64,000 nt of DNA from NCBI GenBank assembly GCA_963704645.1, contig OY969926.1, positions 384,001-448,000 of the forward strand. Reading direction: 5' to 3'. Source of the stretch: an uncultured bacterium (GTDB lineage: Bacteria; Patescibacteriota; JACMRA01). The notes under the pieces were generated by a model. It saw only the letters and a program-made list of their open reading frames with translations. It was not told the DNA's origin and searched no databases. The position numbers were made by a program, and so were the translations under genes. Every line of letters begins with the position of its first letter. Positions within the stretch are counted from its first letter, which is position 1. Positions 1 to 64,000 of the stretch are shown here, piece after piece.

Positions 1-8554: not shown

Positions 8555-8587
8555 GGTCACTTTGCGGTCATTTTAATTTGATATAAT
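8555..8587 (+). promoter_or_regulatory. Extended -10 promoter with an OmpR/PhoB-type direct repeat
   Basis: GGTCAC and GGTCAT 11 bp apart (8555, 8566), then TGaTATAAT (8579-8587), upstream of the response regulator. Confidence 0.4.
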
Positions 8588-8621
8588 TTAGAAAAGTAAA
8601 TAAACAAATTATATTCATCCC

Positions 8622-9281
8622 ATGTCCCATATTTTAATTGTTGAAGACGAACAGCGAATGGCTGCAACTTTGCAAAAAGGGTTGAAACATGCTGGTTTTG
8701 AAACGACAATAATTTCTAATGGTCTAGCGGCTAGAGCTTTAAATATTACCGAATTTGATTTAGTTTTACTAGATTGGATGTTACCAGGAATTGCCGGAAT
8801 TGATTTATTGCAACATTGGCGAAGTCAGAAATATTTAACTCCAATTTTAATGCTTACTGCCCGCGATGCTTTAAAAGACAAAGTTTCCGGGTTAGATTTT
8901 GGGGCAGATGATTACCTTTCTAAATTTTTTGAATGGCCAGAATTAATTGCCAGAATAAAAGTTTTGTTAAGACGAAATTCAACTGAGCAAATTCAACTGG
9001 GTAATATATTTTTTGATAGAAACAATCAAGTTTTTTTAGAAGATCAGCAAATTGTAAATTTAACTTCCACAGAATACAATATTTTAAAATACTTTTTTGA
9101 TAGGCCGGGTAGGCTTATTACCAGAACAAGTTTACTTAGAGCTATTTATCAAGATTCCAAAGACCCTTTTTCCAACGTTATTGAAAGACACATTAAAGGC
9201 ATTCGTCAAAAACTAAATTATGACCCTATTACAACAATTCGCGGACTCGGTTACAGGCTTAAGTCTTCCACCTCAGTTTAG
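8622..9281 (+). CDS. OmpR-family response regulator
   Basis: ILIVEDE, LLDWMLPG, MLTAR, GADDY, TIRGLGY. Confidence 0.93.
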   Translation: MSHILIVEDEQRMAATLQKGLKHAGFETTIISNGLAARALNITEFDLVLLDWMLPGIAGIDLLQHWRSQKYLTPILMLTARDALKDKVSGLDFGADDYLSKFFEWPELIARIKVLLRRNSTEQIQLGNIFFDRNNQVFLEDQQIVNLTSTEYNILKYFFDRPGRLITRTSLLRAIYQDSKDPFSNVIERHIKGIRQKLNYDPITTIRGLGYRLKSSTSV

Positions 9282-9405
9282 ATTAATTAGAATTAAACTT
9301 ACAGCCTTTGTTTTTGTATTTTTAAGTTTAGTGCTGCTTTTAAGCGGTTTTAATGTCTACGACACAAGTAGACAGGGTTTAGAAAATTTCAGAAATCAAA
9401 TAAAT

Positions 9406-10462
9406 GAGTTAATAACCAAAAACTATCACCTGAAATTATATATTTCTAACCTTTTCGCCCTTCAAATTATACAATAAATTGGTGAGAAGTTTATTCCTTC
9501 TATCTTGTCTCATTCCTCTATGCCTTCTATTTAAATCTTTTAATTTAGTATTTATTCCTCCATCAATATGATTGGTTGTATTAGGGATATTAAGAGTTGG
9601 CTATTCTTGAAAAGCAAACAATCTATTCATATTTCTTTTGAATGTTTTTAAAGCTGTAATTATTCTACTATGTAGGTATTGTCCTTGTTCATTTCTTTGG
9701 CTTAGAAAGTCTTGGTTTCTTTTTGTGTATAAAGCCAGAGTTTTACCTAATCTCTGTTCTGTTAATTTGTTTTTAATGAATAAGTTATTTATTTGGTTAA
9801 GTTCTTTTCCAGCTATTGTTCTAGGATTCTTTGTAATTAAAGTGCTTATTCTCTTTTGTATATGAAACTGACATATTTGGACTGGATAATCTCTAAATAC
9901 CTCTGGAATACCTTTTCTTCCATCTAAGGTTACAGATTGTATTTTAAAACCCTTCTGGAGTATGTAGTTTAATCCTTCTAAATAATTAGACTTAGTTTCA
10001 GATTGTATAAACTTATGCCATAATACTTTTCCTGTAATTGAATCAAAGAATATTATTAAACCATCTTTATCTTTTCTTTTTCTAAAGAAGGTACAGTCAC
10101 AGACTAGGTTAATTATACTTGGCTCTACCTGAGTAAATTTAACTTCATATTCATCTACAATTTTACGAACAGTCTTATTATTTAGATCTAAATCTGAGTA
10201 ATTTTTTTAAAAGTTAAGGCATTAACAATAGAATCAACCTTACGAGATTTTTGAGGTTTGGATTGAAAGTATTTGTTACAATTTCTACAGAAATATTTCT
10301 GTCTTCCAGACTGTTTTCCTTTCTTAATAACTTCAATTGAATAACAGAAAATACAGTGTCTAGACATACAAAAACTTGGAGTGTTTAAGTTATTATGCCA
10401 TAATATATCTATTTAATCAACAGAAGTGGAGTTTTTAAGTGATAGTTTTTGGTTATTAACTC
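9406..10462 (-). mobile_element. IS256-family (Zn-finger variant) insertion sequence, 1057 bp
   Basis: Perfect 24-bp terminal IRs GAGTTAATAACCAAAAACTATCAC (9406-9429 and 10439-10462); 8-bp TSD AAATAAAT (9398-9405, 10463-10470). Confidence 0.9.
9436..10367 (-). pseudogene. IS256-like transposase with a frameshift and an internal stop
   Basis: MSRHCIFC...YFCRNC Zn finger; frame change at TTTTAAAAAAA (~10202-10212); VCDCTFF, TLDGRKG, PVQICQFH; in-frame TAG at 9601-9603; then NIPNTTNHIDGG. Confidence 0.8.
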
Positions 10463-11214
10463 AAATAAATAAACAAGTTGAAAGAGATAGGTTAATGCCA
10501 AGAATTGCCAATCAAATTGATGTGGTGGAAGAAGCCAGATTAAATGCATTGGGTAGAATTCAGTTTTTAATTGTTATAAATAATGCTAGTCTGGTTGTAT
10601 TTCTAACTTTAATTACTTGGGAAAGCTTGTTCTTTTTATTGCGTCCACTGGCTAAAGCTACACAGGCTAGAGAAGATTTTTTAATACAAGCAACTCATGA
10701 ATTACGTACACCTTTGGCTATTTTGTATTCGGAATTAAGTTTGTCTGAAAATGAAAATAATATTGATGAATTAAAGAAAACACATAAAGATGCCCTGCAA
10801 GAAATTCAACGTTTGCAGCAGCTTAGCAACACTTTGCTAGGAAGAAAAGAAGAAAAATTGCAAACCGTTAAAGTTGAAAAAGTTATACAGCAGGCCTGGA
10901 GTAATTTATCTAAATTCAACGTAAATAACTTAACTCTAAATTTTAATTTTAAAGGAAAAACCATAATTAAATCTGACACGGTTAAATTCTATCAACTAAT
11001 ATTTAATATTTTAGAAAATGCTGTGAAACACGGAAAAGCAAATTCCAAGTTAAATATACAGTTGGAACAAAACCAAATTATATTTTCCAATCAGTCTGAA
11101 TTTAATATTTTTGTTGAAGGAGTTGGAGCTTCGGTAAGCAAAAGTTTGGCTGAAGATTTAGGAATGGATATTAACTTTGAAATGAACAATTACGTCTACA
11201 AAGCCAAGCTAAAC

Positions 11215-12069
11215 TTAGCCTAAAAATATAATTATTAATACTCCCAATACTGTAATTATTCCAGCTATTATTTTTTGTGCAAAGCCAGATTCCTTTAATA
11301 AAACTTTTCCATAAATTATATCTAAAATTATATCTAATCTTTTTATTGCACTTACATAAGCTGGTTGGGATGTAAGACTTATAGCCGTAAAATCGGAAAT
11401 CCAGCTTAAAATACTTAAAATAGCAATCCAAATACTATCAGCTCTAAATATTTGTTTTTTAGGAAAAGCGTTGTTAAGAATTACAATGTCAATAATAAAA
11501 ATTAGAATTCCCATTGTTAAATTTAAAGCCGAAACAAACCCGAATAAGTTTGAGTTTCTTATGCCCAAAACCATTGCAACTGTACCAAATGACCAAAGCA
11601 TAGAAACAATAATAGCCAAAATTGAGCCCAAGCCAAATTTAAAAGACAAACCATCTCTCTTAATTTTAGTGTGAGCAATTAGTGACCCGAAAACTACAAA
11701 AAATACTCCAATTAAACCAAGAAGTTGGAAGGGTGAATTTAGAAAAATAATGTTCAGAAAAAAAGAAAAAACTGTAGCTAAAGATAGCAGGGGAATTATG
11801 GATGAAAGCTCATCAATTTTTAAAGCGTAGATTAGTAATAAGTTGGCTACACTTTCAATAATAACCGAGGCAATAAAATACCACAAAAAATTTCCTGTAA
11901 AACTTGGTAATCCTTGCCAAAAAATTATAGCAATATAAATTGGAGCAGAAATTAAATTAGGCATCCAAAGCACAGCTAAAGAATTTACTTTATCAGCCAA
12001 ATCTTTTTTCAAAGGTGAAACTATAGAATTACAAACAGCTGAAAATATTGCAAAGTAAAACCATGGCAT
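11215..12069 (-). CDS. EamA/DMT family transporter
   Basis: Ten-TM duplicated EamA pattern. Confidence 0.85.
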   Translation of the reverse strand: MPWFYFAIFSAVCNSIVSPLKKDLADKVNSLAVLWMPNLISAPIYIAIIFWQGLPSFTGNFLWYFIASVIIESVANLLLIYALKIDELSSIIPLLSLATVFSFFLNIIFLNSPFQLLGLIGVFFVVFGSLIAHTKIKRDGLSFKFGLGSILAIIVSMLWSFGTVAMVLGIRNSNLFGFVSALNLTMGILIFIIDIVILNNAFPKKQIFRADSIWIAILSILSWISDFTAISLTSQPAYVSAIKRLDIILDIIYGKVLLKESGFAQKIIAGIITVLGVLIIIFLG

Positions 12070-12149
12070 GTTTAGCTATGTAAGCTTGATTAAAATTTAA
12101 GGTCAATATAATTGTGTACAGCTTTTTAATAAACTTTATACTCATAAAA

Positions 12150-13814
12150 TTACCAACTTCCTCCCCCTCCAGAAAAACCTCCTCCACCATCGAAACCCCC
12201 GCCTCCATCTGAACTTGGCGGAGTATAAAAACTTACAGCTGAATACGTGGAATAAATTAAACTGGTGTTATCTAATTCGCTATAGTTGGATATTAATTCA
12301 GCAAAATATTTTTGAAATTTAGGTAGAACAGCAAAACTGGCAGCAAATGGTACGGCAATTAAATATTTCTGAACTCCCACCTCCGGGTTGTTACTAAAGT
12401 CTAATTTCCATTTTTCAACATTTTCTAGGTAATATTTGTACCTTTTTGAATAAGCAGCAACTTCTATACCTTTTTGATTCAATTTAGATAATTTAATAAG
12501 AATAAAAGTAAAGCCAACTGCAATAAATAATATGCTGGCAAAAAGTAACAAGCCCCAGCTATTACCAATTAGAAAAGTATCTTGGAAAATGCCGAAGGTG
12601 AGGGCTATAAAAATACTTGGAAAAATTAATATTCCAAAAGCCCAGCCAATTGGTTGATTAATTGGGCTTTGTTTATAAAATTTTCTCATTTCTTTCTTTA
12701 CAGTATCTTGTGTAAAATTTAAATGCTCGGCTGGGTTAATTTTGGAAGCTAAAATACCCTCTTTAAATCCAAGCAATGCAATTTGTTTTACAGTTTCGTT
12801 GTATATTTCTGGAAGGCTGTTATTAGTTGGCAGATCTTTCAATATTTCTATTTCGATAGATTTTTCAGATTTTGGAATTGAATTGTCTTTATCTTTGCTA
12901 ATTAGATGGATGTATTTTTTGTTATTCAACCACAAAATGTAGCTTAAAAGTGTATTCTTTAAATCAATTCGCCCTTCATCAATTAAAAAACTTGCTTGCC
13001 ACGGGTATAAATCTGGCGCTTCAAATTCTGGCCTATCAACTTTTTGGTTTCCCCAATCATCCCTAGCTACGTAGTACCAGATAAAGTAGAAAAATATGCT
13101 TACTATAATTAGTAAGGCCAAGTAAGGCCAAGTATTGATCCAAATATTGATAAGTAAGCTAGACTTAGGTTTTTGGCTATTTAATAAGAAAGAGGTTTTT
13201 TCTGTGCCACAGGATGCTTGATTGGAATATTCAGCAATTACTCCCTTACTTGTACAAATATCAGCCTTATTAAAGCTAAGACGAATATCGTTGTTGCTAA
13301 CAACTTCGCCCCAATCTTCTAAAAAAGTAAAGTTATAGGCTAAATTTGGATTGTAATCAGCTTCAATTTCTAGACCGTAAAAATAATATCCTATGGGCAA
13401 TTCCTTGTTTTTATCCCCAATTCTTATTCTAAACTGACTCCATTCATTAATTAATTCATATTTTTCTACCTCCCAGTTTAAACTTTCTGCACAACTAACA
13501 TCACAAGTCTTATTTGAACTTGCTTTTATAACATTACTAACCTTATATTCGATCCAAACACCATCTTGATTCTTGGGTAAAGCCAGAAATATACCGCGGC
13601 TGGGCTTGTTAAATTTTTCAGCTACAAAATATTTTATAGTAACTTTGTTGTTTTTATAATCTGTACTAGTTTGTATTGAAATGTTTTCTGTTTCGTTTAC
13701 AATATCACTTTCAGAATCTTGTGCCTGCAAGTTAATTATATTGAAAGGTGTTAAAATTAGTACTAAAGCTAGAACAAAACTTAAAAATTTAAAGTAAGAG
13801 AATATTTTTTTCAC
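12150..13814 (-). CDS. DUF2207-like membrane protein
   Basis: Signal peptide, RGIF motif, TM helices, C-terminal GGGFSGGGGSW. Confidence 0.75.
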   Translation of the reverse strand: MKKIFSYFKFLSFVLALVLILTPFNIINLQAQDSESDIVNETENISIQTSTDYKNNKVTIKYFVAEKFNKPSRGIFLALPKNQDGVWIEYKVSNVIKASSNKTCDVSCAESLNWEVEKYELINEWSQFRIRIGDKNKELPIGYYFYGLEIEADYNPNLAYNFTFLEDWGEVVSNNDIRLSFNKADICTSKGVIAEYSNQASCGTEKTSFLLNSQKPKSSLLINIWINTWPYLALLIIVSIFFYFIWYYVARDDWGNQKVDRPEFEAPDLYPWQASFLIDEGRIDLKNTLLSYILWLNNKKYIHLISKDKDNSIPKSEKSIEIEILKDLPTNNSLPEIYNETVKQIALLGFKEGILASKINPAEHLNFTQDTVKKEMRKFYKQSPINQPIGWAFGILIFPSIFIALTFGIFQDTFLIGNSWGLLLFASILFIAVGFTFILIKLSKLNQKGIEVAAYSKRYKYYLENVEKWKLDFSNNPEVGVQKYLIAVPFAASFAVLPKFQKYFAELISNYSELDNTSLIYSTYSAVSFYTPPSSDGGGGFDGGGGFSGGGGSW

Positions 13815-14021
13815 AATTCTGTAAAAAGTTGTAAACTATTTTTTGTCTAGTTGTATTAGTATCATTGTTTAGCCATTTTTCATTGTAAATAAGAATAACA
13901 AATGGTTTTAATACATGGCATTTATTGACAGATTTTTTAGATTGGCTTACTATATAACAAATTGCTAAGTTTTAAATTCAGCAAAATTCATTGAATAAGG
14001 CCATAACAGCCAGATCACAAT

Positions 14022-15515
14022 ATGAGTTACATAGATACTGATACAGTAAATCAATACGGATACAAGCCAAACTTTATTCTAGTTAATAGCCCTACAAAAA
14101 GTACTTTCTTCGGAGACATTATTCCCGTTTACAAAGTTACACAAGAACTTACAAGCATTGTAATTACATCTTGGGAAAGCCTTTCTGAATTTATTTTGTA
14201 CGGACAGAACTTTTTAGTTTGTGTATTAAGCTTCTTAAACCAAGCTATTAATAATACAGCTTACCAGAGTTACTTAATAATTAATTTTGCTTATCAGCAA
14301 GTTTTAGAATTTCCTAGCATTTTAGGCGATTATACCAAACAAATTGAAACTGCTTTCCATACAATTTCACAAGAAAGTACTAGAGAATTATGGTGGCTAG
14401 AAGTTAAATTAGATGTTAGAACTTTATTGGATAAGGTTGTTAAAAATGTGGAAAGTATTTGGTTTGTTCTACAAAAGTTTTATTTGGCTGGTTTCGTTTT
14501 ATTGTGTTTGGCTTTTTTGAATTTCAGCACTCCAATTTTAGCTAGTACCAATTCTAACAGTTTTTTAGCAAAATTCTTAAATAACCATAGCTATATAAGT
14601 CAGTCTAGCTTGTTAGCATCTCCCAATTTTGCTGTTACAACTAATTTAAACACATCTACTAGCGCAGTAGTTATTCCAACTGTTTCAGCTTATACTGTAA
14701 AAGAAGGCGACACTATCGATAAAATTTCTGAGTCATTTGGTGTAAAAGCAGATACTATTTGTTTCAATAATTATGGTAAATTAGATAATTGTGTTGTTAA
14801 AGCAGGCGATAAGATGTATATTCCCTGGGTTGATGGTTATATTTATAACGCCGTAGCAGAAACTACCGCTAATGACTTAGTTTCTATTTATGGAGTTTCT
14901 AAAGAGGAAATAACTAGCTTTAACAATTTTAGTTACAATCCTACTTCAGACAGTTTTTCTAAAGACACTTTGGTTTTAATACCTAGTACAGATTTTGCAA
15001 AAATAGCTGAAGCTAATAAGAAAGAGCAAGAAAGAAAAGATGCTGTTGTTAAAAGTGCCGAGCAAGCAGCTAGAAACAAAAATTTACAAACTAAATCTAT
15101 TCAAAGAACTAATGCTAAGCCAGATTTAAACTACATGAAAAATGGTTTTATTTGGCCAACCGTAGGTTTTATTAGTCGATGTGTTCAACCAGGCCATATT
15201 GCTTGTGATATTGCTAACTTTAATTCTCCAGCAATTGTTGCTTCCAAGTCTGGGGTAGTAACCAAAACTGGTTACGATGCTGGTGGTTATGGAAACCATA
15301 TCATAATTGACCATGGTAAAGATGAAAAAGGTAAAAGCATTAAAACGCTATATGCTCACTTAGCATCTATTTCAATAAGTAAAGGGCAAAGTGTAACTCA
15401 GGGTCAGAAAATTGGTGTAATGGGAGCTACAGGATATTCTACAGGTATTCACTTACACTACGAATGCATTGTAGATAATGTTAAGCAAAACCCGCTAGAA
15501 GTTTGTCTTCCTTAA
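14022..15515 (+). CDS. LysM / M23 peptidase domain protein
   Basis: YTVKEGDTI LysM repeat; HxxxD, GYGNHIIIDH, YAHL and STGIHLHYE M23 motifs. Confidence 0.85.
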   Translation: MSYIDTDTVNQYGYKPNFILVNSPTKSTFFGDIIPVYKVTQELTSIVITSWESLSEFILYGQNFLVCVLSFLNQAINNTAYQSYLIINFAYQQVLEFPSILGDYTKQIETAFHTISQESTRELWWLEVKLDVRTLLDKVVKNVESIWFVLQKFYLAGFVLLCLAFLNFSTPILASTNSNSFLAKFLNNHSYISQSSLLASPNFAVTTNLNTSTSAVVIPTVSAYTVKEGDTIDKISESFGVKADTICFNNYGKLDNCVVKAGDKMYIPWVDGYIYNAVAETTANDLVSIYGVSKEEITSFNNFSYNPTSDSFSKDTLVLIPSTDFAKIAEANKKEQERKDAVVKSAEQAARNKNLQTKSIQRTNAKPDLNYMKNGFIWPTVGFISRCVQPGHIACDIANFNSPAIVASKSGVVTKTGYDAGGYGNHIIIDHGKDEKGKSIKTLYAHLASISISKGQSVTQGQKIGVMGATGYSTGIHLHYECIVDNVKQNPLEVCLP

Positions 15516-15517
15516 AT

Positions 15518-16180
15518 TTAAGATACTTTTCTTAGGAAGTCTACCAACGGATTTAAAGATTTGAAATTGTTAACAATAACTCTGTTAAGCTCATCGTAAC
15601 TTATATCATTCAAATTGATATAACGAAAAACCACGAAGTTGGTGTGCCTTAATAGGTCAATATTTTCATCTTCGATAGAATATCCTTTCGGATGAGCTTT
15701 TAAATTAGCAGAGTCGTCTAAATTTCCATAAGTTTTAAAAAATGTTGGTTCAGCTAAAATTGAACGAAAAACATTTGGGTTTTTAACAATTGCCTGTCTT
15801 ACTAAACTAATTTGTTTGGAATCTAGCATATACCATCCTCCTCCTATCATAATTTGTCCTGAAGGTTGAATTTGGAGGTAATAGCCAGGGTTGCTACCAT
15901 TTTTACCTGAATGAATAAAGGAAGCCCCTAAAACCGTTTTATAAGGTTGTTTATTTTTGCTAAATCTTACATCACGATTAATTCTAAAAACACAATCTTT
16001 TAAACTTAAAAACCTTAAGCTTTCGTCGAAATTGGCAACTTCAACTAAAATGTTGGAAACAAAGCTTTCAAAATCCTTTTTAATTTCTAAATACTCGGCT
16101 CTGTGTTGATCAAACCAAATTCTGTTGTTGTTCTGGCTTATTTGTTCTAAAAATTCTACAGTTTTTTGGAAAGTGTACAT
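15518..16180 (-). CDS. DUF2461 family protein
   Basis: NNNRIWF, FRINRDVRFSKNKQPYK. Confidence 0.9.
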   Translation of the reverse strand: MYTFQKTVEFLEQISQNNNRIWFDQHRAEYLEIKKDFESFVSNILVEVANFDESLRFLSLKDCVFRINRDVRFSKNKQPYKTVLGASFIHSGKNGSNPGYYLQIQPSGQIMIGGGWYMLDSKQISLVRQAIVKNPNVFRSILAEPTFFKTYGNLDDSANLKAHPKGYSIEDENIDLLRHTNFVVFRYINLNDISYDELNRVIVNNFKSLNPLVDFLRKVS

Positions 16181-16396
16181 ATAAATTTAATTTTAAGTTT
16201 TTTTGTTACATATCAAACTCGTATGTTTTTTATACTCAGTTTATTTGGAAACTAACTTTTCGACAATCTCACTTTGTATTTCACTATCTCTAAAACTAGT
16301 TGAGTGATAAGAAGTCTTAAATGAAATTGCCTAACAATCTTGATTTAACTATAATTTATTAAATGTTTACTATTCCTTATTCTATGATTTAGACAG

Positions 16397-17023
16397 TTAA
16401 GCTTTAGAATTTCTTGTAAAATAAATCCAAGAGTAGATTTGTATAAGTAAAATTATTAGTGTTGGTAAGCCATATTGCAAAGCATTTGCTAAATTTAAGC
16501 GAACACCGCCAATTACTTCCCTGCCTGGTTGAAACGAAGTGTGAATAACCAATAAAAACATTACTGGATAAGTTAAATTGTGCAATCTTTGCCACCATTT
16601 TCTCATTTTTTTAACCGAATAATTGTTTGAGGTAATAAGTAACGGTAGACAAAGGAAAAAACCTAATGTGCCAGCTATTTGATATAATGGAACAACTGTT
16701 GGAAAACCATTTAATATACAATCAAAGCCTCTAACCCAAAAATAGTGGATAGCTGTTAAAATAAACATTAAAATACCTAATTGCCGGCGGTTTATTTTTA
16801 ATATTGTTTGTACATCCTTTAAAATTCCAACTACTTTAAATCTGCTTAAAATACCTGGGATGGCAATTAACCAAAATGTGTAAATGGCAAAACGCCCAGC
16901 TAAAGTGCCTAAGTTAAATAAATCTAGTTGAATGAAGAAAAAACTAAGGGTGAGAACGGCTAAAAAGGAATAATTTAATGTTAAAAGCCCAAACTTAATT
17001 TGCTTAGCAATTGCAGAAATCAT
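16397..17023 (-). CDS. MsrQ-like ferric-reductase transmembrane protein
   Basis: RRQLG...H, LLITSN, WQRLHNLTY...H heme motifs. Confidence 0.85.
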   Translation of the reverse strand: MISAIAKQIKFGLLTLNYSFLAVLTLSFFFIQLDLFNLGTLAGRFAIYTFWLIAIPGILSRFKVVGILKDVQTILKINRRQLGILMFILTAIHYFWVRGFDCILNGFPTVVPLYQIAGTLGFFLCLPLLITSNNYSVKKMRKWWQRLHNLTYPVMFLLVIHTSFQPGREVIGGVRLNLANALQYGLPTLIILLIQIYSWIYFTRNSKA

Positions 17024-17065
17024 AATTACTTAAATATTAAACCAGTATGCAAAAAGTAATCAAGT

Positions 17066-17806
17066 TTATCTAAACCAAACTGCTTCAAAACGGCTAAGTT
17101 CTGGATTGCTTAATTCACTATTTTTAAAACCAATGTCTTGATATTTTTCTAAAGTGAAACCCTTATCTAGAAATAATTGAATAGTAGAACCTAAACTTCT
17201 AGAAATAATTTTAGCAGATTTATCTTTTTTGCCAGAAATAATTGCTGGGAACCAACTATTTTTTGGAACAATTTTAGACTGAATTATCCAATTAGGTTTG
17301 CCAATGCCAAGCCTTGTTAGAACTGCTGAAAGAAAACTTTTGTAAATTTTAGAAGGGTATAATTGGCTTTGGCTAGAGGGGTTAATAACCAAAATTTGCC
17401 TAGCTTGATTGTCTTTCAAAAAGTCTAAATATTTACCAATTACTTCTTCATCCATCTCGCACAAACTTAAACAAAAAATTACCAAACTTAAATTATGTTC
17501 TAAGTCTAAATCTTCCGTTTTAAGTTCGTCTAATAAAAGAAACTTGAACTGTTCGTTTGGTATGCCAAGTTTGTTAACAAAATCTATGGCTTTAGGTTGA
17601 ATGTCTAAGCCTAAATATTTTCCTTTAAAATCTAGAGTATCTAAAATAGATGCAAGACGTCCACTTCCAAAGCCAATTTCTAAAATTGACGAATACCTGT
17701 AATTAATTAAATTCTTAGTAAGAAAACCAGTTAATAGTTTAAAGTAATCGCTAGACGATCTTTCCCAATTTTTATCATATTTTTCGTAATTATATTCTGC
17801 CTTCAT
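17066..17806 (-). CDS. Class I SAM-dependent methyltransferase
   Basis: ILEIGFGSG...YLGLD motif. Confidence 0.75.
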   Translation of the reverse strand: MKAEYNYEKYDKNWERSSSDYFKLLTGFLTKNLINYRYSSILEIGFGSGRLASILDTLDFKGKYLGLDIQPKAIDFVNKLGIPNEQFKFLLLDELKTEDLDLEHNLSLVIFCLSLCEMDEEVIGKYLDFLKDNQARQILVINPSSQSQLYPSKIYKSFLSAVLTRLGIGKPNWIIQSKIVPKNSWFPAIISGKKDKSAKIISRSLGSTIQLFLDKGFTLEKYQDIGFKNSELSNPELSRFEAVWFR

Positions 17807-18800
17807 GATTTGGAACATACAACAGATTTACTATTTAGTCCATTTTCACCAAGTTAGAAAAAAAATGTTTACTTTTTCGGAAATTTTTAGAATTACAAAA
17901 GTTTTGCCAAGCTCTTTAAAATCTGAGTTAAAAGCCACTATTGATCCATTTTACTACTTAACTCAAAGCGGAAAGGGTTATAATAATTTGCTTGAAAAAT
18001 CTATAAATTTATATAGCCAACCAGAACTGATTTCAGTAAAAAAAACTGATTTTGGGCTTTCTAGTGGCTTATATAGTTTTACAAACAAAACTTATCAAAA
18101 ACCTGAAGAAAGTTACTATTTTTGGAATTTATTTCAGTCTACAAAAAATCTATCAAACATTTTAAAAATTCCTGGTGTGCGAAATATTTATGTGTTTGGA
18201 TCTAGTTTGCAAGGTTGTGCCACCCAAACCAGCGATGTTGATATTGCGGTGCAAACTTCAAGAAATATGGCTGTTGCAGTTAGAATTTTGGTTAAGTTGT
18301 ATTTAAAAATTATTAATAAGGACGTTTACACCTTTAGATTTGGAATGTTAAGGAAGTTTAATTTGCTGCTTTTTAAGCTTGGACTTGTTTCGCTAGAAAA
18401 ATACAAAGTTGCCTTAAATTCAGTTGATACAAAGGTTTGGGAATATAGACATAGAGCTGGTATTAAAATTGATGCTGGAATTTTTTTTGATGATATTGAA
18501 AACTTAAAGAAGGTATTCTATAAGCCCGTAGAACATTTATTTATGTATGATGTTCGTTTATTTAGTTATTATAAAAAAGGAAAAATTTCAATTCCAAGTT
18601 TGTTACCAATTCCAAAAGACGCTAAAATAATTGAACCAAGTTTAATAGATTATTTTTTCAATTTTGTTCTATATATTCCAAGTTCTATTTATGTTTTTTG
18701 GCAGAAAGGGCAAAGCTATAATCCAAATCACCAAGTCTCAAAAAATTGGTTAAATTTTGTACCCATAGGCCCAGAGCCAAAATATTTGGTTAAATTGTAG
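17805..18800 (+). CDS. Nucleotidyltransferase-domain protein (start may be 17866)
   Basis: VFGSS...SDVDIAV Pol-beta motif. Confidence 0.65.
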   Translation: MIWNIQQIYYLVHFHQVRKKMFTFSEIFRITKVLPSSLKSELKATIDPFYYLTQSGKGYNNLLEKSINLYSQPELISVKKTDFGLSSGLYSFTNKTYQKPEESYYFWNLFQSTKNLSNILKIPGVRNIYVFGSSLQGCATQTSDVDIAVQTSRNMAVAVRILVKLYLKIINKDVYTFRFGMLRKFNLLLFKLGLVSLEKYKVALNSVDTKVWEYRHRAGIKIDAGIFFDDIENLKKVFYKPVEHLFMYDVRLFSYYKKGKISIPSLLPIPKDAKIIEPSLIDYFFNFVLYIPSSIYVFWQKGQSYNPNHQVSKNWLNFVPIGPEPKYLVKL

Positions 18801-18887
18801 CTAAGTTTAAATCCATTAAGACCCACTCCCAATTTATAAGAATGTTGACATTGTTTTAAGTGGGGCACATTTTTAATTATTAGGTTT

Positions 18888-20168
18888 ATGAATTTTAGTT
18901 TAACTTCTTGTGAAATTGGTCCCAACTTTCAGTTAGACGATGCTTTGATTGCACTAAGTTCTCCCTTTCTATTTTCATCAAATAAAACTGAATCTAAAGA
19001 TTTTGTAGTCAATTTTTTTGGCAATAAATACAACAATCATTTTAGGCCAAAATATTTTACGGCAGCAAGTAGAACTAGTTTATATTTACTTCTAAAATCT
19101 TTAAATTTACCTCCAAATTCCCAGGTGGCTCTGCAAGCCTTTTCTTGCGTAGTTGTGCCAAATGCAGTTTTGCAAGCTGGCTTAAAACCTTTAATTTTAG
19201 ATGTAAACTCAACAAATTATAATTTAGATCATAGAACTTTTGCAGCTGTATTTAACCCAAATGTGAAGGTTTTAATTATTCAACACACTTTTGGTTTGGC
19301 TGCAGATTGGACTGAAATTGTAAATTTTTGCAACCAGAACAATGTTATAATTATTGAGGATTGTGCTCATGCTTTAGGCACATATGTAAATATTAATAAT
19401 AAAATGGTGGAAGTTGGAAATATAGGGCAGGCTTGTTTTTTTAGTTTCGGTCGGGATAAAATTATTTCTTGTACTAGCGGGGGTGTGGCTTTAATTAAAG
19501 AAGAATATAAACAGTGGAATGATGAAATGGAAAAAAACTATGCTAAATTAGAACAAACAAACTGGTTAGAGAGTATCCGTTTACTGGTTTATATTTGGAG
19601 TACAACTTTGTTAATTCGGCCTTTCTACGGTTTATTTGGAAAAGCATTGTTCAAATTTATGGCCAATCTTCAGTTTTTAGGAGATGTCTATACTTTAGAA
19701 GAAAAAGAAGGGACTAGCAAAATTATTAATGCTAAAACTTTGCATCCAAATTTGTTCCCTGTATTGGCTAACCAGATTTCTAAACTAGAAAATTTTAATT
19801 TACACCGCAAAGAAATAGCTAAAATTTATTCCAATAAATTAGGTATAAAATATGTGGAAGGTTCGGTATTTCTACGCTTTCCTGTTCGGGTAAATTCTGA
19901 AGAATACAATCAAATAAAGCAGGCTTTAAAAACTAAAAATATTTTACTAGGACAGTGGTATCTTTCTCCATTTATTCCATTACAAACCAAAGCAGATAAG
20001 AATTTAGATAAGTTTTTTTATTCAGCTGGTAATTGCCCTGTGGTAGAAAGTTTAATTCAAGAAAAAGTATTGAATCTTCCAACTAACCCTAATACTTCTT
20101 TTAAAACTGCACTAGAAATTGCAGAAAAATTTACTACAATACGTCTTAAATTTGACAAAGCTGAATGA
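18888..20168 (+). CDS. DegT/DnrJ/EryC1/StrS aminotransferase
   Basis: QHTFG, IEDCAH, FSFGRDK. Confidence 0.88.
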   Translation: MNFSLTSCEIGPNFQLDDALIALSSPFLFSSNKTESKDFVVNFFGNKYNNHFRPKYFTAASRTSLYLLLKSLNLPPNSQVALQAFSCVVVPNAVLQAGLKPLILDVNSTNYNLDHRTFAAVFNPNVKVLIIQHTFGLAADWTEIVNFCNQNNVIIIEDCAHALGTYVNINNKMVEVGNIGQACFFSFGRDKIISCTSGGVALIKEEYKQWNDEMEKNYAKLEQTNWLESIRLLVYIWSTTLLIRPFYGLFGKALFKFMANLQFLGDVYTLEEKEGTSKIINAKTLHPNLFPVLANQISKLENFNLHRKEIAKIYSNKLGIKYVEGSVFLRFPVRVNSEEYNQIKQALKTKNILLGQWYLSPFIPLQTKADKNLDKFFYSAGNCPVVESLIQEKVLNLPTNPNTSFKTALEIAEKFTTIRLKFDKAE

Positions 20169-20187
20169 CACAGCCTTGATTGTTCTT

Positions 20188-20275
20188 GGAAGTGTCGCCT
20201 AGAGGTCTATGGCGGCGGTCTTGAAAACCGCTTGAGTGCAAGCTCTCGTGGGTTCGAATCCCACCACTTCCGCCA
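20188..20275 (+). tRNA. tRNA-Ser(UGA)
   Basis: GGAAGTG acceptor stem, GCGGT-CTTGAAA-ACCGC anticodon arm, long variable arm, GTTCGAATC, 3' GCCA. Confidence 0.95.
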
Positions 20276-20314
20276 CAATTAAATTGTATACATAAAATAA
20301 GCTTCTCATAAAAT

Positions 20315-20623
20315 ATGTCTGAAAACCAGTTAAAATTTAATTCTAAAGCATTTTGGTTAAAGAATAAAAATTTAGGAGTAGCAATTGTAGTTGCCATATT
20401 GGCTATTTTAATTGTTGGCGGGTTAATAGTGTTTAATGTTTTCAAGCCGAAAGAAGCCACTAAGGAAACAGTAAAACAATCTGAAACACAAACACAAAAC
20501 ACCAGTACAAATCAAACTTCAAACATCAAAGATCAAGATCAGCCCGCTACGGCTGACCCAGCTAATCAAGACAAACCAGTAAACCCAGTTCCACCGGTAA
20601 GCACAAATTTACCAATTAGGTAA
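20315..20623 (+). CDS. Small single-TM hypothetical protein
   Basis: TM helix plus Q/T/P-rich tail. Confidence 0.65.
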   Translation: MSENQLKFNSKAFWLKNKNLGVAIVVAILAILIVGGLIVFNVFKPKEATKETVKQSETQTQNTSTNQTSNIKDQDQPATADPANQDKPVNPVPPVSTNLPIR

Positions 20624-20643
20624 TTACTGGCATTTATGGAAAT

Positions 20644-21423
20644 ATGGCATTTACTTACAATATTAGCATTGCTTGTTTAGTTACCAACGATAAATTTAAA
20701 TGGGAAGAATTGCTATGCCAGAATTGGCAAAATGAGCAAATTATTATTGCCCTAACTAACCCAATTTTTAACTTGGGAAATTTATCTAAATTGCCAAATT
20801 GCGTTGTAGTAACTGGTTCAAACGAAGAATTAGAAAATTTAATTTTAGAAAAAGTGCAGGGGGAATATTTGGTTTTTATCAACCCGCAAGAAAGTATTCA
20901 AAAAACTTTTGTAGAAGATTTAAGAACTTGGTTAACAGCAAATTATTCGGCTGATAAATTACTATACGGTTTAGGTTTTGTATACAGAAACAAGGCCACA
21001 ATTTTTAGTTCCGAGGCTTTACCATTGCTATCTAAACCAATTGCCATTGAAAATATTTTAAATAATTTTGCCTACTTATTACCATGGGTAAAATATGTTT
21101 GGAAGGTAAGTTTAATTAAAGATTGGAGTTTGAAATTTGATTCCTCAATATCATCTTGGATGATAAAACAAGCGGTGTTTAACCTAGACTACATTTCTAG
21201 TTTATATAAAGTAAATGGATACGTTCAGTTAAAATCTGCGTCTATTCCTTTTGCCTGCATTTCAGGTTTTGACCCAGCTACACCATTTTTAAAAACCCAA
21301 GTTCTAGAAGAAAAAATTGAAGACAAGAGTGAAATTTGGCTAGCCAACCCTTTTAGCAAAGTAGCCCTAAAATACCGTTGGTTGAAGTTTAAAAAGGGTA
21401 AGGTTTACAATAATATTTATTAA
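20644..21423 (+). CDS. Hypothetical protein, degenerate GT2-like fold
   Basis: KVQGEYLVFIN resembles the GT2 'a.GeYi.FlD' motif but lacks DxD. Confidence 0.45.
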   Translation: MAFTYNISIACLVTNDKFKWEELLCQNWQNEQIIIALTNPIFNLGNLSKLPNCVVVTGSNEELENLILEKVQGEYLVFINPQESIQKTFVEDLRTWLTANYSADKLLYGLGFVYRNKATIFSSEALPLLSKPIAIENILNNFAYLLPWVKYVWKVSLIKDWSLKFDSSISSWMIKQAVFNLDYISSLYKVNGYVQLKSASIPFACISGFDPATPFLKTQVLEEKIEDKSEIWLANPFSKVALKYRWLKFKKGKVYNNIY

Positions 21424-21443
21424 ATTTATAAAATAACTAAATT

Positions 21444-23144
21444 ATGAGCGAATTATTAGAAAGTCACCGAGTAAGTTTAGATGAAATACTTGGAAACGGT
21501 AAAATTTATAAGATACCAGATTTCCAACGGGACTATTCTTGGAGTAAAGAAAACTGGGAAGATTTGTGGTTCGATATGGTGGAGCTTTTAGACCAAAAAA
21601 GTGCACATTACATGGGTAGTATAGTACTACAAAATACATTGGAAGAAAAAAAATATTTGGTTGTAGATGGACAACAAAGGCTTACCACCCTATCTATTTT
21701 CATACTATCCGTAATCAACTTTCTGAAAAATTTAGCTGAAAAAGGCATAGAAGCTGAAAAAAATGAGGCAAGGGTTGAGGTTTTAAAAAATAAATATATA
21801 GGTACAAAGCCTGCCACCACTCTATTTTACACTACTAAATTAGAGCTAAATAAAAATAATGATAATTTCTATAAACAATATCTAACTGAATTTAAACCGC
21901 CTATTAATATAAATAAACTTAAGAGCTCTGAAAAACTACTATACGATGCTTACTATTATTTTGTTGATAAATTAAATATAGAATTTAAAGATGATAATGG
22001 AACTAAAGTAACCAATTTCTTAGAAAATATTATAGCGAATAAATTATACTTAATACAAATCATAGTAGATGATGATTTAAGTGCGTACACAGTGTTTGAA
22101 ACTTTGAATGCAAGAGGAGTAGATCTTACAACAACCGATTTATTAAAAAATTACCTGTTTTCATTGGCAAGTAAAGACGGATCAGATATTCAGATTTTGC
22201 AAAATAGTTGGACAGAAATAGTTGATTCTGTTGGATTCAAAGATTTTCCTAATTTTTTAAGATATTATATAAATAGTAAAAAGAGCCTAGTACGGCACAA
22301 TAGATTATATAAAGAGTTAAAAAGTGAAATAACTAACTCATCAAAAGTTTTTGAGCTAATTGAAGAATTGAAAAAATTTGTGTACCTATATATTGCAATT
22401 AAAAACCCTTCTGACGAGTTTTGGAATGGACATCCTAAGCATCAACTGATTAGAAAATATTTGGAAGAGATGAATATTTTTGGAGTAACTCAACCAATTC
22501 CAGTTTTGTTTGCTGTTCATAGCTATTTACCAGAACTATTTTCTGATGCTTTAATAATACTTTCAGTTATATCTTTTAGGTATAATATTATTGGTAAATT
22601 AAACCCAAATGAACTGGAAAAAGTATATAACAATTTAGCAAAAAAAATTAGTAATAAAGAAGTAATTAATAAAAAACAAATTTTGGAACACTTACGCTCA
22701 ATTTATATTAATGATGATGAGTTTGAAAACACTTTTTCAACAAAATCTATTTCTACCAAAGTAGCAAAAAAAATTGTAAAATATATCTTAGTAAAGTTAG
22801 AAAATCAAATATCAAATATTGAACACAACTATGAAAATTCTGAGATTACCATTGAACATATTCTGCCAGAAAATTATACTAATGATTGGACTAATTCGTT
22901 TAGCACAGATATAGATTCATATTTATATCGGTTGGGGAATTATACTCTTTTAAATGATGGAGATAATAGAAAAGCTGGTGTTCACGTTTTTGAAAAGAAA
23001 GCAGAAATATACAAGTTATCAGGATTTAAACTTTCAAGTGATAAAATAAACTATGATAGTTGGAATTCTGGAAACTTAAACACAAGACAAAGGGCTTTGG
23101 CAAAAATAGCTAAAACGGTTTGGAAAGTCGATTTTGAAACATAG
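21444..23144 (+). CDS. GmrSD-type type IV restriction endonuclease (DUF262 + DUF1524/HNH)
   Basis: IPDFQRDYSW, VDGQQRLTT, FETLNARG; C-terminal IEHILPE...RLGNYTLL...N. Confidence 0.9.
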   Translation: MSELLESHRVSLDEILGNGKIYKIPDFQRDYSWSKENWEDLWFDMVELLDQKSAHYMGSIVLQNTLEEKKYLVVDGQQRLTTLSIFILSVINFLKNLAEKGIEAEKNEARVEVLKNKYIGTKPATTLFYTTKLELNKNNDNFYKQYLTEFKPPININKLKSSEKLLYDAYYYFVDKLNIEFKDDNGTKVTNFLENIIANKLYLIQIIVDDDLSAYTVFETLNARGVDLTTTDLLKNYLFSLASKDGSDIQILQNSWTEIVDSVGFKDFPNFLRYYINSKKSLVRHNRLYKELKSEITNSSKVFELIEELKKFVYLYIAIKNPSDEFWNGHPKHQLIRKYLEEMNIFGVTQPIPVLFAVHSYLPELFSDALIILSVISFRYNIIGKLNPNELEKVYNNLAKKISNKEVINKKQILEHLRSIYINDDEFENTFSTKSISTKVAKKIVKYILVKLENQISNIEHNYENSEITIEHILPENYTNDWTNSFSTDIDSYLYRLGNYTLLNDGDNRKAGVHVFEKKAEIYKLSGFKLSSDKINYDSWNSGNLNTRQRALAKIAKTVWKVDFET

Positions 23145-23188
23145 ACATTAATTTTGACAAAAAGGGTTGGGGTAACTTTCCTTAAAGC

Positions 23189-24010
23189 ATGATTCAAAAA
23201 AAGCTAAGGCAATTTTTTAAAAACAATTTATCGGCTATTTTATTTTTTGGTTTAATAATATTTGGGGTTGCTTCCTTTAGTATAAAAAATTCTCAGGAAT
23301 CTAACTATGCTAGAGAAATTATAGATTATGCCGAAAGTTCTGTGCCAACTTTACGTACTAAGTTTGCCGAAATAGTTGAGGTAAGCGAAAACCGTAATAA
23401 CGATGATGAAACTTACACTGAAGTTTTTAATAAGTTAGACGATTACCAAAAAATGGTGACAGATTTAGCAGCTAAAGTACCAAGTAAAAGCGGCGATGCG
23501 GATACTAGAAAACTTGAACAGGCTTTGAAAGACTTTGTTTTAAGAGTAAATGACGAAAATATAAAAACATTGCAAACCGAGTACAAACTTCGCCAAGAAA
23601 TTAGGCAAGATCAAAATAATTACGCCGATATAAAAACTGTTATTAATACTGATGGTTCTAAAAAAGAAGATTTAGAAAAAAGCTATAATTCAGGTTTAAA
23701 AGTTTTAGAATTTAACAGGAAAATAGAAAAAAATGGAACTAATTTGCAGGAGCAAGCTTCAGCTAAATCTAACAACGATTCTCTGGAATCTAGTTTAAGT
23801 AAGGTAAAACAAGTCTTGGGTAATTCCGCCGATACTTTAAGTGGAAATGACAAACAAGCAGTTTCTCAAATTTACGCCGATGGCTGGCCTGTAAAACCTT
23901 TGGTATTTTCTAGTATAAGCCAATCAGATTTAGAAAACGACGATTTTGTTGGAAACATTAAGCAGCTTCAGCAATTTGTAAAAGCAATTCGTCAAAAATT
24001 TAATTTATAA
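23189..24010 (+). CDS. Hypothetical membrane-anchored helical protein
   Basis: N-terminal TM, coiled-coil character. Confidence 0.7.
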   Translation: MIQKKLRQFFKNNLSAILFFGLIIFGVASFSIKNSQESNYAREIIDYAESSVPTLRTKFAEIVEVSENRNNDDETYTEVFNKLDDYQKMVTDLAAKVPSKSGDADTRKLEQALKDFVLRVNDENIKTLQTEYKLRQEIRQDQNNYADIKTVINTDGSKKEDLEKSYNSGLKVLEFNRKIEKNGTNLQEQASAKSNNDSLESSLSKVKQVLGNSADTLSGNDKQAVSQIYADGWPVKPLVFSSISQSDLENDDFVGNIKQLQQFVKAIRQKFNL

Positions 24011-25020
24011 TGAGTGAATACTTTACTAACTCAAAACAAAATAAGTTTAAAGTTTTAGCCCCGGCTAGAGCTAATTTCAACTATGTTCGGCTAAACACGA
24101 ATAGGTTAAGTTTTCTACCCTCTCTGTTCATTTCATTTCTTAGTTTGGTGGCCGTCGTTTGGTTATTTATTTATTTTAACCCAATAGGATTGTTTACCAG
24201 AAACCCACAAATTGCTGGTGTGGAAGAAAAAATTTCGCTAGATCAATCTGATCTAAAATTAGATAATGCTAGTGAGATTAATAACCAACCTTCTTCCTTA
24301 GACAAATCTGTTTTAATAACCAAAGGGTCCTCTTCTTGCAAGCTAAATTACCCTATTAATTTTAATTTACCAGTTACAGCTTTAATTAAAAAAGATAAAC
24401 AAAGTTGGTGGCTTCCAGCAATAGATAATTGTTCTGATTCTAATATACAAGCGGTTCAAATAGTTCAACTAAGTAATGAAGAAGGCTTGCAAGTAAAAGT
24501 TGGTTTGAACCCGTCTAATATATTTTTAATTTCGGCTAAAGATAACATTTACGCACTAGTTTACACTAAAGATAAGCAAATTTCAAGTTATAATTTTTCG
24601 GAATTTGGGGAAAATTTGCTAGAACCTACTTTTGCTTCTTCTAAAACTTTTGATGCTTTAAAAATGTACGATACTAAAATTGTAGACAATTGGTCTTACC
24701 AGTTAAGTGTTGGTTGCCAAGCTAAAAGTGTTGAAGATAATTGTATTATTTGGAAACAAAATCAATATTCTGGAGTAGTTTATAAATTAAAGCCAGATTT
24801 ATACTTAGATCTTCAAAATTTAAGTTTGCCTTACAATAAAGAAAAAAGCTATTTAAAATTTGCAAAAAAACAGGACTCTAATTCTGATATTAATTTAATT
24901 TTTGGTAATCTTGAAGATTCAGATTATTTTCTAATTAAGCTGGGTGTAAAAAGCAACTCTATTTCTTCAGCTTCAAAATATAGTTTATCTGACCCAGACT
25001 ATAATTCGTATTTTAGGTAA
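24010..25020 (+). CDS. Hypothetical membrane-anchored protein
   Basis: TM near the N-terminus; start overlaps the upstream stop (TAATG). Confidence 0.7.
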   Translation: MSEYFTNSKQNKFKVLAPARANFNYVRLNTNRLSFLPSLFISFLSLVAVVWLFIYFNPIGLFTRNPQIAGVEEKISLDQSDLKLDNASEINNQPSSLDKSVLITKGSSSCKLNYPINFNLPVTALIKKDKQSWWLPAIDNCSDSNIQAVQIVQLSNEEGLQVKVGLNPSNIFLISAKDNIYALVYTKDKQISSYNFSEFGENLLEPTFASSKTFDALKMYDTKIVDNWSYQLSVGCQAKSVEDNCIIWKQNQYSGVVYKLKPDLYLDLQNLSLPYNKEKSYLKFAKKQDSNSDINLIFGNLEDSDYFLIKLGVKSNSISSASKYSLSDPDYNSYFR

Positions 25021-25028
25021 CAATCCCC

Positions 25029-25050
25029 GTAGCGGCGAAGTTTACGAGCC
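25029..25050 (+). repeat. REP-like element
   Basis: GTAGCGGCGAAGTTTACGAGCC; 20/22 identical to the reverse complement of 58256-58277. Confidence 0.65.
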
Positions 25051-26316
25051 ATTATTCTGAGTGGCTAATTCTTTCTTAAGCAACCAATTCAAAACAAAGG
25101 CCTTAATAATTAAATCGAATAAATAGGAAATAATTGTGGCTATTACAGCTCCGTTAAGGCCAAAATTTGGAATTAAGATAATGTAAAGTATAACTGCTAA
25201 AGTTGCAGTTAAAGCCGTGGTAATTAAGTCGTATTTTTCCTTGCCCAAAAAAATTGTTGTATCTTTAAAAATTAACATTGGGCAAATAAATACTAAACTA
25301 ATTCCCAGTAATGGTAATATTTGAGCTGTTTGATTATATTTGTTTTGTGAATCAATTAACCATATTGCAAGCCACCCAAAAAGTGCTATTCCTATGCTTA
25401 AAATAACACCTAAACCTAAAGCAAAACCTGCAAATCTAAACAATATTTTTTGTTTCTCTTTGGAATCTTTTTCAACTACAATTTGCTTAGTAACCAAGCT
25501 GGAAATTGCAGGCATAACTAAACCTGGAACCACTTGGGCAATTTCGAAAAGCTTATAGGCATTGGAATAACTGTTAATTGAATTATCTGAAAATTTAAAA
25601 TAAGCCAAAAATAGTTTGTCTGTGGTTAGGTAAATTGCAATAGCCAAATTAGCCAAAGCCAAATACACCAAACCCTTAGAATTTTTTTGAAGTGTTTTAA
25701 AATTAAACTTACCAAAATGGGTAAATTTTCTCTGCCAAAAAGCATCTATTACAAGGGAAATACTGTAAGCTATAATGCTTAAAATTATAAAGTAATACAA
25801 AGGTGCAAGACCAAAATACAAAACTATATTTCCTAAAATCAAACCACAAACTAAAATAAATTTTCCTAAAAAATCGGTAACACTAAATTGCCAAGTTCGC
25901 CCTACAGCCTGACAAATTGACCTATAATTTAAGTCGGCTACTAAAATAAATTGGGCTGTAAATAAACTTAAAATTAAACCAAGATCTTGAGTTTGGGAAA
26001 TTGGATAGGTAAAACAAATTAAAACTACTGCTAAAAAATAACTTACTACCCTTAAAATTGTTATTGTTGTCCAAACATCACTATTTTCCTTTGCATTTTG
26101 GTTGTGAGTATAAATTTTTTGAAGGGTTTGCGGAATTCCAAAATCAATCAAAACCAATAAAACAGCATTATAAGCAAGTATTAAATTATAGTTTCTATAG
26201 TCCGAAACAGACAAAACTTCTACCAACCAGCGGGTTGTAAAAAAGCCAAGCCCAATGGCTAAAAATTTAATTACAACTTGCCAAATAAGGCCACTAGAAA
26301 ACTGCTTGGTAAACAT
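25042..26316 (-). CDS. Oligosaccharide flippase (Wzx/MOP superfamily)
   Basis: Multi-TM; DFGI, TDKLFL, IPNFGLNGAVIAT. Confidence 0.85.
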   Translation of the reverse strand: MFTKQFSSGLIWQVVIKFLAIGLGFFTTRWLVEVLSVSDYRNYNLILAYNAVLLVLIDFGIPQTLQKIYTHNQNAKENSDVWTTITILRVVSYFLAVVLICFTYPISQTQDLGLILSLFTAQFILVADLNYRSICQAVGRTWQFSVTDFLGKFILVCGLILGNIVLYFGLAPLYYFIILSIIAYSISLVIDAFWQRKFTHFGKFNFKTLQKNSKGLVYLALANLAIAIYLTTDKLFLAYFKFSDNSINSYSNAYKLFEIAQVVPGLVMPAISSLVTKQIVVEKDSKEKQKILFRFAGFALGLGVILSIGIALFGWLAIWLIDSQNKYNQTAQILPLLGISLVFICPMLIFKDTTIFLGKEKYDLITTALTATLAVILYIILIPNFGLNGAVIATIISYLFDLIIKAFVLNWLLKKELATQNNGS

Positions 26317-26521
26317 TTATTTAGAGTTGTTTAGGGTAGGGTAAATGTCAAAATCAAATTTACTGCTAAGTACTACTGAGTAAGAGCACAGCAAGTATTT
26401 TTGTTTAATTACGTGAAACGTTTCGCCAATAATCGTATTCTAAAAACTTGTCATCATACAAATTTTATGAACCTAGTTTCAGTAGGGTAATAACCAATTT
26501 CTACCCTACAAAAAATAACCA

Positions 26522-26944
26522 ATGAAACTTGATGAATATTTGCGTAAAATTTTATTCATTTTAACTGTAGACGAAGCTGAGGAATTATTGCCTTATTTGC
26601 TGAAAGTTAAAGATTTGAATATGTCGGAAGTTAAAGTCTTTATTGTGAAAGATTCTGTTTTCGATAATAAAACTGAAGCAGATATTAGGATTGCAATTTT
26701 TAATTTATATAAGCTGAGTATAGTTGTTACAAATAGTTTAGGAGGTTTTCTAACTGGGTTTGTGTTTAGATCTGACTCTGATCTTAGGAGTTGCGATCGG
26801 CCTATCAAATTATTTTTTATAGGCAATATTAAACCTCAGGGTTGTAGCCCAGAGCACTATTTAGGTTCTGTAGGATGTTTTGTTTCAAAGTTGCAGTCAG
26901 GTAATTATACACAGCTTAAATCAATCTTTTCTGACAAAGTTTAG
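26522..26944 (+). CDS. Hypothetical protein, paralog of 27115-27507
   Basis: Shared LFILTxDE, IRxAIF, VxNSL and YxGxVGxF motifs. Confidence 0.7.
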   Translation: MKLDEYLRKILFILTVDEAEELLPYLLKVKDLNMSEVKVFIVKDSVFDNKTEADIRIAIFNLYKLSIVVTNSLGGFLTGFVFRSDSDLRSCDRPIKLFFIGNIKPQGCSPEHYLGSVGCFVSKLQSGNYTQLKSIFSDKV

Positions 26945-27114
26945 TTCGCTGTAAAAATATTCACCATCCCATTTAGAAATAAGTGGGTTTTTAATTGTGC
27001 TTGCCTTTTTTCTTGAAAACAGTTGTAAATAAACTATTTAAATGCTTGCCATTTAACCAAAATTGTGAGTCTACATTTAAAGTAGGTAGTATCTAGTTTT
27101 CGGAAAAGTGAAGT

Positions 27115-27507
27115 ATGATTGATTCTTATTTTACTGAATCTTTGTTTATTTTAACTCCAGATGAAGTCAAAAGGCTGTTTGGATCGGTCGAACACTTAGC
27201 TTCCACAGATATTAAAATATTTGAAGTTAATAGTGTAGTCTCTAATGATCAGATTAGGTGTGCAATTTTTGGAGCTAAAAGTCTTAAATTTATTGTGGTA
27301 AATAGCTTGGATGAAAGAATTCATAGTTTTCCTAAAAGAAGTACAAGTAATCTGAAATTAGTTTCAATAGCTGATGTTGTGCCTCGTTGGTGTAATGATA
27401 AGTACTATTTTGGCCCAGTTGGAAACTTTATTTTTCAGTTGCAGCAAATGGATGAGAAAAAGTTAAAAGCACTTTTTGTTGATGCAAATAATCATTTACC
27501 TGTTTAG
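27115..27507 (+). CDS. Hypothetical protein, paralog of 26522-26944
   Basis: Same shared motifs and a related terminator. Confidence 0.7.
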   Translation: MIDSYFTESLFILTPDEVKRLFGSVEHLASTDIKIFEVNSVVSNDQIRCAIFGAKSLKFIVVNSLDERIHSFPKRSTSNLKLVSIADVVPRWCNDKYYFGPVGNFIFQLQQMDEKKLKALFVDANNHLPV

Positions 27508-27575
27508 AAATAAACGGGGTTTTTTATTAGTAAAATCTTTTGACACTTTTTTGTATCCAATCTAATGTTAGACAA

Positions 27576-29009
27576 ATGCCTAATAATTCTAAAACCTCTC
27601 TTAAAACTATTGTAGATTTTGCCCGTCGCAAAGGTTTCGTTTTTCCTTCCTCAGAAATTTATGGAGGCTTTGCCGCCACTTATGATTTCGGCCCGCTTGG
27701 TGTTTTATTAAAGAAAAATATTGAACAAGCCTGGAGGCATTGGAACGTTACCAGCAGAACAGATATGGTAGAAATAGAAGGAGCAATTTTTATGCACCCA
27801 AAAGCCTGGGAAGCCAGTGGCCACATCGGCGGTTTCTCCGATTTATTGGTAGAAGACACAGTTACACATAAAAGGTATAGAGCAGACCATTTGGTGGAAG
27901 ATGCTAAGATTGTTTGGCCGTTGTCTGAGTCTCAAATTGTCACTAACGCAGGTTCTTTTTCCGCTGAAGAAATTGACCAAATTATTGAACATTACAAACT
28001 AAAATCACCAGATGGAAATTCTCTTTCTAAGGCTAAAAAGTTTAATTTGTTGGTTAAAACTCATTTGGGTCCTGTGGAAGATGAAACCAGTGTGGCTTAT
28101 TTAAAAGGTGAAAGTTGTGCCAACATTTATGTAGATTGGAAGGCGGTTCAAGAAACCACAAGGCGTAAATTACCTTTTGGAATTGCCCAAATTGGAAAGG
28201 CTTTCAGGAATGAAATAACAGTTAAACAGTTCATGTTCCGAACCCGTGAGTTTGAACAAATGGACGTAGAATATTTTGTAAAACCTGGGGAAGAAAGTAA
28301 GTTTTACCCCGAATGGAAGCAGAACAGATGGGATTTTTATACAAAGGCTTTAAATTTTGATGAAGCCAATTTGCAATATCGCCAGCACGATAAAGATGAA
28401 CTGGTTTTTTACGCCAAAGAAGCTTGGGACGTTGAATATAATTTTGGGGAAATTGGTTTTAAAGAACTAGAGGGAATTCACAATCGAACCGATTACGATA
28501 CTGTTCAACACAGCAAATTTTCCGGCCAAGATTTAACCTATTTTGATGCTGAAACCAACACCAGATATAACCCGTACATTGTAGAAATGTCAGCAGGTTT
28601 TAACCGAATGTACCTAGCTGTGATGTTCGAATTTTATACTGAAGAAATTCTTAAAACCGAGAAAGGTGAAGACGAAACAAGAATTGTTTTTAAATTACCT
28701 TATGTTTTAGCTCCATTTAAATTAGCAGTTTTACCTTTAATGAAAAAAGATGGGCTAGGGGAGTTTGCTTTTGAATTATACTCGAAGCTGCGCAAACAAG
28801 GAATTTCAGCCGATTACGACGAAGCTGGTTCAATTGGTAAGAGATACCGAAGACAAGACGAAAATGGTACACCATGGTGCTTATGCGTAGACTACGAAAC
28901 AATTAAAGAGGGCGAACAACAAAACACAGTAACCTTACGCCACCGAGACACAATGGAACAAACAAGAGTAGCAATTTCCGACCTAGAAAATTTCATAAAA
29001 GGTTTTTAA
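27576..29009 (+). CDS. glyS: Glycine--tRNA ligase (homodimeric alpha2 type)
   Basis: RKGFVFPSSEIYGG, FGIAQIGKAFRNEI, FRTREFEQM, GSIGKRYRRQDE. Start placed at ATG 27576. Confidence 0.95.
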   Translation: MPNNSKTSLKTIVDFARRKGFVFPSSEIYGGFAATYDFGPLGVLLKKNIEQAWRHWNVTSRTDMVEIEGAIFMHPKAWEASGHIGGFSDLLVEDTVTHKRYRADHLVEDAKIVWPLSESQIVTNAGSFSAEEIDQIIEHYKLKSPDGNSLSKAKKFNLLVKTHLGPVEDETSVAYLKGESCANIYVDWKAVQETTRRKLPFGIAQIGKAFRNEITVKQFMFRTREFEQMDVEYFVKPGEESKFYPEWKQNRWDFYTKALNFDEANLQYRQHDKDELVFYAKEAWDVEYNFGEIGFKELEGIHNRTDYDTVQHSKFSGQDLTYFDAETNTRYNPYIVEMSAGFNRMYLAVMFEFYTEEILKTEKGEDETRIVFKLPYVLAPFKLAVLPLMKKDGLGEFAFELYSKLRKQGISADYDEAGSIGKRYRRQDENGTPWCLCVDYETIKEGEQQNTVTLRHRDTMEQTRVAISDLENFIKGF

Positions 29010-29011
29010 AT

Positions 29012-29085
29012 GTAGGGGCGAACCCCGTGTCGCCATTGGTGCAGTATAAATAAAAAAACCATGCAGGGGCATGATTTATCCGCCC
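29012..29085 (+). repeat. REP-like element plus a degenerate second copy
   Basis: GTAGGGGCGAACCCCGTGTCGCC (29012-29034); GCAGGGGCATGATTTATCCGCCC (29063-29085). Confidence 0.65.
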
Positions 29086-29174
29086 ACCTTGGCCAAGCGA
29101 ATGAATTGACCAAACAAATATTCTGTGCCACGTTAGAAAAAGGAAAATTTAAAACATTTTCTTAAATTCAAATA

Positions 29175-29561
29175 TTGAGGAAGCTAGAAGTGTCAGAAAG
29201 ATGTCCATCAAAAGCGATTCAAAATGAATCTATTAAAGCTTACCATAACACTGATGATAACACAGTTTGGTTTAGCAAGTTGAATGATGTTGAAGATGAT
29301 CAGCTTACACTGTTACAAGGTTTTAAAATTCTTAAAGCATTATTAGAGTTTTTAAAATTTGATGTATCAGGCGCTGGATCGATTCAAGATTTATTGAGGT
29401 TTGGTAAGCAAGATCGTACTTTCTATAGTTTTAAATCTCAGTATATTCTGGGAGATCAAGAAGTAATGCTTTCAACAAAATTAACTAATGAAAGTTTTGA
29501 AAACACGATTTTCTTCCCTGAAGAGAGTCTTGCCAAAGCTTTTTATGATTCTCTAAATTAA
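29175..29561 (+). CDS. Hypothetical protein
   Basis: 128-aa ORF followed by a terminator-like hairpin. Confidence 0.55.
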   Translation: MRKLEVSERCPSKAIQNESIKAYHNTDDNTVWFSKLNDVEDDQLTLLQGFKILKALLEFLKFDVSGAGSIQDLLRFGKQDRTFYSFKSQYILGDQEVMLSTKLTNESFENTIFFPEESLAKAFYDSLN

Positions 29562-29638
29562 AAAAATTATTAAGAATTCCCAACTGCAAAACTGTGTAGT
29601 TGGGGTTTTATTTTTTGCCTAAAATTTCATCCAAAATC

Positions 29639-30580
29639 CTACTTCTTCAAGCTTTCAATATACCAATCAAAAGTAAGCTTAAATCCTTCTTCGTAACTTG
29701 TTGGTTTTAAATTAGGAAACAAACTTTCAAATTTGCTAGAATCTAGGTTGTAATCGTTTTCGCTTTGATACATCATTTCGTGTAGTTCTCTTAAAATTGG
29801 AACAAAAATACCTAGCCACCAAGCTGTGTTTTGGCGTAGAGCTGTTAATTTTAGCTCTTTTCCAGAAATACTCTCCAATAATTTATGGAACTCTGTTCCT
29901 TTTAAGGGTTTCCCAGTTGGCAAATTAATGTTTCCAGAATAATTGCTTTCGGCCAGGGCAATTAAAGCTTCGGGGATGTCGTTTACAAAAGTGTAGTTAT
30001 GAATTTTTTCTGGGTTTCCAAATGCTTCAAATGTATTTTTGTTAATAATTAAATCAAAAAATCTGTCTCCTACAACAGATGTAGTTATGTTATGTCCATA
30101 AAAATCGGCTGATTTGGCTATAACGCCCTTAATTTCGCCTTTTTCAATAGCATCCAATACTAAGTCATCTAAAATTTTTCTAACCTTTCCTTTTTTGGTT
30201 TCTGGCTTTAGGGGTGAAGTTTCAAGCATTGGCCCTTCTACTAAACCGTAGCCATAAACATTATCAAAGAAAATTAGTTTAGCTCCGCTGTTTTTACAAG
30301 ATAAAATTATTCTAGAAATTAAAGGCTGCCATTCTTCTTCCCAAACCTTAGTTTTGTATTCTAGGCCAATTAACATGTAAATAGTTTCACTGCCCATGCT
30401 AACATTATCTAGCTCATTTTGTTCAGAATAATTTACTGCAAAATTTTCTACATTGGGTAAATCAAATTTAGGTTTATTTCTTCCAGCTGCTTTAACAATA
30501 TAGCCTTTTTGGGATAAAGCAAATACAAGCAACTTTCCAATATTCCCGGATGCTCCAAGTACCGTGACAGTTTTAGACAT
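29639..30580 (-). CDS. NAD-dependent epimerase/dehydratase family protein
   Basis: VLGASGNIG Rossmann motif; DNVYGYG, TKKGKVR, DFYG. Confidence 0.88.
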   Translation of the reverse strand: MSKTVTVLGASGNIGKLLVFALSQKGYIVKAAGRNKPKFDLPNVENFAVNYSEQNELDNVSMGSETIYMLIGLEYKTKVWEEEWQPLISRIILSCKNSGAKLIFFDNVYGYGLVEGPMLETSPLKPETKKGKVRKILDDLVLDAIEKGEIKGVIAKSADFYGHNITTSVVGDRFFDLIINKNTFEAFGNPEKIHNYTFVNDIPEALIALAESNYSGNINLPTGKPLKGTEFHKLLESISGKELKLTALRQNTAWWLGIFVPILRELHEMMYQSENDYNLDSSKFESLFPNLKPTSYEEGFKLTFDWYIESLKK

Positions 30581-30708
30581 GTGCCAGTTAGTAATTCTTA
30601 AAATATCTTTGTCAATTTAAACAAGGCGTAGCCACAACCAAATGTATTATCTTAATATAATTATTGACTAATTTAAGTTATGCTATAAATATTAGTAGTG
30701 TTTTAATA

Positions 30709-31011
30709 ATGGACAACATAATGGCAGTAGCAGAATTGCTGAATTACATGGTAGATTCACCTCCTGTTGCAGCAGAGATTGTTAAAAGGTTAACATGTAG
30801 AACGCTAAATGAAAATACTACAGTTTTTTTGAAAAGCGATTCCACTGTTATTGTAGTCTCATACGACCGCAGCCTTATTGAAAATTACAAACAATTGTTT
30901 GCAGACACGGGTAATGAATTTGAGCTAATGACTTACAATTCAATTTGGGGAATAGAAACCGCCTTTCCAGATTATAACGAAGCTCTTGAATTCTATAATA
31001 ACTTAATTTAA
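30709..31011 (+). CDS. Hypothetical protein
   Basis: ATG at 30709 downstream of TTGACT; C-terminus resembles that of 29175-29561. Confidence 0.55.
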   Translation: MDNIMAVAELLNYMVDSPPVAAEIVKRLTCRTLNENTTVFLKSDSTVIVVSYDRSLIENYKQLFADTGNEFELMTYNSIWGIETAFPDYNEALEFYNNLI

Positions 31012-31064
31012 TATAACAAATTATTAAATTTAAATCGCTCCTAAAAATTTTAGGGGCTTTATTA

Positions 31065-31478
31065 TTATATTTTTTCCAAACCGTTCAAAATTGAAAATAC
31101 TAACTCTGGAGATTGTCCTCCTACCAAATCTTGTGTTAATTTGCTATAAACATTAGCTAATTTAAGCTCTGTGGTTTGTTCTAAACCTAATTCATTAAAC
31201 TCTACAAATGCAGCTGCTAAAATAGCTTTTACAAGTAAAAATGTTTTGCTTGAAGTACGAAGTTTCAATTCTAAAAAACTTTGAAAGTCGGAATCTAATT
31301 CTTGTAATTTAGAAACTTTTGTTGAAACAAATTCAGTCCATCCTTCGGGGTAAATAAAATCTTCAATTATGGGCAGCTCAGAAATATCTTCTTGTAGTAT
31401 GTTGGAATCGTAATCTTTCCAGAACAGAATTTGATATATTTTACTAACCAGAAGAAATCTATTTTCTTTTAGCCACAT
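31065..31478 (-). CDS. Divergent NusB-like protein
   Basis: ILAAAFVEF...NVYSKLTQ...SPELVFSILNGL loosely match the NusB C-terminal motifs; lies directly downstream of rpmF. Confidence 0.5.
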   Translation of the reverse strand: MWLKENRFLLVSKIYQILFWKDYDSNILQEDISELPIIEDFIYPEGWTEFVSTKVSKLQELDSDFQSFLELKLRTSSKTFLLVKAILAAAFVEFNELGLEQTTELKLANVYSKLTQDLVGGQSPELVFSILNGLEKI

Positions 31479-31491
31479 AATTTAAAAATAA

Positions 31492-31677
31492 CTAAACTAA
31501 CTTAGCTAAAATTTTCTTTCCTTTGTAAAAACCACAGTTAGCACATACTGCATGTGGTCTTACTCTGCTTGCACAATTTGAACAGGTAGCTAATTGCACA
31601 GCAAATACTTTACCGTGTCCTTGACTTCTTCTATTTCCTTGTCTTCTTTTGGTTAATCTTTTTTTAGGTACAGCCAT
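31492..31677 (-). CDS. rpmF: 50S ribosomal protein L32
   Basis: MAVPKKR...CSNC...HAVCANCGFYKG. Confidence 0.95.
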   Translation of the reverse strand: MAVPKKRLTKRRQGNRRSQGHGKVFAVQLATCSNCASRVRPHAVCANCGFYKGKKILAKLV

Positions 31678-31678
31678 A

Positions 31679-32401
31679 CTAATTTTTTAATACAATGGTT
31701 TGGGCGATACTATCATGTACACTCATTTTGGTAGACCTTGTCAAGATAAGAATCAAACTTGCTGTTTGTAACCAGCTTAAAATTGCCACAAAAGTACCAA
31801 AACTAGGGTTTAAATAGCTAATTGCTAAAAAGATAAATAACATTACCCAAACAGTCTCACGTGCCACACTTTGTATCCAAGAAATTGGTTTTTGGGTTAA
31901 ACTTAAAACCTTTATTTTGAATAATTTTTTACCTAAAGTATTAAACTTTGACTTGGTAAGAATTATAAAATAGATACAATGAATAGTAAGCAACATTAAA
32001 ATATTATAGAAGTTTACCCAGCCAATATATGGCAATGTTTTATTACAAATGCTTTTTTGTGATTCTTCTATGTCACAATTTAAAAGTTTTTCAGTTTGAT
32101 CTAAGCTAATGTCAGTTCTAGTAAACTGAGAAATTAAAAATTCCTGCGAATCTTTGGGTATAAAAGATATTACAAAAGTAGAAACAAACCCAGATAAAAT
32201 TACAAAAGCAAATAAAACTAGGCACAAATCTAGTATTCTAGCTAAAATTCTTTTGTAGGTATGGGCGTAATTTAGTGGCTCTTCTGTTTTAAAGCCAACA
32301 AAGCCGTTACCAACTGTGATAATTGGAATTTCATGGTCTAAATTAGCCTCTGGCAAAGTAGAGGTTTTGTTGAATAATTTTTTCAAATTACGCTTCAGCA
32401 T
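31679..32401 (-). CDS. RDD family protein
   Basis: [30 protein letters not shown]. Confidence 0.85.
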
Positions 32402-32675
32402 GTGGAAGAACGCTAAGGAAAGTTCTTTTTTGTAAGTTACCGTTGAAAGCTAACACTTTCTTCTTAGTAAATTCAACATGTCCATCAATTAAAGAAATTA
32501 ATGTATCGTCACCTGTAATTTTTGTATTAGGTCCAGCATGAAACTTTGTTCCTCTTTGTCTAACTAAAATTTCCCCAGCAAATACCATTTCACTGCCAAA
32601 CTTTTTGACTCCAAGTCTTTTAGATTTTGAATCTCGGTTATTACGGGTAGATCCCGCAGCTTTCTTATGTGCCAT
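32388..32675 (-). CDS. rpmA: 50S ribosomal protein L27
   Basis: [24 protein letters not shown]. Confidence 0.97.
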
Positions 32676-32726
32676 ATTTTGTGTAATTTAATAAATATTT
32701 GAATATATTGTTTTAATAGTTGGATA

Positions 32727-33128
32727 CTAACGCTTACTCCATTGTTCGCTCTTTCTGGCTTTTCTTTTACCAGCTCTTTTGGCTAAAACTTTTCTAATAT
32801 CGGTTGTAAGAAGATTGTACATTCTAAGAATTGGTCTTGTTCCTTCGTCTTTCTTAACAAGTGCTTTAGCAATAGCTAATTTTACAGCATCAGATTGACC
32901 GCTTTGACCTCCACCTTTAACAAAAATTTGAATTTTGCCAGAACTAATTCCAGTTTGTTCAACTGCCATTTTTAGCTTGTTTAAGAACAAACCTTGAAAA
33001 TATTGCTCCATTGGTTTACCGTTAACTAGAATTTCTAGTGTAGGTTGGGCAAATATTTTGGCTCTTGCTGTAGATCTTTTTCTTCGGCCTACACCTTTGT
33101 GGTAGGTAGTTTCGGTACTCATAAACAT
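32727..33128 (-). CDS. rpsI: 30S ribosomal protein S9
   Basis: GRRKRSTAR, VKGGGQSGQ, QWSKR. Confidence 0.95.
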   Translation of the reverse strand: MFMSTETTYHKGVGRRKRSTARAKIFAQPTLEILVNGKPMEQYFQGLFLNKLKMAVEQTGISSGKIQIFVKGGGQSGQSDAVKLAIAKALVKKDEGTRPILRMYNLLTTDIRKVLAKRAGKRKARKSEQWSKR

Positions 33129-33174
33129 AACTATTCCAAATCAATGCCATTCTTTTGTCAAGCATCAATTACTA

Positions 33175-33654
33175 TTAAGCTCTTTTGTAGTCGTCTTCGT
33201 ATCTGGTAATATCGTCTTCGCCAGTATATTCACCAACTTGAACTTCAACAATAACCAAAGGAATTTTACCATAATTTGCTAGTCTATGTTGGGCGTTCAT
33301 AGGAATAAAAGTGCTTTCATTTGGTGCTAAAGTTTGAACCCAATCTTTTTCGTTTTCTCCAATTCTAACTTCTACGTGAGCAGTTCCCGAAACAACTATC
33401 CAGTGTTCACTGCGATGATTATGACTTTGCAAACTTAAACGGTTATCTGGGTTAACTACAATTTTCTTAACTTTAAAGTTTGGTTTATCTTCTAAAACGT
33501 AATAGGCTCCCCAAGGGCGAACACCAATTTCTAAATAATGCTCTTCCTTAGCAGTTTCGGGAATATTGCTTAAAATTTCTTGAACTTTCTCTTGGCTTAA
33601 ATTGGCCAAATTATTAACTGAAATATTTTCAGAATCATTATTGATGTTAGACAT
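33175..33654 (-). CDS. Mannose-6-phosphate isomerase type II C-terminal cupin protein
   Basis: RPWGAY, LSLQSHNHRSEHW, EVQVGEYTGEDDI. Start placed at ATG 33654. Confidence 0.88.
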   Translation of the reverse strand: MSNINNDSENISVNNLANLSQEKVQEILSNIPETAKEEHYLEIGVRPWGAYYVLEDKPNFKVKKIVVNPDNRLSLQSHNHRSEHWIVVSGTAHVEVRIGENEKDWVQTLAPNESTFIPMNAQHRLANYGKIPLVIVEVQVGEYTGEDDITRYEDDYKRA

Positions 33655-33720
33655 AACCAGTACAGAATAAGCACGGGTAAAGACAGATGTCAAGGTTAAA
33701 TGTCGTTGTAAATTATTGTC

Positions 33721-33743
33721 GTAGGGGCGAGTCCCATCTCGCC
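33721..33743 (+). repeat. REP-like element
   Basis: GTAGGGGCGAGTCCCATCTCGCC. Confidence 0.65.
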
Positions 33744-33883
33744 ATATCTGGTTAAATTTACTCTGCACAATTATATTTTTACTCTCAGATTTGAGGATTT
33801 AAATTCAAAATATTTTAAAATATAAGCAAAACTTTAACCAAAAAAGAAAGCCTCGATTAAAACCAAGGTCTATTATACATTAT

Positions 33884-34363
33884 CTAACTCATTAAAAGTT
33901 CTAATTGTTGAAGCCAAATTTTTTTCCCCAATTCAGAGAAGTCGACAGATTCAAATCCGCAAGTTTCTTTTGAAGGAAATTCTACTAATTGCCCAAGTGA
34001 TAAAGATACATATCTATACGCTTTAGCCTTTTCTGCAATATCGTTTCCATTGTACCTTTGCTTTAATGATTTAGTTATTATTACCAAATCTGGATTTATT
34101 TTTTCTATTAATTGTATAACCTCATCCAGCGGCTGGCAAGAGAATAAATTATTTTCTATGTCTTCATTCTGTGTTTCTAGGTTTCCAACAATTATTCCAA
34201 AAGTAGAATACCCTTCATTTTCTAAAATTTTAGTTAAAGCCCAGGCATGACCGTAACAAGCTGATATAACCAATATTTTAATCAAAGTAATCCACCAAAA
34301 AATACCTAGACTTTGAAAAGTTAAATTAAATAAAATGTAAAGTTTGCAAGATTTGTGAACCAA
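33884..34363 (-). CDS. Hypothetical protein, degenerate receiver-like domain (true start probably ~34286)
   Basis: KILVI...LENEGY...PDLVII...G.DIA pattern without the acidic pocket. Confidence 0.45.
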   Translation of the reverse strand: MVHKSCKLYILFNLTFQSLGIFWWITLIKILVISACYGHAWALTKILENEGYSTFGIIVGNLETQNEDIENNLFSCQPLDEVIQLIEKINPDLVIITKSLKQRYNGNDIAEKAKAYRYVSLSLGQLVEFPSKETCGFESVDFSELGKKIWLQQLELLMS

Positions 34364-34399
34364 AAAAGAAAGCCCTCGGGTGAGGGTTTTTGAAAAAAG

Positions 34400-34855
34400 T
34401 TATTCAGTGAGCTGAGTTAAATTATCCAAGTTTGGATCGGAAGTTGATGCCATGAAGAATCGGGGGCAGTTGTGAGATAAGGCGAAGAAGTTTGGATGTC
34501 TGGAGGAGATATCCGTGCAAATGCCATTTCTAAGATAGTTAGCAATTGTGGATTGATCCAGAGAGGAAATTAAGATAACATCGCAGTCGTTTTGTCTTTT
34601 GGATAAAATTTCATCCAGTACAGATAGAAAGTGAACATGATGTTCAGATGCATGATAGGTTCCAAAAATGGCAACGCGACTAAGTGTGTTTTTTTTGATT
34701 TTCCCTAATGCAGTTTCCAAATCGTCATGGTCGATACCTTTTCCTTGCTGATTTAGTACCAAGTTAAAACTTTCCAAGTCAGGCATTTGCTCATTTTCGT
34801 CGGGCAGTCTCATTAAAACTATGAGGCTATACATATCTTTCTCCTTAAATTTCAA
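34400..34855 (-). CDS. Hypothetical protein
   Basis: ORF with AAGGAG before the internal ATG (MYSL) and a terminator at 34369-34392. Confidence 0.55.
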   Translation of the reverse strand: MKFKEKDMYSLIVLMRLPDENEQMPDLESFNLVLNQQGKGIDHDDLETALGKIKKNTLSRVAIFGTYHASEHHVHFLSVLDEILSKRQNDCDVILISSLDQSTIANYLRNGICTDISSRHPNFFALSHNCPRFFMASTSDPNLDNLTQLTE

Positions 34856-34932
34856 TAATTTCTTAAACTGATTTGCCTAAGAAATATAAGCTTATAATCA
34901 CAAAATTTGGTTTAGGGCAAGGTGGGAAATTA

Positions 34933-35463
34933 CTATATAACTTTATCCACCAAACCCTTTTTCCCAAAACTTATGGCTTCCTGGACTGTTAATATTTTTA
35001 CGGGAACGCATTGTTTCTCAAACTCCAACTTGCTTATTCCGCAACGCTTAATTGTTAGATTTACAAATTGTTGATACTGAATTTCCGCATGCTCAGTATA
35101 CCTTTTTAATTCCTCGTAAGACATATCGTCGGCGTGATGGGAAGATGGGTGAAGTAAAAATCTGGTTATTTCCGTCGCTGTTCTTTCTTTTCCATATTGC
35201 AATACAACCACAGCTGCAGAACCGCACCAACCTGTAGCCAAACAATTTACAGTTTTTTTAGAAAGCCTGATATGTTCGCAAATAGCAAAAGCCGCAACCA
35301 AAGATCCGCCGCCACTACAAATTGTTATTAAAATATCTTTACAATCCTCATTTTTGTTAGCCAAATCAATTTCTTGAATAACACTTTTAGCCGAATCAAA
35401 GTTTATACCACCAAACAAATATATATTTTTAGTAAATCTCTCAGGTTTAGCTGTCTTGTTCAT
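34933..35463 (-). CDS. ClpP-like peptidase
   Basis: IYLFGGI, ICSGGGS, GWCGSAA, LLHP, EAISFG..LVDKV. Confidence 0.8.
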   Translation of the reverse strand: MNKTAKPERFTKNIYLFGGINFDSAKSVIQEIDLANKNEDCKDILITICSGGGSLVAAFAICEHIRLSKKTVNCLATGWCGSAAVVVLQYGKERTATEITRFLLHPSSHHADDMSYEELKRYTEHAEIQYQQFVNLTIKRCGISKLEFEKQCVPVKILTVQEAISFGKKGLVDKVI

Positions 35464-35689
35464 AAGAAAATTGAATTTAAACCAGATATTTTGGTCAATG
35501 TAAATTGTCTATATACAAAATACGGGTTATTAATATGTTATAAGTTTTGAAAAGCTGAGTTGTTTCAATTGTCTCATATTATGAAAAGAAACTTTCACTA
35601 AAAAGGATGGTGTTAGAGAGAATTATGGCTGATGCAACTCCAAAACCATAAAATTTTACAGTTTTAGTTTAGTTGTTTATCTAATCAGT

Positions 35690-36328
35690 ATGTCTAAAAA
35701 TAACTCATTAATAATTGCTGCGGTTGTGGTAACTTTAATAATTGTTATTGGTGGAGGAAGCTATGTTTTCTCTCAAATGAATCTATCTAATAATGAGGCT
35801 AGCAATAAACTAAGCACTTCTCGTTATAATTTTATGGAAGGCGTGGATCACTCCAAAATGAGCATGAGTATTTCCGCAATGGTTAAAGATGATGAAACTT
35901 TTTTAGCAGAAATGATTCCACATCATCAAGAAGCAATAGATACATCTAGAATTATTATAGCTAAATCAAATGATTCAGAACTTAAACAATTTGCCCAAAC
36001 TGTTATTAACGATCAAACCAAAGAAATTGATCAAATGAAGACATGGTATAAAACCTTCTTTAATAAAGATTACGCTGGTACAAGCACTAATATGATGGGT
36101 GATTTAACCAAGCTTTCTGGTACAGAATTAGATAAAGCCTATGTTAAAGGAATGATTGAACATCACCAAGGGGCAATTGATATGGCCAATAAAATTCTTA
36201 CTTTAACCCAAAGAGAAGAAATTAAAACTTTAGCTAATAATATAATTTCAAGTCAAAGCAAAGAAATATCCACACTTAAAACTTGGATGATGAGTAAATA
36301 TGATGACCGCTCAATGATGGGGATGTAG
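35690..36328 (+). CDS. DUF305 domain protein
   Basis: Two MIxHHQxAIxM repeats. Confidence 0.9.
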   Translation: MSKNNSLIIAAVVVTLIIVIGGGSYVFSQMNLSNNEASNKLSTSRYNFMEGVDHSKMSMSISAMVKDDETFLAEMIPHHQEAIDTSRIIIAKSNDSELKQFAQTVINDQTKEIDQMKTWYKTFFNKDYAGTSTNMMGDLTKLSGTELDKAYVKGMIEHHQGAIDMANKILTLTQREEIKTLANNIISSQSKEISTLKTWMMSKYDDRSMMGM

Positions 36329-36338
36329 TATCAGACTT

Positions 36339-37493
36339 TTAAAATAGCGTATTAATTAAACTGTCCATCTTTTCGAAGAAATTGGCCGAAGAAAATTGTA
36401 AACTTTGTTGTCTGCTTGCTTCTTTCATGCTTAAAGCTTTTTCTGGTGTCATTTCTTGAATGGCTTCCATTAAATCCTCAACTTTTGGGTTAGCTGGAAT
36501 TAAAATACCAGTTTCTCCATCAATAATTGTATCAATTAAAGCTCCTTCTGCTACGCCAATTACAGGTTTTCCTGCGCTCATAATTTCACACTGGGTTATA
36601 CCAGCATCTTCATTAATAGGAATAGTTATTCCAGCAATGCAATTTCCTACTAATTGGTTCAATCTTTCGTCAGTAACCAGCCCTTCAAAAACAATGTTGG
36701 TTAAATTACGCTCTTGAATAGTATTTTTCACCCATTCTTTTAGTGGTCCTGTAGAGCAAATTATCAATTTTTTATCTGGCATTCTAGCAAAAGCTTCAAT
36801 TATCATCTCTGTTCTTTTTAAAGGTTCAAGCCGAGAATAAGAAACATAATAATCTTCTTGTCCTAAAAATTTAAACCTATCAGTTTCTACGGCTGGGAAA
36901 ATTACTTCAGAATCAATTCCTACAAAATCTTTTAATCTTTTTTGAGTGTTTTCTGAATTGCTAATAATTAAATCCATTTTTAACATATCTTGCTTGTATT
37001 GCCAAACTACTAAAGCTGCAAAAAGCTTAATAAAAGGTCTGAATAAGAATGGATTTTTTTGGATATTAGATTCCAACTGATCTGTAAAAGGTCTTGGCGG
37101 TGTATGGCAATAAGCTACAAGTTTGGTCTTTGAATTTCTTAACCTAAAGGGAACTATACCTATGTTACCGCTGAAAATAACTACATCATAATTTTTTAAT
37201 TCTTCCAGTTTTGAGCTTAACAAAAAGGCTAATTGCCTCTGAATTTTCCTCCAAATTGGTATTTTACTGTCTTCGTGTAGGTACACAAATTTCCCCAATC
37301 CAGAAAATAATTGCTTAGAAAAACTGTCACTTTCCATATTATTTCTATCCCAAATTTTGGTGTCTAAAGCCCCGGTAAATAAATCGGCTTTATAGTGATC
37401 ACGTATGTGTAGAATTAATTTCTCTCCTCCTCCTTTAACTACAAAAAAAGCGTGAATAATAGCATATTTTAGCTTCCCATTTTTCTCTTTCAT
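36339..37493 (-). CDS. Glycosyltransferase family 4
   Basis: GGGEK, YCHTPPR, EDAGITQCEIMSAGKPVI. Start placed at ATG 37493. Confidence 0.9.
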   Translation of the reverse strand: MKEKNGKLKYAIIHAFFVVKGGGEKLILHIRDHYKADLFTGALDTKIWDRNNMESDSFSKQLFSGLGKFVYLHEDSKIPIWRKIQRQLAFLLSSKLEELKNYDVVIFSGNIGIVPFRLRNSKTKLVAYCHTPPRPFTDQLESNIQKNPFLFRPFIKLFAALVVWQYKQDMLKMDLIISNSENTQKRLKDFVGIDSEVIFPAVETDRFKFLGQEDYYVSYSRLEPLKRTEMIIEAFARMPDKKLIICSTGPLKEWVKNTIQERNLTNIVFEGLVTDERLNQLVGNCIAGITIPINEDAGITQCEIMSAGKPVIGVAEGALIDTIIDGETGILIPANPKVEDLMEAIQEMTPEKALSMKEASRQQSLQFSSANFFEKMDSLINTLF

Positions 37494-37777
37494 ATATAAG
37501 GTAATACGAATTGGTAAACAGTTTGTCAAAGGGTGGAAATAAATTTTCTGGATATGAATATTAGTACTTCAGATTAAGTTAGCACCCTAAATTTATTTTA
37601 GTAGACTTATGTTTGATTGTCTTGATTGAACCAAATTTTGAATTTTATCCAAGTGAAGGAAAGTTGAAGAAACAAATCCCTATCCTCGGAAAAAGGTTGC
37701 CATACTCTTTCCTAAATACTCTACAAACAAAACAGCCACATCAAAGTGGCCGACACATCAAGCTATTTTTTATAAAT

Positions 37778-39274
37778 TTAGAATAAGTTTCTAATATCTA
37801 TTTTTCTTTTTGCAGATCCATTTTCTTCAGGCTTATTAGTTTTATTTTCTTCGGAAGAGCTATTTGTGGAATCCATTTTCTGCAAGCTATTTAATTTGTC
37901 TCTAGAATTATCCTTGGAAGTATCTTTAGAGTTTGGATCAGATAAAAGTTGTTCTAATTTGGAAACTTTGGCCATTAGCAATTCTAACTTTTTCTCGTTG
38001 GCTTCACCGTTACCAAAAACATCAACACTAGATTTACCAGAGTTGTTGGAATTTTGTCTCATATTAGATTCTAATTCTTTCTGAATTCTGTAAAATCTGT
38101 CTAAATCGCGTCTTGAATCTTCAACTTGCAAAGTTAAATCTCTAATAGCAATTCTGCTTTCTTCTTCCTTCTTGTTCAATCTTTCTGCTAAAGAAATATT
38201 CTGGTCGTTCATTTCCAGAAGCTTTGCAGTCATTCCTTCAACATAGTCGGCTACACCTTCAATGCCAATCATTAAATCCATAACTTTGGCTAAAAAACTA
38301 CCGTAATTGTCTTGATATTCTTTCTGGGAAACATAACTTTTCTCTCTGCTTTCTTGAAAATCTTGGTACAATTTTTCTAAACTAGTTCTAGCTGCAATTT
38401 CACGTAATTTGGTGAAACTAAAAGGGTTTTTCTTAGCTTGGTTGCTTTGTCCAGGGTTATTTCTACCGGTATTGTCTGAACTTTCTGCGTCTGTGTTTAA
38501 TTTAGTCTCTGAAAAATCTTGTCTATCTTGAGATCTTCTTTGGTTTTGGTTTCTTCCTTTCGGTGCATTATTTTGGAAAGTGAACTCGTCAGAGCTTGGA
38601 GTTTTATTTTCTAAAACAGGATTTGGAGCATATTTTGATTGCCCAAATTGCTTAGCGTTTGCATCAAAATCTGGTTGAGAATTTTGATTATTAGATTGAA
38701 CTGCTTGTTGATTAATATTGTTGTTTTTTGGTTTTGGCTGGTTATCAGAGGGCTTAGCAAAACTTGCAACTTCAGGTACTGGGTTAATTAAAGGAATTTC
38801 TGGTTGTGCTAAAGCTGGTTTAGAAGGTTTGTTTTCACTTCCAACATCAATGGAATTATTTGGGATTAAAACTTCAGTTTTTATTTCTGGCTTTAGTATT
38901 TCTGGAGTGGCTGTTTCTTCTGGAATGTTAATAGCAACAGGCTCAGTAATTTGTACAGAATTTAAACTTTGGGCTGGTTGGCTTGTAACTTGCTCGGTTG
39001 GAGCAACGCTTGGCGATACAATTGTTGGAATCACTTCTGTGTTTTGAACTTTGGCAGAATCTGATGCTAAATTAAAACCTTCTGGAATAACTTCTTTTTG
39101 GTTTTCTACCCACATGGCGTGAAGAGTTTCTACTAATTCATTTTGTTGTTCTACGCTGGCATTTTCTAGCCAATTAGTCCATTCTTGTTTTTCTTCCGGG
39201 CTAAGAAAATAGCTAGAATTTATTGCTTCATTTGGTTTAATTGGAAAACCGTCTGGGTAAGAGATTGGCTGCAT
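37778..39274 (-). CDS. Hypothetical protein with a low-complexity linker and coiled coil
   Basis: 498-aa ORF. Confidence 0.7.
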   Translation of the reverse strand: MQPISYPDGFPIKPNEAINSSYFLSPEEKQEWTNWLENASVEQQNELVETLHAMWVENQKEVIPEGFNLASDSAKVQNTEVIPTIVSPSVAPTEQVTSQPAQSLNSVQITEPVAINIPEETATPEILKPEIKTEVLIPNNSIDVGSENKPSKPALAQPEIPLINPVPEVASFAKPSDNQPKPKNNNINQQAVQSNNQNSQPDFDANAKQFGQSKYAPNPVLENKTPSSDEFTFQNNAPKGRNQNQRRSQDRQDFSETKLNTDAESSDNTGRNNPGQSNQAKKNPFSFTKLREIAARTSLEKLYQDFQESREKSYVSQKEYQDNYGSFLAKVMDLMIGIEGVADYVEGMTAKLLEMNDQNISLAERLNKKEEESRIAIRDLTLQVEDSRRDLDRFYRIQKELESNMRQNSNNSGKSSVDVFGNGEANEKKLELLMAKVSKLEQLLSDPNSKDTSKDNSRDKLNSLQKMDSTNSSSEENKTNKPEENGSAKRKIDIRNLF

Positions 39275-39436
39275 ACTATTGTTTGTTAAAAATTAACTTT
39301 TACCTTTTCATTATATCAGATAAAATGTCTTTTGACTAGTAAAACAAATTACAACATTTTTATTTCATTTCACCCTGCCAAAATCAGTTCCTTGACGAAA
39401 TCTAAAAATACAGGGCATTTTAAATTTAAATAGTGT

Positions 39437-40042
39437 ATGGCGTTCAATAATTTTCATAGATTGCCAACTCGAAATCAGAGTAGTCTTGTTACCCAATTGC
39501 ATAAACTAATCCATTATTATGGCGAGATTTTTCCTGCCCGAGATAGATCTTATCTTAAAACTCTAACCTCTTTAGAAAAATCTATATATTGGCTTGAAGA
39601 TGAGGAAAAAAAGATGGTTGCTACCGCAATTGTTGATCCGAATCACCACATTAAATTAGATGATTTAGATTTGGTAGTTCTTGGTTATTTAATCTCAAGA
39701 AGGCCAGGGCAAATTGATAGAATTTTGGCTCACGTCTGGTCTGATTACGAATTAAAAAGTATTTTACTTTTATCTAGACCTGCTTTGGCAGCTGCAATTA
39801 ATAAAGAAGATTTAGGCTTAGTTGCCCTGTCTCCTTTAGAATTGGAGCAATTTTGGCCACACTTGGCTAATATAAAAACCAATTTTTTCAATATATCCAA
39901 TGAAACACTATCCAAGGCTTTAGATAGAAAAAACTATCAAGTGTTTTTAAGAATAACAGAAGAAGATAAACAAACCTTGGCTAAAACCAACCCTGAATTA
40001 GTTAAATTAATTAGAAATAAGGAAGTAGAACTTGCAAAATAG
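39437..40042 (+). CDS. Hypothetical protein
   Basis: 201-aa ORF followed by an AGTGCT-TAA-AGGCACT-like hairpin and a T-run. Confidence 0.65.
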   Translation: MAFNNFHRLPTRNQSSLVTQLHKLIHYYGEIFPARDRSYLKTLTSLEKSIYWLEDEEKKMVATAIVDPNHHIKLDDLDLVVLGYLISRRPGQIDRILAHVWSDYELKSILLLSRPALAAAINKEDLGLVALSPLELEQFWPHLANIKTNFFNISNETLSKALDRKNYQVFLRITEEDKQTLAKTNPELVKLIRNKEVELAK

Positions 40043-40239
40043 TTTTATATTTTGCTATGCAGAATGAGTGCTTAAAGGCACTTTTTTTGTTTTAATATTA
40101 TATTTCATATTATTTTTTTTGGTATTTTTTGGTAGATTACACGGTTTGTTGAAAGTGAAGAAATAATGAGAAAATAAGCATAATTACAATATTTTCATGT
40201 GTTGGGGTAAAATATAAAAGTTATTTTCTTAGTTTATTC

Positions 40240-40269
40240 TTGACAAAAGTTTAGACTTTGTTCTATTCT
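40240..40269 (+). promoter_or_regulatory. Putative 16S rRNA promoter
   Basis: TTGACA-N18-TATTCT about 115 nt upstream of the 16S start. Confidence 0.5.
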
Positions 40270-40384
40270 GATAAGGAACTTCTAGCAAGAAAATTCGAGA
40301 TTAACATTTGGAAGATGTACCTTTAATGTTTTATATGTACGATATATTTAGGAGAAAGTAACCAAGAGTCAAATTAAACTCTTT

Positions 40385-41873
<1,489 letters not shown>

Positions 41874-42134
41874 AAGGAGAATACGGTGAGGATGCTTTAT
41901 TTTAAAGTATTCAATACCCGACTTTGATTGATTAACGTAAGTTAAATCTATTTTTACAGTTCATCTGGTTTTTCTAAAAAATTACAAATCTCAAATTAGC
42001 TTCAATGCTTTAGGATATTTGAGTGGAGTTTAAAAGTAGCTCTTGGTTACTTTCTTTTGAATATAACTTCTAACACATAACGATACATCTTTCCAAATAA
42101 TTTTTCTAATTTTCTTATAAAAGTTCGCATTTAA

Positions 42135-42156
42135 TTCCCCGTAAGGGGAGTTTTTT
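42135..42156 (+). terminator. Rho-independent terminator closing the 16S transcript
   Basis: TTCCCC-GTAA-GGGGAG followed by TTTTTT. Confidence 0.75.
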
Positions 42157-42202
42157 GTTTTTGACAGAAGAAGTTAGCAAGTATTTGTTTAACTTAACAA
42201 TT

Positions 42203-42850
42203 ATGTCTAGTAATATTTTACCTTTAGAAAAAGTAATTGAAATACTTAAAACATCAAATCTTCCAGGATTGGTAGGTGGTGAGAAATATATTTTAAGTTA
42301 TTATAAACGTGATCCAACGGCATTTACTTATTGGTATAATAAAGCAGAATATCATTCTAACGAAAGAAATAAAAATGGTTTGGGTGGTTCAAGTTATTCA
42401 CTTTGGATTGCTGCAAATTATGTATGTGGTAAATTAGACTATCCTCATACCTTTTATTGCAAATATTGTATGCTAAATTTCCATGAGACGAATGAATTAA
42501 AGCCTCAATTTGAACATTTTTTACCAAGAGTACAGCGCCCATCAAACATTAATGAAGCCTGTGATTTTTGTAATAAATTAAAAGCTGATAAAACACCTGA
42601 GTATTTCTGGGATCAGTTGTCCGATGAGAAAATTATAAAAGGTTTGCAACCACTTAACAAGCATTTTCTTCCGCTAATCGTTAGGTATAATTCGTCTTTA
42701 GAAAAGCATAATTGGAGAACTTTAGATTGGAAATATTTTATGATAACTTTTGCTAAAAATGATTTTGGGATTGAAATTATAGATGATAATCAGTTTGAAG
42801 TTATAAGAAAATATTGCATTTTGTTTAGAAATAAATATAAGCCTAAATAA
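42203..42850 (+). CDS. HNH endonuclease-domain protein
   Basis: CKYC...EHFLPR...N...ACDFCNKLK. Confidence 0.8.
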   Translation: MSSNILPLEKVIEILKTSNLPGLVGGEKYILSYYKRDPTAFTYWYNKAEYHSNERNKNGLGGSSYSLWIAANYVCGKLDYPHTFYCKYCMLNFHETNELKPQFEHFLPRVQRPSNINEACDFCNKLKADKTPEYFWDQLSDEKIIKGLQPLNKHFLPLIVRYNSSLEKHNWRTLDWKYFMITFAKNDFGIEIIDDNQFEVIRKYCILFRNKYKPK

Positions 42851-42937
42851 ACCAACGCGGTATCTTTTAATAGTCTTATGAATTTAATATATATGTTTTG
42901 ACAAAAGGCCTGAGGGCGGGTTTAGTTGGTTTATACA

Positions 42938-44848
42938 ATGAAAATTATGTCGGCGGCTTTAGTTAAAAATATAAAAATATTTATTCAGGAAATCCAGAAA
43001 GTCTATAACACTGGTAAAGCTACTGAGCATAGTTATAGAAAATCACTAGAGACTCTATTAGAAAGTATTCACCCATCTATCCAAGCTTTAAATGAAGCTA
43101 AAAGACAAAGTGTGGGAGCTCCAGACTTTATTTTATTTAGAGAAAAGGTTCAGGTTGCCTTTCTTGAAGCTAAAGATATTCCTGAAAGACTTAGCGACAA
43201 AAAACATGTAGACCAAATACAAAGATATCAAGCTTTGGGTAATCTATGTTTTACAAATAATTTAGACTGGCGATTTTATAAAGGTAAAGACTTAGTTGCT
43301 GAAATTTGCATAGGAATAATAAACTTAAACGGGCAAATTGAAATTATCGAAGACAGTTTAGATACGTTGGCTAGCTTTTTAACCGAGTTTGCAGAAAGAA
43401 AGACCATAACCATAAATACGAGTAAAGAATTGGCAGAGATTATGGCCAATAAAGCCAAAGTCATGAGAGAAATTTTAGTAAGAATATTAGAACAAGATAT
43501 TAAAGAAAACAATTCGTCTACAATTTTTCAAGAATATGAAACTTTCAAGAAAATTTTAATTCACGATTTGGAAATTACCCAATTTGCAGATATTTATAGC
43601 CAAACTGTTGCTTATGGTCTTTTTACTGCAAGGTATTACGATAATTCAATAGACACCTTTACTAGAGCTGAAGCTGCTAATGACTTGCCTAAGTCTAATC
43701 CATTTCTTAGAAAACTGTTTCAGACTATTGCTGGTTATGACTTAGATGAAAGGTTGGCTTGGGTAGTTGATAATTTAGTTAATGTTTTTGCTCATAGTGA
43801 TGTTAAAGCTTTAATGGCCGATTTTGGAAAAGCTACCAATGTTTCTGATCCAGTCTTACATTTTTACGAAACTTTTTTGTACCACTATGACCCAAGTACG
43901 CGTAAAGCCAGAGGTGTTTATTATACACCAGACCCAGTAGTTAAATATATTGTTAAAAGTGTGGATGAGATTTTGCAAACAGAATTTAACTTGCCAATGG
44001 GGCTGGCTGATAACTCTAAAATTGATATAGAAATTTCTGCAGAGGAGGCAAAAAACAATTCCAAAGCTAAAAAAATAGGGAGTAAGTACTTTGTAGATTT
44101 TCATAGGGTACAAATATTAGATCCAGCTACTGGTACAGGTACTTTTCTGCTTGAAGTTTTCAATAATATTTACACTAAGTTTGAAAACAGCAAAGGAATT
44201 TGGCAAAGTTATGCCCAAAACGATTTGTTACCAAGAATACACGGCTTTGAAATTTTAATGGCTAGTTACACCATGGTGCATTTAAAATTAGCTATGTTTT
44301 TAACCGAAAAAGAAGTAGAAATTAAAAACAGGCTGTCAGTTTATTTAACCAATTCTTTGGAAGAACAAAAAGACGATGGTTTTGACTTATTTAGTAAATG
44401 GCTAACCGACGAAGCTGAAGAAGCTAGTAGAGTTAAAAATCAAGCTCCCGTAATGGTAGTAATTGGCAACCCTCCTTATTCGGTTAGTTCTTCAAATAGT
44501 GGCGAGTGGATTCAGAATTTAATTAAAACTTACAAAGAAAACTTAAACGAGAGAAAGATAAATTTAGATGATGATTATATAAAATTTATTCGCTATGGCC
44601 AACATTATATAGAAAAAAATGGTGAGGGAATTTTGGCTTACATTTCAAACAACTCTTTTATAGACGGTGTAACCCACAGGCAAATGAGAAAGTCTTTAAT
44701 GGAAACTTTTGATAAAATTTATATTTTGGATTTACATGGAAACAGCAAGAAAAAAGAAACTACACCAGACGGCGGAAAAGACGAAAATGTATTTGATATT
44801 CAACAAGGGGTGAGCATTAATATTTTTGTGAAGAAAAAGAAAAATTAA
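42938..44848 (+). CDS. Type IIG/ISP-like restriction-modification enzyme, N-terminal part (nuclease + N6-adenine MTase)
   Basis: GAPDF...LEAK, RGVYYTP, ILDPATGTGTF, GNPPY; ends at NVFDIQQGVSINIFVKKKKN. Confidence 0.88.
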   Translation: MKIMSAALVKNIKIFIQEIQKVYNTGKATEHSYRKSLETLLESIHPSIQALNEAKRQSVGAPDFILFREKVQVAFLEAKDIPERLSDKKHVDQIQRYQALGNLCFTNNLDWRFYKGKDLVAEICIGIINLNGQIEIIEDSLDTLASFLTEFAERKTITINTSKELAEIMANKAKVMREILVRILEQDIKENNSSTIFQEYETFKKILIHDLEITQFADIYSQTVAYGLFTARYYDNSIDTFTRAEAANDLPKSNPFLRKLFQTIAGYDLDERLAWVVDNLVNVFAHSDVKALMADFGKATNVSDPVLHFYETFLYHYDPSTRKARGVYYTPDPVVKYIVKSVDEILQTEFNLPMGLADNSKIDIEISAEEAKNNSKAKKIGSKYFVDFHRVQILDPATGTGTFLLEVFNNIYTKFENSKGIWQSYAQNDLLPRIHGFEILMASYTMVHLKLAMFLTEKEVEIKNRLSVYLTNSLEEQKDDGFDLFSKWLTDEAEEASRVKNQAPVMVVIGNPPYSVSSSNSGEWIQNLIKTYKENLNERKINLDDDYIKFIRYGQHYIEKNGEGILAYISNNSFIDGVTHRQMRKSLMETFDKIYILDLHGNSKKKETTPDGGKDENVFDIQQGVSINIFVKKKKN

Positions 44849-44857
44849 ATTAAAATT

Positions 44858-46636
44858 ATGACTGAAAATGAACTGGTAAAAATAATTAATAAACTAAAAC
44901 AAGAAAATGAAATTACTTGGATTGAGGCTAAAAGTAATCTGTCTGATTTGCATAAAATTGGTAAGACTATCTCTGCACTGGCAAACTCTGCTAGCTGGAA
45001 AGATGAGGAATATGGATACTTAGTATGGGGTCTTGAAGATAATACTTGGAATATATTAGGAACTAATTTTAAGCTGGATAAAATAAAAGAAGGAAATTTA
45101 GATGGTAATTTGTGGTTAAAAGAGAGAGGTTTTGATTATAAGTGTGATTTTGAAGAGCGAGAGTTTACTATTGAAAATGAACGAATTTATGTTTTAAAAA
45201 TAAAGAATTGTTTTAATGAACCACTTTATTTTTTTCATAAAGACAAGCAGGCTTGGATAGCGCACATTAGAGAAGGTCAAAACAATGATGAACTCAAAAA
45301 TTTCCCTGAGAGACAAACATATATCTGTTCTAAAAAAGTAGGTTTTGACTGGTCAGCTCAGATTTGTGATGGTGCAACGCTTGATGATTTAGATGAAGAG
45401 GCTATTGAAAAAGCTAAAAGAGGTTATGTAGAAAAAAACTATGAATCCGATGTAGATAGAAAAAAAGAAATTGAGGAATACGACACAAATACTTTCCTGA
45501 ATGAGGCTAAATTGAATATAAATGGCAAGATAACCAAAACCACGATATTACTTTTAGGCAAAGAAAAGTCAGTTCACTATCTAAATACTATGGCTGAGAT
45601 AATGTGGGAAGAAAATGGGACTGAAGCATATAAAAAGTTTAAATTACCCTTTATTTTTGCTATAGATAACCTAGCTAATCACATTAGAATTAGAGATATT
45701 GAATATCCCATTTTTATGGCTGGCCAACAGACAGGACAACATGGCAAAATCCCAAACTATACTTTTAAAAATCTTAGAGAAGCTATATCAAACTGTGTGG
45801 CTCACCAAGATTATGCGATGCAGGAAAAAATTTTAGTTTATGAATCAGTTGATAAAATTACTTTGAAAAATGCTGGCAAACCATTGTTGCGGGAAAAAGA
45901 TTACAACGAACTGTTAAAACCTAAGGATCGAAATTTTGCTCCAAATAAATATAGAAATAAATGGCTCTATGAAGCAATGGACACTATTGGTTTGGTAGAA
46001 GGTAGGGGTAGTGGTTTTAGGAAAATATTTGATTATAGTACTAACAAAGCATTTTTACCAGCTCCTAGTGCAAATTTTGATTTGCAAGATAGGTTTGAGT
46101 ATACAATCTATGGAAGCGAAATAGATCCTATTTTTACTAAAATTTTAATTGAAAAAAAGGATTTGGATATTGGGATAATTTTACTTTTAGACAGAGTTCA
46201 AAAATACTCAAAAAATATTATAAATAGGCCAATAATCACCGACCAGTTTCAAATACTAAAAAAGCTAAAATTGGTAGAAGGGAGGTATCCAAAAATTTAT
46301 TTATCAGCAGAGATAATGGAGGTTTTAGATCAAAAAGAAGAATATATAAATAACAAAGGTTTTGATGAGATTTATTACATTGATTTGATACTTTCTTATA
46401 TGGAAAAATATTCCAATGCCTTGAGAATAAATATTTCTAGATTGTTGGAAAATAAACTGCCAGATGACGGAACCAATAAGTATGAAAAAGTTTCTAACTT
46501 ATTAAGAAAGATGAAAAATAAAAACATTATAGAAGTTGATAAAACTAATGGATTTCAAAATTCAACATGGAAACTTACAAGTGATTACAAGAAAAATTAT
46601 GAAGTTTACAAGACAATTTACAAGAGAAAAACCTAA
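44858..46636 (+). CDS. AlbA_2/Schlafen-like domain + HATPase_c_4-like + wHTH protein, nested in the R-M gene
   Basis: WIEAK...ISALANS...GYLVWG; LREAISNCVAHQDY; YRNKWL...GLVEGRGSG. Confidence 0.8.
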   Translation: MTENELVKIINKLKQENEITWIEAKSNLSDLHKIGKTISALANSASWKDEEYGYLVWGLEDNTWNILGTNFKLDKIKEGNLDGNLWLKERGFDYKCDFEEREFTIENERIYVLKIKNCFNEPLYFFHKDKQAWIAHIREGQNNDELKNFPERQTYICSKKVGFDWSAQICDGATLDDLDEEAIEKAKRGYVEKNYESDVDRKKEIEEYDTNTFLNEAKLNINGKITKTTILLLGKEKSVHYLNTMAEIMWEENGTEAYKKFKLPFIFAIDNLANHIRIRDIEYPIFMAGQQTGQHGKIPNYTFKNLREAISNCVAHQDYAMQEKILVYESVDKITLKNAGKPLLREKDYNELLKPKDRNFAPNKYRNKWLYEAMDTIGLVEGRGSGFRKIFDYSTNKAFLPAPSANFDLQDRFEYTIYGSEIDPIFTKILIEKKDLDIGIILLLDRVQKYSKNIINRPIITDQFQILKKLKLVEGRYPKIYLSAEIMEVLDQKEEYINNKGFDEIYYIDLILSYMEKYSNALRINISRLLENKLPDDGTNKYEKVSNLLRKMKNKNIIEVDKTNGFQNSTWKLTSDYKKNYEVYKTIYKRKT

Positions 46637-46710
46637 AAACCTTTATTTTATAGTGAAAATATTTACAAGGAAAGAAAATATTTAAATATAAAATGTCACT
46701 AACTTACAAG
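46575..46710 (+). repeat. Six copies of TTACAAG
   Basis: Starts at 46575, 46585, 46606, 46618, 46663 and 46704. Confidence 0.8.
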
Positions 46711-46768
46711 ACAAATGCACTGAAAATCTTAAATATTATAACGAATCAACATCAAAAGCACCCCTCCT

Positions 46769-47236
46769 ATGCCAGCCAAAATATACCACTATAACCTATA
46801 CGGAAAACGAGATGAAAAATATGAGTTTTTAAAAAATAATTCTGTTTCAACAACAAATTGGACTGAATTACAACCTGACGAAAAGTATCATTTCTTTGTA
46901 CCTAAAGATTTTGGAGAGCAAGTGGAATGGGAGAAGGGGGTTAAGGTGAGCGAGTTGTTTGAGGTGTTTAATAGTGGGGTGGAGACACAAAAAGATTCTA
47001 TTACTATTAACTTTGAAAAATTAACCTTAAATCAGATCAAAAAAGACTTTTTGGAATTGGAAAATAAACAAATCTTGGATAAGTATAAAATTACAGAATC
47101 AAGGGATTGGAAAATTGATTTAGCTCGTGAAGATCTGAAAAATACACAAACTATAAAAATAAACTACCGTCCTTTTGATTATCGCTGGACAGAATACTCT
47201 GGAAAGTCAAAAGGATTTATGGCTTACCCTAGGCAT
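46769..47236 (+). pseudogene. C-terminal (specificity) part of the type IIG/ISP R-M enzyme, truncated by IS481
   Basis: MPAKIYHYNLYGKRDEKYEFL...FFVPKD...SGVETQKD...YRPFDYRW...YPR, then IS sequence. Confidence 0.8.
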
Positions 47237-48316
47237 TGTATATGTCAACTTATTCAGTGACAGAATTAAGTTTCTCATAGGGAGTAATATTACCAATACC
47301 TTGATGTCTTCTAATATGGTTGAAGTAGCAACAATATTCAAATAATTCTTCTTCTAAACTTTCTTTATCTGGGTATACTTGCTCTCTAAGTAATTCTTCC
47401 TCTAAACTTCTCCAGAATCTTTCTACTTTACCATTGGTTTGTGGCCTGTAGGCTCTAGTGTACTTATGCTTAATGTTGTATTCTAACAGTAATCTTTCAA
47501 ATGGATGGTTTTGTTTGTTTTCTTCTTTTGTTTCTTTCCTTCCAAATTCGGGTCCATTGTCTGTTAATATACTTTGAAAATCTATGTTGTAACATCTATT
47601 GAATACTGCTAATAATCTTTGAGTATAAAGCATAACTGTTAGAGCTTGCAGATTAGGTATTAGTATGGTCATAACTATTCTAGTAAAGTCATCTGTTAAG
47701 CTTAGTAGAAAGTATTCATTCTTTTCACCCTCCAGTATTCCTTTAGCTAGTCTGTGGCAATCCATATGGCCTAATTCTCCTGCTTTATCTTTAATGATTC
47801 TTCTTTTGTTAGTTTGAATTACTCTTGGATCTAATCTATTCAATCCTTTCTTTAATAGTATATTGTAAATAGTCGTAGGTGAAGGAGTATATTTACCATA
47901 CTTAGGTAAAAGGAAATCGTGTATCTCATATCTACCAAATCCTTGGTTTCTAAGTTCAATAATCTTATTCTGTATGAAAGGAATACTTTTTAAACTACCA
48001 AACTTTCTCCCTCTTTTCTTTGGAATTAAACTACTATCCATAGAAACTAATTTATACCTATTGTAATATTTGATGAAGTTTTGTCTAGTTATATTATTTG
48101 CTTTGTAGAATTCATTTACAAATACATATCTAGGATGTTTCCTTGTTTTAATTAATTCATATTCTTGAACTAATTGTTTCATATGTCTAAGGTAATTCTT
48201 GGTTAAAGTATTATCATTTAAACGCATATTATGTTAGAATATATGTTGTTAAAAATTTAACAGAAATAATCTAAAAGAAGATTTAAATTCTGTCACTGAA
48301 ATTTATGACATATACA
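47237..48316 (-). mobile_element. IS481-family insertion sequence, 1080 bp
   Basis: Ends TGT...ACA with IRs TGTATATGTCA-N5-TTCAGTGACAGAATT; flanks AGGCAT and AGGATG do not form a TSD. Confidence 0.88.
47250..48227 (-). CDS. IS481-family DDE transposase
   Basis: GHMDC, DDFTR, LTDNGPEF, YRPQTNGKVERF. Confidence 0.92.
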   Translation of the reverse strand: MRLNDNTLTKNYLRHMKQLVQEYELIKTRKHPRYVFVNEFYKANNITRQNFIKYYNRYKLVSMDSSLIPKKRGRKFGSLKSIPFIQNKIIELRNQGFGRYEIHDFLLPKYGKYTPSPTTIYNILLKKGLNRLDPRVIQTNKRRIIKDKAGELGHMDCHRLAKGILEGEKNEYFLLSLTDDFTRIVMTILIPNLQALTVMLYTQRLLAVFNRCYNIDFQSILTDNGPEFGRKETKEENKQNHPFERLLLEYNIKHKYTRAYRPQTNGKVERFWRSLEEELLREQVYPDKESLEEELFEYCCYFNHIRRHQGIGNITPYEKLNSVTE

Positions 48317-48372
48317 AGGATGACAATTTTTGGCTATTAACTCACAATTCTCATCAATAAGTTGAGATACAC

Positions 48373-49500
48373 TTAAGTTCTAAACGGAGAATTGTTGGCG
48401 TAATTTGTACAGGTTGCTTTGTTGCTTTCGTCTTGGAATTTATCACACATTTCAGTTATAGTTTGTTCAGCTTTGCCAAACATTAGAACGTAGTAATTAA
48501 CAGAGCCTTGGAAACAACTATTTTTGTATTTTGCTTCTACAGACTTGCAATAAGCTTCCATTTTTTCTGGATTAAGTAAATCGGAGCGAAGAATTCCAGC
48601 TGACATTCCCCTAATACAAGTTTGGGCAAAGCTGTTTGCCTGTGAACATTTTTGTAAGGAAAGATAGGGGTCTTTAGTCACTTTAAAAATGTATCTTCCG
48701 GAATAGTAATAGCAAGTGTCGTTATATGGGGAAGGGTAGTTGCTGCATGGGTAAAAAGGATTTTCTGGGTTTAAGAATGGCTTTTTGGAATCAATAATGT
48801 TTTCTGAATCAAAGTTTTCCATAAAAACGCCTTCTCCACACCAAATCTCCTGTTTTGTATTTTGAAGTTTTTTGCAAAGCAGAACCGATTCATCTGTGTT
48901 ATATTTAGAAATTAACATTGCTCCATGCCCCAAAGCGTGAAAACATCCTCCATCGTTAGGGTCTGTGCATAAACTAGTTATGGTTTCTTCCGCGTTTGGT
49001 ACAGTATCTAAGTAGTTTTCAATAACACCGTGAATGTAGCCACCTCCGCAAATATCTAAGTTGTAGGATATAGCTTTAGCGGTGTCGTTATTGTATTTTT
49101 CTAAGGCGAATCGTCCAATTTGGTGTGTGAAAGTGTGGCAATTTTTTTGAACAACTTTTACAGTGTAAGTGTCTGATGCTAGCTTATTTAAAGCCTCTTT
49201 TGGATTAGTATCCATTACAACTTTCTTAAGCTCCGCACTATAAATATCAAACTCTGAAAGTTCAAAAAAGTTTTGATCAGAGGACATCGCTATAGAGGTA
49301 GTCCACTTAGGATTGGCCATATCTTTTTTAGGAACAATGGGTTCAATATTGTTGGAAACAACCTCTGATAATTTTATGGAACTAGGTTTAGTTGTATTCT
49401 GCGGGGCTTTAGCTTGGAATGCCAACCAGCCAAAACCAACAGAAAGAATAATTAAAAAAGTTAATACACTGTAATATATAGTGTTTTTGTTAAGGTGCAC
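48373..49500 (-). CDS. Membrane-anchored Cys/His-repeat protein
   Basis: N-terminal TM; CHTFTHQIG, CGGGYIHG, CFHALGHG, CGEGVFME and further Cys-led repeats. Confidence 0.7.
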   Translation of the reverse strand: MHLNKNTIYYSVLTFLIILSVGFGWLAFQAKAPQNTTKPSSIKLSEVVSNNIEPIVPKKDMANPKWTTSIAMSSDQNFFELSEFDIYSAELKKVVMDTNPKEALNKLASDTYTVKVVQKNCHTFTHQIGRFALEKYNNDTAKAISYNLDICGGGYIHGVIENYLDTVPNAEETITSLCTDPNDGGCFHALGHGAMLISKYNTDESVLLCKKLQNTKQEIWCGEGVFMENFDSENIIDSKKPFLNPENPFYPCSNYPSPYNDTCYYYSGRYIFKVTKDPYLSLQKCSQANSFAQTCIRGMSAGILRSDLLNPEKMEAYCKSVEAKYKNSCFQGSVNYYVLMFGKAEQTITEMCDKFQDESNKATCTNYANNSPFRT

Positions 49501-49811
49501 GAAGCTATTATAGTCTACAATACAGTGTTTGTCTAAATTAGAAAAGAAGTTGAATAGTTACTTTTACTCCAGATATATTTCAGAGAATTATAAATCGAAA
49601 AATTTTTTTGATTAACGGTCGAAGTTATTGAAAACCTTTGTGAACAATTTTCACAAAATTAAAATTATGTTCATATACACTGTCCTAGGAAGAAAGTGGT
49701 AACTTTGAGATCTACTTTAAATTTAAGAAAGTGGAGGATAAAACAGAGTGGAGCTTTGCAGATATTTATTTTAATTTATTACTGCCTTCTAAAAGACTTA
49801 AATTGCTCAAT

Positions 49812-50714
49812 TTACCTTTGGCAAAACTTGCAATACACCGTGGTTCTGCCTGCTAATTTTTGACTAGAAAGTATGTTTCCACAGACCAAACATTCTTTGT
49901 TGCCTCGGTTGTAAACCTTGTGTTGTTTGGCGTAATTTCCTTTTGTTCCGTCACCTAGTAAATAGTTAGCAACTGAAGATCCTCCAGCTTCTACAGCCAA
50001 ACTAATAATTTTTAAAATGGAATAATATAATTGCTCAACCTCTTTTTTGGTAAGCGAGTCTGCATTTCTAGTGGGTAAAACTTTAGAGTCAAAACAAACT
50101 TCATCGCAGTAAATATTTCCTAAACCAACTACAACTTCCTGGCTTAAAAATAGGGCTTTTAAATTCCCTTTTCTCCCTTTCATTTTGTTTTTAAAATATT
50201 CCAAACTAAAACTTTCTGAAAAAGGTTCAACCCCTAAATTTTCAAAATGATTTTCTGCTTCCAGATTTTCTGCATCTTTAAAATATAGCAAATATCCAAA
50301 CATTCTTGTGTCGTTAAAATACAGTGTTCCTTGCTCTAACTCAAAAATAATATGGGAATGCTTGTTAGGAACTTCAACAGAAGAAATGGCAATTGGATGT
50401 CCACCTAATACTACCTCCGAATTTTCAGCATTGCCTTTGTAAACCAATTGCCCAGTCATTTTTAAATGAATTAAAACAATTTTACCCGAAAATGTTGTTA
50501 AAATTAAATTCTTAGCCCTTCTTTCCAAACTCTTAATATGCTCGCCAACTAATTGAGTTTCAAATTCTTGTACCTTTTCTTCAGATTCAAAGCGAACTGT
50601 TCCTTTGTTGCTAACCAACTTTGGCTTAAAAACTTTTACGCTTACAATTTTTTGACCAACAATTAGTGGAATTAAACTACGTCTTAAACTTTCTACTTCT
50701 GGTAATTCTGGCAT
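49812..50714 (-). CDS. mutM: Formamidopyrimidine-DNA glycosylase
   Basis: MPELPEVE, HLKMTG, DTRMFG, GLGNIY, C-terminal Zn finger. Confidence 0.95.
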   Translation of the reverse strand: MPELPEVESLRRSLIPLIVGQKIVSVKVFKPKLVSNKGTVRFESEEKVQEFETQLVGEHIKSLERRAKNLILTTFSGKIVLIHLKMTGQLVYKGNAENSEVVLGGHPIAISSVEVPNKHSHIIFELEQGTLYFNDTRMFGYLLYFKDAENLEAENHFENLGVEPFSESFSLEYFKNKMKGRKGNLKALFLSQEVVVGLGNIYCDEVCFDSKVLPTRNADSLTKKEVEQLYYSILKIISLAVEAGGSSVANYLLGDGTKGNYAKQHKVYNRGNKECLVCGNILSSQKLAGRTTVYCKFCQR

Positions 50715-50890
50715 AATATTAGTAGTGTTAATTTCAGATTAATTTCTGACAAGTTTGTGCTACTCAGACTCCAATTTATTAAAAAAACCAACAAGTTAAA
50801 TTATCAAACTTTACTGTGAATTAGAGCAAGTCTAATAAATGAACATAATTTTTACTGGGCAAACTGTTTGGTTTGGTTTAAACTATTAAA

Positions 50891-52003
50891 ATGTCTGAAG
50901 AAGAATTGTGGCTAGTTCTATATGTGAAATATAACTTTACTTGGTCAAAGTGGAAGAAAATTAATGCTCTATATGCAACCTTAAGTTCGGCTTTGAAAGA
51001 TAATTTTAGTTTAATTCTCGAGCCAAATTTTTTACCTCTACTTTTAAACATACCCAATACACAACTATACCAAGATCGGGATAAAATATTATTATTGCTT
51101 AATGAAAAATCTGTGCTGCACTCATCTTACATAAGTCAAAATTACCCGCCAATTCTAAAAGATATTGCTTCACCACCAGTTATACTTTTTTACAGAGGAA
51201 ACTTAGATTTATGCTCCGCCACCAATTTAGCAGTAATTGGATCAAGGCTTATTACCAACTATTCTAAGCTGATTATGCAGAAAGTTTTACCAAACATTTT
51301 ACCCAGTGGCGTAAATGTGGTTTCAGGTTTAGCATTTGGGGTAGATGCTATTGCCCATGTACACTCATTAAAATGTTTAGAAAGCAAAACAATTGCAGTA
51401 CTAGGTAGTGGAGTGGATGAAAAATCTATTTATCCAGCTGAACATAATTATTTATCTCAGCAAATTTTAGAAAGTGGAGGGCTTTTAATTTCAGAGTTTT
51501 TTCCTGAAACCAAGGTTTTACCCTATCATTTTCCACAAAGAAATAGGCTTATTGTAGCTTTATCAAAAGTAGTTTGGGTAGTACAGGCTGGTATGAAATC
51601 TGGAACTATTCTAACAGCGAAAATTGCAAGAGATACGGGTAAAAGTTTGGTTGTGACCCCGGCTTCAATTTTAGAAGAAAGCTATTTTGGAAATCAACAA
51701 ATTTTACAAGATGGTGCTTGGCCTCTTTTCAAATCAGAGGAAATATTATCACTGCTTGGTTTCCCCTCGGCAATAATTAAAAATAATTCTGAAGATATTT
51801 CAACCTCCATTCCGCTGTCAGAAAAATTTAATTTAAGCGCAAATCAAGAATTAATTCTAAAAAAAATAATTGGAGAAATAAGTGTAGACAGTTTATCCGC
51901 TTCAACAAAACTTGCCTCGAATATTATTAGCTCAGAATTAACTTCGCTAGAGTTACTTGGTTTGGTTGAAAATGTAGGTCAGAATAATTGGGTATTGGTT
52001 TAA
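50891..52003 (+). CDS. dprA: DNA-processing protein DprA
   Basis: AVIGSR, VSGLAFGVD, FPQRNRLI, SGT; C-terminal wHTH. Confidence 0.92.
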   Translation: MSEEELWLVLYVKYNFTWSKWKKINALYATLSSALKDNFSLILEPNFLPLLLNIPNTQLYQDRDKILLLLNEKSVLHSSYISQNYPPILKDIASPPVILFYRGNLDLCSATNLAVIGSRLITNYSKLIMQKVLPNILPSGVNVVSGLAFGVDAIAHVHSLKCLESKTIAVLGSGVDEKSIYPAEHNYLSQQILESGGLLISEFFPETKVLPYHFPQRNRLIVALSKVVWVVQAGMKSGTILTAKIARDTGKSLVVTPASILEESYFGNQQILQDGAWPLFKSEEILSLLGFPSAIIKNNSEDISTSIPLSEKFNLSANQELILKKIIGEISVDSLSASTKLASNIISSELTSLELLGLVENVGQNNWVLV

Positions 52004-52079
52004 ATTATTAAATCTGAATTTTTTATTTTGCTCCAAGAAAACACCTCTACAAATTCTACGGATCTACATTCAAGAAGTC

Positions 52080-53519
52080 TTAATTTTGTAGAACCGGGCC
52101 CTTGGTAACCAAAGTATTATACTGAATTATAGCTTTGGAAAGACTTTGCTGCAAAGGTTCACCGTTGTACCAATATCTTTCAAATAAATCATTCCAAATT
52201 CTTTCGGTGGCTTGAACATCAGGTTTATAATAATTATCACTGTACAAACTTCCGGCTGCGAACACTCTTAGTTTTTCATCGCCGTTTAGCTGTTCGCTAA
52301 CTATAGACTTTCTAGCAGCGGGTAAATTGGTTTTGGTTACAAACTTTCTTTGTTGTTCAGGTAAACTTAAGAAATACAAAAAACGTTCGGCCATTTCTCT
52401 TTTCTTACTTTTAGTTACATCTCTTTCTAAGTTTCTATTAATTCCATCCATAAAGAAAAATCCATAAGTTTTCTTAAAATTTAAATCTAATTGGGGAAGT
52501 GGAGCTACACCATATTGTAATCTTGAATTTCTAGAAGAAATAATGTCTTGCAAGTAACTGTAGTGAAGAATATAGGCTAGTTTTCCTTCTACAAAAGCAT
52601 CTACGTTATTTGGGCTAGAATTGTTCCAGCTATACCTATTTTTTGTTGGATCGGCAAAATCTGCGTAAAATTGCATGGCTTGGTAAGTAGGGCTGTTTGT
52701 GTCTACACTAGATTGAAAATTAGTGCTTGTAGATAAACCAGTTTGAATTTGTTTGGCATCTTTGGCTTGTCCAAAAACAGGTTGGTTTTGCTGGTAGTCA
52801 AAAAGTTGTCCACCTTGTTGGAAAATTAACAGCGGTAAAATATCTTGTAAGCGGTTAATATTTGGCTGGCCTTCAACTCCACGTCCACCAGTTCCTAATG
52901 AAATTGCACTTTGGCTAAAGTTTAATGTATTTGGATCTCTTTTGTTTAATTTAGACAACTGACCATTTAATTCGTTCCAAGTGCTAGGTACAATGGCCAC
53001 TCCACTTTGAGCTAAAATGGTTTTGTTATAGTAAAGTTGAATATTATCAATGTAGGAAGTAATAGCATAAACTTTGTCTCTGTCCATTGTATCACGCACA
53101 ACTAAATCTGCGAATTCGGTTTTATATTTGGCAAGTTCGGCAGTTTGGAATTGACGAATAGGTGTCATGTATTCCTTGTAAGCTGGTAAATCATCATTAC
53201 GAATTGTAAAAATATCAGGCCCGGCATTTTTAGCAACGTCGGCAATTAAGCTTTGGTAATATTTTACATCATATTGCTGGGTTACAATTTGCACTGTAAC
53301 GTTTGGATATAGTCTTTTAAAATCAGCAATTGTGTCTCCGTATGTTTCATTTCCATAAAATGGTTTCCACCAAGTTAAAGTTACCGGACTTGTATCTGGA
53401 GGAAGAGTAGCTGCCGATTTTGGCCAAAGTACAATGGCTAAAGTGGAAATAATTATTAATACAACAACACCAACAATAATTTGATTGGTTCTGCTTTGTA
53501 AGAAATATGGAAGCTGCAT
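52080..53519 (-). CDS. Extracellular solute-binding protein (sugar-binding family 1)
   Basis: N-terminal TM, GPDIF, LYYNK, PSTWNEL. Confidence 0.8.
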   Translation of the reverse strand: MQLPYFLQSRTNQIIVGVVVLIIISTLAIVLWPKSAATLPPDTSPVTLTWWKPFYGNETYGDTIADFKRLYPNVTVQIVTQQYDVKYYQSLIADVAKNAGPDIFTIRNDDLPAYKEYMTPIRQFQTAELAKYKTEFADLVVRDTMDRDKVYAITSYIDNIQLYYNKTILAQSGVAIVPSTWNELNGQLSKLNKRDPNTLNFSQSAISLGTGGRGVEGQPNINRLQDILPLLIFQQGGQLFDYQQNQPVFGQAKDAKQIQTGLSTSTNFQSSVDTNSPTYQAMQFYADFADPTKNRYSWNNSSPNNVDAFVEGKLAYILHYSYLQDIISSRNSRLQYGVAPLPQLDLNFKKTYGFFFMDGINRNLERDVTKSKKREMAERFLYFLSLPEQQRKFVTKTNLPAARKSIVSEQLNGDEKLRVFAAGSLYSDNYYKPDVQATERIWNDLFERYWYNGEPLQQSLSKAIIQYNTLVTKGPVLQN

Positions 53520-53561
53520 AATTTTTATTTTTATAATTTTTTAAAGTGGAATATCTAATTG

Positions 53562-54947
53562 TTAAAAAGGACAAGGGGCCTGAATACAATTTCCAACATA
53601 AGAGGCATTACCAAAAGTAGAGGCATTTTTTAATTGAGCACTGTTGGAAGAAAGACCGCCTGTGATACTGCTGATGTACTGACCTAAAACTGGAATTCCA
53701 CCTGCCACGCTGGTTATTGCACTAATAAATTGGTTTAAAAAGTTTTGAGCAAATTTTACAATGTCGTTTACGAAATCGGTTACAATTTTTTGAACTTGCT
53801 GTAAGAAATTACTAAATATTGCGCCTAATCCTCCGTCCTTAACTGAAGGTACAGATTTGTCTGCAGACAAGGCCGCTGCTGTTGTAACAAGTTCTCCGCT
53901 TCTCCAAAATTCACATTCTTTGGGGTTAGGAACAGCAATTTTAGTAGTGGGAATATTTAAAGCAGAATCGCCACTAGCAAAAGAAAATTGAGCATTGCTA
54001 AAATCTATAGGTGTAGTTGTAGAACTTTGCCCAAGTATTCCAGATATAGTGCCGGGGCCAGAACTATTTAGAGATGAAGATAATGTAGAGAAAGCAGCGT
54101 TATCTTGGCTGATAGCAAATTTACAACCGTCTGGAGCCTTGTCTAGGTTATTCTTAATTTTATCTTTAGTTTTTACCTTCGCGTCGGCTACAATTTTAGA
54201 TGTAGCTGTGTCAACACTGGCAGCAACTTCAGCAGGGCAAGCATTGGTTACACCTAGTAAATCACTAAGTGGTATGCCAGATACGTCTCCACAAGAAGCA
54301 CTTACAGCCACTGCAGTGGTGTTAAATTTTAAATTATCACAGGTTTCTTGAGATGGAACATTGGTTCTTTCATTGGGTGGTAATTCTAATTGGGTTGCCC
54401 GAAGGTTTTCGCAAGTACTAAAATTGGTTATGCCAGCGTAAACTGCGTTCTGAGCTTTTCCAGCTTTAGGAATAATACTGTAAGCTGCGTTAGATATTTG
54501 TGGGAATAAATCTTTTATAGAAGTTAAAGCCTGAAGAGCATTAACTAAACCTGCCCCAATTTCTTTAAGTTTCGTGAACATGCCATCAAGCTGTCTCACA
54601 CCATCTTTTAATTGATTAATTAATTGTGAAATTATTGCTACAATTGTGTTTAAAATTCCCTGAACTACACTTGCAATTAATTGTTGCAAAACTTCTTCCA
54701 CAGAAAATACTACAGAAACAGCTTGTTGAGCCTGCACAGAAATGCTTTCTAGCGGAATTAAACCATTTTTTATTTGGTTTCCAAGCCAAGTTATGTTTTC
54801 TCCTATGGGTTGAACTAACAGGCCAAGTCTGCCGTCTATATGTCGCATAGATGAGCTAGAACTAACAAGCATTGAGCTGCTAAGAATTACCATTAGCATT
54901 AAGCAAAGGCTGGAAATAAAGGTGTTAAACCAAGAAACTCTTGTCAT
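53562..54947 (-). CDS. Hypothetical secreted/membrane protein
   Basis: 461 aa; signal-like N-terminus, amphipathic helices, paired Cys. Confidence 0.65.
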   Translation of the reverse strand: MTRVSWFNTFISSLCLMLMVILSSSMLVSSSSSMRHIDGRLGLLVQPIGENITWLGNQIKNGLIPLESISVQAQQAVSVVFSVEEVLQQLIASVVQGILNTIVAIISQLINQLKDGVRQLDGMFTKLKEIGAGLVNALQALTSIKDLFPQISNAAYSIIPKAGKAQNAVYAGITNFSTCENLRATQLELPPNERTNVPSQETCDNLKFNTTAVAVSASCGDVSGIPLSDLLGVTNACPAEVAASVDTATSKIVADAKVKTKDKIKNNLDKAPDGCKFAISQDNAAFSTLSSSLNSSGPGTISGILGQSSTTTPIDFSNAQFSFASGDSALNIPTTKIAVPNPKECEFWRSGELVTTAAALSADKSVPSVKDGGLGAIFSNFLQQVQKIVTDFVNDIVKFAQNFLNQFISAITSVAGGIPVLGQYISSITGGLSSNSAQLKNASTFGNASYVGNCIQAPCPF

Positions 54948-55085
54948 ATTACTTTCATTATACCTGATAAAAAATACATGGTCAAAGTCAAAATTTATTA
55001 TTCCAAGTCACACACCTTACAATTTTTTTCTTGACTACATATTTCCTTTATTTAATAAAATAAAACAACACTTTTTTATTATCAA

Positions 55086-55133
55086 ATACTGTTAGTAGTG
55101 TTTGATGTTTAAAATTTATTCTATATATAGTTA
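55086..55133 (+). promoter_or_regulatory. Candidate tandem NrdR boxes upstream of nrdR
   Basis: ATACTGTTAGTAGTGT (55086) and ATTCTATATATAGTTA (55118), 32 bp apart, versus consensus acaCwAtATaTwGtgt. Confidence 0.4.
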
Positions 55134-55597
55134 TGATTTGTCCAAAATGCCGTTCTGATAGTACAGGGGTTTATGATTCTAGGTCTACTCATGCTGGTAG
55201 AGCAATACGAAGAAGAAGACAATGTACAGATTGTTCTTACAGATTTACTACTATTGAAGAAGTTAAAGTGCTAGATTTGAAGGTGGAAAAACGAAATGGC
55301 CAAATTGTAGATTTTGATCAGGAAAAACTAGAGCTTGGTGTTCGCAAATCTTTCAATAAAAGACCAATTGATAATGATAAATTTAATAAACTATCTCAAC
55401 AAGTAATTGAAGATATATTAGAATTAGATAAAAACCCTGTAAAATCTATAAAAATTGGGCAAATTGTACTAAGAAACCTGCGTAACTTAGATGAAGCTGC
55501 TTATATTTGCTATTCCGCAATGTATGGAAATTTCAATAGTGTAGAGGATTTTAGCAAGCTTCTAACAGATTTTCAGAAAGAGAGTAGGTTGGCCTAG
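55133..55597 (+). CDS. nrdR: Transcriptional repressor NrdR
   Basis: CPKC...DSR...IRRRRQC..C..RFTT Zn ribbon plus ATP cone. Confidence 0.95.
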   Translation: MICPKCRSDSTGVYDSRSTHAGRAIRRRRQCTDCSYRFTTIEEVKVLDLKVEKRNGQIVDFDQEKLELGVRKSFNKRPIDNDKFNKLSQQVIEDILELDKNPVKSIKIGQIVLRNLRNLDEAAYICYSAMYGNFNSVEDFSKLLTDFQKESRLA

Positions 55598-56115
55598 AAC
55601 TCTAGGTCTTGTAAATTAAGTCCGTTAATATAGTCCATTTTTGTAATAACTAAACCTTTACTCCTTAAAATTGCATATGCAATTACAACGTGAAAATACA
55701 AATTTGGTAGACCGTAATCTGTAATATAATCTAGACTGGTTTGATATTTACCAGGAATAAATGGCAACACTATTTTGTAGTTGTTTAATTCTGAATATTT
55801 TTCTAAAGGAACGGACTGCACAAACAGAATAGTTTTCTCTAATCTTTCTTTTAACTCTGTAATACTTGTTTCAGTATCTACATATTTTGGTGCTTCGGTT
55901 TGAGTAATTCTTGCAACTAAACCCTTAGCGTTATCGGATATCATTTGTATCTGTTTTGAAAAAGGAAACATGTCTGAGTACAATCTTGCGGACAAAATTT
56001 CTTGTTCTGAAATATCTTTTTCTTGAATGTGGGTTTCTACTTTGGTTAGTAAATTTAAAGCAGTATTTAAAGATTTTAAAACCATTTTTGGAGTTTGCTG
56101 AAATATGCTGGACAT
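55594..56115 (-). CDS. DUF1993 family protein
   Basis: ARLYSDMFPF, LPNLYFH...AYAILR...K.DY. Confidence 0.9.
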   Translation of the reverse strand: MSSIFQQTPKMVLKSLNTALNLLTKVETHIQEKDISEQEILSARLYSDMFPFSKQIQMISDNAKGLVARITQTEAPKYVDTETSITELKERLEKTILFVQSVPLEKYSELNNYKIVLPFIPGKYQTSLDYITDYGLPNLYFHVVIAYAILRSKGLVITKMDYINGLNLQDLEF

Positions 56116-56157
56116 ATTTTCTTACTAAGCAGTTGAGCTGTTTTGGTCAATAAATGT

Positions 56158-56826
56158 TTAAACAATGTGTCTAGTATCATTTATTCTGTAAACTCTCCAA
56201 CCAAGCTTAGAATATTCTAAGTATGAAACCCCTGTATTATCAATTAACAAATTAGATGCAAAGTGTTGATCGAAGCCCATAATATGCATTAAAATAAAGT
56301 TAATAACTTTTCCGTGGGCAAAAATTGCAATGTTTAAATCTAGGTTTCTATGTTCTTCCTTATATATAATTTCAGTGTTAAACCAATTGGTAACTCTTGC
56401 TTTGGCCTCTTGAATACTTTCGCCGTTGTTTGGTTTAAACCAAGTATTTTGAGCCGATAGAATATAACTTTTAGCTAATTTTTCTTCTGGGGTGAAGTTT
56501 TTTAAATACAAATCTTCTTCAAGATCTCCAGGTTTCCATTCAACAATACTATCTACAAATGTAACTTCATTTTTAGCCCCCATATTTTCTAAACAAATTT
56601 TGGCAGTCTCTTTTGTTCTATCCAAACTAGATGAATAGACTTTATCGAAACTTTGACTATTTTTCTTAAAATACTGACCAAGCATTTTAGCCTGGTTTCT
56701 GCCAAAATCGGTTAATGGCGAGTTTCTGTCTGAAAAAGTTACATGTTCAGGGTGAGTATTAACATCACTTTGGCCATGCCTAATTAAGTGTATTCTAAAA
56801 GTATTTTCAAACGGGTAAATTGACAT
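56158..56826 (-). CDS. Histidine phosphatase family protein
   Basis: LIRHGQS, SSLDRT, GES, FAHG, NDTRH. Confidence 0.9.
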   Translation of the reverse strand: MSIYPFENTFRIHLIRHGQSDVNTHPEHVTFSDRNSPLTDFGRNQAKMLGQYFKKNSQSFDKVYSSSLDRTKETAKICLENMGAKNEVTFVDSIVEWKPGDLEEDLYLKNFTPEEKLAKSYILSAQNTWFKPNNGESIQEAKARVTNWFNTEIIYKEEHRNLDLNIAIFAHGKVINFILMHIMGFDQHFASNLLIDNTGVSYLEYSKLGWRVYRINDTRHIV

Positions 56827-56907
56827 AATTTTTTGAGATATGGAGCTGAAAGCTATATTTAAACTATCCCACCATTAATTTACTGTCAAAACTTACGTAT
56901 AGTTAAA

Positions 56908-57846
56908 CTAACCTTCAAACCCAATTATTTTCCACCAAAAAGGGTTGTTTAAATTGGATGTGCACCATCTAAATCTTTGCTCCATAGGGTTGTTATTAGC
57001 AAACATATTAGCTGATAAAAAACAATAGGTAAGTAAATAAGCAGCAAACTTTTGCTTTTCGTATTGGTTCATCCTACTTAACAAAATTTCAAACAAAATT
57101 TCAGAGGCATCTACACTGGATATTTTTTTATATTTATCAAATAATGCCCAGCCGATTGCAATATCAAAAATATAATCACCTTGCACTGTGCACCCGCCAA
57201 AGTCAAAAACTGAACTAATATTGAATTTTTCATCAATCAAGATATTCTCTTGAAACATATCTCCGTGAATTAAGCTATTCTCATAACTCAAGCTTTGCAA
57301 ATAATCAACCAAAAAATTATATTTTAAATTTGATTTAACTACAGTTTGCTCAAAGATTTCCCTTATGGGAATGTACCTATAAACTAAATTTTCAATTAGT
57401 AAATTTTTCCAACTGGAATATTCTTTATCAACAAAAAAACGTTCTGTAATATTTAATGGACTGTTAAAGTCAAAAAAGTCTGTCTTAATATTTTTAATTT
57501 GAAATAATGTATCAGAGTAATTTTTAATTACCAAATTGATTTGTTCTACAGATAGTTTGTTTAAAAATTCTGCAGTTGGGCAATTGCCCTCAAGTTTTTT
57601 CTCTATAACCACCATAAAGTCCTCCTCCTCCCAAATATCTAAAATTTCTGGTGTTTCAAAATTTATTTTGGAGGTTTCTAGAGAGCTATAAAACTGCTTT
57701 AATCTTCTTAAGTTTTCTATGTGATTATATTTTCCGTATACTTTGTATACTAAATTATCGCCTTTGTAGAAGGCCTTGCATTCAGTTCCACCTCCCAAAA
57801 AATGTTCCTCGTATTTCAAGTCAAATTTGTCTAAAATTTTCTGCAT
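56908..57846 (-). CDS. APH/choline-kinase-like phosphotransferase
   Basis: LIHGDMFQENIL...VFDFG. Confidence 0.85.
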   Translation of the reverse strand: MQKILDKFDLKYEEHFLGGGTECKAFYKGDNLVYKVYGKYNHIENLRRLKQFYSSLETSKINFETPEILDIWEEEDFMVVIEKKLEGNCPTAEFLNKLSVEQINLVIKNYSDTLFQIKNIKTDFFDFNSPLNITERFFVDKEYSSWKNLLIENLVYRYIPIREIFEQTVVKSNLKYNFLVDYLQSLSYENSLIHGDMFQENILIDEKFNISSVFDFGGCTVQGDYIFDIAIGWALFDKYKKISSVDASEILFEILLSRMNQYEKQKFAAYLLTYCFLSANMFANNNPMEQRFRWCTSNLNNPFWWKIIGFEG

Positions 57847-58181
57847 ATATTTAAATATCTAAGTAGTTAAAATACTCGTTTAAGACCGCCTTTTAAACAA
57901 AAAAGCGAAATTGAATTTATTAAGATTAACTTGTAAAACTATGCTTATAATAATCACTTAGTCAAATAATTTTTTGCTTTTAAAATAATTTAAATAAACT
58001 AATTAATAAAGCTAAATATAAAACTGAAATACTTAAGCCAACAAACACAAAACTAATGTAAATAAATCTCATTAAATCAGACATTTTTAATTATCAGCTA
58101 AGCAAACTTTTTTTGGAAAGATTAATTGCAAGTCAATTGTTGGACTTTGTTTATTTTGAGAGGTTTTACTTACTTGCACCT

Positions 58182-58309
58182 GTCGCGACGCGGTGGTTGT
58201 TGCTACTCTCAAACCCCGATATGGCGATGGGGCTTCGCCGCTACATTTGTGAAATGGCTCGTAGACTTCGCCACTACTTTGGCTTTTGGCGAGGCAGGCT
58301 CGCCGCTAC
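58182..58309 (-). repeat. Tandem REP array (three clear copies and one degenerate)
   Basis: Minus-strand GTAGCGGCGAGCCTGCCTCGCC (58288-58309), GTAGTGGCGAAGTCTACGAGCC (58256-58277), GTAGCGGCGAAGCCCCATCGCC (58223-58244); degenerate copy at 58182-58206. Confidence 0.75.
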
Positions 58310-59139
58310 TGTATGCTTCCTAATTTGTTTAAAATGTCCCAGATTGTAGTTTTTTGGCTGTTGGTTAATTGGAAGGGAATAGAAGCACTCATTTGTTTTA
58401 AAGTATCTAGTTTCATGTTAGACTTTTTGGCCATTAGCACTTCGTTGCCAAGCTTAATTTGTTTGTAGGTGGCCATTTTTAGAAATAGTTTAAAGGCAAT
58501 CCACTGTTGTTTAGTTTTATAATAGTTTTCAGCAGAACTGGGTTTGTGAATTTGTAGCAAGTTTAAATTTAAAGAAAAAAATGGGTTTTCTGGAACCAGG
58601 CCTTGTAAATTCAAAGTATAATCTTTTTCCTGCAATTTTTGGTGAGATAAATTAATTTTAGCCGAAGTTAACACTCCAATTTTTTGATAAACTGGAACCA
58701 TCCAATTTTTTAATTCAGCCTTTCCTAAAACATAAAAACTGTTCTGTTGATAACCTTTAAAAGACGACCATTTCACAATATTCAGAAAACCTTTAGCAGA
58801 AATTTGAACTAGCCATTGAAATGTTAAACCAAGTTTTAGCTCTGCTTTAATATATGGTTGGTTTTGAAATAGATAGCCTTCAATTCTCTGTCCATTTTCA
58901 GACATTAAACTAAGTAAAAAATATCCCTTCCCAGAATTTCGAAATTCAATATTTAAAATTGAGGCTGTAATTAAATAGTGTAGGTTAGTGTCTTGGCTGG
59001 AATTTGTAAACGGGGTTATTGTCTGTAAACGAAAAGGAAAATAGGTAATTAAACTATACAAACTGTTTAAACCAGCGCCCTCTAAACGGGTAATTTCTGG
59101 CTTTGTGAACTGTTTAGGAAAATTACTTGTTGGCTTCAT
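58306..59139 (-). CDS. RecG N-terminal (wedge/OB) half, lacking the helicase domains
   Basis: LEGAGLNSLYSLITYFPFR, MVPVY, LLQIHKP, IPFQLTNSQK (Q-motif), then stop before Walker A. Confidence 0.7.
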   Translation of the reverse strand: MKPTSNFPKQFTKPEITRLEGAGLNSLYSLITYFPFRLQTITPFTNSSQDTNLHYLITASILNIEFRNSGKGYFLLSLMSENGQRIEGYLFQNQPYIKAELKLGLTFQWLVQISAKGFLNIVKWSSFKGYQQNSFYVLGKAELKNWMVPVYQKIGVLTSAKINLSHQKLQEKDYTLNLQGLVPENPFFSLNLNLLQIHKPSSAENYYKTKQQWIAFKLFLKMATYKQIKLGNEVLMAKKSNMKLDTLKQMSASIPFQLTNSQKTTIWDILNKLGSIQ

Positions 59140-59259
59140 CTTGACAAACTTATATATTTTAGAAAAAAATAGTAGTATTGCTTTTAGTCTAGTTAAATCA
59201 AATTTTTAGAAAATAAAACTCTAGAACTTAAATTAAAACTAAATTGCGAATTCACATCT

Positions 59260-59334
59260 GGCGCTATCGTCTAATGGTTAGGACGCAGGATTTTCATTCC
59301 TGTAATCGGGGTTCAATTCCCCGTAGCGCTACCA
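59260..59334 (+). tRNA. tRNA-Glu(UUC)
   Basis: GGCGCTA acceptor stem, CAGGA-TTTTCAT-TCCTG anticodon arm, GTTCAATT, 3' ACCA. Confidence 0.95.
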
Positions 59335-59399
59335 AAACACAAATAAAATCAAAAAAATATTTTAACTTAAACTTGTTGGAAAATTTTACGAAATATTCT

Positions 59400-59810
59400 A
59401 TGTCATCACTAAAGACTATTCGTTGGCAACAGCGTTTCGAAAATTATCAAAAGGCACTTGCTGTTTTACAGGAAGGTTTGGCAATTAAAAAACCTTCTAA
59501 AATTGAAGAACAGGGAATTATAAAATCTTACGAATTTACTTTTGCATTAGCCTGGAAAACTTTAAAAGATTATTTAGAAAGTAAAGATTTAGAAGCCAGC
59601 TTTCCACGTGAAGTATTGAAATTAGCATACTTTTACAACATAATTTCAAATGGTGAAGTATGGTTGGAAATGTTGGAAAAAAGAAACTTGTTAACTCATA
59701 TATATGATGAGAATACTGCAAAGCAAGTTTTGAGTATAATATTGCTAAATTTCAATGCTCACTTGATAGAATTAGAGAATTTTCTAAAGTCTAAGCTAAA
59801 TGAAAAATAA
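59400..59810 (+). CDS. HEPN protein (HI0074 nucleotidyltransferase substrate-binding family)
   Basis: RWQQRFENY, GIIKSYEFTF, WKTLKDYL, RNLLTHIY (RX4H). Start placed at ATG 59400 because the track's start overlaps the tRNA. Confidence 0.9.
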   Translation: MSSLKTIRWQQRFENYQKALAVLQEGLAIKKPSKIEEQGIIKSYEFTFALAWKTLKDYLESKDLEASFPREVLKLAYFYNIISNGEVWLEMLEKRNLLTHIYDENTAKQVLSIILLNFNAHLIELENFLKSKLNEK

Positions 59811-60165
59811 CCTTAATCATCATTCTAACTTTCCATTAGAATCTAATCTAAATCCACCTAGAAATCCTTTTGGAATAACAGAAATAAGCTTTAAAGAACT
59901 AGTTTCTGTTTTAAGTTCTAACCCTGACGTATTAAAAGTTTTAGTTTTTGGCTCAAGGGCTATGGGTAACTATAAGAATAGTTCAGACATAGACTTAGCA
60001 ATAGTTTTTAAAAGTAATATAGATTTTATAACCTTTTTAGACTTAAAGGCCAGACTTCAAAACTCTAATATAATACCTTATACTGTTGATGTGATAGACT
60101 ATTCTACTATTTCAAATCCTAATTTAAAAGACCATGTTGATACTGTGGGCAAGCCCCTTTATTAA
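59800..60165 (+). CDS. Minimal nucleotidyltransferase (MNT) antitoxin
   Basis: FGSRAMG...SDIDLA...VDVI. Confidence 0.9.
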   Translation: MKNNLNHHSNFPLESNLNPPRNPFGITEISFKELVSVLSSNPDVLKVLVFGSRAMGNYKNSSDIDLAIVFKSNIDFITFLDLKARLQNSNIIPYTVDVIDYSTISNPNLKDHVDTVGKPLY

Positions 60166-61164
60166 TTGCTGACAATACTTTATTTTGTGCCTACTTTAAA
60201 ACCAATTCTCAAAATTTTTAATCCTCCTGCCCACCATTGGGTTGGAGACGGTTTTAGAGTTCACAATTTTATTCCTACTGTTATACCCCAGCAAAGAGTT
60301 TCTCCGTTCATTATGTTAGACTATGGGGCTAAATTTGCTTTTCCACCAAGTAATGTTCCGCGAGGTGTTGGGGTTCATCCGCATCGTGGTTTTGAAACTG
60401 TAACCATAGCTTATAAGGGAAAAGTTGCTCACCACGACAGTGCTGGAAATTCTGGCATTATTGGTAGTGGCGAAGTACAGTGGATGACTGCTGGCAGCGG
60501 AATTCTGCATAAAGAATACCATGAAGAACAGTTCGCTAAAACCGGAGGAGATTTTCAAATGGTTCAATTATGGGTGAATTTGCCACAGGTTCACAAGATG
60601 ACAGAGCCAAAGTATCAGGCTGTAACTAGAGATTCCATAAAAAAAGTTGCTCTGCCAAATAATGCAGGATTTGTAGAAATTATTAGCGGAAATTACGAAG
60701 GAAATATTGGTCCAGCTACAACTTTTTCGCCAATAAATTTGTGGAATGTTAATTTAGGGAAAAATATCGACGAAGCTCAGAACTCTCAAAAAAATGAAAA
60801 CACAGACGAGCTCAGCTCAGAAATTACTGAAACAAAAATTTTAGATGGTGCTACTCCAGCCCATTCAATTAGTTTTGAGATAAAGTTAAATCTTCCAGAA
60901 AAATTTAATACTTTTTTAATAGCTATTGAAGGAAACATTGAAGTTAATGGCCAGAAAGTAGAGGAAAACCAATTTGTATTATTTGAAAATGATGGGGAAG
61001 AAATTACTTTAAAATCGGAAAAATCAGCAATAGTTTTAATAGCTAGCGGCGAACCTATTAACGAACCAATGGTTTCTTATGGCCCGTTTGTAATGAACAC
61101 TAAACAAGAAATTATTCAAGCCTTTGAAGACTTGGAAGCAGGCAAATTCGGCTTTTTAGAGTAG
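60166..61164 (+). CDS. Pirin family protein (start probably GTG 60187)
   Basis: HPHRGFETVT, WMTAGSGILHKE, QLWVNLP, GPFVMN. Confidence 0.93.
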   Translation: MLTILYFVPTLKPILKIFNPPAHHWVGDGFRVHNFIPTVIPQQRVSPFIMLDYGAKFAFPPSNVPRGVGVHPHRGFETVTIAYKGKVAHHDSAGNSGIIGSGEVQWMTAGSGILHKEYHEEQFAKTGGDFQMVQLWVNLPQVHKMTEPKYQAVTRDSIKKVALPNNAGFVEIISGNYEGNIGPATTFSPINLWNVNLGKNIDEAQNSQKNENTDELSSEITETKILDGATPAHSISFEIKLNLPEKFNTFLIAIEGNIEVNGQKVEENQFVLFENDGEEITLKSEKSAIVLIASGEPINEPMVSYGPFVMNTKQEIIQAFEDLEAGKFGFLE

Positions 61165-61299
61165 GGTGAGAATGAGTATTTGTATCACCAACAGTGTTGA
61201 ATTATTTAGATTCTTAATTGGACGTATAGAATATATAAGTTTTATGTTTCTAATATCTGCAAAACAATTCTTTGTTTCATAAAAATTGACATTAATTCC

Positions 61300-61458
61300 A
61301 TGCCCATAAAAAATAAGCTAAAAGGTTTTAAAGAAAACTTACCAACCAAAATTTGTGCTAGTTGCGGAAGACCATTTCAATATAGGAAAAAGTGGAAACT
61401 TATTTGGGAAAAAGTTCAGTTTTGTTCCAAAGCTTGTAAGGGGAAAGGGAAGGTTTGA
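61300..61458 (+). CDS. DUF2256 domain protein (52 aa)
   Basis: LPTKICASCGRPFQYRKKWKLIWEKVQFCSKAC. Not in the ORF track. Confidence 0.85.
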   Translation: MPIKNKLKGFKENLPTKICASCGRPFQYRKKWKLIWEKVQFCSKACKGKGKV

Positions 61459-61524
61459 GCTACTCTCCAAAAAAATAAACCCAGTGCTTTAGAACTGGGT
61501 GGGTTATCCAAGGCGGATAGTTTA

Positions 61525-62145
61525 TTATGATGCTAGAAGTGCCGTTAGCTCATCTTTAGGAATTGCGCTATAAGAACATTCAGGGTCATATTGGTTTGTA
61601 ATAATCATATTTGAATTCTGTTCGTAGAAACTATACGAAAGGGGGTTTCCAATTGTGCTGCGAACGTTTGCACCTTCTTGTGTTAAAATAAGTGCAAACA
61701 TAGTTTTGCTAAACAAATTACCACGAAATACATATTGTCCATCATGGTAAAAATGTGTACAACCATCAAAAGGAACTTTCAGACCTAAACTCTCAAAAGT
61801 GTCTGCAATCCAAATTGGTTCAAGTGCCAGATAGACTCTAGTAGAATTTTCAAGATTTGAACAATCTTGAGTGCAATTCCAGGTTGCTAGCTCATCTGCT
61901 TTCAAAAAATTGATAATTAGAGATGGATCTCTAAAAAAGTTCCAATGGTTTTGGTTTAACCAATTTTCCAACTGAAAAATTTCAGACACTCCGGCCATGT
62001 TGTCACGAAGTCTTTCAACTTGTGAATAGAAATCTGACTTAAGTTGGTCGCAAATAAGTCTGTAAATTTGTCGAGCTGTTTCGAAAGCTCTATACTGCTG
62101 CTCTGCTTCTGTTTCCGTCAATTGTTTTGTCATGGTGGTTATCAC
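61525..62145 (-). CDS. Hypothetical protein
   Basis: 206-aa ORF with a downstream hairpin and T-run. Confidence 0.6.
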   Translation of the reverse strand: MITTMTKQLTETEAEQQYRAFETARQIYRLICDQLKSDFYSQVERLRDNMAGVSEIFQLENWLNQNHWNFFRDPSLIINFLKADELATWNCTQDCSNLENSTRVYLALEPIWIADTFESLGLKVPFDGCTHFYHDGQYVFRGNLFSKTMFALILTQEGANVRSTIGNPLSYSFYEQNSNMIITNQYDPECSYSAIPKDELTALLAS

Positions 62146-62248
62146 CTATAGAACTCCTCTCTAGTTACATAGAAATAATGGTTTGGCAAGTGGTTATAGC
62201 TGTTGAATATTTTTTATAAAGTCATATTTTATTCACTTGCTCCAAAAT

Positions 62249-62270
62249 GGCAACGTGGGGTCGCCGTTAC
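62249..62270 (-). repeat. REP-like element
   Basis: Minus strand GTAACGGCGACCCCACGTTGCC. Confidence 0.55.
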
Positions 62271-62327
62271 ATTTGTTTGTGAAAGACTTTCCTTGACAAA
62301 AAAAGCCCATTTGCACTTTCTTAAATA

Positions 62328-62383
62328 AGATCCCAAGACAACCGGCATTCAATTAAGTCCTGTTGTAGGTAAAATCTGGATCT
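62328..62383 (+). promoter_or_regulatory. L10 leader RNA (rplJL autogenous control)
   Basis: AGATCC...GGATCT closing stem around CCAAGAC-AACCGG...TTAA-GTCCTGTT-GTAGG, resembling the L10 leader core; TTGACA at 62293. Confidence 0.65.
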
Positions 62384-62418
62384 GAGAATTAATTTTGGCT
62401 TAGTCCAAATATATTTAT

Positions 62419-62946
62419 ATGGCTGTATCTCATAAAAAAAAGCAAGAAATTTTAGAGCTTTTAAACACCTCTGTATCTACACAAAAAGCTGTAGTTTTAA
62501 TATCTACTCTTAATGTACCTAAAAACTTAGACGCTGAATTTAACTTTAAAGTTAGAAAAGCTGCTAAGAATGAAGGAGTTACTTTAAAAGTTGTAAAAAA
62601 CACCTTAATTCAAAAAGCATTTAGCAGTGTTCCTAATTTAATTGGTCCTACTTATTTAGCTTTCCTAGATAACGCAGAACAAAGCGATGAAGTTAAAACA
62701 CCTAAAATTGTAGTAAACTTAGTTTCTAAAGAATTTAAAGAAAATTTTAATTTAATTGGTTCTATTGTTAATGGTGAATTTTACGATTCAAAACTAACTA
62801 TTCAACTTTCTAAAACTCCAAGTTTCGCAGATTCAATGGCTATGATTGCTGGTGCCTTAAATCAGGTTACTGCAAAAATTGCTATTGGTGTTAAAGAAGT
62901 TCCTGCAGGTATGGCCAGATCTATTAAAGCTATCCACCAAAATTAA
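62419..62946 (+). CDS. rplJ: 50S ribosomal protein L10
   Basis: KVVKNTL motif; precedes L7/L12. Confidence 0.9.
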   Translation: MAVSHKKKQEILELLNTSVSTQKAVVLISTLNVPKNLDAEFNFKVRKAAKNEGVTLKVVKNTLIQKAFSSVPNLIGPTYLAFLDNAEQSDEVKTPKIVVNLVSKEFKENFNLIGSIVNGEFYDSKLTIQLSKTPSFADSMAMIAGALNQVTAKIAIGVKEVPAGMARSIKAIHQN

Positions 62947-62979
62947 ATCTCAAAATCTACCCCCCAATAATTATATATT

Positions 62980-63360
62980 ATGTCCAAAATCCAAACAATC
63001 GTTGATGAACTTAAAAAATTAACACTATTAGAAGCCTCTGAATTAGTAACAGCTATTGAAACTACTTTTGGTGTTTCTGCTGCTGCTCCTGTAGCTGTTG
63101 CCGCTGCCGGTCCTGCTGCTGAAGCTGCTCCCGCCGAAGAAGAGAAATCTTCATTCAACGTTGAAATTACTGAAGTTCCAGCTGACAAGAAAATTGCAGT
63201 TATTAAAGAAGTAAAAACAATCTTGAACATTGGTCTAGGTGATGCTAAGGCTAAAGTTGACGGAGCTCCTTTCGTACTTATTGAAAATGCAAGCAAAGAA
63301 GATGCTAACAAGTACAAAGAATCTCTAAGTGCTGCTGGTGCAACTGTAGTTTTAAAGTAA
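62980..63360 (+). CDS. rplL: 50S ribosomal protein L7/L12
   Basis: FGVSAAAPVAVAAA, KIAVIKEV, GLGDAK, GATVVLK. Confidence 0.97.
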   Translation: MSKIQTIVDELKKLTLLEASELVTAIETTFGVSAAAPVAVAAAGPAAEAAPAEEEKSSFNVEITEVPADKKIAVIKEVKTILNIGLGDAKAKVDGAPFVLIENASKEDANKYKESLSAAGATVVLK

Positions 63361-63367
63361 TAATTAT

Positions 63368-64000
63368 ATGATACCCCAACTTAGCTTAATGCAATTATTT
63401 CAAGTTGGTGCCCACCGTGGTAATTCTAAATCTAAGTTAAATCCAAAACTTAAATCTAGTATTTACGGGGTAGAAAATGGTTTGTGTCTAATTAATTTAG
63501 TAGAAACCAACAAATCTATTCAAAAAGCTGCCGACTTAATCCACTCTCTTGGGTCTAAAAAGCGTCAGATTTTAGTGGTAGGAACTTCTAAACATCTTCA
63601 GAATTTAACTGTTTCCACAGCTGCTAAGTTTATTGGCTCAGCTCCATATGTAAATTTCAGATGGCTGGGTGGTAGTTTAACAAACTGGTCTACAATTAAA
63701 AAGACTTTGAAAACTTTAGAAAAACTTGAAAACATTGAACAAAACAAAGAGTTCTTTCAAAAATTAAGTAGAAACGAAAGACTTGCAATTCAAAAAGATA
63801 AAACTAAAATCAATAAATTCTTTAGTGGTTTGGTTAATCTTAAGAATAATAAGCCAGGCGCTTTGCTAGTTTTAGATGCTGCCAATCACTCTGTGCCAAT
63901 TCTAGAAGCTCAAAAAATGGGTATTCCTGTTATTGCGCTTGCTAGTACTGCTACAAAGTTCTTGCCAGAAAAATTAGACACTACAATTGTAACTAATATT
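63368..64000 (+). CDS. rpsB: 30S ribosomal protein S2, runs off the window's right edge
   Basis: MIPQLSLMQLFQVGAHRG...NPK...INL...VVGTS...RWLGGSLTNW...EAQKMGIPVIAL. Confidence 0.9.
   Translation, partial: MIPQLSLMQLFQVGAHRGNSKSKLNPKLKSSIYGVENGLCLINLVETNKSIQKAADLIHSLGSKKRQILVVGTSKHLQNLTVSTAAKFIGSAPYVNFRWLGGSLTNWSTIKKTLKTLEKLENIEQNKEFFQKLSRNERLAIQKDKTKINKFFSGLVNLKNNKPGALLVLDAANHSVPILEAQKMGIPVIALASTATKFLPEKLDTTIVTNI

What the first reader, a model, noticed from the sequence alone, without database searches (positions are those of the whole stretch)
42938..47236. R-M gene split at an inter-domain loop by a nested AlbA/Schlafen-ATPase-wHTH gene
Seen: part 1 ends NVFDIQQGVSINIFVKKKKN* and part 2 starts MPAKIYHYNLYGKRDEKYEFL. 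From my knowledge of the family these segments are contiguous in single-chain type IIG/ISP-like enzymes, separated only by a short Lys-rich loop. Between them sits an intact 592-aa gene starting 9 nt after the stop, with no transposase, IRs or TSD visible. Both halves have clean stop and start codons. Inference: this is a domesticated two-subunit R-M that embeds a second effector or regulator (AlbA_2/Schlafen domains include anti-phage RNases), possibly a guard that acts when the R-M is inhibited.
Basis: partly seen in the sequence, partly recalled or inferred. Interest (0 to 1): 0.7.

Follow-up and report, generated by a model that had tools for sequence, protein, structure and literature searches.

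The report
Split restriction gene hosting Schlafen gene
A restriction-modification gene is cut in two at a flexible linker with a Schlafen-type defence gene in the gap; other bacteria carry other defence genes in the same slot, but this copy has since been broken by a jumping gene.

Summary
The split is real. Part 1 (42938-44848) holds the nuclease and methyltransferase. Part 2 (from 46769) holds the start of the DNA-recognition domain. The two abut without loss at the Lys-rich linker of ~1,050-aa single-chain Type IIG relatives. An intact 592-aa Schlafen-GHKL ATPase-HTH gene ("Schlatpase") lies between them.

An IS481-like element (47236-48317, 8 copies in the genome) cuts it after residue 155. 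The remaining two thirds of the recognition domain were not found anywhere in the 1.27-Mb genome, so this R-M copy is most likely dead.

The architecture is not unique. The same linker is split in 3 of 18 scorable relatives in the phylum sample and 6 of 76 scorable GTDB loci. The slot holds different genes: SoFic, KilA-N, YhcG nuclease, an unknown gene, or nothing. One origin of the split is rejected (p-AU 6e-68).

Relatives of the nested gene sit next to R-M genes in 28 of 75 metagenome loci, and between two genes of one system in 11 of 48. They also carry phased ~11-nt direct repeats at their 3' end (TTACAAG x6 here).

Verdict: a new variant of known kinds (RM+S Type IIG; defence genes embedded in R-M loci). 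The guard function is untested.

The parts
42938..44848 (+). Part 1: RM half of a Type IIG enzyme (N-terminal PD...ExK nuclease motif plus gamma-class N6-adenine methyltransferase). It stops inside the Lys-rich MTase-TRD linker. An alternative TTG start lies at 42926.
   Evidence: ORF. Pfam N6_Mtase, Eco57I, MmeI_Mtase. PADLOC REase_MTase_IIG PDLC03610, E 5e-185. PDB matches to DrdV-type 7lo5 and LlaBIII over the MTase only. Catalytic columns invariant in split and whole relatives.
44858..46636 (+). Nested gene: 592-aa prokaryotic Schlafen (AlbA_2) + GHKL ATPase (PF13749) + C-terminal winged-HTH region ('Schlatpase-HTH').
   Evidence: Pfam SLFN_AlbA_2 at 18-146 and HATPase_c_4 at 325-414. E18-x4-E23-x-K25, E308, N312, G384 and G386 are invariant in 16 relatives. 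AF2 model pLDDT 83. Foldseek: 3lmm (E 1e-16), SLFN13, SLFN11, PDK/histidine kinases, MarR-type wHTH.
46575..46710 (+). Six exact TTACAAG direct repeats (spacings 10, 21, 12, 45, 41 nt). Four lie in the last 62 nt of the nested gene and two in the spacer.
   Evidence: 6 of the window's 22 matches lie in 136 nt, all on the + strand. The repeat finder family D1. Relatives have the same kind of array at their 3' ends.
46637..46768 (+). 132-nt spacer between the nested gene and part 2.
   Evidence: No terminator-like site found here, and promoter-like sites are not above chance.
46769..47235 (+). Part 2 remnant: the first 155 residues of the S-like half (linker end plus start of the Type_ISP_C recognition domain). 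The ORF runs on for 8 IS-encoded residues to a stop at 47258-47260.
   Evidence: Pfam Type_ISP_C positions 1-101 of 342. PADLOC model positions 658-814 of 1096. Alignment with 13 stand-alone S-like halves ends at ...GFMAYPR.
47236..48317 (-). IS481-like insertion sequence, 1082 bp. IRs at 47236-47267 and 48286-48317; transposase at 47250-48227.
   Evidence: IRs. (rve domains; transpos_IS481 E 1e-45 but below NCBIfam's cut-off). 8 full copies at 99-100% identity in the genome. Flanks compared.
48318..48372 (.). 55 nt between the IS and the stop of the next, unrelated minus-strand gene. There is no room for the missing ~300 residues of the recognition domain.
   Evidence: The own genome matches only residues 1-147 of a 460-aa intact homologue.

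Best explanation
The locus is a Type IIG (DrdV/MmeI-like) restriction-modification system in a two-gene form. An RM gene (nuclease + methyltransferase) and an S-like gene (recognition domain) are separated exactly at the inter-domain linker. The gap serves as a slot for an accessory defence gene. Here the slot holds a self-contained cassette: a Schlafen-GHKL ATPase-HTH gene together with a phased array of heptamer repeats at its 3' end.

The three genes lie on one strand. They are spaced 9 and 132 nt apart, and no terminator-like site was found between them, so they are probably co-transcribed (inferred). By homology, the nested protein is an ATP-switched, oligomerising tRNA-cleaving effector. 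Its HTH probably binds the repeats head-to-tail, either to park the protein or to control the gene downstream (inferred). I take it to act as an independent second line of defence that rides in the R-M operon, not as a subunit of the enzyme.

The own lineage and its sister (G060) share the same junction (...FVKKKK(N)* / MPAK...) but carry different cargo (Schlatpase versus SoFic), so cargo is exchanged within an already split gene. In this genome an IS481-like element and an associated loss of DNA removed about two thirds of the recognition domain. The R-M enzyme can therefore no longer read DNA, and this copy is a recent relic.
For: Anatomy and continuity.

Truncation: Type_ISP_C positions 1-101 of 342 only. 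There is no other match in the 1.27-Mb single-contig genome. The other 7 copies sit in one REP-like target with GGG on both sides, whereas this copy has ...ggca | gga....

Recurrence of the split: 3 of 18 scorable loci from a 401-genome phylum sample and 6 of 76 scorable GTDB loci. Among the best 150 cluster representatives for an intact S-like half, 27 begin with Met plus a short Lys-rich leader at the linker, against 47 of 950 aa or more (counted by eye).

Cargo: SoFic in G060 (PADLOC E 1e-104). KilA-N, DUF1016/YhcG, both together, or a 223-aa protein with no Pfam match. None in G072. Gene spacing in these loci runs from 26 nt of overlap to 149 nt (256 nt in G072).

Several origins or re-fusions: 7 changes on a 103-row tree, at least 4 forced by starred branches. 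One clade is rejected, delta lnL 583, p-AU 6e-68.

Nested protein: Ex4ExK and GHKL motifs are invariant (motif named in passages of PMC13056530). ATP-driven tetramerisation and tRNA cleavage were shown for a SLFN-GHKL fusion (passages of bioRxiv 10.64898/2026.05.29.728809).

Habitual R-M embedding of the family: 28 of 75 loci have an R-M gene as immediate neighbour. 11 of 48 loci with both neighbours called lie between two genes of one system: 6 mod...res, 5 Type I.

Repeat array: a 7-mer with 4 or more copies occurs at 27 of 74 family 3' ends, against 11 of 364 other 3' ends in the same loci. Spacings peak at 10-12 and 21-22 nt.
Against: No expression or activity data exist for any of these loci. 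Co-transcription is inferred from spacing only, and promoter-like sites are not above chance.

The exact pairing of this R-M family with a Schlatpase at the linker was seen only here. 0 of 80 Schlatpase loci hold this R-M family, and none of the other split loci with readable cargo holds a Schlatpase.

The tree cannot tell splitting from re-fusion. Recombination between R-M genes could also inflate the number of 'origins'.

The R-M neighbour counts rest on BLAST clusters labelled from one representative each. Singleton neighbours were not classified, so the counts are lower bounds.

According to the passages I read in PMC13056530, HisKinase-type Schlafens were among the seven tested in E. coli, and the two reported as protective were of other types. 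Autonomy of this class is therefore not shown.

Binding of the HTH to the repeats is pure inference. The repeats could equally act in the mRNA.

The missing 3-nt duplication at the IS could reflect one point change rather than a deletion.
Confidence: 0.55

Rival explanations
1. Guard model. The Schlafen protein is held latent by the R-M complex and is released to cleave tRNA when a phage anti-restriction protein inhibits the enzyme, as PrrC is by EcoprrI.
For: The gene is embedded in an R-M operon, like prrC (review passage in PMC12707154; abstract of PMC1484252). The family is nested in Type I and Type III systems in 11 of 48 loci, usually abutting the upstream M or S gene (gaps -8 to +16 nt in most). 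A preprint reports a Schlatpase fused to a Type I S subunit. HisKinase-type Schlafens tested alone were not among those reported as protective, which would fit a need for a partner.
Against: Here the R-M is broken but the Schlafen ORF and its catalytic residues are intact. A guard that fires on loss of R-M integrity should then be toxic or decayed. The same slot holds unrelated genes, including SoFic, for which PADLOC has its own system model. 47 of 75 family loci have no R-M cluster member as immediate neighbour (a lower bound on R-M linkage).
Confidence: 0.2
2. Controller model. The protein is mainly a DNA-binding regulator (C-protein-like). Through its HTH and the phased repeats it sets the expression of the gene downstream of it (here the recognition half; elsewhere res or hsdR).
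For: The C-terminal region resembles MarR-type winged HTH. Phased direct repeats lie between the gene and the next one, here and in relatives, often as two clusters 60-110 nt apart. The family's typical position is after the M or S gene and before the R gene, with a 75-220 nt spacer downstream.
Against: The nuclease Ex4ExK motif and the GHKL ATP-binding residues are invariant in the family, which a pure regulator would not need. No promoter signal above chance was found in the spacer. No binding data exist.
Confidence: 0.15
3. Plain gene death. A foreign gene landed in a single-chain R-M gene and inactivated it; the halves are pseudogene pieces with accidental start and stop codons.
For: This copy is decaying (IS, lost recognition domain). 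Lys codons in the linker are one substitution away from stop codons (sequence).
Against: Both halves are intact and tightly spaced in G060 and in four Bacteroidota loci. 27 of 150 cluster representatives start cleanly at the linker. All catalytic columns are invariant across seven split part-1 proteins at 52-97% identity. The own lineage and G060 share the junction at 70% identity, so the split is old.
Confidence: 0.05

Closest known systems
Type IIG enzymes with a separate specificity subunit (BcgI, CspCI, BsaXI: RM + S)
   Same: Nuclease and gamma-class methyltransferase are in one chain and DNA recognition is in a second protein. [quoted passage not shown]
   Different: Here the S-like half is a single Type_ISP_C domain, not a two-TRD Methylase_S protein. 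The split recurs inside a family that is mostly single-chain, and a third gene sits between the two halves.
Single-chain DrdV/MmeI-type Type IIG (IIL) enzymes (PDB 7lo5) and PADLOC REase_MTase_IIG PDLC03610
   Same: Same domain order (nuclease, MTase, recognition domain). Part 1 aligns with 7lo5 residues 285-574. Parts 1 and 2 together cover the PADLOC model from position 2 to 814.
   Different: Two genes instead of one, with cargo in the linker. This copy lacks model positions ~815-1096.
PrrC anticodon nuclease embedded in the Type IC EcoprrI locus
   Same: A tRNA-cleaving, NTP-regulated effector gene lies inside an R-M operon.
   Different: Unrelated folds (ABC-ATPase + ACNase versus Schlafen + GHKL). 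PrrC sits between separate hsd genes and does not split a fused gene. Silencing by the R-M enzyme is shown for PrrC and untested here.
'Schlatpase' proteins (SLFN AlbA_2 + GHKL PF13749, mostly with a C-terminal HTH); pSlfn HisKinase-HTH class
   Same: Same architecture and motifs. It is the commonest prokaryotic Schlafen class: HisKinase 34.0% and HisKinase-HTH 19.2% of 5,930, and 60,692 of 103,533. One Poribacteria R-M operon has a stand-alone or S-fused Schlatpase.
   Different: I found no mention of systematic nesting in Type I, III or IIG operons, of a split Type IIG host gene, or of 3' repeat arrays in the passages searched.
Type ISP enzymes (LlaGI, LlaBIII)
   Same: Homologous methyltransferase (part 1 residues 395-638 align with LlaBIII 898-1149), and Pfam's Type_ISP_C domain is found in part 2.
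   Different: No helicase-like ATPase domain. The nuclease-MTase half is only 640 aa. It is not a Type ISP enzyme.

Membership tests
Type IIG R-M enzyme (PADLOC REase_MTase_IIG; DrdV/MmeI-like) | N-terminal PD-(D/E)xK nuclease motif | tested here: met
   P62-D63 ... E77-A78-K79 are invariant in 15 split and whole relatives and in 7 split forms. Sequence motif only; no activity data.
Type IIG R-M enzyme (PADLOC REase_MTase_IIG; DrdV/MmeI-like) | Gamma-class N6-adenine methyltransferase motifs (DPATGTGTF, NPPY) | tested here: met
   Both motifs are present in part 1 and invariant. Pfam N6_Mtase, Eco57I, MmeI_Mtase.
Type IIG R-M enzyme (PADLOC REase_MTase_IIG; DrdV/MmeI-like) | Complete C-terminal recognition domain | tested here: not met
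   Only Type_ISP_C positions 1-101 of 342 are present. Nothing more was found in the genome. The intact homologue in G060 covers 1-342.
Type IIG R-M enzyme (PADLOC REase_MTase_IIG; DrdV/MmeI-like) | All activities in one polypeptide | tested here: not met
   A stop at 44846-44848 and a new start at 46769, with a gene between them.
Type ISP (LlaGI/LlaBIII) | SF2 helicase-like translocase domain between nuclease and methyltransferase | tested here: not met
   No helicase family in Pfam. PDB alignments cover the MTase only.
Prokaryotic Schlafen nuclease (pSlfn) | SLFN_AlbA_2 domain with the Ex4(E/D)xK active-site motif | tested here: met
   Pfam E 2.7e-12. E18-ITWI-E23-A-K25 is invariant in alignment A2. 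The motif is as stated in PMC13056530. Foldseek matches SLFN13 and SLFN11.
Schlatpase supradomain (SLFN + GHKL ATPase PF13749) | GHKL (Bergerat) ATP-binding domain after the SLFN domain | tested here: met
   HATPase_c_4 E 3.5e-7. E308, N312, G384 and G386 are invariant. Foldseek matches PDK2 and histidine-kinase catalytic domains. ATP binding was not tested.
Schlatpase-HTH | C-terminal helix-turn-helix domain | tested here: met
   No Pfam HTH. The AF2 model's C-terminal part matches MarR-family wHTH proteins (MepR, YusO; probability 0.98-1.00, E 0.05-0.16), and the whole model matches 3lmm at E 1e-16. The support is structural only.
PrrC-like R-M guard | Physical association with, and silencing by, the linked R-M enzyme; activation by an anti-restriction factor | not testable with these tools
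   Only the genomic embedding could be checked (met). The folds are unrelated to PrrC.
IS481-family insertion sequence | DDE (rve) transposase matching the family model, terminal IRs, multiple copies | tested here: inconclusive
   transpos_IS481 is the best NCBIfam match (E 1e-45), but its 156 bits are below the 224-bit cut-off. 32-nt IRs. 8 copies.

The most novel reading that the evidence does not exclude
The MTase-recognition-domain linker of single-chain Type IIG enzymes is a general plug-in site, and the cargo is functionally wired to the enzyme. Under this reading the Schlafen-GHKL-HTH protein is parked as an inactive oligomer on its own phased DNA repeats. It is released, or its neighbour's expression switched, according to the state of the R-M complex. 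That would explain why the commonest class of bacterial Schlafens was not among those reported as protective when tested without neighbours, and would make R-M systems sensors for a family of abortive-infection effectors.
Probability: 0.2. Interest if true: 0.75.

Novelty: new variant of a known kind. Interest (0 to 1): 0.5.

Why it matters
Three points could guide experiments.

1. A mostly single-chain R-M family repeatedly adopts a two-gene form at one linker, and that gap holds varied defence genes. This gives a simple rule for finding new defence genes: look inside split Type IIG genes.

2. The commonest bacterial Schlafen architecture, whose members were not among those reported as protective in the one study I could read, is often built into Type I, III and IIG operons. 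It should therefore be tested together with its R-M neighbours.

3. These genes carry a helically phased repeat array at their 3' end. This is a concrete, testable handle on how the HTH domain is used.

The locus in this window is itself a decayed copy and is of little interest as a working system.

Tried and rejected
Complex prediction: nested protein against the part 1 MTase domain plus the part 2 remnant. The verdict was 'no answer', so it is not used either way.

Sequencing runs: one low-depth sediment run held 26% of the sampled words as short contigs. No contig bridged the part 1/nested, nested/part 2 or part 2/IS junctions, so nothing could be learned about IS-free alleles.

Promoter and terminator scan: 29 promoter-like sites against 31.2 expected; no terminator-like site on the + strand between the three genes.

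Rfam: only the 16S rRNA and two tRNAs; nothing in the locus.

Mobile-element signature around the nested gene: no bracketing IRs or duplications.

Type ISP membership: rejected, because there is no helicase domain.

Search for the same pairing elsewhere: 0 of 80 Schlatpase loci hold this R-M family at E <= 1e-4. The nearest Schlatpase in the 401-genome phylum sample is only 36-39% identical.

A possible continuation of the reading frame after the IS (...DDNFWLLTHNSHQ*) resembles homologues only weakly, and I do not rely on it.

Literature: searches, and passage look-ups, found no description of the split-linker slot or of the 3' repeat array. I read passages and abstracts only, never whole papers. 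Supplementary tables of PMC13056530 (architectures, neighbourhoods) are closed and may already tabulate R-M linkage.

Full report
WHAT IS THERE. Four features lie in a row on or beside the + strand.
- A 636/640-aa ORF (42938 or 42926 to 44848).
- A 592-aa ORF (44858-46636), starting 9 nt after the first stop.
- A 132-nt spacer, followed by a 163-aa ORF (46769-47260).
- A minus-strand 325-aa ORF (47250-48227) that overlaps the end of the third ORF.

Pfam places N6_Mtase, Eco57I and MmeI_Mtase in ORF 1. It places SLFN_AlbA_2 (18-146) and HATPase_c_4 (325-414) in ORF 2. In ORF 3 it finds Type_ISP_C, but only profile positions 1-101 of 342. ORF 4 has integrase-core (rve) domains. PADLOC's Type IIG model PDLC03610 (1096 positions) is matched from position 2 by ORF 1 (E 5e-185) and at 658-814 by ORF 3. 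A complete 16S rRNA gene lies just upstream at 40385-41871.

THE JUNCTION. Full-length relatives of 1,013-1,067 aa at 67-70% identity read ...NVFDIQQGVSINIFVKTGKKKEGEPAKVYHKDLYGKR... (P0005; likewise P0006 and P0009). Part 1 ends ...NIFVKKKKN* and part 2 begins MPAKIYHYNLYGKR. The two halves are therefore consecutive pieces of one gene, cut inside the Lys-rich linker with nothing missing. Solved structures match only the methyltransferase part: 7lo5 residues 285-574 of 1029, and LlaBIII residues 898-1149 of 1578. There is no helicase domain, so the enzyme is Type IIG (DrdV/MmeI-like) and not Type ISP. No inverted repeats or duplications bracket the nested gene.

It has 32-nt inverted repeats at 47236-47267 and 48286-48317 and an IS481-like transposase (best NCBIfam match, below its cut-off). 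The genome holds 8 full copies at 99-100% identity.

Part 2's stop codon lies inside this element, and only 155 residues are native. Aligned with 13 stand-alone S-like halves, the native part ends at ...GFMAYPR. About 300 residues are missing, including the most conserved blocks. Only 55 nt separate the IS from the next, unrelated gene. The single-contig 1.27-Mb genome (87% complete by marker genes) has no other Type_ISP_C match, and it matches only residues 1-147 of the 460-aa intact homologue.

The other seven IS copies all sit in one REP-like hairpin target (ccctgaaacaagttcaggg | IS | gggtgaca) with GGG on both sides. This copy has ...cctaggca | IS | ggatgaca..., with no matching triplet. 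That pattern suggests an IS-associated deletion, although a single point change cannot be excluded. Either way, the enzyme has lost its DNA-reading domain. Part 1 and the nested gene are still intact, so the loss is probably recent.

THE SPLIT RECURS, WITH OTHER CARGO.

Phylum sample. In an even sample of 401 genomes of the same phylum, 30 have a relative at E <= 1e-20. Of 18 loci I could score at the linker, 3 are split.
- The own genome.
- G060 (same family, 70% identity). Its slot holds a 376-aa SoFic gene (Fic_N, Fic, SoFic-like_C; PADLOC SoFic E 1e-104). That is followed after 11 nt by an intact 460-aa S-like half covering Type_ISP_C 1-342, and then by an Abi_alpha gene.
- G072. It has a 256-nt gap and no nested gene.

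GTDB representatives. Among 80 loci, 76 could be scored and 6 are split at the same place (Pfam).

| Locus | Cargo in the slot |
|---|---|
| L050 | KilA-N + DUF1016/YhcG nuclease |
| L058 | KilA-N |
| L071 | YhcG |
| L100 | YhcG |
| L113 | 223-aa protein with no Pfam match |
| L051 | unknown (contig ends) |

All genes are on one strand, and spacings run from 26 nt of overlap to 149 nt. All split part-1 proteins end ...NIFVKKK/R..., and the S-like halves start Met, a few Lys-rich residues, then (A)xVFHxDLYGKR.

Cluster representatives. An exhaustive search with the G060 S-like half found 6,705 representatives at E <= 0.001. Of the best 150, 27 start in this way, 47 are 950 aa or longer (fused), and 76 are fragments or unclear (counted by eye). 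The query is itself a split form, so this share is biased upwards.

ONE ORIGIN OR MANY. On a FastTree of 103 part-1 sequences (15 split, 88 whole), the split state needs 7 changes, at least 4 of them forced by well-supported branches. On a 44-row IQ-TREE subset, holding the 14 split rows together costs 583 log-likelihood units (p-AU 6e-68). The test cannot distinguish splitting from re-fusion, and recombination would mimic several origins.

The own sequence groups with P0003. That pair is sister to (P0005 whole, (P0008, G060/P0007 split)). The own lineage and G060 share the same junction on both sides (FVKKKK(N)* and MPAK...) but carry different cargo. Cargo has therefore been exchanged inside an already split gene.

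THE NESTED GENE. Its family is large: 637 cluster representatives at E <= 0.001, most of 550-590 aa. In 16 aligned relatives at 35-69% identity the following are invariant:
- E18-x4-E23-x-K25, the Schlafen Ex4(E/D)xK active-site motif as given in PMC13056530;
- E308, N312, G384 and G386 of the GHKL ATP-binding fold.

The AlphaFold2 model (pLDDT 83) matches the following:
- the uncharacterised DIP2311 structure 3lmm over its whole length (E 1e-16);
- SLFN13 and SLFN11 nuclease domains at the N-terminus;
- pyruvate-dehydrogenase and histidine kinases in the middle;
- MarR-type winged-HTH proteins at the C-terminus.

This is the 'Schlatpase-HTH' architecture. Passages of a 2026 preprint (10.64898/2026.05.29.728809) report that 60,692 of 103,533 prokaryotic Schlafen proteins carry the GHKL domain. 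They also report that ATP binding drives tetramerisation, and that tRNA is cleaved, in a SLFN-pAgo fusion. One Poribacteria R-M operon has the module stand-alone or fused to a Type I S subunit. Passages of PMC13056530 give HisKinase (34.0%) and HisKinase-HTH (19.2%) as the commonest classes. The two of seven tested genes that protected E. coli were of other classes (DUF262 and Ig-like fusions).

THE FAMILY LIVES INSIDE R-M OPERONS. I fetched 80 metagenome loci with relatives at 30-38% identity and called the nearest ORF of at least 100 aa on each side. Pfam tallies of these neighbours are dominated by R-M families.
- Upstream (65 neighbours): N6_N4_Mtase 8, ResIII 5, Eco57I 4, N6_Mtase 3, Methylase_S 3.
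- Downstream (58 neighbours): ResIII 13, HSDR_N 6, SWI2_SNF2 6, RE_endonuc 5.

I then grouped the neighbours into BLAST clusters labelled from one representative each. By this count, 28 of the 75 loci with any neighbour have an R-M gene next door. Of the 48 loci with both neighbours called, 11 lie between two genes of one system: 6 mod-X-res and 5 Type I. The gene usually abuts the upstream M or S gene (-8 to +16 nt) and is followed by a 75-220 nt spacer. The window shows the same geometry (9 nt and 132 nt). None of the 80 loci holds the window's R-M family, so the exact pairing was seen only here.

A CIS ELEMENT FOUND IN PASSING. Six exact TTACAAG repeats lie on the + strand at 46575, 46585, 46606, 46618, 46663 and 46704. 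They account for 6 of the window's 22 matches, within 136 nt. In the 80 family loci, a 7-mer with 4 or more copies occurs within -80 to +220 of the stop in 27 of 74 family genes. It occurs at 11 of 364 3' ends of other genes in the same loci. Spacings between consecutive copies peak at 10-12 nt (86 cases) and 21-22 nt (17 cases).

The motifs differ between loci but share a TAAGA-like core. Arrays reach 11 copies (L209), and they often form two clusters 60-110 nt apart. From my own knowledge, heptamers repeated with an 11-bp period are how OmpR/PhoB-type winged-helix proteins bind head-to-tail. I therefore infer that the array is the binding site of the protein's own HTH. An RNA role (3' UTR) is not excluded.

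HOW IT MOST LIKELY WORKS.
- Shown: the anatomy, the continuity of the halves, the truncation, the recurrence of the split with varied cargo, the conserved catalytic motifs, the R-M neighbourhood of the family, and the repeat array.
- Inferred: co-transcription; that split halves reassemble into an active enzyme (by analogy with RM+S Type IIG enzymes such as BcgI; PMC4081073 passages); that the nested protein is an ATP-switched tRNase; and that it binds the repeats.

I favour an autonomous second-line effector riding in a cargo slot (confidence 0.55 for the whole statement). The slot holds unrelated defence-type genes, and the Schlafen gene survives intact beside a dead R-M.

The rivals are a PrrC-like guard (0.2), a mainly regulatory protein (0.15), and plain gene death (0.05).

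LIMITS. There are no expression or activity data. Several counts rest on my own ORF calling and clustering. The complex job gave no answer, and the sequencing-run look-up was uninformative.

Noticed in passing
window 46575-46710; loci L136, L140, L182, L187, L190, L191, L204, L209 and others (3' ends of the Schlatpase genes): There are phased direct-repeat arrays (7-10-nt units, 10-12-nt period, up to 11-12 copies, often in two clusters) at the 3' end of Schlafen-GHKL-HTH genes. A 7-mer with 4 or more copies occurs at 27 of 74 family 3' ends against 11 of 364 other 3' ends. I found no mention of this in the passages and searches.
   Followed up: partly
L041 4341-6281; L100 6625-8385; L074, L075; P0241, P0249, P0250, P0267, P0386: There is a second hot spot inside the recognition domain. 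A DUF559 (Vsr-like, REase_MTES_1575) endonuclease domain is inserted in frame, at about Type_ISP_C profile position 182 in most cases and later in P0249. It occurs in split forms (Pfam). In-frame inserts of ~150-210 residues at the same place in the fused L074 and L075 were seen by tblastn only and not run against Pfam.
   Followed up: partly
own genome G000, eight places (L002-L009); window 47236-48317: The IS481-like element has a strict target. Seven of its eight copies sit in a REP-like hairpin (ccctgaaacaagttcaggg) next to gggtgaca, with GGG on both sides. Short solo matches to the IS ends also occur at five further places.
   Followed up: partly
window 40385-41871 and 42155-42850: A complete 16S rRNA gene stands without a 23S gene anywhere in the 64-kb window. 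It is followed by a 231-aa ORF with an HNH-like Cys/His pattern (by eye) and no Pfam, NCBIfam or PADLOC match.
   Followed up: no
L040 4377-5051 (G060): An Abi_alpha (abortive-infection) gene lies directly downstream of the intact split R-M/SoFic locus, so that locus is a small defence island.
   Followed up: no
L138, L140, L141, L152 (upstream neighbours of Schlatpase genes): In four metagenome loci a Schlatpase gene directly follows (-4 to +16 nt) a whole Type IIG enzyme of another family (Eco57I/MmeI_Mtase; 1117-1212 aa in three loci, with a 168-aa fragment in L152). Three related loci (L138, L141, L147) have a conserved 154-aa protein with no Pfam match downstream.
   Followed up: no
P0269, P0284, P0297, P0303, P0304, P0335, P0363 (listing): A group of 427-487-aa proteins starts at the conserved internal Met of ...QMRKxLxxTFDKIYILDLHGN, about 55-60 residues before the linker. 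They may be gene-calling artefacts on contig ends, or a second split point. Not resolved.
   Followed up: no
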